A DNA stretch of 64,000 nucleotides from a marine bacterium B5-7 (GTDB lineage Bacteria; Pseudomonadota; Gammaproteobacteria; BQJM01): positions 72,887 to 136,886 of the forward strand of contig BQJM01000001.1 of the NCBI GenBank assembly GCA_021604705.1. Reading direction: 5' to 3'. Below are positions 1 through 64,000 of this stretch, one piece after another. Within the stretch, counting starts at the first letter, position 1, and each line of letters starts with the position of its first letter. A program made the position numbers and the translations under genes. The notes beneath the pieces are model-generated. The model searched no databases, had not been told where the DNA came from, and saw nothing but the letters and a program-made list of their open reading frames with translations.

Positions 1-636
1 AGAAATGAAATATTGGCACATTTGAAGATGCCTTCGGGTGGTCGTTTTAGTGCGTTGATGCATGATTTGGAAATGTGTGGTTTTATTCGTAAGTATGTGC
101 CCGTTTTTTCAGGTGAATCGAGTAAATTGGTACGATATTGTATTGAAGATGCGTATTTACGTTTCTATTACAATTTTATTAAACCCATTGCTGGAGAGAT
201 AACGCGCGGGAAGTACAACAAAATACCCGTAACGGCGATAAACCAAAGCGCCTATCAGAAGTGGCTAGGTTTTGCTTTTGAAAGGTTTTGCCGGCGTTAT
301 ACAGATGTTATTGCCGATATACTAAAATTTTCTGCAGTGCAGTATCAGTCTGGCGCATATTACAACCGTTCGACATCACAGCAGGATTCGGGTTTTCAAA
401 TTGATTTATTGTATGACCGTGCCGATAACGTCTTGACCGTGTGTGAAATTAAATATTTAACAGGAAAGGTGCCGAAGAAGGTGATTAATGATTTTGAGAT
501 GAAATTAGCACATCTCAAAACAAAAAAAGAAAAAACCATACACAAAGTGTTGATCACTGCTGAGGGCGCAGAGCAGAGTGTCATTGAACAAGGGTATTTT
601 GATAGAATCCTTACTTTAGACGACTTCTTTTCTTAG
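1..636 (+). CDS. AAA family ATPase, C-terminal part (gene runs off the 5' window edge); paralog of 16002..17444
   Basis: Frame is open to base 1. The C-terminal ~200 aa align with the C-terminus of the 480-aa ATPase at 16002..17444 (LCGxxRKYxPVFSG..AYxRFYYxFI..VCEIKYL..IHKVLIT) at roughly 70% nucleotide identity. Confidence 0.7.
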   Translation, partial: RNEILAHLKMPSGGRFSALMHDLEMCGFIRKYVPVFSGESSKLVRYCIEDAYLRFYYNFIKPIAGEITRGKYNKIPVTAINQSAYQKWLGFAFERFCRRYTDVIADILKFSAVQYQSGAYYNRSTSQQDSGFQIDLLYDRADNVLTVCEIKYLTGKVPKKVINDFEMKLAHLKTKKEKTIHKVLITAEGAEQSVIEQGYFDRILTLDDFFS

Positions 637-736
637 CGTAGACCTTAAGTTGATGGCTTACATTTTTGGGTTTGATCTAAGCGGTTGCGGAGCAATACTG
701 CTTTTTCAGCTACGGCGATTCGACGTGGGGGCTCGG

Positions 737-1618
737 TTAAGTCGGTGATACACACGCTAAAAAATTAGAACATAGTTGTGATTGGTACTTGTCTTGATGG
801 GTCAGCTGATAAAAATGTCGCTTGAGTGTTAATTCGTCAACTTGGAGTTGGCAGATTTCTTTGGGATTTATTTTGCTATTCAACATTGTATGAGACAGGT
901 AAGCTAAACAATCACTGTTGGCAACATAATTTAAAATCGCTGATGAACTGTTTAATGTGATATCGACAGATAGTTCTTGATGTAGTGTTGTTGCACGTTC
1001 AAAGACTTCACGTGTGCCAGAGCCAGGTTCGCGTACTACCCATGAATATGCGAGCAAATCTTTCTTTTTAACCATTTTTTTCTTGCTGAGTGGATGGTTT
1101 CGACGACAAATAATCGCAAGAGAATCATCTTTCCAAATAGCCTGGTTAATAACAGATTCTTGGCAAACACCTTCAATAAAACCAATGTCGCATTGTAACG
1201 TTTTTACTTGATTAACAATCTCTTCTGTATTACCAATAACAAGGTTGAATGAAACATCAGGATAATTTTTTTTGAATCCAGCAAGATAAATGGGTAAAAC
1301 ATAATTGGCAATAGTCGTACTTGCCGCAATATTTAAGGTGCCGTTTAGTGGGAGACCGTCTGAAGAAAGTAATGACTCACATTCGCGCGCTTGATCTAAA
1401 AGGTTAATGGCTTTTGGCAATAGTGTGTGTCCATTAGCATTAAGCTGTAAGCGTTTACCGATACGATCAAACAGTGGAACACCTAAGTGCTGTTCGAGCT
1501 GCAATAAGGACATACTGGCTGCGGCTTGTGTGATGTGACAAGCCTCCGCACCGCGCGTTAGAGAATTCGCTTGCGCTGTTTTGACAAAGACTTGTAGCTG
1601 TTTGAGTGTGATGCGCAT
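737..1618 (-). CDS. LysR-family transcriptional regulator
   Basis: N-terminal HTH (LKQLQVFVKTAQANSLTRGAEACHITQAAASMSLLQLEQHLGVPLFDR) and ~290 aa length. Divergent to the oxidoreductase gene. Confidence 0.85.
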   Translation of the reverse strand: MRITLKQLQVFVKTAQANSLTRGAEACHITQAAASMSLLQLEQHLGVPLFDRIGKRLQLNANGHTLLPKAINLLDQARECESLLSSDGLPLNGTLNIAASTTIANYVLPIYLAGFKKNYPDVSFNLVIGNTEEIVNQVKTLQCDIGFIEGVCQESVINQAIWKDDSLAIICRRNHPLSKKKMVKKKDLLAYSWVVREPGSGTREVFERATTLHQELSVDITLNSSSAILNYVANSDCLAYLSHTMLNSKINPKEICQLQVDELTLKRHFYQLTHQDKYQSQLCSNFLACVSPT

Positions 1619-1727
1619 GGCCCCTCTGTATATAAGATTTGCTAATGCATTATATCAACATTATTAGTTTTACTTAAGCTACTTTGTCTGATAATCTGTT
1701 TATATGTTAAACAACCTCAGGGAGTAG

Positions 1728-2780
1728 ATGAAAATGATGAATAATACTAATCATACTTGGGCTGTCGTGGGTGCTGGACCTGCGGGGCTGGCCAGCGTCG
1801 GATTGTTATTAGATGCGGGCGTGACAGCAAAAGATATTTTGTGGATTGACCCTTATTTCCAAGTCGGCGATTTTGGTCGCTTGTGGGGTGAGGTGAGCAG
1901 CAATACATCCGTTGCACTATTCTTAGAATTTTTAACAAAGATACAGGCGTTTAAGTATGAGCAACATCCTGAAAATTTTGCATTAGATAATTTGCCCAAA
2001 GAAGGATTTACACAATTAAAAGAAGTGGCTGAACCCTTGCAGTGGGTCACTGATCATCTTCGGGAAAAAGTCACTGCAGTGACGGGACTTGTTGATACGC
2101 AGCTTGCAAGAAAGGGTGCGTGGGAGTTAACGGTTGCTGGCGAAGTTTATCGTGCAGAGAAAGTGATATTGGCAACCGGTGGTTCACCTAGGTCTTTACC
2201 CTTTGACGTCGAAGAAGAAATTGCACTGTCTGATGCATTAACGCCTGAAAAATTATCAGGGATGGTGCAGGAAAAAGATAAGGTAGCTGTCTTTGGTTCT
2301 TCGCACTCAGCGATGATTATTATTAAAAATTTGCTGGATGCCGGCGCGAGTCAAGTGGTTAATTTTTATTTGCAGCCGATTCGTTACGCAGTGCCTATGG
2401 ATGGTTGGACTTTGTATGATAATACAGGTTTAAAAGGCAAAACAGCCGCGTGGGTGCGAGAAAACTTATCCGCAAAAACGCATCCTAAGGTGCAGCGACT
2501 TATCTCGAATAAAGAAAATATGGATGCGCAATTGTCCTCTTGTAATAAAGTGGTCTATGCAACGGGGTTTAGTCAACGTGCACCACATTGCGAAGAGATT
2601 GATTTCCAAAAATACGATACCAGTTGTGGGATCATTGCACCGGGATTATTTGGCACAGGGATAGGTTTTCCTAAGAAGGTGACCGATCCGAATGGCAACC
2701 AGGAATTAAATGTGGGTTTATGGAAGTTTATGAATGACATTCGCCATGCATTGCCTATTTGGATGCAATATGGACTTTGA
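1728..2780 (+). CDS. FAD/NAD(P)-binding oxidoreductase (pyridine nucleotide-disulfide oxidoreductase-like)
   Basis: N-terminal Rossmann motif VVGAGPAGL. Divergently arranged with the LysR regulator. Confidence 0.6.
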   Translation: MKMMNNTNHTWAVVGAGPAGLASVGLLLDAGVTAKDILWIDPYFQVGDFGRLWGEVSSNTSVALFLEFLTKIQAFKYEQHPENFALDNLPKEGFTQLKEVAEPLQWVTDHLREKVTAVTGLVDTQLARKGAWELTVAGEVYRAEKVILATGGSPRSLPFDVEEEIALSDALTPEKLSGMVQEKDKVAVFGSSHSAMIIIKNLLDAGASQVVNFYLQPIRYAVPMDGWTLYDNTGLKGKTAAWVRENLSAKTHPKVQRLISNKENMDAQLSSCNKVVYATGFSQRAPHCEEIDFQKYDTSCGIIAPGLFGTGIGFPKKVTDPNGNQELNVGLWKFMNDIRHALPIWMQYGL

Positions 2781-2791
2781 GGTGGGTATGC

Positions 2792-3742
2792 CTAATGGTT
2801 CTGGCGCCGTAGTTGCAGAACCTCAGCCACTTTAAACCCCGTGGCAGGATTGCGTTGGATAAACACGATTAAATCCACGGCTTGCTCGACAACAGAAATA
2901 GGTGCTGCGGGTAAAACTTCTTGGACTAAGTGATGTAAACGCAACAAGGTATCCTGTGCGCTATTAGCATGCACCGTGCAGATGCCGCCGGGATGACCCA
3001 TGTTCCACGCTTTTAACATCGCTAAGGCTGCACCATCGCGAACCTCTCCAATCACGATACGATCGGGGCGCATGCGTAAAGCACCTTTGACTAAGTCATG
3101 CATGGACTTGTTGGGAGAAGTGCATAATTTCACATGGTCAACAGCGGCAACTTGTAACTCAGGGACATCTTCAATCACGAGAATGCGTTCTTGCGTTTCT
3201 GTTAATTCAGCGAGCAGGGCATTGGTGAATGTGGTTTTACCTGAGCCCGTTCCACCAGCTACAATAATGTTTTGTTTATTCTGTATCGCGGTTTTTAATT
3301 GCTGGGATTGTTCGGCTGTCATTTGATTTGCACTGACATAATTGTCTAGAGAAAAAATTTGGCTGGCGGGTTTTCTTAGGGTAAAACAGGCTTCGCTCAC
3401 CACGGGGGGGAGCCAACCTTGAAAACGAATACCTATGTTCGGGATTTCACAGGCGAGCTCCGGATTGTTGGCATCAACGATCATGTGATGATGAGATGCT
3501 AGCAGTTTAATAATGTTTTCACGCTGCACGGTAGAAAGAATCACGGTTAGAGATTTTTTTCCGCGGGATAAATATTCTACCCAGACTTTTCCATCAGGGT
3601 TAACCAATACTTCCACGACGAGGGATTCTTGTAGTTCACGTGTGATGGCTTCCCCTAGGGCATGCTGCAGCAATGCTTGGAAACGATCTTGGCTACCGCC
3701 GTCACCCCGGGCTTGACCCGGGGTCTCCTTGCTATTCCCCAT
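2792..3742 (-). CDS. virB11: T4SS ATPase VirB11/TrbB
   Basis: Walker A GGTGSGKTT and the VirB11/CpaF architecture. It is the last gene of the virB operon. The N-terminal 15 codons are encoded by a REP element (3701..3728). Confidence 0.9.
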   Translation of the reverse strand: MGNSKETPGQARGDGGSQDRFQALLQHALGEAITRELQESLVVEVLVNPDGKVWVEYLSRGKKSLTVILSTVQRENIIKLLASHHHMIVDANNPELACEIPNIGIRFQGWLPPVVSEACFTLRKPASQIFSLDNYVSANQMTAEQSQQLKTAIQNKQNIIVAGGTGSGKTTFTNALLAELTETQERILVIEDVPELQVAAVDHVKLCTSPNKSMHDLVKGALRMRPDRIVIGEVRDGAALAMLKAWNMGHPGGICTVHANSAQDTLLRLHHLVQEVLPAAPISVVEQAVDLIVFIQRNPATGFKVAEVLQLRRQNH

Positions 3743-4820
3743 GACCTTTTCCCTGCTGCTTCATCTGCTTAAACGCATCACGAACCTGCGCTAGCGTTTT
3801 ATCTGATACACTTTTTAGGGTGTTGCGATCACGCTTCGATAAACCCGTATTAGCTTGTGATGTTTTCACCTGTACGGTGCTAGCTGCCGCTTGTGTTGCA
3901 TGGGCTGACAAGTGCGTGGCTTGTTGTACGGCCTGAGTTGCTTGTGCAACGGATGTAGGGGCTGCATGCATCGTGCTTGTCATGGCTTGTGCCGATGTTG
4001 TTGTGTTCACCACGGTAGTCGTACCAGAATCGGTTGCTGCGCCGGGGATCACCATTGTTCCTAAAAGATTACCCGCTAATTTCGGTAATTGATGTAATAA
4101 ATAAGCCAAAGCGAGGCTTGCAAGAAAAACACCCATCGCGAAATTAAAGGGATAAGGTGCAGCTAAACTAGGAATACGCAAATGCATCCATAGCCCGTAG
4201 GCTAAACCCCAAACAATCAGCATGGTGGCTAAACGGATCCCCATACTCAGTAAACTCTGAAATATCTGTGTCGACCAATGTTTAAAATGATGCAGCATAC
4301 TGAAAGGTAGTAATAACAAGCCAAACAAGCCTACCAAGTAAAAAGCCGCGTACTGCAAAACAATATTCAAAATCATCCAGCCGATGCTAAACAGCGTGCC
4401 AAAACCAATAATTAAATTAATGGCAGGGATTTTCAGTTGCGAAGCGCTGGTTTGCAGCGATTGGAAAACATGCGTGCTAAACATATACGCTAAGTCCCAT
4501 AGTTTCATGAGATGATGCGCACTGTCGGGTTGTTGATGTACATCTTGGCTGACTTGTAAGAAGCTAGCGAGTATCCAGTGTAAACCATCATTTAAATGAA
4601 AAATAACAAAGAACAAAAAGCTGAGTTTCATCACATCCAACAATAATTTTCGCCATTGCGGCTCTTGTTGAATAGCCCACAGTAAACCAAATAAGGCGAA
4701 TTCCATGCCGGAGAAAATATACAGTAAATGTAATGCGTATTGTGTTACGTGGCCGTAGCCATGCCTAATATGGTCGACAAGTTGTGTTTGTAATGTTTGT
4801 AAAATATTGGCATCTATCAT
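3732..4820 (-). CDS. virB6: T4SS inner-membrane protein VirB6/TrbL-like with a Ser/Thr/Ala/Gln-rich C-terminal tail
   Basis: About 250 aa of polytopic hydrophobic segments followed by a low-complexity hydrophilic tail. Sits between virB10 and virB11. The 4-nt ATGA overlap with virB10 suggests translational coupling. Confidence 0.6.
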   Translation of the reverse strand: MIDANILQTLQTQLVDHIRHGYGHVTQYALHLLYIFSGMEFALFGLLWAIQQEPQWRKLLLDVMKLSFLFFVIFHLNDGLHWILASFLQVSQDVHQQPDSAHHLMKLWDLAYMFSTHVFQSLQTSASQLKIPAINLIIGFGTLFSIGWMILNIVLQYAAFYLVGLFGLLLLPFSMLHHFKHWSTQIFQSLLSMGIRLATMLIVWGLAYGLWMHLRIPSLAAPYPFNFAMGVFLASLALAYLLHQLPKLAGNLLGTMVIPGAATDSGTTTVVNTTTSAQAMTSTMHAAPTSVAQATQAVQQATHLSAHATQAAASTVQVKTSQANTGLSKRDRNTLKSVSDKTLAQVRDAFKQMKQQGKGHGE

Positions 4821-6028
4821 GCGGATGCCAAAGCGTTAAGGTAAGGGGTGAGTACCATATCCTTATTGACGATGATGTTGAACGCATACCCAGCAGGAAT
4901 GACCAAGGTGGGTTGAATATTGATCGCACGATCAGTGAGTTGTTGTCCGACTTGCGATACGTTGCTTGCGACACCGATTGCTGCACCTTGGCCACTGCTG
5001 CGATAAAAATTGTTGTCATTACCATAGCTGTTGTCAGAAACAGCGCCGGTTCCTAAACTGAGTACAGAAGATAATACCGCAGCACCCATCACGCGCCCCC
5101 AGTGATTGTTCACACTACCTTGCATACCAGATTGACCGAACAGATCTGTTCCTTGTGCATTACTCAGTAGAATGGATTCACCATTTGGCATGATGATGCG
5201 TTTAAAGACGATAAGTACACGGGTTTGGCCATAAGCGACTTGCGAGTCGTATTGGCCGACTAAGCGAGAACCTTTAGGAATCAGCAGCGTATTGCCAGTG
5301 ACCGTATCGTATAAATCTTCATTTACTTGCGACACAATTTCGCCCGGTAAAGAGGTGTTCACCGCGGTGATGAGAATAGCGGGGATGATAGTGCCTGCTT
5401 GAATTTCATCAGGTGAGAGCGGTGTTTCTAAATGGTGTGTGTTATAAATATTTTTGGTATCTTCATCGTCACTTTCTTGCAAGAAGGCCAGTTTTTGTTT
5501 TTGCATGTTTTGTTGTACGTAGCGATTAACCCGCGTGTGTTTACTATGCTTGCCTTCATCGCTTGCTTTGTCTTTTTTGTCACTGGCGGCTGCGGTATTA
5601 GACGTTTTAATTTTCTTGCTAGGTGGCTGAATACCTGGGAAAAACATGACGCTGGTCGCCGCTTGTTTATCTGCTTGGCTGTGCACAGGTTGATGCTGCA
5701 ATTTTTCCTGCAAGGCAGCCAATTGTTTAGCAAGCGCAGCTTGTTGCGCACGCATCGCGCGCATGGCAGCACTATCGCCTGAGGGTTGCGGCGAGATATG
5801 TTGATAATCATTCGGCAGTTGTTCAATGACCGCAGATTTTTCAGGGGTGTTGTTATCATGCCATGCATTTTTCGTATGTGAATGATGAGATGGTGCCCGG
5901 AAGGCCGTAATTAGAACGACAGAAAAAACTAAAGCGGCCAGCCCAACTAAGAGAACGATAACCGTTTTGTTGATATGAGTAGGTTTGGGCGTAGGCGGCT
6001 TAATGTGAAAAGCTTCCTTGTCGCTCAT
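4817..6028 (-). CDS. virB10: T4SS protein VirB10/TrbI
   Basis: N-terminal TM segment, Pro/Gln-rich linker and a C-terminal TrbI/VirB10 domain (TIIPAILITAVNTSLPG...NTLLIPKGSRLVGQY). Confidence 0.9.
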   Translation of the reverse strand: MSDKEAFHIKPPTPKPTHINKTVIVLLVGLAALVFSVVLITAFRAPSHHSHTKNAWHDNNTPEKSAVIEQLPNDYQHISPQPSGDSAAMRAMRAQQAALAKQLAALQEKLQHQPVHSQADKQAATSVMFFPGIQPPSKKIKTSNTAAASDKKDKASDEGKHSKHTRVNRYVQQNMQKQKLAFLQESDDEDTKNIYNTHHLETPLSPDEIQAGTIIPAILITAVNTSLPGEIVSQVNEDLYDTVTGNTLLIPKGSRLVGQYDSQVAYGQTRVLIVFKRIIMPNGESILLSNAQGTDLFGQSGMQGSVNNHWGRVMGAAVLSSVLSLGTGAVSDNSYGNDNNFYRSSGQGAAIGVASNVSQVGQQLTDRAINIQPTLVIPAGYAFNIIVNKDMVLTPYLNALASA

Positions 6029-7023
6029 GATGTGCGTCTCGTAATTAACACGATGGTTGGATCGGATTGTCCCATGCGTAATTGTGCATGGCTGATTAAA
6101 CGATCGACTACATAAAAGTTGCCTTGCACGCGATAATTCGTGATCACCGGTTGATCGGCATTACCAACAAACAACACGGGTGCTTGTTGTAAATTGGCAG
6201 GGAATTGAATATAGGTTTTATGCCCATCAGAAAACACACCCGTTGGCATCCATGCGGGCGTTTCACCTTCATGGGCGACGGTGACATCGTAATGAAAATT
6301 TAAATGATTCACATCGATAGACGCTTGTTGGAAAAGCGGTTTTGTTGGTTGCGCATAATGTTTCACAAAATCCTGCGTATCGGCATAACGCCACCGAACG
6401 ATAGCCACGTATGTGTCATTCGTGGAGAGCAGTTGTAAATGGTAAGTACGACGATTAGTGGTGACCACAAGACTATTGTGAATAGCGGATTGTGTGGGCT
6501 TCACCAACAAATGCTGTTGCATACTGCTGCCAGCACCGCTAAAGGTTTTAGACACTTGCCAGCGCAGGGTATCACCTGCAGCCACTGAAGTGACGCGTTC
6601 ACCCGTTTGTAATTGAATGTCCGTGACATCCATGGGCGCACAATAAATTTTGAATAAAGAGCCTGGCACATAATCAAAGGTCATGATGGCATCTTGAAAA
6701 TGTTGTGTGTCGGGTTGCTGCTGTGCTTTTTTGTTGGCAGCTTGTACGGCTTGTTGGCCGACGACAGTAGATGTTGTTTTAGGTTTTGGCACACTCACCA
6801 TGTGTTCTGGCGTGACGCTTTGTATGCTGGGTTTTGGCAGGGTAGCCGGATTGATGGTTTGCACAACGGGTGCATTGACGGCGACGGCTGGCGCGTAAGC
6901 AACATCATCGCTTGATGATGCCATCGGCTCATGCATGCAAGCCGTTAAGCTCAACGCGAAGCAGCAGAGAATGAGTTTGTTATGTTGCATGATTATCGTT
7001 CCGCGTTGAAAAATGGAAGTCAC
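6025..7023 (-). CDS. virB9: T4SS protein VirB9/TrbG; predicted lipoprotein with a Pro/Ala-rich N-terminal extension
   Basis: VirB9/CagX domain in the C-terminal 220 aa. Signal peptide with lipobox LTAC (MQHNKLILCCFALSLTAC), so the true start may be the internal Met near 6990. A ~100 aa low-complexity linker lies between them. Confidence 0.85.
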   Translation of the reverse strand: MTSIFQRGTIIMQHNKLILCCFALSLTACMHEPMASSSDDVAYAPAVAVNAPVVQTINPATLPKPSIQSVTPEHMVSVPKPKTTSTVVGQQAVQAANKKAQQQPDTQHFQDAIMTFDYVPGSLFKIYCAPMDVTDIQLQTGERVTSVAAGDTLRWQVSKTFSGAGSSMQQHLLVKPTQSAIHNSLVVTTNRRTYHLQLLSTNDTYVAIVRWRYADTQDFVKHYAQPTKPLFQQASIDVNHLNFHYDVTVAHEGETPAWMPTGVFSDGHKTYIQFPANLQQAPVLFVGNADQPVITNYRVQGNFYVVDRLISHAQLRMGQSDPTIVLITRRTS

Positions 7024-7714
7024 TAATAAATAAACCCAATGGGTTTTTCATAATTTGTGCTTGAGAACCTGGTGTCGAGAAATGTAGCGTAAATACGCCA
7101 TTATAATCGACTGTGCTGACGTGCTTGTTGTTTAAATCGGTGGAGGTTTCTTGCCAGTCGATAGAATAAGTATGATCACTAATCGGATTGATATCTTGAA
7201 CTTTTACAACAACCGTTTTCTGGCCCAGTAATTTTTGTGGCGCAGACTTTCTCATATCTTCATTGAATAAGTGTGATCCGTGTTGCGTGAGGAAACTATA
7301 GGCGCGTAACCAGTTTTGTTTGGCCACAACGGGATCTAATGGTAAGGCACGCATGTCTTGTACAAACTGTCCGAGGAAATAAGTGATCTGTGCTTGATTT
7401 GGTGTGTAGTGGCGTTGCAGTGGTGCGACATTCACAACGCGACCGGCATGTGAAATTTCTGCGACGAATACTTTTAATTTACTGGTAGAGAGTTGCCAGC
7501 ACAATAAAGCGAGACTCGCGGCCGCCAATAGTAAGGATGCCAACGCGACAAGCCGCCAATTACGCGCTTGGACTTGTGCATGTCCAATACGCGTATCCCA
7601 GGTTTGTTGGGCGCGTTGATACGGGGTATCGCTTGCATCGCTAGGATAGGTTGGGATGTTTTCTTGAAAGGGTTTTTCGCTCATGCTTACTCTACTATTG
7701 ATTCCCATACCCAA
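6980..7714 (-). CDS. virB8: T4SS protein VirB8/TrbF
   Basis: Cytoplasmic N-terminus, one TM segment, periplasmic domain with the conserved NPLG motif near the C-terminus. Overlaps the virB4 stop. Confidence 0.8.
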   Translation of the reverse strand: MGMGINSRVSMSEKPFQENIPTYPSDASDTPYQRAQQTWDTRIGHAQVQARNWRLVALASLLLAAASLALLCWQLSTSKLKVFVAEISHAGRVVNVAPLQRHYTPNQAQITYFLGQFVQDMRALPLDPVVAKQNWLRAYSFLTQHGSHLFNEDMRKSAPQKLLGQKTVVVKVQDINPISDHTYSIDWQETSTDLNNKHVSTVDYNGVFTLHFSTPGSQAQIMKNPLGLFISDFHFSTRNDNHAT

Positions 7715-10173
7715 GCCAAGTCTTGTTGCGTTAAATAACGTTGCAAGAATTGTTGATAATCGTCTTGCTCATGCGCGGCTCTGACTGCGTGTTGGGCAGT
7801 TTTACTCGTGGCAGCGCAAAAAGCTTGGGCAACGACCCCCAATTCTACATCAAATAGTCGATTACCCAATCGGGACTGATAATAATATTGGCGTTTTGGG
7901 GTGGCATGGGCGAGATTGTTTAACTCACGTTCATTTAAGCCAAGTTCTGCGTAATGGGCTCGGACAGCGGGTTCTAAAGTGCGGTCGTTAGGTAAGAAAA
8001 TTCTCGCTGGGCAAGCTTCAAGTAGGGTGGATGCCAGTGAGCTTTCCAGTGCATCATCGACTGATTGTGTGGCGAAGACGACGCTGACATTGTGTTTCCG
8101 TAAAGTTTTCAACCACTCTCGGATTTTATCCGCGAAAATAGGATGGTCGAGAAATAGCCAGGCCTCATCTAGCACCAGTAAGGTTGGTTCGCCCGTTAAT
8201 TGTTTTTCCACCCGATGAAATAAGTAACTCAACGTCGGCGCGACGATGTTGGGTGTTTGCATCAGTGTTTCCATTTCAAAACATTGCCAATGGTTATCGA
8301 CGGTGGTCTCGTGATCGGCATCAAACAAATACCCATAGGCACCGGATAAAGTATAAGCCTGCAATGCTTGGCGCAATGCTTGGTGTTGTAATAGCGCGAC
8401 CAAACCGGTTAGCGTGCGCTGTGTTGCGGGCATTGCCGTGAGGGCTTGTAGCGCTTCCCAAATAGCTTGTTTTTCTTTTGGGGTGATAGTGATATTTTCG
8501 TGGGCGATTAAACCGAGCAACCATTCTTGTGCCCACAAACACGTGCTTTTATCGTCGATGTGACGTAAAGGTTGAAAGGCCATGGGGGTATCATCAGTTT
8601 TTCCTAATTCAAAATGTGCGCCATTAACGCCCCAAGTACTTGCAAGAAAACTGCCACCTTTATCAAAAATAAAAATATTGGCATTGGTGTAACGTCTAAA
8701 CTGCATGGCCATTAAAGTAAGTAAGACTGATTTTCCGGCGCCAGTTGGTCCCACAATAAAAGTATGACCGACATCACCGATGTGGTTCACTAAACGAAAC
8801 GGCGTGCGACCTTCAGAGTGCACCGTCATTAAAGGCGGTGCTTGTAAATGATCATCACGTTTAGGACCAGACCACACGGCGGACAATGGCATTAAGTGGG
8901 CGAGATTTAAGGTGTTTAATAGAGGTTTTCGCACATTCGCATAGGCTTGCCCCGGCAATGAGGATAACCAGGCTTCAACGGCATTATAGGTCTCAATAAT
9001 TGTTGTAAAGCCTAAACCATTAATTACGCGCTCGAGTAATTGTAATTGTGTATCAACTTCTGCTTGCGATTTTCCGCGGACAGTAATCGTTGTCGTGTAA
9101 TAACCAAAGGTGACTTGATCGTCGGCCAGTTCTTGTAAGGCCTCATCAACATCACGAGATTTTTGTATCGCTGAAGAATCGGTGAGTTGTGATTCTGTTT
9201 TGGTGAAAACTTCTTGTAACAACTGCAACATGCCTTTACGTTTCGCGAACCAACGTTGGCGATAACGCTTAAGCGTTTTCTCTGCATCGATTTTATCAAG
9301 GGGCATAAATCGTGTGACCCAGCGATAACGCATGGGCAAGTGATTGAGTTGATCAAGCAAGGCTGGCAAGGTGCTGGATGGAAAACTTAATACGGATAAA
9401 ACCCCTAAATGTTCTTCACCAAGTTTCGGTGCAAGACCTGCTAGCAAAGGCGTATCGGCTAAAAATGCATCGAGATACATCGGGTTTTCCGGTGTTTTGA
9501 CCGGATGATTCTTGCAAGAGATCGCTTGATGCAAGTAAGTCAGTGTTTCATCATCGCTGAGTGCCTCAGCTTCGTAACAAACATCTTGTAACAAATGTAA
9601 GATGCGTGTCACCGTGGCAGTAAAGTAATCGCGGACCTCATGTGAGTCTTCTTTTGTGTCGTCATCTGTTTTAGTAATAAACCAGCGTGACATTTTTTTA
9701 TGTGATTGCGAAGGAGGTAAGTATTGCAGCGTAATATAATAATCACTTTCAAACGAAGCATCCGCTTGCATGAAGCTTTCATTGCGTTCTGCATCAATTA
9801 GCCAGCTGATGGGATCAGGAAAGGCACTGTCATTTTTGCTGAAGGTGTAGGGGCGACGATTGGCTTCAATGTAAATAGCCCAGCCCGATCCTAAACGTTT
9901 TAATGCATTGTTGAGGCGTGCGCTTACTGTCACTAATTGTGTGTCGGTTGCAGAAGCAAGATCAGGACCACGGAAACGCAAAGTTTGTTGTAAGGACCCA
10001 TCCTTATTAAGGATAACGCCAGGCGCAATCAATGCAGCCCATGGTAGTAAATCGGCTAATTGGTCGGGGTGTTTTTTGTATTCCGTTAAATTAAACATGA
10101 TAAAACTTTTTCTTGCGTAGGCAGCGAATAAACACTTCAAAGAAATCGGGATCCCGTTTGGCAAGGATGACAC
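7687..10173 (-). CDS. virB4: T4SS ATPase VirB4/TrbE
   Basis: 828 aa with Walker A GPTGAGKS and a CagE/TrbE/VirB4 layout. Confidence 0.95.
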   Translation of the reverse strand: MSSLPNGIPISLKCLFAAYARKSFIMFNLTEYKKHPDQLADLLPWAALIAPGVILNKDGSLQQTLRFRGPDLASATDTQLVTVSARLNNALKRLGSGWAIYIEANRRPYTFSKNDSAFPDPISWLIDAERNESFMQADASFESDYYITLQYLPPSQSHKKMSRWFITKTDDDTKEDSHEVRDYFTATVTRILHLLQDVCYEAEALSDDETLTYLHQAISCKNHPVKTPENPMYLDAFLADTPLLAGLAPKLGEEHLGVLSVLSFPSSTLPALLDQLNHLPMRYRWVTRFMPLDKIDAEKTLKRYRQRWFAKRKGMLQLLQEVFTKTESQLTDSSAIQKSRDVDEALQELADDQVTFGYYTTTITVRGKSQAEVDTQLQLLERVINGLGFTTIIETYNAVEAWLSSLPGQAYANVRKPLLNTLNLAHLMPLSAVWSGPKRDDHLQAPPLMTVHSEGRTPFRLVNHIGDVGHTFIVGPTGAGKSVLLTLMAMQFRRYTNANIFIFDKGGSFLASTWGVNGAHFELGKTDDTPMAFQPLRHIDDKSTCLWAQEWLLGLIAHENITITPKEKQAIWEALQALTAMPATQRTLTGLVALLQHQALRQALQAYTLSGAYGYLFDADHETTVDNHWQCFEMETLMQTPNIVAPTLSYLFHRVEKQLTGEPTLLVLDEAWLFLDHPIFADKIREWLKTLRKHNVSVVFATQSVDDALESSLASTLLEACPARIFLPNDRTLEPAVRAHYAELGLNERELNNLAHATPKRQYYYQSRLGNRLFDVELGVVAQAFCAATSKTAQHAVRAAHEQDDYQQFLQRYLTQQDLAWVWESIVE

Positions 10174-10345
10174 CGATAAAGTGCGTCACAATAAAAAGGG
10201 GGAGGGTGTAGTAAGCATGTAAGCCTAATACAATGGCCGCGCCCAGTGTGGCATTGAGTATGGCAAACAAACGCGGCGCACCCGCAACCAAAAGTGGTGC
10301 GATGAGCGCAGTGTGTAATGGAATACGAAAGCCAGGGATCTGCAT
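10091..10345 (-). CDS. virB3: T4SS protein VirB3/TrbD
   Basis: 84 aa, two hydrophobic helices. Located between the pilin gene and virB4, overlapping the virB4 start. Confidence 0.7.
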   Translation of the reverse strand: MQIPGFRIPLHTALIAPLLVAGAPRLFAILNATLGAAIVLGLHAYYTLPLFIVTHFIGVILAKRDPDFFEVFIRCLRKKKFYHV

Positions 10346-10349
10346 GGTC

Positions 10350-18910: not shown

Positions 18911-20776
18911 ATGCAAAATCGTTACCCCTGGTGGAAAAGCGCGCTGGTGATTGTGTTAACAATCATCGGCTTGATTTATGCAGCACCTAATTTATACGGT
19001 GACGATCCCTCGATTCAACTTTCTGGTGTTCATGGTGCGCGTGTGGATACACACATCATTGATACAGTGAAAAACACCTTAACCACAGAAGATCTCACGG
19101 CGAAATCAATTAAAATTGTGAACGACAATTTAATCGTGATACGTTTTAAAGAAGTGAATACGCAGCTGAAAGCCCGGGATTTTTTAAAGGCTGCGCTGGG
19201 GCATGATTATACGGTGGCATTAAACTTAGCGCCGGCGACGCCGCATTGGCTTAATAGCTTTGGTGCGGGACCCATGAAGTTGGGACTGGATTTGCGTGGT
19301 GGCGTACACTTTTTGTTAGCAGTTGATGTTGACTCGGTGATTGCGAAACGTGAAGCAGAACAATTACGTGGTATTGCGCGTGCATTGCGTAAACAACGCA
19401 TTCGTTACAGTGGCGTGGCAAAACCGAAACACGCAGAAGGTATGGTCATTCATTTCCGTGATGTGGCTAGCTTGCATCAGGCGATGGATTATCTAAAAAA
19501 TGACTATCGTCAATTTATTTTCACAGAAAATACGGATAAAGGCTTTGTGTTAACAGCGCATTTCCAACCGGATGCCTTAACGAAAATGCAGCAAGAAGTG
19601 GTGGATCAAACCATGACTGTGTTACGTAATCGTGTCAATGAGTTAGGTATTGCAGAGCCGGTCATTCAGCAACAGGGTAAAGGTCGTATTTCTGTTGATT
19701 TGCCGGGTATTCAAGATGCTGCGCAAGCAAAACGTATTTTGGGTGGTACGGCAACGCTGGAATTCCATTTAGTTGATAGCACGCATGATGTGAGCACGGC
19801 GCTAGCGGGTACCGTGCCAGCCGGCACACGTGTGTATCGTATGAGTAATGGCACGCCGTTATTGTTACTTAACCAAATACTATTGAAAGGGAGTGATATC
19901 ACTTCTGCGACGTCTAGTTATGGTCAAGATGGTCGTCCTTCCGTGAGTTTGGCGGTGAGTGGTGCGGACGTCAGCTATTTTAGTAAAGTGACGCGCGATA
20001 GTGTAGGCCAGCGTATGGCAATCGTGTACGTAGAAACGAAGAATCAAAGTAAGTTGGTGAATGGTAAGGTGATAAACCGCGCACAAAAAGTAGAGCGCGT
20101 AATTAGTGCACCGACTATTCAAAGTGCTTTAGGCGCGAACTTCGAAATTACAGGGATCACTGACCCACAGGAAGCAAAAAACTTAGCTTTATTGCTGCGT
20201 GCGGGTGCATTGCCTGCGAATATTTATCCGATTGCAGAAACCACTGTTGGTCCTAGCCTTGGTAAAGACAACATTCATAAAGGTGTCTTGTCGGTTGAAA
20301 TCGGTTTCTTGATTATTGTCGTGTTTATGGGTTTGTATTATCGCTTGATGGGCATGTTTGCGAATCTAGCGCTGGCAGCAAATTTAATACTAACCGTGGC
20401 TGCTTTATCAATGATGGGCGCGACCTTAACTTTGCCGGGGATTGCCGGTTTGGTACTCGCGGTCGGCATGGCGGTGGATGCTAATGTATTGATTAACGAG
20501 CGTATTCGCGAAGAATTACGTAATGGTATGTCCGCACAAGCGGCGATTCATGTCGGGTATGAAAAAGCGTTTATCACGATTGTTGATGCGAACGTCACCA
20601 CCTTAATTGTGGCCGTCGTATTATTTGCGATTGGTTCTGGTTCCGTGAAAGGCTTTGCGGTGACGCTGATGATTGGTCTGGTGATTTCCATGTTTACGGC
20701 GATTACTGGTACGCGGGCATTGGTGAATTGGGTTTATGGTGGCAAACAATTGAAAAATATTTCGATTGGGATTTAG
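18911..20776 (+). CDS. secD: protein translocase subunit SecD
   Basis: 621 aa. Conserved SecD periplasmic and TM regions. Confidence 0.95.
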   Translation: MQNRYPWWKSALVIVLTIIGLIYAAPNLYGDDPSIQLSGVHGARVDTHIIDTVKNTLTTEDLTAKSIKIVNDNLIVIRFKEVNTQLKARDFLKAALGHDYTVALNLAPATPHWLNSFGAGPMKLGLDLRGGVHFLLAVDVDSVIAKREAEQLRGIARALRKQRIRYSGVAKPKHAEGMVIHFRDVASLHQAMDYLKNDYRQFIFTENTDKGFVLTAHFQPDALTKMQQEVVDQTMTVLRNRVNELGIAEPVIQQQGKGRISVDLPGIQDAAQAKRILGGTATLEFHLVDSTHDVSTALAGTVPAGTRVYRMSNGTPLLLLNQILLKGSDITSATSSYGQDGRPSVSLAVSGADVSYFSKVTRDSVGQRMAIVYVETKNQSKLVNGKVINRAQKVERVISAPTIQSALGANFEITGITDPQEAKNLALLLRAGALPANIYPIAETTVGPSLGKDNIHKGVLSVEIGFLIIVVFMGLYYRLMGMFANLALAANLILTVAALSMMGATLTLPGIAGLVLAVGMAVDANVLINERIREELRNGMSAQAAIHVGYEKAFITIVDANVTTLIVAVVLFAIGSGSVKGFAVTLMIGLVISMFTAITGTRALVNWVYGGKQLKNISIGI

Positions 20777-20804
20777 ATTTTACACAACAAAATTTCAGTA
20801 TGCC

Positions 20805-20872
20805 TGGAGCCAGGGTCTCCTGAAGCCACTGCAGTACTAGATGGAGACCCCGGGTCAAGCCCGGGGTGACAG
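20805..20872. repeat. REP-like palindromic elements between secD and secF
   Basis: GGAGACCCCGGGTCAAGCCCGGGGTGACAG (inverse orientation) plus a partial copy. Confidence 0.85.
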
Positions 20873-20917
20873 CGGTGATCCGGCATGGCAAAGAACGAAT
20901 ACTGAGGATAAAGTATT

Positions 20918-21829
20918 ATGGAATTTTTTAAAAAGACATCGATTGATTTTATGGGGCTCCGTAAATGGTGCGCTGTACTGTCTGTGTTGATGTTCGTGGT
21001 GTCGATTGCAGGTCTTGCGAAGTATGGCTTAAATCTGGGTTTAGATTTTACGGGTGGGACACAAATTCAGGTGGCCTATAAAAAACCGGCAGATTTATCC
21101 GATGTGCGCGCGCAATTAGCGCAGGCGCATTTTGATGAAGCGGTTGTTACCAGTTATGGCGATACCCATAACGCTTTAGTGAAAGTGGGCCAACGTGATG
21201 ATATGAGCCAGCAGCAACTAAGCGCAGCTATTATCAAAGCATTGCCAGGTGCTGCATTGCAGAGTGTGGAGTTTATCGGGCCGCAAGTCGGGCATGAGCT
21301 AGCCACCAACGGAACAATGGCTTTATTAATTGCGATGTTAATTACAGGGATCTACATTGCGCTGCGCTTTGAGTGGCGTTTAGCGGTAAGTTCTACTGTG
21401 GCATTGATTCATGATCCGATTATTATTCTCGGATTTTTCGCGATTTTCCAAGAAGAGTTTGATTTAACGGCCTTAGCTGCGCTGCTGACTATCTTAGGGT
21501 ATTCACTCAATGATACCGTCGTGGTTTTTGATCGGGTGCGTGAAAACTTTCGTAAGGTGCGTAAAGCAACGCCCGCAGAAATTATTAACTTGTCGGTTAA
21601 CCAAACTTTGTCACGAACCATCATGACATCGGCACTGACTTTCATGGCTGTATTGGCACTCTATCTTTACGGTGGACCGAAAATACATTCTTTCTCGTTG
21701 GCGTTTATCATCGGGATCATTGTGGGTACTTACTCATCGATCTACGTTGCCGGCGCACTTTCTGTTGCGCTAGGTCTGACGCGCGCTGATTTGATTCCTA
21801 AAGCCAAGCCGACTTTCGAAGAAGGCTAG
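20918..21829 (+). CDS. secF: protein translocase subunit SecF
   Basis: 303 aa, follows secD. Confidence 0.95.
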   Translation: MEFFKKTSIDFMGLRKWCAVLSVLMFVVSIAGLAKYGLNLGLDFTGGTQIQVAYKKPADLSDVRAQLAQAHFDEAVVTSYGDTHNALVKVGQRDDMSQQQLSAAIIKALPGAALQSVEFIGPQVGHELATNGTMALLIAMLITGIYIALRFEWRLAVSSTVALIHDPIIILGFFAIFQEEFDLTALAALLTILGYSLNDTVVVFDRVRENFRKVRKATPAEIINLSVNQTLSRTIMTSALTFMAVLALYLYGGPKIHSFSLAFIIGIIVGTYSSIYVAGALSVALGLTRADLIPKAKPTFEEG

Positions 21830-21838
21830 CGTTTACTT

Positions 21839-21882
21839 CTGTCATCCCGGAATTTTCCGAAGGAAAATGTCCGGGATCTCCT
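21839..21882. repeat. REP-like palindromic element after secF
   Basis: CTGTCATCCCGGAATTTTCCGAAGGAAAATGTCCGGGATCTCC. Confidence 0.9.
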
Positions 21883-22211
21883 ATTAACTACCCCATCACC
21901 CGGCGCAGCGGACATGATAGCAGTTCTACGCTGTAGTTTTTTGATGTTTTTACGCTGAGAAAGAACCGGTTGGTGAAGGTTCGGAAGCATGTGATCTTGT
22001 GGAGGCTGGTGATGCTGGCAACAAAACAGCAAATGCAGCGCGTTCTGACGCACTGTGCATTGAGCCAATGGTCAAATCAAGCTGAAGATACGCATCTCTA
22101 AATGTTTCATCAAAAATGGTTTGTATTGGATGCCCTTGTGCCACACGATAATAGTGAGATAAAGATAATGATGCACTGCAAGGTACCGCCAGAGAGCTAT
22201 TTTTTCGGAGT

Positions 22212-22412
22212 ATGCTATCTGACAAGCATGAGGTAAGAGCAGCGAAGAAGGGCGATTTTTGTATAGATAATCACGTGGTGATTGAAATAGGCGGAAAGAA
22301 CAAAGGCTTTTCTCAAATTAAAGAACAATCTAATGCCTATCTAGCTTGCGATGATTTAGAAACAGGCCTTGGTAGCCGTATTCCGTTATGGTTGTTTGGG
22401 TTTTTGTATTGA
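22212..22412 (+). pseudogene. possible 3' remnant of a COG1373/DUF4143-type ATPase gene
   Basis: Short ORF ending ...VVIEIGGKNKG...IPLWLFGFLY, resembling C-termini of DUF4143 ATPases. REP elements lie on both sides and no N-terminal part is present. Confidence 0.3.
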
Positions 22413-22417
22413 GGTCG

Positions 22418-22519
22418 CTGTTATCCCAGAACTACCGCTGTCATCCCGCGCTTGACGCGGGATCTCCTGAAAGCACTACAGTAATAGATGGAGACCCCGG
22501 GTCAAGCCCGGGGTGACAG
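22418..22519. repeat. REP-like elements (2 to 3 copies)
   Basis: GCTGTCATCCCGCGCTTGACGCGGGATCTCC and GGAGACCCCGGGTCAAGCCCGGGGTGACAG. Confidence 0.9.
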
Positions 22520-22545
22520 GAGTACAGTTAGTAATTTTTGCTTGG

Positions 22546-23250
22546 CTAATCTTTTACTGAATAAGGCAACGCTTGCCAAGTCATTGCAACCTCATGCAAG
22601 AAAAGGGGCGTCTCAAGCGCCGCATCTTTCACGACGCACAATGCTTGTTCGCCATCAGACAGAACCACTTTTCCAACAGCTTGCTGTTGATCATTCATCA
22701 CGACATCACCAGGTGTTGCAGAAACAACAACAGCCGCACATCGCATATGCTGTTTGATTTTCCCTAAGAAATGCATGCGCGCAACAATCTCTTGGCCGAT
22801 GTAACAACCTTTATTAAAACTGACAGCACCTAGGCTCGGTAAATTAATATCGTGCGGCGTGAATTGTTCGCTGGTTTCAGGAAAAATTTCAGGGATCCCT
22901 TGCTGGATGAGTTCCGCGACGCTGTTATCCTGTGCGCTACCACTGTCACCCCGCACTTGATGCGGGGTCTCCTTATCGATCACCGCGATACGAACCTTCG
23001 CACGTAACATGAATTTCTTAAGATTATTCATAGCTGTTTCTGCCAATGCACTGGGCACGCGCAATACAAAGCCATCGTCACGTTTCAACACACGCCACAA
23101 ACTCACGACGCGCCCTTTAGGATTACAATGTGCAGCCAGCACATCTTCGCCCACGGCAAGTGCAGCGATATCTGCTGTTAATTGCCCTTGCAGAAAGGTT
23201 TCTGTATCTTCACCTTCGCAGTGATAGTGGGTGTATGGAATGATTGACAT
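22546..23250 (-). CDS. ygfZ: tRNA-modifying folate-binding protein YgfZ
   Basis: KGCYIGQE motif. Divergent to sdhE-ygfX as in E. coli. Carries an in-frame REP insertion at 22943..22972. Confidence 0.85.
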   Translation of the reverse strand: MSIIPYTHYHCEGEDTETFLQGQLTADIAALAVGEDVLAAHCNPKGRVVSLWRVLKRDDGFVLRVPSALAETAMNNLKKFMLRAKVRIAVIDKETPHQVRGDSGSAQDNSVAELIQQGIPEIFPETSEQFTPHDINLPSLGAVSFNKGCYIGQEIVARMHFLGKIKQHMRCAAVVVSATPGDVVMNDQQQAVGKVVLSDGEQALCVVKDAALETPLFLHEVAMTWQALPYSVKD

Positions 23251-23336
23251 AATAAGCTCTCCTATTATTTCGCATTCTACGTGAAAGCGATGAAGGGTGT
23301 CACCCTAGTATGCAAACTGCTGTGATGGGATAAGGC

Positions 23337-23436
23337 GGGATCGGATATCTTTTTCAAAAACCGTCGGCGGCAGGGATAGCCGCCGTCGAGCTACAGGGAT
23401 GTATTTATGCGTGTTTTTGGAAGAGATATCGGATCC
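23337..23436. repeat. MITE-like element, family B, copy 1
   Basis: About 20-bp terminal inverted repeats (GGATCGGATATCTTTTTCAAAAACC ... GTTTTTGGAAGAGATATCGGATCC) flank a hairpin core CGGCGGCAGGGATAGCCGCCG. Confidence 0.8.
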
Positions 23437-23477
23437 TGCATCAACAATCATTGATATTGTATCCTATTAAACTCAGG

Positions 23478-23539
23478 ACAAAATCGGAGTATACTCCGAA
23501 AATGGCGTACAAAATCGGAGTATGGTCCGAAAATGGAAT
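23478..23539 (+). repeat. 31-bp tandem duplication upstream of or at the sdhE start
   Basis: ACAAAATCGGAGTATACTCCGAAAATGGCGT, then ACAAAATCGGAGTATGGTCCGAAAATGGAAT. Confidence 0.85.
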
Positions 23540-23855
23540 GAAAATTATGTTTTCAAGTAACAGTAAAAATTTAAACGGGGGTAAAGTGGATGATCTAGAT
23601 CCCACCTACCTCAGATGGCAGGCACACCGCCGTGGCATGTTAGAGCTTGATCAGGTCCTTGGCGGCTTTTTCGATGTGCATTATGTCAGTCTTTCGCCTG
23701 ACATGCAGGCGAGTTTCCGCGATCTGCTAGCAGTTTCCGATCAAACCCTGTTTAATTGGTTCTTTAAACATGCTGACGCTGATCCCGAATTCCATGCCCT
23801 CATCGAACAGATTAAAAAGCACGCTGGCATTCAGCCTCCACCTACGGCCGGATAA
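23538..23855 (+). CDS. sdhE: FAD assembly factor SdhE (YgfY/CptB)
   Basis: RGMLELD motif, ~100 aa. The ORF-track start at 23451 runs through a tandem repeat; an internal ATG (23538 or 23547) is more likely. Confidence 0.75.
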   Translation: MKIMFSSNSKNLNGGKVDDLDPTYLRWQAHRRGMLELDQVLGGFFDVHYVSLSPDMQASFRDLLAVSDQTLFNWFFKHADADPEFHALIEQIKKHAGIQPPPTAG

Positions 23856-24240
23856 GCGTTCTAGCGTTGCTTGCATTGTCTTTGTGGCCGCGTTGATTGG
23901 TTGGTTGTGGATGTTGCCGATACTGCCTAGCTGGCAAGCAGGGCTGAGTATCCTCCTGATCATCAGTTCGAAGCATACTTTATCTGAACAAATTGGTAGT
24001 TGGTCGCCTTCAGCAATTCGAGATATCACTTTTATCGGCCAACAATGGCGCTTAATCCCCAATAAAGGACCGTCAAAAGTCGCTAAACTGGTAAAAATCC
24101 CCTTGATATGGCCAATTGTCGTGTTGTTGTCCTTTAGAACCGGCTATAATACGCGACCAACGGTGATCTGGGTGACCCGTTGGCGCTGCGAGCTTGCAGC
24201 CTGGCGCCAATTGCGCGCACAACTGAGACATGAACAATGA
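23770..24240 (+). CDS. ygfX: inner membrane protein YgfX (CptA)-like; start uncertain (candidates GTG 23884, ATG 23911)
   Basis: Two TM helices, Trp/Arg-rich C-terminus. Sits after sdhE as in E. coli. The ORF-track start overlaps the sdhE coding region. Confidence 0.55.
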
Positions 24241-26042
24241 CCACACCACTAGACCAAATTCGTAACTTTTCTATTATCGCGCATATCGATCATGGCAAAT
24301 CGACGATTGCCGATCGCTTCATTCATTTTTGTGGTGGCTTGACCGATCGAGAAATGCAAGCACAAATTCTTGATAGCATGGACATTGAGCGTGAGCGTGG
24401 TATCACGATTAAAGCGCAAAGCGTGACATTACATTACGACGCTGATGATGGAAAAACCTATCAGCTCAATTTTATTGACACACCGGGTCACGTGGATTTT
24501 TCTTATGAAGTCTCACGTTCGCTCTCTGCTTGCGAGGGCGCCTTACTGGTTGTCGATGCTGCACAAGGTGTGGAGGCGCAAACCGTTGCCGTGTGTTATA
24601 CCGCGGTAGAGCAGGGCTTAGAAGTGATCCCAGTGCTGAATAAAATGGACTTGCCGCAGGTCGAACCTGAAAAAGTTAAACAAGAAATCGAAGATATTAT
24701 TGGGATTGATGCGAGCGAAGCTTTGCCGGTGAGTGCTAAGCAAGGCACAGGTATTAAAGAATTGCTAGAAACACTTGTTGCGAAAGTGCCTCCGCCAGAA
24801 GGGGATACCGAAGAACCGCTACAAGCATTAATTATTGACTCCTGGTTTGATACTTATTTAGGCGTGGTGTCATTGGTGCGGGTGAAGCATGGCATACTTA
24901 AAAAAGGCGACAAAATCCAAGTGATGTCGACGGGAAAACAATATCCTGCTGATCGCGTGGGTGTATTTACACCGAAGCGCACAGATTTGCCTGAACTAAG
25001 ACCTGGCGAAGTGGGTTTTGTGGTTGCGGGGATTAAAGACATTAATGGTGCACCCGTTGGGGACACTTTAACGCATGCCTCAAGGCCGGCGACAGAACCA
25101 TTACCTGGCTTTAAGAAAGTGAAGCCGCAAGTCTACGCCGGGATGTATCCGGTTGACGCAGATGACTTTGAGGGATTCCGTGATGCACTAGGAAAATTGC
25201 GTTTAAATGATGCGTCTTTATTTTTCGAACCTGAATCATCCGACGCCTTAGGCTTTGGTTTCCGTTGTGGCTTCTTGGGCATGTTGCACATGGAAATTGT
25301 GCAAGAACGCTTAGAACGCGAATACGATTTAAATTTAATTACGACGGCACCGACCGTTGTGTATCAAATGGTGCTGAGAGATGACTCAGTAAAAACTTTA
25401 GAGAATCCTGCTAACTTACCCGATCCTGCGACCATTCAAGAGTGGCGTGAACCGATAGTCAAAGCAAATATTTTGGTGCCACAAGATTACGTGGGTGCTG
25501 TTATTTCTTTATGTATTGAGCGTCGTGGTGTGCAAAAACAAATGCATTACACCGGGAATCAAGTAGCAATTACCTATGAATTACCCATGGGTGAGGTGGT
25601 CTTAGACTTTTTCGATCGCCTAAAATCGGTGACGCGTGGTTATGGTTCTTTAGATTATGCGTTCGATCGTTTCGAAGCCGCACAACTCGTTAAATTAGAC
25701 ATTTTGATTAATGGCGATCGTGTGGATGCTTTATCCGTTATTGTGCATCGTTTGCATGCCGAAGGACGAGGCCGTCTGATTGCAGAAAAAATGAAAGAGA
25801 TTATTCCTAGACAAATGTTTGATGTGGCGATTCAAGCCGCGATTGGTGCACATGTGATTGCCAGAACAACCGTGAAAGCCTTACGTAAAAACGTGACAGC
25901 AAAATGTTACGGGGGTGATGTATCACGAAAACGTAAATTGCTGGACAAGCAAAAGAAAGGTAAAAAACGCATGAAACAAATTGGTAAAGTAGAAATTCCG
26001 CAAGATGCGTTCTTGGCGGTATTAAAAGTGGATGATAAGTAA
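24237..26042 (+). CDS. lepA: elongation factor 4 (LepA)
   Basis: GTPase motifs [18 protein letters not shown]. Confidence 0.95.
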
Positions 26043-26737
26043 TGAAGTCGATACGTGATTTATATAAAACATTAAACTATACGTTTAAAGATATTGCGCT
26101 GTTGAATTTAGCTCTGCGCCATCGCAGTGCTAAGGGTCAAAGCAACGAACGATTGGAATTTTTGGGCGACTCTATTTTGAATTTCGTGATTGCGCAAGCG
26201 TTATTTGAACGTTTTCCACAAGCGAAAGAGGGCGAGCTTAGTCGTATGAGAGCGAACCTGGTGAAAGGGGATACCTTAGCCGAAATTGCAACGGATCTAG
26301 GGATTGGCGATCATTTAAATCTGGGCAGTGGCGAATTGAAAAGTGGCGGTAATCGTCGCCGTTCTATTCTAGCCGATAGCGTAGAATCTATTATTGCTGC
26401 CATTTATTTTGATGCGAATTTATCGGTTTGTCGCCAATGTATTTTAGGTTGGTTTGAAAACCGCTTAGAAAAAGCAGATGCGCTTCAAACCTATAAAGAT
26501 GCGAAAACGATGTTGCAAGAATATTTGCAGGCCCGCCGTTTTTCTTTGCCTACTTATGAAGTAACGAAAATTGAAGGTGAGGCACATGCGCAAATATTTT
26601 ATGTTGCTTGCAGTGTGGACGGCTTGGATTTAAGTGCACAAGGACAAGGGGCTTCACGTCGTACGGCAGAGCAGGAAGCCGCGCACGATTATTTACAACA
26701 ACTAAAAGTACAACGTGAGAATGCACATGCCAAATGA
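26042..26737 (+). CDS. rnc: ribonuclease III
   Basis: RNase III signature ERLEFLGDS and a C-terminal dsRBD. Confidence 0.9.
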   Translation: MKSIRDLYKTLNYTFKDIALLNLALRHRSAKGQSNERLEFLGDSILNFVIAQALFERFPQAKEGELSRMRANLVKGDTLAEIATDLGIGDHLNLGSGELKSGGNRRRSILADSVESIIAAIYFDANLSVCRQCILGWFENRLEKADALQTYKDAKTMLQEYLQARRFSLPTYEVTKIEGEAHAQIFYVACSVDGLDLSAQGQGASRRTAEQEAAHDYLQQLKVQRENAHAK

Positions 26738-27617
26738 TACACACAGCGGTTATATTGCGATTATCGGACGACCTAATGTGGGGAAATCTACATTACTGAA
26801 TGCGCTGATTGGTAAAAAGGTCGCGATTACCTGTCATAAACCTCAAACGACACGCCATCAGATTTTAGGCATTCACACGGAAGGCGAGTTGCAAATGATT
26901 TTTGTGGATACCCCGGGTATTCATCTGGGCAGCAAGTCTGCGATTAATCAGATGATGAATAAGACAGCGACACAAGCGGTAAAAGATGTGGATGCGGTTT
27001 TGTTTGTTGTGGATGCAACGCGCTGGACACAAGAAGATGAAAATGCATTGACAAAAGTAAGAAACGTGAAATGTCCGGTGTTTTTAGTGATTAACAAGAT
27101 CGATAAATTGCTGGATAAAAAACAATTGCTGCCGCAAATGGAGGGTTACAAAAAACTCTATGAGTTTACGAACATGATCCCTTTGTCAGCGCAGAAGCAG
27201 GATAATCTCGATGTGATTTGGCAGCTGCTTAAACCACTCATGCCGGAAGGACCGCATTATTTTCCGGATGATCAGATTACTGATCGACAAGAAACCTTTA
27301 TGGTGAGCGAAATTATTCGTGAAAAGCTGATGGCGCGCTTACAACAAGAAGTGCCGTATCAGCTGACGGTAGAAGTAGAACAATTCAAACGTGAAGAAGG
27401 TATACTACATATTAGTGCCGTGATCTGGGTAGAAACCGAAGGTCAAAAAGGGATTGTTATCGGAAAGCAAGGCCAGATGTTAAAAGGGGTGGGGCAGAAA
27501 GCCCGTCTGGAATTGCAATATCGTTTCGATCAAAAAGTGATGCTGAAACTCTGGGTGAACGTAAAAAGTGGTTGGTCTGACAACACGAAAGCACTACAGC
27601 AGTTTGGTTACGAGTAA
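26715..27617 (+). CDS. era: GTPase Era
   Basis: G1 motif GRPNVGKST, DTPG, and a KH domain. Follows rnc. Confidence 0.9.
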   Translation: MRMHMPNDTHSGYIAIIGRPNVGKSTLLNALIGKKVAITCHKPQTTRHQILGIHTEGELQMIFVDTPGIHLGSKSAINQMMNKTATQAVKDVDAVLFVVDATRWTQEDENALTKVRNVKCPVFLVINKIDKLLDKKQLLPQMEGYKKLYEFTNMIPLSAQKQDNLDVIWQLLKPLMPEGPHYFPDDQITDRQETFMVSEIIREKLMARLQQEVPYQLTVEVEQFKREEGILHISAVIWVETEGQKGIVIGKQGQMLKGVGQKARLELQYRFDQKVMLKLWVNVKSGWSDNTKALQQFGYE

Positions 27618-27638
27618 GGTTTGTTATCCTATTAGAAT

Positions 27639-28016
27639 CTGTCACCCCGCACTTGATGCTTGTCATTCCAGAAAATGCGTAAGCATTTTTCTGGAATCTA
27701 GATCCCAGACATTTTCCTTTGGAAAATTCTGGGATGACATCTGCACGGCATGATACAGAACACTGTCACCCCGCACTTGATGCGGGGTCTCCTGCTAACA
27801 CTGTTGTTGCCACTGTCACCCCGCATTTGATGCTTGTCATTCCAGAAAATGCGTAAGCATTTGTCTGGAATCTAGATCCCAGACATTTTCCTTTGGAAAA
27901 TTCTGGGATGACATCTGCACGGCATGATACAGAACACTGTCACCCCGCACTTGATGCGGGGTCTCCATCTATTACCGCAGTGTCATCAGGAGATACCGCA
28001 TCAAGCACGGCATGAC
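27639..28016. repeat. compound REP array with a ~175-bp tandem duplication and nested element subtypes
   Basis: The unit CTGTCACCCCGCACTTGATGC-[TTGTCATTCCAGAAAATGCGTAAGCATTTKTCTGGAATC]-...-CTGTCACCCCGCACTTGATGCGGGGTCTCC occurs twice, at 27639..27800 and 27815..27966. Confidence 0.9.
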
Positions 28017-28087
28017 GTGGGACTATTTTATCGCCAGTCGCTAAAATAGTCATTCATGCGGCACTTTAAATCCTTGATGAGCCTGGG

Positions 28088-28182
28088 AGGGGATTTCTTT
28101 CGAAAACCGTCGGCGGCAGGGATAGCCGCCGTCGAGCTCCAGGGATGGATTTATGCGTGTTTTTGAAAGAGATACCCGACTG
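28088..28182. repeat. MITE-like element, family B, copy 2
   Basis: About 90% identical to copy 1 (TTTCGAAAACCGTCGGCGGCAGGGATAGCCGCCGTCGAGCTCCAGGGATGGATTTATGCGTGTTTTTGAAAGAGATACCC). Confidence 0.8.
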
Positions 28183-28221
28183 GGCTTCTAATGATGATTT
28201 GATCGCTAGTCGCTTAAACAA

Positions 28222-28833
<612 letters not shown>

Positions 28834-28836
28834 TCA

Positions 28837-29652
28837 TTGTTGCATTGTAAGGAAATTCGTATGCAAGCGCTACTCAAACAAGTTGCCACCCGTTTTCAGG
28901 CAAATCAGGGCTTCTCAAACGCGGCAGCGCTGACTTACACGACCTTATTAGCATTGGTACCGTTGATGACGGTCTCTTTGTCCTTGCTATCTACTTTTCC
29001 GGTATTTAATAGCGTGCAAGGGAAAATCCAACATTTTATTTTTTCAAATATGATTGCTTCATCTGGAAAAATCGTTGAACAATACCTCGTGAAATTTTCT
29101 TCTCATGTGAATCACTTACCTGCAGCGGGTTTAGTCTTTTTATTATTTACAGCCTTGTTGCTGATTATGAACGTAGAAAAAACCTTAAACCGTATTTGGG
29201 GTGTTAAGAGAACACGGCCGATCATTCAAGCATTTTTATTGTACTGGGCGATTTTAACCTTGGCGCCGATTTTATTGGGGGCGAGTATTACGATTAGCAC
29301 GTATTTATTTTCACTGCCTTATATAAATGGTGTGACGAGCACGCTGAATGTTCATTTCATGAGGTTTTTACCTTGGTTCTGCATTAGCATTGCATTTACC
29401 ATTGTGTTTGTCGGCATGCCAAACTGTCGTGTACCAGTGAAGAGTGGCGTGCTTGCGGGGGTGTCTGCGGGCTTGTTATTTGAGTTGGCCAAGAAAATAT
29501 TTGCTCTATATATTAAACATTTCCCTACGTATGAAGTGTTATATGGTGCGCTAGCAGCTATTCCCATTTTCTTGATTTGGATGTATTGTTGCTGGGTGAT
29601 TACCTTGATTGGGGCGGAGTTGAGTGTTGCACTTAGTCGTGATCAATCCTGA
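28837..29652 (+). CDS. YihY/BrkB family inner membrane protein
   Basis: N-terminal motif ...AALTYTTLLALVPLM.. and multiple TM segments. The Met at 28861 is a possible alternative start. Confidence 0.8.
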   Translation: MLHCKEIRMQALLKQVATRFQANQGFSNAAALTYTTLLALVPLMTVSLSLLSTFPVFNSVQGKIQHFIFSNMIASSGKIVEQYLVKFSSHVNHLPAAGLVFLLFTALLLIMNVEKTLNRIWGVKRTRPIIQAFLLYWAILTLAPILLGASITISTYLFSLPYINGVTSTLNVHFMRFLPWFCISIAFTIVFVGMPNCRVPVKSGVLAGVSAGLLFELAKKIFALYIKHFPTYEVLYGALAAIPIFLIWMYCCWVITLIGAELSVALSRDQS

Positions 29653-48602: not shown

Positions 48603-49344
48603 GGTCCCGATTCAAAAACTGTTTTACCCATTCATTATCACAGTGCGCACGCAGTTGTTTTGGATCACCTTCTGCGACGATAGATTGCGTGATTTTATCC
48701 AACATAATAACACGATTAGCGATACTAAAAATGCTGGATAGCTCATGGCTGACCATCACAAAGGTAATGCCCAAAAGCCGAGCAAGTTCGGTGATCAGTT
48801 GGTCAAGCTCGGTAGACGTGATGGGATCCAAACCTGCTGAAGGTTCATCCAAAAATAAGATTTTGGGATCCAAGGCCATGGCGCGTGCGATACCCGCGCG
48901 TTTTTGCATACCACCACTGATTTCAGCGGGCAGATGATGAGCAAAACTGCCTAGACCAACGAGTTGCAGTTTCTGCCTTGCAATAGCCTCGATGGCATCG
49001 GGTGGGAGCTTGGTATGCTCTTCCAGCGGTACACACACATTTTCAAGCAGTGTCATTGAACCAAACAAGGCACCACTTTGATACATGACGCCAAACTTTT
49101 TTAAAATATTTTGACGTTCTGTGGCATTAGCCGTGGTGAGCTCACTACCCTCGATAAAAATTTCTCCAGTCGTGGGAGACTGCAAACCAATTAAATGACG
49201 CATCAAGGTACTTTTACCACAACCAGAACCACCGAGTATCACAAAAATTTCACCGGGATGAACACTAAACGTTAAGTCTCGCATCAGCTCATGTTCGCCG
49301 TGTGCCATCGTTAAATTGTTTACTTGAATGATTGGTTCCATCAT
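48583..49344 (-). CDS. ABC transporter ATP-binding protein (MlaF-like)
   Basis: Walker A GGSGCGKST, LSGG-like ISGGMQKR, Walker B LFLDEP. Start set to MMEP at 49344; the longer ORF to 49479 overlaps the upstream permease gene. Confidence 0.85.
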   Translation of the reverse strand: MMEPIIQVNNLTMAHGEHELMRDLTFSVHPGEIFVILGGSGCGKSTLMRHLIGLQSPTTGEIFIEGSELTTANATERQNILKKFGVMYQSGALFGSMTLLENVCVPLEEHTKLPPDAIEAIARQKLQLVGLGSFAHHLPAEISGGMQKRAGIARAMALDPKILFLDEPSAGLDPITSTELDQLITELARLLGITFVMVSHELSSIFSIANRVIMLDKITQSIVAEGDPKQLRAHCDNEWVKQFLNRDLVDENH

Positions 49345-50456
49345 AAGCCCAACGCGTAATAAATAATGGCGAATATCCCATCGAATACTGCAATCATAAT
49401 AATGCCACTGACAACCGCTTGCGTTGTTGATTGTCCGACAGCGCTGGCACCTTGTTGTGTGCGCAGCCCATGTAAGCAACCAATGTTTGCAATGATAATG
49501 CCAAAGACAAATGCTTTAAATAATCCACCAAATAAATCGGTGAGTGTGACGGCAGATTGTAATTGATGCAGATATAAGGTCATGGAAAACCCGAGGGTTT
49601 GCATGACGACTGCGCAACCTATAAGGCCCGCTAAAATCATAAAAATGTTTAAGAAAGGGGTCATTAAGGTGGCGGCAAATAAGCGTGGTAATACTAAAAA
49701 ACGCATGGGTTTTAAGCCCATGGTGTTGAGGGCATCAATTTCTTGATTCACGGTCATTGTGCCGATTTCTGCGGCAAAGGCGGATGCCGTACGCCCGGTG
49801 ATCAAGATTGCTGTCATCAACGGGCCTAATTCACGAATGAGTGATACACCGACTAAATTGGTGACGTAAATTTCTGCCCCAAACTGTTGCAAAGCAATCG
49901 ATGATTGAAAGCCCATGATGAGCCCCAATAAAAAACCGATTAATAAAATAATAGGTAATGCATTCGGCCCGACAATTTCACAGAATTTCCATGCATCTTT
50001 CCAGCGTAATTGTTTCGGATGTTTTAATACGTACATGAGTTCGATGAGAAATTCACCGAGAAAAATGACATTCGCTTTTAAGTAATCGAGAATATTTAAA
50101 GTTGCTTGGCCTAAACGCGCGATAGGATCAAGCTTGGGTGATTCTTTGGCGGTGTTATCTGTGGGATGTTGAGAAATTAACGCAAACAATTGTTGAAACT
50201 TGGGCGCGAGGCCCTGCAGGCTGAATTGTTTGTTGCTGCTGTCTTGTTTTTCTTTTAGTACGTCAAATAAACTGATGCCAGCACCATCGCAATGGGTGAT
50301 AGCAGAGGCATCGACGATTAATTGTTGAGGTTGGTGGGTTTGTTGTGCATCGATGCATTGTTGCCAAAGGGTTGGCAAGGTATTGGCCGTTAATATGCCT
50401 TCAAATGCGAGGCGTAACACATGAGGTTGACTATCATCGATGGAAACCGCGGGCAT
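49341..50456 (-). CDS. MlaE-like ABC permease with N-terminal STAS domain
   Basis: The N-terminal ~100 aa are STAS-like. The C-terminal ~260 aa form a MlaE-type polytopic permease. Confidence 0.8.
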   Translation of the reverse strand: MPAVSIDDSQPHVLRLAFEGILTANTLPTLWQQCIDAQQTHQPQQLIVDASAITHCDGAGISLFDVLKEKQDSSNKQFSLQGLAPKFQQLFALISQHPTDNTAKESPKLDPIARLGQATLNILDYLKANVIFLGEFLIELMYVLKHPKQLRWKDAWKFCEIVGPNALPIILLIGFLLGLIMGFQSSIALQQFGAEIYVTNLVGVSLIRELGPLMTAILITGRTASAFAAEIGTMTVNQEIDALNTMGLKPMRFLVLPRLFAATLMTPFLNIFMILAGLIGCAVVMQTLGFSMTLYLHQLQSAVTLTDLFGGLFKAFVFGIIIANIGCLHGLRTQQGASAVGQSTTQAVVSGIIMIAVFDGIFAIIYYALGL

Positions 50457-50491
50457 TGTTTTCTTCCCTAAAAACCTTTCATCAGGATAGC

Positions 50492-50866
50492 TTATTTTGC
50501 GTCAGACTGACAATGGGTTATCCAGCTCTCAATGACATCCGGTATGTCCGATGCTTTTTCATAGGCAAGCACATGATGAGTCAGTAATGGAATAGCAGAG
50601 GAAGGTTTACGGTTTGATTGATGCAAGCATAGCATAGGAACATTCAGCATATCTGCCCAGCCCAGTTCAATACCAGAACCTGTTGAGGCGTAGGAGACTT
50701 CGGCGATCACCAGATCACAATCCTCGATGATGGCCTTAGAACGTGTCTCTTTTTTTTCATGTGGAAAAACGAAATGATGTTTAGTAACTAATGCACTGGT
50801 TTTCAGCGGTTGATACAGTGCGTTATCAAAATCATAACCGCTTGCATGAATGAGGTATATTTTCAT
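50492..50866 (-). CDS. hypothetical protein (possible nucleoside 2-deoxyribosyltransferase-like fold)
   Basis: 124 aa. Motif VIAEVSYASTGSGIELGWA gives only a weak resemblance. Confidence 0.3.
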   Translation of the reverse strand: MKIYLIHASGYDFDNALYQPLKTSALVTKHHFVFPHEKKETRSKAIIEDCDLVIAEVSYASTGSGIELGWADMLNVPMLCLHQSNRKPSSAIPLLTHHVLAYEKASDIPDVIESWITHCQSDAK

Positions 50867-50941
50867 AGAAAATTTTTTTGTTTCTCAACGGATTGGTGAG
50901 TATATATGATTGTGTAGGCAGCTGATATCCTGCGATGTTAG

Positions 50942-51090
50942 CACGAAAACCAAGTAAATGAGTGCACTGAAAAAGTAAACTGAGTGGATAATATGAGCCT
51001 AAAGGCATCATTTAATGGGTTTTTCTCTTCTTTTAGCTTGATCTAACACGAAAACCAAGTAAACCGAAACACTAAAACCAAGTAAATTAA
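50942..51090 (+). repeat. three direct copies of AAAACCAAGTAAA in the mreD-downstream intergenic region
   Basis: Copies at 50946, 51051 and 51075, each embedded in (C)ACGAAAACCAAGTAAA(T/C). Confidence 0.6.
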
Positions 51091-51095
51091 ACAAC

Positions 51096-51539
51096 CTAGC
51101 CCGCACACAACATCCGTGAAAAATGCTGAAAATCCTGCAGGCTAAATACCGGTTTATGATCGACATCATGGCGACGTAAGCGTTTGGATATACGGGAATG
51201 TGCCAAAATAGCTGGTTTACGCCCGGTTTCTTGCCAATAGGTTTGAATCGCGTCAGGTAGGTAGCCCGTTAAGAAAGCCGTTTGTACCGGCCAGTGCTTG
51301 CCAAGTCGATGCTTTAAATAGTTTAAGCGCTGCTGCACGCGTTCCACCAAATTGTCGGCTAATTGATCGCTGCTGGGCAACGAATGGTAGCAAACCGGTA
51401 AATCTGGTTGGACACACACCAATTCTAACTGCAAATTAGTCGCATGCTTAGCGAAACGGCTTAACAATAAAGACAGACGACGCGTATCATGCGCGTCGAG
51501 ATCGTTGACAACCACCAGGAGAGAGTGGACATCATCCAT
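51096..51539 (-). CDS. hypothetical protein
   Basis: 147 aa ORF downstream of mreD on the same strand. Confidence 0.35.
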   Translation of the reverse strand: MDDVHSLLVVVNDLDAHDTRRLSLLLSRFAKHATNLQLELVCVQPDLPVCYHSLPSSDQLADNLVERVQQRLNYLKHRLGKHWPVQTAFLTGYLPDAIQTYWQETGRKPAILAHSRISKRLRRHDVDHKPVFSLQDFQHFSRMLCAG

Positions 51540-51710
51540 GATGAAGACTCCTTGCTTACGTTTACTGGCACTTCAGACTGCGGATCCATATCCCTGAAGC
51601 AAATTCCTTTTTTGTTACTGGCTAACGGTACTGCCATCTGCCGTTCTCCTTGACCTAAAAAGTTTAACACAGCGAAAACAAAACACTAGTGGTTACAAAC
51701 AACCGGACGA

Positions 51711-52217
51711 TCAACTGAAACGTTTTTGTTTCTTTCTTAGTTGTTGCTGCTTGCGTAGCAAGAAATACGAGAGTAGTGGCCAGCTGACTGTGTTGGTCAC
51801 GCAAGGTAACCAGAAACGGTAATCATGGATGGGTAAGTTTAACATCCCCATCACAATCAACAGACAGGTGCGGTAGCTGATCGACAAAATGAAGATGGCG
51901 AGTAGCTGTTGCGTCAGTGGGAACATTCGGATTTGTCGGTGTAAGTGTGAGACAACATAAAAGACCACGACCAAACAAAGTCCATGCAATCCCAAGGGTG
52001 TTGCTGTCAGTGAATCTAATAACACGCTGAGTGCCAGGAGCGCGATTAAGCTGAGGCGACCTGGTTGATGCAATAACCAAAAGATCATCGCCAACAAAAT
52101 CCAGTCAGGTCGCCACCAAGTTAATTGCGATCCAAGTGGTAGCACTGCCAGCAGTAAGGCAACAATAAAACTTGTGCTGATTTTTAGAAGAGAAAATTTC
52201 TGTTGTAAGTTATCCAT
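51711..52217 (-). CDS. mreD: rod shape-determining protein MreD
   Basis: 168 aa, polytopic. Follows mreC. Confidence 0.8.
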   Translation of the reverse strand: MDNLQQKFSLLKISTSFIVALLLAVLPLGSQLTWWRPDWILLAMIFWLLHQPGRLSLIALLALSVLLDSLTATPLGLHGLCLVVVFYVVSHLHRQIRMFPLTQQLLAIFILSISYRTCLLIVMGMLNLPIHDYRFWLPCVTNTVSWPLLSYFLLRKQQQLRKKQKRFS

Positions 52218-53046
52218 GATCGCTCATTTGTTTCGGTGGCCACGCTAGTAAAACATGTCGCCCACGATCGAGCGCTGCCAGCGGTGTTAAAGTAATGGTT
52301 GCGAAAGATTCATCGGGATTTTTTTGTATCTCCGTGATTTTACCGACGGGGTATCCGGCAGGATACACATTACCTAAACCGGAAGTGACTAAGCGATCGC
52401 CGACTTGCATGTCGTTAGTTTTAGGCACATGTAATAACTTTAGCTGTTGCATATTCCCTGTGCCGATTGCAATCGCCCGTAACTTATTTCGGGTGTCGGT
52501 GACGGGTACGGCACTTTTGGGATCAGCGATTAATAAAACACGCGCGGTGTCCGATGTGGTTGCAATGACCTGACCAATGACGCCTTGCGCACCGAGTACG
52601 GGTTGTCCGGCATATACCCCAGCTTTCTCGCCTTGATTCACAATAATTTGATGGGTGAATGGCGCGAGGTCAATCGCGACCAACTTTGCCATAAGAATTT
52701 GTCCAGCAACACGACTAGACGATTGTAATAATGCGCGTAATGCTTTGTTGTCACTGGCAATTGCATGTAACTCTTGTACTTGCGCATTCAGCAGAATAAG
52801 TTGCTGATGTAGCTGCGCGTTTTCATCGATTAAATGTTGACGAAAGTGTGCGTGTGTTTTTACGGTGTAAACAAAATTACTGGGTGCGCTTGCTAACCAA
52901 ATAATAGGAACATTAATGGCATGCAAGACACGACGCGTGCGTTGCCATGGTGTGTGATGACCCACAACTAACAATGCAATCATCAACAGCAACGCAACAA
53001 GTGTGCGTAACCCTAAGGTGGAGTGTTGGCCGAATAATCGTTGCAA
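52210..53046 (-). CDS. mreC: rod shape-determining protein MreC
   Basis: N-terminal TM segment and coiled coil. Lies between mreB and mreD. Confidence 0.85.
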   Translation of the reverse strand: MQRLFGQHSTLGLRTLVALLLMIALLVVGHHTPWQRTRRVLHAINVPIIWLASAPSNFVYTVKTHAHFRQHLIDENAQLHQQLILLNAQVQELHAIASDNKALRALLQSSSRVAGQILMAKLVAIDLAPFTHQIIVNQGEKAGVYAGQPVLGAQGVIGQVIATTSDTARVLLIADPKSAVPVTDTRNKLRAIAIGTGNMQQLKLLHVPKTNDMQVGDRLVTSGLGNVYPAGYPVGKITEIQKNPDESFATITLTPLAALDRGRHVLLAWPPKQMSDHG

Positions 53047-53063
53047 AACGCTATCCTAATGGT

Positions 53064-54140
<1,077 letters not shown>

Positions 54141-54224
54141 CTATCTAAGTGATGATGCGGCAGTATAAAGCAATTCTAATCAGTGATACAATGCGCTCTA
54201 GCTGGTTAATGGAGAATTTGTACA

Positions 54225-55025
54225 ATGATACCTGTAGGATTGCAGTCCATTTTTGCTCAAAATATGGGCAGCTTCTTGGCCGTTGCGGGCATTCTCATCG
54301 TCGGGATTGTCGGCGCGACCGTGTTCAAGCGGGCGTGTTTGCGCTGGGTACCAGAAACACACAACCCAAGCTTAAAGCATTTTCTCGTTAACCTCATTTA
54401 CGCAGCTTGCTTGATTGTTGTTGCTATTATCGCCCTAGGTAAGTTAGGCGTGCCGACCGCATCTCTTGTAACCGTTTTGGGTGCAGCAAGTTTATCCATT
54501 AGTTTGGCCATGAAAGATTTTCTTTCAAATATTGCCGCAGGTTTTACAGTTTTGTTTTCTCGACCATTTAAAGTTGGTGATACCATTGAAGTCTCCGGCA
54601 CGATGGGCACAGTCACAAAGATTAATTTATTTGTGACGCAACTAAAAACGAAGTTAAACGAAGCTATCTTTATCCCAAATAATAAAATCGTAGGGGAAAA
54701 AATCTTAAATAAAACGTTTTATCCTGTGCGTCGCTATGATTTGCCAATAAGCATTGATTTTAAAACGGATATTCAGAAAGTGAAAACCTTGCTAGAAGAT
54801 GCATTAAAACAGTGTGAGGTTGTGCAGCAGGATCCTGCCTTTCTTGTGGCTGTTAGCGGCTTAAATGACAGTGGGATTTCTTTAACAATAAAAGTGTTTG
54901 TAAAACGAGATAATTATTTACGTAGCACGTATACGGTGCTAGAAAAAGTGATTGAAACATTAAATGCACATGACATCATCCCATTGTATCCGCAAATGGA
55001 TGTGCATTTGCATCAAGATGTTTAG
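54225..55025 (+). CDS. small-conductance mechanosensitive channel (MscS family)
   Basis: Three N-terminal TM helices and an MscS beta-domain. Confidence 0.8.
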   Translation: MIPVGLQSIFAQNMGSFLAVAGILIVGIVGATVFKRACLRWVPETHNPSLKHFLVNLIYAACLIVVAIIALGKLGVPTASLVTVLGAASLSISLAMKDFLSNIAAGFTVLFSRPFKVGDTIEVSGTMGTVTKINLFVTQLKTKLNEAIFIPNNKIVGEKILNKTFYPVRRYDLPISIDFKTDIQKVKTLLEDALKQCEVVQQDPAFLVAVSGLNDSGISLTIKVFVKRDNYLRSTYTVLEKVIETLNAHDIIPLYPQMDVHLHQDV

Positions 55026-55030
55026 GAGGG

Positions 55031-56008
55031 GTGATGTTAGCAACAATGACTGTTTTAAATTCGGCTGATTCTTACCATATCCATGATTTGGATGGATTGG
55101 AAATCGGTCTTCAATCAGCAGAGCCCTGTTGGATCCAGTTACATCTTGATCAGATGAGTGATGAAGTCTTGCAATCGATGTCAACGATTTTGGCATTTGA
55201 TCCAATGAGTTACCAACATTTTTTATCGTCGGATCAACGGACAGGTATGATAGAACATGATAATGGTGTGGTAGTACATGTGAATTATGCGGAGCCTGCG
55301 ATTCATGAGGGGCGTTTAGAAACGGGTATTTTAAAATTAGCGACCTTTCCTAATGTATTGGTGAGTGTCCATGATGGGGGGACATTAGATTTATTGCCTA
55401 TTGTGCAGCGCATGAAAAATCCGGTCTCGCGTTTACGTGACTTGGGTGTAGGCTATTTACTTTATGTGATCTTAGATGTGTTGGTAGATAAACAATTTAT
55501 GTTGTTAGAAACACTAGATGATGAGGTGGAACAACTAGAAGCACATCTCATTCAACATGAGAAACCTTTTTCCTCAAATCAGCTCTATGCCTTAAAACGC
55601 AACGCGATTACGATGAAACGTATTACGACTTCATTGCGCGAGTTGCCTGGAAAATTGGTTAAAATGGATGAACCCGCTTGGTCTGAAGCGCTGATTCCAT
55701 TTTTTGATGAACTACGCTCACAGTGTATACATCTATCAGAAGAAGTGGGCAGTTTTAGTGAACTATTAAATAATCTATACAATATTCATTATGCCATGAT
55801 TAATAATACGATGAATAAATCTATGCGAATACTCACGTTGTTTTCTACTATTTTTATTCCGCTCAACTTCATTGCAGGTCTTTATGGCATGAATTTCCAA
55901 TATATGCCAGAGCTTAAGTGGCACTATGGCTATTATGCTGCTTTAGGCTTAATGGGCACGGTTGCGGCGAGTTTGGCGATTTACTTTCGATTCTCTAGGA
56001 AGGTATAA
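55031..56008 (+). CDS. corA: CorA-family Mg2+/Co2+ transporter
   Basis: C-terminal YGMNF signature followed by two TM helices. Confidence 0.85.
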   Translation: MMLATMTVLNSADSYHIHDLDGLEIGLQSAEPCWIQLHLDQMSDEVLQSMSTILAFDPMSYQHFLSSDQRTGMIEHDNGVVVHVNYAEPAIHEGRLETGILKLATFPNVLVSVHDGGTLDLLPIVQRMKNPVSRLRDLGVGYLLYVILDVLVDKQFMLLETLDDEVEQLEAHLIQHEKPFSSNQLYALKRNAITMKRITTSLRELPGKLVKMDEPAWSEALIPFFDELRSQCIHLSEEVGSFSELLNNLYNIHYAMINNTMNKSMRILTLFSTIFIPLNFIAGLYGMNFQYMPELKWHYGYYAALGLMGTVAASLAIYFRFSRKV

Positions 56009-56037
56009 TCCTTCCTTATTCATGATTAGGTAATCTT

Positions 56038-56334
56038 ATGTCGGAGACACTATCCCAAGAACAGGTGCGAAAAATAGCACATCTAGCACGCTTGCAACTA
56101 TCTGATGAAGAAGTGGATGCTTTTAGTGAGTCGCTCACTGACATTCTTGCCTTTGTTGATGTCATGGCATCGGAAGACACCAACGGTGTTGCGCCCTTAG
56201 CGCATCCCCGCGACATGGTGCAACGCATGCGCGCAGACAAAGTCACCGAAACCAATCAACGCGAACTATTCCAAGCTAACAGCCAAGTAGAAGATGGCTT
56301 ATACTTGGTGCCTAAAGTATTAGATACAGAGTAA
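56038..56334 (+). CDS. gatC: Asp/Glu-tRNA amidotransferase subunit C
   Basis: 98 aa GatC, followed by gatA and gatB. Confidence 0.9.
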   Translation: MSETLSQEQVRKIAHLARLQLSDEEVDAFSESLTDILAFVDVMASEDTNGVAPLAHPRDMVQRMRADKVTETNQRELFQANSQVEDGLYLVPKVLDTE

Positions 56335-56337
56335 ACC

Positions 56338-57792
56338 ATGAAACAAACTGCTGCGGAATTAGCAAAAGCCCTTGCTGCGGGTGAAACCACCAGTGAAAAA
56401 ATCACAGAAAGTTATTTAGATCGCATTGCGCGTATCGATCCTAACTTCAATAGTTTTATTACAGTTTGTAACGATCAGGCGATGCAAGCTGCACGTGAAT
56501 CTGATGAACGCCGTCAAAACGGATCACCAAGAAGTGCCTTGGATGGTGTGCCCATTGCACAAAAAGATTTATTTTGTACGCAAGGTATTAAAACCAGTTG
56601 CGGATCGCGCATGCTAGATAGTTTTGTTTCGCCGTACAATGCGACCTTAATTGATAAATGTAATGCGGCAGGATTAATTATGTTGGGTAAAACCAACATG
56701 GATGAATTCGCGATGGGTTCATCGAACGAGAACAGTTATTACGGTCATGTACGTAATCCTTGGGATACCGATCGCGTGCCTGGTGGTTCATCGGGTGGTT
56801 CAGCGGCGGCAGTGGCTGCACGTTTAGCGCCTTGGGCAACTGGGACAGACACGGGTGGATCGATTCGTCAGCCCGCTGCATTTTGTGGTTTAACCGGTTT
56901 AAAACCGAGTTACGGTTTAGTGTCACGTTATGGCATGGTCGCGTTTGCATCGAGTTTGGATCAAGGTGGTCCCATGGCGCAAACGGCAGAAGATGCGGCA
57001 TTATTGTTAAATGTCATTGCGGGTTTTGACGAGAAAGATTCAACCAGCATTGAACACGACGTGCCGGATTACACCGCAACGTTAAACAATGATTTAAGTG
57101 GCTTAACGGCGGGTTTGCCAGAAGAATACTTTACGGGTGATTTAGATCCGGCGATGGCAGAAGTCATTGAGCAAAGCAAAAAAGTATTGGCGGAGCAGGG
57201 GGTGAGCTTCAAACCGATTAGTTTACCGCGTGCCCATTTAGCGGCACCGGCGTATTATGTGATTGCACCCGCAGAGTGTTCATCGAATTTGGCGCGTCTT
57301 GATGGTGTGCGTTATGGTTATCGTTGCGATAACCCGAAAGATTTATTAGACATGTACTGTCGTTCTCGGGGTGAGGCTTTTGGTGACGAAGTGAAACGTC
57401 GCGTGATGGTCGGTGCTTATGCCTTATCCGCAGGTTTTTATGATGCGTATTACGTGAAGGCACAACAGATTCGTCGTTTAATGAAAAACGATTTTGATAA
57501 AGCGTTTGAGCAGGTCGATTTTATTTTATCACCAACGACACCGTCACCGGCATTTAAATTAGGTGAAAAAACGGGTGATCCAATCACGATGTATTTAAAT
57601 GATGTGTTCACCATTGCCGTGAATTTAGCGGGTTTGCCTGCGTTATCTATGCCTGCAGGGTTTGTGGATGACTTACCTGTTGGCGTGCAATTGATTGGTC
57701 AATACTTTGATGAAGCGCGATTACTCAATGTAGCGCATCGTTATCAACAAAAAACAGAATGGCATCGTGCAATGCCTGATGTGTGTAAGTAA
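56338..57792 (+). CDS. gatA: Asp/Glu-tRNA amidotransferase subunit A
   Basis: Amidase signature [13 protein letters not shown]. Confidence 0.95.
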
Positions 57793-57804
57793 TCGGGGAA
57801 GCGT

Positions 57805-59238
57805 ATGAGTGAGTGGGAAACGGTTATTGGTTTAGAAGTTCACGCGCAGCTGACCACCAAGAGTAAAATATTTTCTGGTGCTTCCATTGCCTATGGTGCA
57901 GAGCCAAACACACAAGCATGTGCGGTGGACTTAGGGTTGCCGGGTGTATTACCTGTGTTAAACCAAGCTGCGGTGCATAAAGCGGTGAAGTTTGGTTTAG
58001 CGGTCGATGCTTTCATTGAGCAACATGCGGTGTTTGCACGTAAAAATTATTTTTATCCTGATTTACCAAAAGGTTATCAAATTAGCCAACTCGATCGACC
58101 GATTGTCGGAAAAGGATCGTTAGATATTCAGTTAGAAGATGGTACGGAAAGGTGCATCAACATTACGCGTGCCCATTTAGAAGAAGATGCAGGAAAATCC
58201 TTGCATGAAGATTACCATGGCATGACCGGGATTGATTTAAATCGCGCAGGCACACCCTTGTTAGAAATTGTTTCTGAGCCAGATTTGCGTTCAGCAGAAG
58301 AGGCCGTCGCTTATTTAAAAACATTGCATGCCTTGGTGACCTATCTAGGTATTTGCGATGGTAATATGCAAGAAGGGTCATTTCGTTGTGACGCCAATGT
58401 ATCGGTTCGGCCAGTGGGGCAAACAGAATTAGGTACACGTTGCGAAATTAAAAACATTAATTCTTTTAAGTTTGTTGAAAAGGCGATTCAGATCGAATCC
58501 GCGAGACAGATTGCATTAATTGAATCGGGCGGCAAGGTTCATCAGGCGACACGTTTGTATGATCCGACAAAAAACGAAACACGCGCCATGCGTAGTAAAG
58601 AAGAGGCGAATGATTACCGTTATTTCCCAGATCCAGACCTATTACCGGTCGTCTTATCTGACGAGTATATCGCCGCAATTAAAGCGGATATGCCTGAATT
58701 ACCTAAAGCCAAATGCGCACGTTTTGAAAAGGATTATGGTTTAAGTGCGTATGATGCGGCTGTATTAACCAGTTCACGTGCATTAGCCGACTATTTTGAG
58801 GCCGTCGTGAAAGCCTTAAATGGCGAAGCCAAGTTAGTCGCTAACTGGGTAACGGGCACCTTAATGGCGGCACTGAACAAAGATGCCATTCGTATTGAAA
58901 ATTCACCAGTGAATGCAGAACGGTTTTCAGGCTTATTGCAACGTATTTTAGACGACACCATTTCTGGCAAGATTGCGAAGACGGTGTTTGATGCGATGTG
59001 GACTGATGATGTTGCTGCCGATGTTGTTATTGAACAAAAAGGCTTAAAGCAAATCGCGGACACCGGTGAGTTAGAAAAAATTGTTGACGAAGTATTAGCG
59101 GCGAGCCCGAAGCAAGTGGAACAATTCAAATCCGGCAATGAAAAAATCATCGGTTATTTGGTTGGCCAAGTGATGCAGAAGACCCAAGGTAAGGCGAACC
59201 CGAAACAGGTGAATGCCTTGTTGAAAGAAAAACTGTAA
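57805..59238 (+). CDS. gatB: Asp/Glu-tRNA amidotransferase subunit B
   Basis: GatB N-terminus [13 protein letters not shown] and the C-terminal YqeY-like domain. Confidence 0.95.
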
Positions 59239-59243
59239 CCTTA

Positions 59244-59577
59244 TTGTCACCCTGGAAAACTACTTGTCATCCTGGCCACCGCTGTCATCCCGCACTTGAT
59301 GCGGGATCCCCATCTATTACCATAGCGTCAACGCTGTCATCCCGCACTTGATGCGGGATCCCCGTCTAGTACCATAGCGTCAACGCTGTCATCCCGCACT
59401 TGATGCGGGATCCCCATCTATTACCATAGCGTCAACGCTGTCATCCCGCACTTGATGCGGGATCCCCATCTATTACCAATGTCATTCCGGCGAAAGCCGG
59501 AATCTCCTGATAGTACTGCGGTACTAGTTAGAGACCCCGGGTCAAGCCCGGGGTGACAGCAGTAAGTGGAATGACAG
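59244..59577. repeat. REP array including a 52-bp tandem repeat (3.7 copies, 59281..59470)
   Basis: Unit GCTGTCATCCCGCACTTGATGCGGGATCCCCATCTATTACCATAGCGTCAAC repeated head-to-tail, followed by TTCCGGCGAAAGCCGGAATCTCC and GAGACCCCGGGTCAAGCCCGGGGTGACAG variants. Confidence 0.9.
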
Positions 59578-59592
59578 GGGGGAGTTATTTAC

Positions 59593-64000: not shown

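Follow-up and report, generated by a model that had tools for sequence, protein, structure and literature searches.

A single repeat unit of the CGTC/TGTC-tagged REP type, a class assigned here at superfamily level, probably landed at the junction of the genes trbL and trbB of marine bacterium B5-7, and TrbB would accordingly be made from the ATG at 3742 with 11 extra residues. An in-frame coding insertion in trbB appears well supported by sequence comparison, and the evidence is unusually clean, comprising an exact codon surplus, a reading frame that is shared across the intragenic copies, and relatives in which such copies are conserved.

The trbB gene and its repeat unit

Marine bacterium B5-7 is an unclassified, deep-branching gammaproteobacterial MAG with 44% GC, for whose name a literature search returned nothing and whose GatB homologs reach no more than 73% identity and come from scattered taxa. 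In the window, that is, the whole 64-kb stretch of DNA analyzed here, trbB is the last gene of an operon that carries, upstream of it and on the same strand, a trbL/virB6-like gene, virB10, virB9, virB8 and virB4. The open reading frame at 2792..3742 on the minus strand is 100% identical to the NCBI entry [quoted passage not shown], with the same 316-aa product. The first-pass annotation had named the gene virB11, which was right as to the family; but since the protein passes the cutoff of the NCBIfam P-type TrbB equivalog TIGR02782 (345.7 bits, cutoff 304.55) and misses that of the VirB11 equivalog TIGR02788 (185 bits, cutoff 249.95), it is a VirB11-family ATPase of the TrbB type. A plasmid search with trbB yielded nothing beyond short matches to rhizobial trbB, at about 75% identity. 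The features at the trbL-trbB junction, all on the minus strand, are the following.

2792..3742, minus strand: trbB, P-type conjugative transfer ATPase (VirB11 family), 316 aa
3732..4820, minus strand: trbL/virB6-like membrane protein gene, 11-nt overlap with trbB
3740..3742, minus strand: most likely start codon of trbB, ATG; most upstream possible start, overlapping the trbL end (ATGGGGAATAG)
3732..3734, minus strand: stop codon of trbL, TAG, ending 3 nt ahead of the REP unit
3701..3728, minus strand: REP core unit in trbB, covering the last base of codon 5 and codons 6-14
3704..3724, minus strand: hairpin proper, 8 GC-rich Watson-Crick pairs plus a closing G-U, 3-nt loop
3693..3700, minus strand: right flank GGCGGTAG of the trbB copy, fitting the family flank AGYGGTAG
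3695..3727, minus strand: net insertion as inferred, 33 nt or codons 6-16 (ETPGQARGDGG), core plus right flank; boundaries vary by a few nt either way
3671..3673, minus strand: alternative trbB start, the TTG of codon 24, at the alignment column of a family Met that is nearly invariant

Read on the minus strand from 3728 to 3701, the core unit is the 28-mer GGAGA-CCCCGGG-TCAAG-CCCGGGG-TGAC. It had been described as a 28-bp palindrome covering codons 6-15. The sequence does lie at 3701-3728 and is a repeated element, but only the 21 nt from 3704 to 3724 are palindromic, and the codon span has to be corrected to the one listed above. The outer GGAGA and TGAC are unpaired and constitute the conserved flanks of the repeat unit. 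The hairpin begins at position +19 of trbB, 18 nt downstream of the A of its ATG and 7 nt past the trbL stop codon UAG, and its local fold has a minimum free energy of -27.1 kcal/mol (z = -2.6). The 21-mer core recurs identically at 20843, 22490 and 59530; at 20843 and 22490 the match extends over the full 28-mer, and at 59530 it is off by one flank base. On its right side the trbB copy carries a true CGTC tag on the plus strand (CCGTCA; CCGTCACCCC), which is given by the right flank. On its left side, the flank AATAGCAA-GGAGA is similar to the flanks of some intergenic copies, namely TAGCA-GGAGA (27765) and TAGCT-GGAGA (37583), and because of this resemblance the insertion boundaries are approximate, and the trbL TAG may itself be element-derived.

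The repeat family across the window

The earlier reading of the sequence as a genuine REP element is confirmed by its copy number and by the covariation of its stems. The exact 21-mer occurs four times in the window and in none of 100 shuffles, and the family pattern GGAGA-N7-TCAAG-N7-TGAC has 19 matches at up to 2 mismatches, compared with 0.23 expected for the 64-kb window. Across 17 aligned copies, 96% of the stem cells are paired and four of the nine stem pairs are changed on both sides, as in compensatory variation. The covariation score of the stems was reached by 0 of 500 shuffles, and slid controls collapse. The stems vary, with CCCCGGG, TCCCGCG, CCCCGCA, TCCCGGC and TTCCGGC among the variants, while loop and flanks stay the same. 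Copies are found singly, in inverted dimers (spacer 22 nt; 22440/22490, 27939/27989 and 59475/59530) and in a 52-bp tandem array. Full-length intergenic copies bear an additional flank on the left, GGTA(A/C)TAGAT, and are flanked on the right by AGYGGT(AG); the dimer 3' of ygfZ is of this full-length form, with the left flank GGTAATAGAT. The intergenic copies are located as follows.

12197..12224, minus strand: single REP
20843..20870, plus strand: REP with a degenerate inverted partner, between a 621-aa gene and secF
22440..22517 (22440-22467 minus, 22490-22517 plus): inverted REP dimer 3' of ygfZ, 22-nt spacer
27765..28016: REP cluster, a single at 27765 plus the inverted dimer 27939/27989
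37436..37610 (37436 plus; 37551 and 37583 minus): REP cluster ending 8 nt past the stop of a 518-aa gene
59280..59557: 52-bp tandem array of REP units (x3.8), then an inverted dimer ending at 59530-59557

A CRISPR reading of the array at 59280-59478 was rejected because its spacers are identical. An Rfam search of the window found only a tRNA and a TPP riboswitch, and no family that covers the repeat.

Coding status of the trbB copy

The position of the NPDG motif provides a measure of the length of the TrbB N-terminus. In a set of 109 TrbB homologs with a recognizable NPDG, the closest of which is 55% identical, the Asn of this motif lies at residue 35-41 in 99 proteins, with a mode of 37 (62 of 109). 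In B5-7 TrbB it is residue 48, exactly 11 beyond the mode. The modal N-terminus, as seen in these 62 homologs, is M-x3-K(45/62)-S/T(56/62)-x2-R(62/62)-H-L-D-M-L, and TrbB of B5-7 begins with MGNSK[ETPGQARGDGG]SQDRFQALL, in which the brackets enclose the surplus codons 6-16. Deleting these codons yields MGNSKSQDRFQALL, which brings the NPDG Asn back to residue 37 and restores K5, S/T6 and R9. A homolog alignment had been proposed in the first-pass annotation as a check on the N-terminus, and it thus returned a clean surplus of 11 codons exactly at the repeat. The peptide encoded by codons 6-17 is ETPGQARGDGGS, and MGNSKETPGQARGDGGSQDR is the repeat-spanning stretch that would be expected in TrbB only if translation starts at ATG 3742.

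A possible alternative delimitation would be a 39-nt insertion with TAGC-like ends, which would leave MGNSQDR as the ancestral sequence. A target-site duplication TAGCAAG / TAGCCAAG around the core was also considered; it is indistinguishable from element sequence because TAGC-like motifs end other copies too.

It could be that the repeat is noncoding, with TrbB starting at TTG codon 24, the REP being extragenic in a short intercistronic leader and the frame from ATG 3742 being an annotation artefact. The TTG is aligned with a nearly invariant Met, at which 6 of the 109 homologs have their annotated start, and a REP 3 nt past the upstream stop codon is typical between genes of the same direction (PMC3733652). 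Moreover, Di Nocera et al. considered most N-terminal REPs to be extragenic and cautioned that the starts of such genes are possibly mis-called (PMC3733652). That the frame stays open, as had been noted before, holds true, the REP lying within the only long ORF of trbB; however, an open frame over 23 codons has roughly a one-in-three chance and is weak evidence. We nevertheless regard the noncoding reading as unlikely. R20 is invariant, and K-S/T-x-x-R-H-L-D is conserved in 62 of 62 modal homologs upstream of that Met; because this conservation is at the amino-acid level, the start of the family lies upstream of the TTG-aligned Met. A start at TTG 24 would drop R20 and, as judged from the structure model, also truncate the predicted helix 15-29 by 9 residues. 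It would furthermore leave unaccounted for the exact 11-codon surplus, both sides of which match the family N-terminus, and the frame of the repeat, which equals that of three unquestionably coding copies (see below). No Shine-Dalgarno-like motif is visible upstream of TTG 24, and no in-frame start exists between codon 1 and this codon.

ATG 3742, on the other hand, overlaps the trbL stop in an arrangement that is typical of coupled genes. The AAGG that had been suggested as its Shine-Dalgarno sequence is present at -6..-3, but it is only 2 nt away from the ATG, and an AGGGA at -13..-9 is better spaced. ATG 3742 is most likely the trbB start, and the repeat-derived peptide is presumably translated as part of TrbB.

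Structure modeling had likewise been proposed earlier. In an AF2 model with a mean pLDDT of 88.4, residues 6-13 are below 50 and modeled as coil, so that the repeat-derived insert is predicted to form a disordered N-terminal tail ahead of the first helix.

From these observations the following course of events can be proposed for a coding insertion at the trbL-trbB junction. The REP unit would have inserted 3 nt past the trbL stop codon, the usual REP site just after genes, and since trbB begins 11 nt before the trbL end, this post-stop site falls inside trbB; it would be the overlap of the two genes that turned an ordinary landing into a coding insertion. The net gain would be 33 nt, in the one orientation and frame that gives a hydrophilic, Gly/Pro-rich stretch, and TrbB would have acquired ETPGQARGDGG between the ancestral K5 and S6. 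The insert is probably neutral for the ATPase and may be tolerated because the N-terminal tail in which it lies, before the first helix, is naturally disordered. Its survival could thus be ascribed to an open frame, a hydrophilic peptide and a disordered tail.

Other intragenic copies

Besides the trbB copy, three others lie in intact ORFs, well inside the respective genes.

22945..22972, minus strand: REP inside ygfZ (22546..23250), residues 93-104 of 234: ETPHQVRGDSGS
59989..60016, minus strand: REP inside a 644-aa orphan ORF: EIPDQVRDDRVV
60241..60268, minus strand: decayed REP inside the same 644-aa orphan ORF: EIPAQDQDDSDD

All three have the orientation and frame of the trbB copy (E-T/I-P-x-Q-x-R/Q-G/D-D). 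As four of the six reading frames of the REP unit are open, the use of a single frame by all four intragenic copies is unlikely to be due to chance, at about 1 in 64. The intragenic copies are without the left flank, which in their frame would be read as TAG-ATG, with a stop codon directly before a start codon. In the metagenomic relative L121, whose YgfZ is 84-89% identical, an identical element is present at the same site, and the gene contains in addition a 42-nt in-frame partial duplication; in a YgfZ with 52% identity the segment is absent. The sole homolog of the orphan protein among 1.84 billion representatives retains both repeat-derived peptides. The copy at 60241 has lost its stem pairing, as is expected for a sequence that now evolves as protein.

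Four of about 19 copies in 64 kb, roughly one in five, are thus intragenic. One may speculate that this deep-branching gammaproteobacterial lineage has undergone a Rickettsia-like, genome-wide spread of CGTC/TGTC REPs into coding sequences, always in one orientation and frame, in which the recurrent module E-T/I-P-x-Q-x-R-G/D-D persists in relatives and goes on expanding in frame, as with the 42-nt duplication in the ygfZ of a relative, an extrapolation about which we are rather doubtful. If true, it would be an independent natural experiment in the repeat-driven birth of protein segments, and it would offer a handle on the recognizer of the CGTC hairpin, whose conservation across phyla is striking.

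A possible role of the hairpin in the transcript and the state of the gene cluster

We infer by analogy that the trbB hairpin may also act at the RNA level, where it might damp or tune trbL termination and the coupling or re-initiation of trbB, or protect the upstream operon mRNA. E. coli REPs are said to stabilize upstream mRNA, according to work by Newbury in 1987, and REPs at up to 15 nt from a stop codon reportedly lower the expression of the upstream gene, as Liang, Rudd and Deutscher described in 2015. A role as intrinsic terminator or promoter was considered and rejected: the hairpin is not an intrinsic terminator because no T-run follows it on its 3' side, and scans for consensus terminators and promoters remained at background level.

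It could even be that the element is kept mainly for such an RNA function, with the hairpin stalling ribosomes or blocking 3'-5' exonucleases and thereby setting the TrbL:TrbB ratio. We would entertain this idea only tentatively. The hairpin is stable, intact and the same as in the intergenic copies, and the older intragenic copy at 60241 is unpaired; the distance of 7 nt from the trbL UAG and the position of trbB as the last gene of the operon also fit, as does the description of CGTC REPs as transcribed and located mostly just 3' of ORFs (PMC3733652). An intact hairpin, however, may simply reflect a recent insertion. The hairpin also lacks a T-run or any terminator-like feature, and a scan with the family pattern found no REP at the other operon junctions of the T4SS cluster. 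If the RNA function did prevail, the encoded peptide would be a by-product, and both explanations can coexist.

With 51 bits against a cutoff of 128.85, TrbL is very divergent, the gene order of the T4SS cluster is atypical, and relaxed selection lets REP insertions accumulate, from which one could argue that the cluster is decaying, that trbB is a pseudogene in the making and that the insertion is without consequence. TrbB, though, is full length and above its equivalog cutoff, and it has kept every residue, the Walker A motif included, that does not vary among 31 homologs. The confidently predicted fold and the intact VirB4/8/9/10 ORFs nearby further speak against decay, and we think that it is highly improbable.

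Significance

For annotation, the coding insertion means that ATG 3742 should probably stay as the trbB start and that the 11 N-terminal residues are to be labeled as repeat-derived. The case adds a gammaproteobacterial example to the REPs that decorate proteins, and it illustrates how the usual post-stop landing site of REPs becomes a site of coding insertion where neighboring genes overlap. It also touches the wider question of what mobilizes or recognizes CGTC REPs, given a loop and flanks that are conserved from Sphingomonadales to the B5-7 MAG. We consider it mildly notable for the density of four intragenic copies among about 19 in 64 kb, for the strict use of one frame and for the gammaproteobacterial lineage. 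It is an already documented kind of event and involves no new class of element. [quoted passage not shown]

Comparison with known repeat families

The CGTC-tagged REP superfamily was defined by Di Nocera, De Gregorio and Rocco in 2013 (BMC Genomics 14:522; PMC3733652) through an unpaired motif at one palindrome end, CGTC or frequently TGTC or CCTC. In the window, GTCA (TGAC on the element strand) is found in 17 of 17 aligned copies, and it is preceded by C in the trbB copy, giving CGTC, and mostly by T in the others, giving TGTC. The stem of CGTC REPs has 8-9 bp with almost always A-T at the first position (PMC3733652); here it has eight Watson-Crick pairs plus G-U, and 16 of 17 copies open with an A-U pair. 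The loop is described as 4-5 nt long with few major sequence types, and the short unpaired tail as having the consensus CCA (PMC3733652). In B5-7, the loop TCAAG/CTTGA does not vary among the copies, nor in more than 240 loci of other organisms, and the tail on the tag strand is CTCC(A/T), with CCA contained in most intergenic copies, in a provisional register. CGTC REPs occur predominantly as inverted dimers with occasional intragenic units, are transposase-less and have mainly alphaproteobacterial hosts (PMC3733652); the B5-7 family, with about 19 copies per 64 kb, likewise includes inverted dimers. The window repeat therefore seems to match the CGTC/TGTC-tagged REP superfamily on every testable feature, a match that rests on the description in PMC3733652 and applies at superfamily level, above CGTC-1 to -4.

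B5-7 thus shares with the CGTC REPs the (C/T)GTC tag, the GC-rich stem of 8-9 bp, the fixed loop, the occurrence as singles and inverted dimers, the location mostly just 3' of ORFs, and some intragenic units. With those of Sphingomonadales it shares the 21-nt hairpin itself, which is identical in many genomes. A genome scan with the 21-mer gave at least 120 loci, mostly from Sphingomonadales among the matches listed, and in 127 of 148 matches listed the 21-mer was followed by GACG, the reverse complement of CGTC; the 28-nt core was found in at least 120 metagenome contigs with GC contents from 29% to 70%. The differences concern the host, which is a gammaproteobacterial MAG and not an alphaproteobacterium, the tag, which is mostly TGTC, and the tandem clusters of B5-7, which are rare for CGTC REPs according to PMC3733652. 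The intragenic CGTC units described there encode 7-10 residues each and are often found at N-termini. The frame used here gives E-T/I-P-x-Q-x-R-G/D-D, in contrast to D-G-R-V-K-P-G-H-D or V-I-P-G-L-D-P-G-I for alphaproteobacterial CGTC-3 (PMC3733652).

The Rickettsia palindromic elements (RPEs; Ogata et al. 2000, 2002) are palindromic as well, are inserted in frame into unrelated protein genes and leave the host protein in place, to which they add surface or loop peptides. The parallel drawn to them in the first-pass annotation is apt: four of about 19 copies in B5-7 lie in intact ORFs, three of them as further gene-internal in-frame copies, and RPE-4 and RPE-6 of R. conorii have been equated with CGTC-4 and CGTC-1 REPs, respectively (PMC3733652), a link to RPEs that is drawn in the literature. 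The classic RPE-1 differs in size, with about 100-150 bp and 30-50 residues compared with about 33-36 bp and 11 residues for the B5-7 unit, and it belongs to another lineage.

The GTAG REPs and REPINs of E. coli and Pseudomonas, which are mobilized by RAYTs, resemble the B5-7 repeat in their GC-rich hairpin, unpaired tetranucleotide, inverted doublets and post-stop position, but the tag of the latter is (C/T)GTC and not GTAG. A RAYT/REPIN system was rejected on account of this tag and as a Pfam scan of 18 window ORFs gave no match to the Y1 transposase domain (Y1_Tnp).

Among MITEs, QMITE1 and QMITE2 of Coxiella burnetii (Wachter et al. 2018, PMC5896051) are comparable, together with further intragenic MITEs of bacteria such as ERIC and BOX (review PMC10969869), as small, non-autonomous repeats in a gammaproteobacterium that lie across annotated ORFs and can add peptide segments, as the B5-7 repeat appears to do. 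Unlike the B5-7 unit, QMITEs are 150-400 bp long with terminal inverted repeats and target duplications, and QMITE2 contains a GTAG REP (PMC5896051).

Occurrence and reading frame of the REP hairpin

The REP hairpin, with its TCAAG loop and its flanks, is essentially unchanged in hundreds of contigs, and the matches listed comprise at least 120 genome loci (L001-L120) and at least 120 metagenome loci (L122-L241). Among these matches the hosts are Sphingomonadales, Binatia, and termite-gut and soda-lake metagenomes, spanning a GC content of 29% to 70%. When hairpin copies lie within long ORFs of the listed metagenome matches, the frame used in the window is the commonest, with 15 cases versus 8, 6 and 3 in the other open frames, although spurious ORFs in high-GC contigs make this count noisy.

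Repeat arrangements in the window

A second family of palindromic repeats is distinguished by its long loop, TTTCCAAAGGAAAAT, and has the following copies:

12252-12289 (-), long-loop palindrome
21840-21877 (+), long-loop palindrome
27702-27739 (-), long-loop palindrome
27876-27913 (-), long-loop palindrome

The arms TGTCATCCC...GGGAT are common to this family and to the short-loop REPs. The long-loop palindromes frequently adjoin short-loop REPs in the window, which suggests that the two form composite elements.

The REPs also form an array, and after it comes an inverted REP dimer, in the intergenic space where gatB and the gene of an orphan protein converge:

59280-59478, 52-bp tandem array of REP units (3.8 copies, 97% matches)
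59593-61527 (-), gene of a 644-aa acidic orphan protein

The inter-unit sequence is identical throughout the array, and its resemblance to a CRISPR is thus only superficial.

Peptides and short ORFs read from REPs

The orphan protein has no match in Pfam or NCBIfam, and among 1.84 billion representatives searched one homolog was found (41% identity). The region surrounding the first of its REP-derived peptides (ALEAQESITP..QEIP.Q..DDSDDDQFVDAVEDL) shows far stronger conservation than the remainder of the protein.

In TrbB and YgfZ, the 3' stem arm and the tag read CGG GGT GAC, which in the frame used gives the tripeptide RGD in both proteins:

3701-3709 (-), CGG GGT GAC in trbB
22945-22953 (-), CGG GGT GAC in ygfZ

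As both proteins are expected to be cytoplasmic, the RGD is probably incidental. In the coding frame, the left flank of the full-length REP reads TAG-ATG, and intergenic copies therefore create short ORFs starting with METPGQARGD..., one example being the 89-aa ORF at 22488-22757 (+). Such ORFs are likely spurious and could mislead gene callers.

The T4SS cluster with trbB, at 2792-10173 (-), is unusual in its order and mix of virB4, virB8, virB9 (CagX), virB10 (TrbI), a very divergent trbL and, as last gene, a P-type trbB, beyond which lies a convergent flavin-type oxidoreductase gene. Elsewhere, the window contains:

42865-42937 (-), tRNA gene
43401-43504 (+), TPP riboswitch upstream of ORF 43489..44217

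A growing REP-derived segment in ygfZ

22546-23250 (-), ygfZ, short form, 234 aa
L121 4053-4094, 42-nt in-frame partial duplication (3' half of the intragenic REP) in the ygfZ of a metagenomic relative

Through this duplication the YgfZ of the relative has gained 14 residues, and the REP-derived segment is therefore still growing inside the coding region. The window YgfZ scores 113.8 against the NCBIfam full-length YgfZ equivalog, under the cutoff of 219, and its C-terminal CAF17-like domain passes (NCBIfam). The chains 1NRK and 1VLY from E. coli are 328-338 aa long, against 234 aa here. Compared with the E. coli protein, the window YgfZ lacks about 65 residues, and the REP-derived peptide is located at the junction where they are missing.

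Follow-up and report, generated by a model that had tools for sequence, protein, structure and literature searches.

In the window, a 64-kb stretch of DNA from the metagenome-assembled genome of marine bacterium B5-7, a short hairpin repeat with many intergenic copies also lies inside the protein-coding gene ygfZ. This raises the question of how the repeat came to occupy a position within a gene, and how it could persist there. The evidence makes it very probable that a copy of a CGTC/TGTC-tagged REP, of the class to which the Ssn-related motif (SRM) also belongs, was inserted in the linker of a short-form ygfZ and has been carried as a near-neutral passenger; an ssDNA-type arrival is the most likely route. 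The features discussed below are collected in Table 1. No literature on marine bacterium B5-7 was found.

Table 1. Coordinates of the ygfZ element, its host genes and the other copies of the repeat family in the window.
Feature	Position	Strand	Remarks
Hairpin repeat core, CGTC/TGTC-tagged REP (Ssn-related motif)	22943..22972	+	Inside ygfZ
Remainder of inserted unit (probable)	22922..22942	+	Decayed partial head CTGTTATCCTGTGC, then spacer GCTACCA
ygfZ, short-form folate-binding YgfZ/CAF17, 234 aa	22546..23250	-	Host gene
trbB, P-type conjugative transfer ATPase, VirB11 family, 316 aa	2792..3742	-	Second host gene
CGTC-tagged copy, after codon 5 of trbB	3699..3728	+	In frame; 36-nt unit encodes ETPGQARGDGGS
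Single copy	12195..12224	+	Intergenic
Single copy between secD and secF	20843..20872	-	Intergenic
Inverted pair, just downstream of ygfZ stop	22438..22519	22438-22467 +, 22490-22519 -	22-nt spacer
Intergenic cluster	27639..28018		Full copies 27763 and 27937 identical to ygfZ copy
Intergenic cluster	37436..37610		Four copies, full or degenerate
Intergenic cluster	59282..59559		Four tandem copies, 52-bp spacing; GAAA-loop variant 59480-59507; inverted copy 59530-59559
Orphan ORF, 666 aa	59593..61593	-	Two in-frame copies, orientation and frame as in ygfZ
Element copy in orphan ORF	59987..60016	+	In frame; encodes EIPDQVRDDR
Decaying copy in the same orphan ORF	60239..60268	+	In frame; encodes EIPAQDQDDS

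The hairpin element and its reading frame in ygfZ

The 30-mer CTGTCACCCCGCACTTGATGCGGGGTCTCC lies in frame inside ygfZ at 22943-22972, exactly where the preliminary description had placed it, and the reading frame is intact across it (...IAVIDK-ETPHQVRGDSGS-AQDNS...). On the sense strand of ygfZ, the core corresponds to residues E94-S103, and the peptide of this copy reads ETPHQVRGD(SGS). Read on the plus strand with the tag first, the core consists of a C-TGTC tag, an 8-bp stem (ACCCCGCA/TGCGGGGT), the loop CTTGA and the tail CTCC. It is identical at 30 of 30 positions to the intergenic copies at 27763 and 27937, and an exact match to the SRM motif spans 22944-22972. The 8-bp stem gives the DNA hairpin a dG of -10 kcal/mol (z -3.9), with none of 200 shuffled sequences folding equally well, and the mRNA strand of ygfZ retains a strong hairpin.

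The size of the insert had been put at about 10 residues, which is correct for the core but too small for the unit as a whole. The unit common to the ygfZ and trbB copies is 36 nt (12 codons). In ygfZ the inserted unit is no shorter than this and probably measures about 51-54 nt (17-18 codons), since the hairpin follows a decayed partial head and a spacer. We infer that this 21-nt remainder belongs to the inserted unit: its head agrees with CTGTCATCCCGCAC at 10 of 14 positions; it shares an 11-nt block, CGCTGTTATCC, and CTACC with the flank of an intergenic copy (22413-22437) at an identical offset; and a partial head 16-25 nt upstream of the hairpin is recurrent across phyla. The remainder encodes (S)GSAQDN(S), which makes 51 nt, or 17 codons, together with the core, and it coincides with the disordered loop of residues 93-110 in the AlphaFold model. 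Since the length of the linker is naturally variable among YgfZ homologues, part of the extra length could be native sequence. No target-site duplication was seen at the ygfZ junctions (GATAAG/GAGACC...GGTAGC/GCACAG), nor any direct repeat at those of trbB (AGCAAG/GAGACC...GGTAGC/CAAGAT).

The host protein and the orthologue comparison

The host ORF matches NCBIfam NF007110 and TIGR03317, the latter at 91.5 bits, above the cut-off of 49. Its top Foldseek matches are the E. coli YgfZ structures 1NRK/1VLY (TM 0.83, E 1e-20), and the identical protein is named YgfZ at NCBI. E. coli ygfZ mutants lack MiaB-dependent tRNA thiomethylation and are sensitive to plumbagin. Residues 147-154 form an intact KGCYIGQE motif in invariant alignment columns, and the combination of a folate-binding GcvT-like fold with the K-G-C-Y-x-G-Q-E motif identifies the protein as a member of the YgfZ/CAF17 family. 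The preliminary description was right about the integrity of this motif but not about its distance from the insert, given as 80-90 residues; about 42 residues separate the end of the insert (residues 94-105) from the motif downstream. Alignments to the YgfZ family profiles cover residues 10-93 and 115-206 and so flank the insert.

In the AlphaFold model of YgfZ (mean pLDDT 90.2), residues 95-106 are the only segment below 50. The structural check that had been proposed thus places the insert in a disordered loop at the surface, between the strand of residues 86-91 and the helix of residues 111-116. Comparison of ygfZ in the window with that of the relative of 84% identity, which also has the insert, gives a dN/dS of 0.16 at a dS of 0.40; the rest of the protein has remained under purifying selection. 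Because of this ratio, and because the insert is the only low-confidence loop of a confident model, the conclusion that ygfZ tolerates the insert with its fold undisturbed is supported. The predicted placement in a length-variable interdomain loop would likewise support survival by structural tolerance.

Element-type peptides are absent from 118 of 120 YgfZ homologues, the only carriers being the source protein and the 84% relative, and no distant orthologue was found with the same segment, which had been named as the sign of an ancestral sequence. The syntenic orthologue of a more distant relative (L002, 52% protein identity) is without the insert, and no such element occurs anywhere in the 20.7 kb of that locus. 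In the 84% relative (L001), an independent assembly from a different sample, the orthologue carries the insert at the same codon and has expanded by another 42 nt, between copies of a 17-nt direct repeat of element sequence; an equivalent of the inverted pair downstream of ygfZ is also present. The gene order secF-ygfZ-sdhE-lepA is conserved. The direction of the change is that of a gain, and the sequence comparison supports reading the ygfZ segment as an insertion of the repeated hairpin element of the window. The insertion would date from after the split from the L002 lineage and before the split from the L001 lineage.

A scan of JGI metagenomes found no close relatives of this YgfZ, and no empty-site allele was found; because the nearest insert-free orthologue is too diverged, at 52%, the exact boundaries of the insert are not fixed. 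The statement that the elements transpose into coding sequence and are tolerated therefore divides into two parts: insertion and tolerance are well borne out by the identity with intergenic copies, the homologue survey and the dN/dS ratio, but for transposition as such neither an empty-site allele nor a target-site duplication nor, in the window, a mobilising enzyme was found. The expected clade-specific indel is likewise seen in ygfZ, where only the source and the 84% relative carry the insert, but the element itself is not clade-specific, because near-identical hairpins occur in many phyla; it is a published pan-bacterial family.

Copies in the window and family assignment

About 22 copies of the family occur in the window, 18 of them intergenic. 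A degenerate pattern gives 17 matches and a search with up to 3 mismatches gives 8, compared to 0 in 100 shuffles, and the published SRM motif has 14 exact matches compared to a mean of 0.1 in 30 dinucleotide shuffles, which excludes a chance match. Tag, loop and tail are conserved among the copies, and the changes in the stem are compensatory. The tag is TGTC in ygfZ and most other copies and CGTC at 3699, 27989 and 37517; the 8-bp stem reads AYCCCGNN/NNCGGGRT, in which the first pair is always A:T and the second varies between T:A and C:G, the ygfZ copy having C:G; nearly all copies have a 5-nt loop, CTTGA, which is replaced by the 4-nt GAAA at 59480-59507; and the unpaired tail reads CTC(C). 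Inverted pairs with a 22-nt spacer are found at 22438/22490, 27937/27989 and 59480/59530, and the flank of the decaying copy in the orphan ORF retains the spacer typical of such pairs. The cluster at 27639..28018 also contains truncated heads at 27639 and 27813, an inverted CGTC-tagged copy at 27989 and long-stem variants. GGTAG adjoins some copies. The regular 52-bp spacing of four copies recalls a CRISPR array, a reading that was rejected, as the "spacers" are all the same sequence and the array is a tandem repeat. At gathering thresholds, Rfam returned only a tRNA and a TPP riboswitch, and a generic search for hairpins, aimed at older and decayed copies within genes, turned up no convincing additions.

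These features make the element a CGTC/TGTC-tagged REP, a class identical with that of the SRM. CGTC REPs are defined by a stem of 8-9 bp with complementary A/T in positions 1 and 2, a loop of 4-5 nt and an unpaired 3-nt tail, mostly CCA; they are multicopy, mainly intergenic and often inverted dimers, and no dedicated transposase has been found for them (Di Nocera 2013, BMC Genomics 14:522). The family of the window agrees in the unpaired CGTC/TGTC tag, the stem starting with A-T, the loop size including the 4-nt GAAA variant, the short unpaired tail, the many mostly intergenic copies, the inverted pairs, the in-frame genic copies and the lack of an adjacent transposase, and its 8-bp stem and 5-nt loop are those of the CGTC-2 type (Di Nocera, De Gregorio & Rocco 2013). 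It differs in its tail, CTC(C) instead of the CCA consensus, and in the second stem position, which is often C:G instead of T:A. Moreover, CGTC REPs were described mainly in Alphaproteobacteria, whereas the present host is an uncultured gammaproteobacterium, and ygfZ is absent from the host genes given for them (Di Nocera 2013).

The SRM is defined as HGTCWY N0-2 YYVSBRH N0-5 WNVSBRG N0-2 RNCYNB (Nat Commun 2025;16:2388). Like the SRM and the Neisseria Transformation Sequence, the copies in the window match this degenerate motif exactly, are strongly enriched and are predicted to form an ssDNA hairpin. SsnA GIY-YIG ssDNA nucleases bind this hairpin class and cut it solely in single-stranded form, a few nucleotides 5' of the tag; an Ssn homologue is a small single-domain GIY-YIG protein (cd10448), whose gene is typically flanked by the motif in an insertion-sequence-like manner, and the roles demonstrated are binding, cleavage and an effect on transformation (Nat Commun 2025;16:2388). 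The word "intragenic" does not occur in the text of that paper. The same hairpin is found in at least 120 loci from many phyla, and in three of these (L014, L047 and L051, all of other phyla) it has an Ssn-like GIY-YIG gene within 100 bp, an adjacency that has also been reported (Nat Commun 2025;16:2388). Unlike SRM/Ssn loci, the window has no Ssn gene; none of the Ssn type was found in L001, L002, L123 or L124 either, extension of the contig in search of one yielded only short Logan contigs from the same organism, and among window ORFs of at least 120 aa there is no RAYT/Y1_Tnp or other transposase.

The near-identical peptide reported in a type IV secretion ATPase is real, with the same orientation and frame as in ygfZ, but the protein called VirB11 is identified as a P-type TrbB by TIGR02782, whose cut-off it exceeds with 345.7 bits. 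Without the 12 insert residues, the N-terminus of TrbB matches the length of 36 homologues. The possibility that the copy lies upstream of the true trbB start was rejected, since no other good start follows and its removal restores the N-terminal length of the homologues. In other phyla, in-frame copies occur in carB, panC and genes for a GT4 glycosyltransferase, a radical-SAM enzyme, a secretin, a DEAD helicase, a PP-loop ATPase and a T9SS-sorted protein, most of them between domains. The validated internal genic copies comprise 11 in the tail-first and 1 in the tag-first orientation; by this analysis, the Ssn-cleavable strand would be the template strand in 11 of the 12. A strict orientation rule was rejected in favour of a trend, as panC of locus L030 and published cases are opposite. 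Intragenic CGTC REPs have already been documented, including Rickettsia RPE-4 and RPE-6, which were equated with CGTC-4 and CGTC-1, and the published intragenic lists contain both orientations (Di Nocera 2013, BMC Genomics 14:522).

Several other systems bear a resemblance to the present element. Ogata and co-workers reportedly described, in 2000 and 2002, Rickettsia palindromic elements (RPEs) in frame in many unrelated genes, translated and compatible with the fold. The likeness lies in palindromic repeats standing in frame in genes, the RPE host being a host-associated bacterium; RPE-1, at about 100-150 bp, is unlike the present unit of 36-54 nt and belongs to a different lineage. GTAG REPs/REPINs share the small GC-rich hairpin, the unpaired tetranucleotide tag, the inverted pairs and a presumed ssDNA-based spread, but the TGTC/CGTC tag and a window without a RAYT set the element outside that group. 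In Coxiella burnetii, a related host-associated gammaproteobacterial lineage, QMITE1 and QMITE2 also overlap or extend ORFs, sometimes in frame (Wachter et al. 2018); these are distinct elements, 150-400 bp long and with both direct and terminal inverted repeats, QMITE2 also containing a GTAG REP. A MITE (non-autonomous DDE transposon) was rejected, there being no target-site duplication or distinct terminal inverted repeats.

Arrival and persistence of the insert

Based on the results presented above, the ygfZ copy is most plausibly a passenger, neutral or nearly so. The element would have entered the linker between the two halves of the short-form ygfZ as a unit of a multiple of three nucleotides, in one of four stop-free reading frames, so that ygfZ stayed open. 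The insert now encodes a hydrophilic, Pro/Gly-containing, disordered surface loop (ETPHQVRGDSGS...), and the passenger would have survived because of the place and the manner of its landing. Its arrival was most likely an ssDNA process acting on the hairpin, presumably with a small GIY-YIG Ssn-type nuclease.

It might be argued that the segment is a native or ancestral YgfZ linker that resembles the repeat, or even the source of the repeat family. The linker is indeed variable in length, and the orthologue in L001 has the segment too; however, its complete identity with unrelated intergenic copies, its place among the far more SRM matches than expected, its restriction to two homologues and the presence of the same hairpin in other phyla refute this reading and leave it a negligible probability. 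The probability of an assembly artefact, a repeat-induced chimera, is just as slight. The source is a metagenome-assembled genome, and short-read contigs from the same sample break at the repeat clusters; against this, both YgfZ halves are collinear and in frame around the element, the independent L001 assembly has an identical element at the same codon, and the surrounding synteny is conserved. A classical GTAG-type REP/REPIN, mobilised by a RAYT (an IS200/IS605-like Y1 transposase), would be of similar size, with a GC-rich hairpin, inverted pairs with short spacers and a GGTAG like that beside some copies. This reading is largely refuted and retains only a very small chance: the tag is TGTC/CGTC, the GTAG-like bases stand on the wrong side and strand, the window ORFs include no Y1 transposase, and the fit to the CGTC family and the SRM motif is exact.

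Host processes acting on hairpin DNA, such as gene conversion, illegitimate recombination, or template switching or slippage at a stalled fork, could produce the same outcome with no element-specific enzyme. Such an origin is unlikely, though it carries some weight: there is no mobilising gene in the window and no target-site duplication, the L001 expansion is a partial tandem duplication of the 3' half of the element whose direct repeats are typical of slippage, tandems of a truncated head and a full copy are frequent, and CGTC REPs have no dedicated transposase (Di Nocera 2013, BMC Genomics 14:522). On the other hand, near-identical hairpins beside Ssn-type genes in very distant phyla point to a specific protein partner, and the conserved unpaired tag, loop and tail together with covarying stems suggest protein recognition and not generic hairpin chemistry. 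It is also conceivable that the insert was kept because it is useful, as an RGD surface peptide, as an mRNA hairpin tuning expression, or as an Ssn-cleavable site limiting recombination. The window and L001 agree at all 36 bases of the element, compared with a divergence of 12% over the gene, a strong hairpin is kept on the mRNA strand, and the validated internal copies are mostly of one orientation. Nevertheless, the apparent extra constraint on the element (P about 0.01) was rejected because divergence along the gene is uneven and the element lies within a 76-nt identical run; 80 of 670 36-nt windows of the gene (12%) are also free of differences. As the copy at 60239 is visibly decaying, the published lists contain both orientations and the loop is disordered in a length-variable linker, usefulness is highly improbable.

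With insertion as a passenger as the preferred reading, the ygfZ case, though genuine, is an unremarkable new instance of a known phenomenon, and its significance is modest. Palindromic repeats tolerated in coding genes have been known since the Rickettsia RPEs. For CGTC REPs, the phenomenon was catalogued in 2013 (Di Nocera 2013, BMC Genomics 14:522). What is added is that the repeat family of an uncultured, T4SS-bearing gammaproteobacterium is now placed in the CGTC-REP/SRM class, which connects the older literature on REPs in genes with the Ssn ssDNA nucleases of 2025. Furthermore, the ygfZ and trbB insertions are clean and datable and have a 36-nt register, and their junctions could help to define how such elements are copied.

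A more specific proposal, which we regard as improbable, is that the mobile unit comprises the partial head, a spacer of about 7 nt and the hairpin (36-54 nt, a multiple of three in the surviving genic copies), that it would spread by an Ssn-dependent single-strand "copy-in", and that genic copies, whose strong orientation bias may be informative here, would persist only where transcription leaves the cleavable strand unexposed. If so, housekeeping genes such as ygfZ, carB and panC would contain intrinsic sites of ssDNA breakage, which would influence recombination and transformation gene by gene.

A hairpin repeat in the ygfZ reading frame

The 30-mer CTGTCACCCCGCACTTGATGCGGGGTCTCC lies at 22943-22972, where the preliminary description had placed it, within an ORF that NCBIfam models, the motif, the fold and the NCBI annotation identify as a short-form YgfZ. 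The sense strand across the element reads AAG|GAG ACC CCG CAT CAA GTG CGG GGT GAC AGT GGT AGC|GCA and, as had been claimed, is translated in frame as ...IAVIDK-ETPHQVRGDSGS-AQDNS..., with neither a stop nor a frameshift. The MAG 'marine bacterium B5-7', from an unclassified gammaproteobacterium, has an identical protein that is named YgfZ. NF007110 (NCBIfam) matches two stretches of the protein, the best being residues 10-93, and TIGR03317 covers 115-206; thus, the family matches flank the insert on both sides. The KGCYIGQE motif is intact at residues 147-154, in invariant alignment columns, but the distance from the insert end to the motif is approximately 42 residues instead of the 80-90 first given.

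The 30-mer belongs to a repeat family present far above chance. Exact copies also occur at 27763 and 27937; eight sites in the window have at most three mismatches and 17 match a degenerate pattern, and shuffles (n=100) yielded 0 in both cases. A looser scan gives approximately 22 copies in the 64-kb window, and the majority of the copies in the window are intergenic. The copies share an 8-bp stem (AYCCCGNN/NNCGGGRT), a CTTGA loop and a CTC(C) tail, the tag C-TGTC (CGTC in 3 copies) is unpaired, and the variable stem positions covary in a compensatory manner (CA/TG, GG/CC, GC/GC, CG/CG, GA/TC). Folding of the ygfZ copy as ssDNA gives -10 kcal/mol (z -3.9), and the ygfZ mRNA strand also retains the hairpin.

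Features of the window and of matched loci from other genomes (positions refer to the window unless a locus, L, is named)
Feature	Position	Description
ygfZ ORF	22546..23250, minus strand	234 aa; contains 30-mer CTGTCACCCCGCACTTGATGCGGGGTCTCC
trbB	2792..3742	second host gene; element after codon 5
Orphan ORF	59593..61593	666 aa (NCBI: 644-aa hypothetical protein); two element copies
Inverted element pairs	22438/22490, 27937/27989, 59480/59530	22-nt spacer; arrangement seen often
Tandem array	from 59282	four element copies, 52-bp spacing
P-type T4SS, chromosomal	2792-10173	trbB, L, I, G, F, E
Fic-domain protein	41281-42828	
Large orphan ORFs	12310-13494, 31559-39175, 61658-63181	without Pfam match
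carB	L044 2099-5539, Rhodobacterales LSUCC0031	element at residue 457, between ATP-grasp and oligomerisation domains
GT4 glycosyltransferase	L095	element between two Rossmann halves
Radical-SAM/HemN-like enzyme	L015	element between domains
Secretin	L092	element after STN domain
DEAD helicase	L074	element C-terminal to helicase core
PP-loop ATPase	L088	element inside domain, splitting it
T9SS-sorted protein	L054	element inside C-terminal sorting domain
panC	L030 5317-6231, Coriobacteriia	element at residue 114
Ssn-like GIY-YIG ORF	L014 1323-1661, Treponema MAG	hairpin within 100 bp
Ssn-like GIY-YIG ORF	L047 4356-4640, alphaproteobacterial MAG	hairpin within 100 bp
Ssn-like GIY-YIG ORF	L051 6013-6327, Mesoaciditogaceae MAG	hairpin within 100 bp

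Further repeats accompany the element. Long-stem relatives form inverted pairs at 27656-27740, 27831-27915 and 37320-37395; their ends (TGTCATYCC...GGRATCT) are as in the element, their AT-rich stems are approximately 10-12 bp with GTAA or TTT loops, and at two places they are nested within a truncated standard copy. A second repeat of approximately 95 nt, unrelated to the hairpin and without a match in Rfam, has two copies (~23335-23435 and ~28085-28185) whose 35-nt core, AAACCGTCGGCGGCAGGGATAGCCGCCGTCGAGCT, is identical; the promoter region of the divergent ygfZ and sdhE genes holds one of them. This repeat looks MITE-like because its ends resemble ~23-nt inverted repeats. Short-read contigs of the same organism (L123 and L124; Logan assembly, run DRR328265) terminate at repeat clusters, L124 ending at the 59.2-59.6 kb cluster, so hairpin arrays fragment assemblies.

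Insertion, unit size and tolerance in YgfZ

In the alignment of the best 120 YgfZ homologues, the element-type peptide is limited to the source protein and P0002 (84% identity). The locus of P0002, L001, was assembled independently from metagenome data, and the 30-mer lies there unchanged at the same codon; this rules out an assembly artefact. P0003 (52% identity), encoded in L002 within the same secF-ygfZ-sdhE-lepA neighbourhood, has an unrelated short linker at the insert position, and no element copy was found in the 20.7 kb of L002 searched. Since the distant orthologues among these homologues lack the segment, the comparison indicates that it is an insertion, as had been proposed, and not ancestral sequence; its presence in P0002 and absence from P0003 date it between the two splits. 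In L001, ygfZ has 42 additional bases directly after the 30-mer, where the 3' half of the element is partially duplicated in tandem and bounded by a 17-nt direct repeat, GGGGTGACAGTGGTAGC, and an inverted pair lies downstream of the gene as in the window.

The unit common to the ygfZ and trbB copies is 36 nt (12 codons; GAGACC...GAC-RGY-GGT-AGC) and encodes ETPxQxRGDxGS. Beyond its tag side, the ygfZ copy continues with GCTACCA and then CTGTTATCCTGTGC, a decayed partial element head that agrees with CTGTCATCCCGCAC at 10 of 14 positions, the differences all being transitions. The same flank, an 11-nt block CGCTGTTATCC plus CTACC, accompanies the intergenic copy at 22438 at equal offset. Among the matches listed, a partial head lies 16-25 nt upstream of the full hairpin in 22 of 151 copies (17 of 119 loci), and the head positions across phyla form a sharp peak (L003-L122). 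Based on the decayed head, the shared flank and the recurrent upstream heads, a unit of 51-54 nt (residues 94-110 or 94-111) was probably inserted in ygfZ. Such a unit equals the disordered loop of the YgfZ model and spans most of the gap between the end of the best NF007110 stretch (residue 93) and the TIGR03317 start (residue 115). Truncated heads, with the tag, 5' half-stem and loop but without the 3' half, are also seen at 59240-59290, 27639-27668 and 27813-27842. The literature, searched with other aims, yielded no description of a truncated head upstream of a full hairpin, and this arrangement may be relevant to the way in which copies of the element are made.

Between the window and L001, ygfZ shows a dS of 0.40, a dN of 0.064 and a dN/dS of 0.16; thus, the gene stayed under purifying selection with the insert present. 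The AlphaFold model, obtained with 24 homologues as input, has a mean pLDDT of 90.2 and a pTM of 0.87 and superposes on E. coli YgfZ (1NRK, 1VLY) with a TM of 0.83. Its sole segment with pLDDT <50, residues 95-106, is a loop located between strand 86-91 and helix 111-116, and the linker to which it belongs is of highly variable length among homologues. This dN/dS, the confident fold and the low-pLDDT loop bear out the tolerance that had been proposed, and the overall reading of an element inserted in frame in ygfZ and tolerated is real and correct in its essentials. The window and L001 agree at 36/36 element positions, but this was rejected as a sign of extra constraint, as 80 of 670 36-nt gene windows are equally identical and a 76-nt identical run surrounds the element.

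Genic copies elsewhere and the element class

The second host gene, previously named VirB11, encodes a P-type TrbB (TIGR02782, 345.7 bits). Its element begins 4 nt past the stop codon of the upstream trbL-like gene, and the NCBI annotation includes the element-encoded N-terminus. Without the 12 residues, the protein reads MGNSK|QDRFQALL... and has the N-terminal length of 36 homologues (MSEKKSTERHLDML...), and no alternative plausible start precedes the conserved region; therefore, this copy is an in-frame N-terminal insertion. The orphan ORF at 59593..61593 contains the element peptides EIPDQVRDDR and, decaying, EIPAQDQDDS, and its only homologue, P0122 (35% identity), has both segments at the same positions. 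The shared orientation and frame noted earlier for ygfZ and trbB hold for all four genic copies in the window; four of the six reading frames of the element, read from its sequence, are free of stops. The orphan protein and P0122 are nearly identical around both element segments and at the C-terminus, KSYFFSSKPDTLGKLLEAEASKLRPGNR, against 35% overall, a mosaic pattern that could reflect recombination near repeats or a conserved C-terminal signal.

Scanning one genome per species with TGTCAYCCCGNNCTTGANNCGGGRTCTC gave at least 120 loci (24-74% GC). Those listed belong to Actinomycetota, Spirochaetota, Fibrobacterota, Bacteroidota, Elusimicrobiota, CPR phyla, Alpha-/Gammaproteobacteria and others, so the element is not clade-specific, and nearly all 137 matches listed have complementary bases at the two free stem positions. 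In other phyla, the open frames that run across the hairpin belong to real genes, with the element mostly at interdomain linkers. Eleven of the 12 validated internal copies, the window's included, are tail-first on the sense strand, mostly in the E[TI]PxQxR[GD]D frame, and their tag-first (Ssn-cleavable) strand is the template strand; only panC is tag-first. Published lists of intragenic copies contain both orientations, and the bias is thus a trend, not a rule.

The element fits two published classes. In CGTC-tagged REPs, the tag is CGTC, often TGTC, the stem has 8-9 bp and starts with A/T, the loop measures 4-5 nt and the tail is short. Several phyla harbour them, with Coxiella, Rickettsia, Wolbachia and Neisseria among the hosts; they are described as 'apparently lacking a dedicated transposase', and intragenic copies, R. 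conorii RPE-4 and RPE-6 among them, are documented (Di Nocera et al. 2013). The Ssn-related motif (SRM; HGTCWY N0-2 YYVSBRH N0-5 WNVSBRG N0-2 RNCYNB) is bound and cut, as ssDNA only and a few nucleotides 5' of the tag, by small single-domain GIY-YIG nucleases (cd10448), whose Ssn genes are frequently SRM-flanked, insertion-sequence-like (Nat Commun 2025). The window holds 14 exact SRM matches, the ygfZ copy included, compared with 0.1 in shuffles; in three fetched loci, an Ssn-like ORF (95-113 aa) lies <100 bp from a hairpin, which independently reproduces the published association. The element departs from the published consensus in minor ways: its tail reads CTC, not CCA, and C:G often occupies the second stem position. 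A GTAG REP/REPIN was rejected because the element has the wrong tag and the window has no RAYT, and a MITE because the element has neither TIRs nor a TSD. The ygfZ insertion is a new instance; both the phenomenon and this very widespread repeat class have been described before.

Arrival of the element and genome setting

The ygfZ copy is probably a near-neutral passenger that passed the filters of reading frame and structural tolerance. It probably arrived when a process on single-stranded DNA acted on the hairpin, with an Ssn-type nuclease as the most plausible participant. Counting against such an arrival, a profile search of all ORFs of at least 40 aa found no Ssn, RAYT or other transposase in the window, and Pfam matches for ORFs of at least 120 aa comprise only housekeeping genes, the P-type T4SS and the Fic protein, beside many orphans. 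A serious alternative is that host-mediated slippage or gene conversion generates the copies, to which both the partial duplication in L001 and the truncated heads point. It is unlikely that the genic junctions and orientation bias reflect Ssn-dependent copy-in and selection against exposing the cleavable strand.

The T4SS, the Fic protein and the orphan ORFs, together with the ankyrin-repeat proteins encoded in relatives' loci, suggest a host-associated, Legionellales/Coxiellales-like lifestyle, as in the other CGTC-REP-rich hosts Rickettsia, Wolbachia, Coxiella and Neisseria. Beside the element pair downstream of ygfZ, a 66-aa ORF (22212-22412) resembles the 3' remnant of an AAA_14/DUF4143 ATPase gene that is intact beside ygfZ in L001 and L002, which suggests gene decay at this repeat-rich spot.
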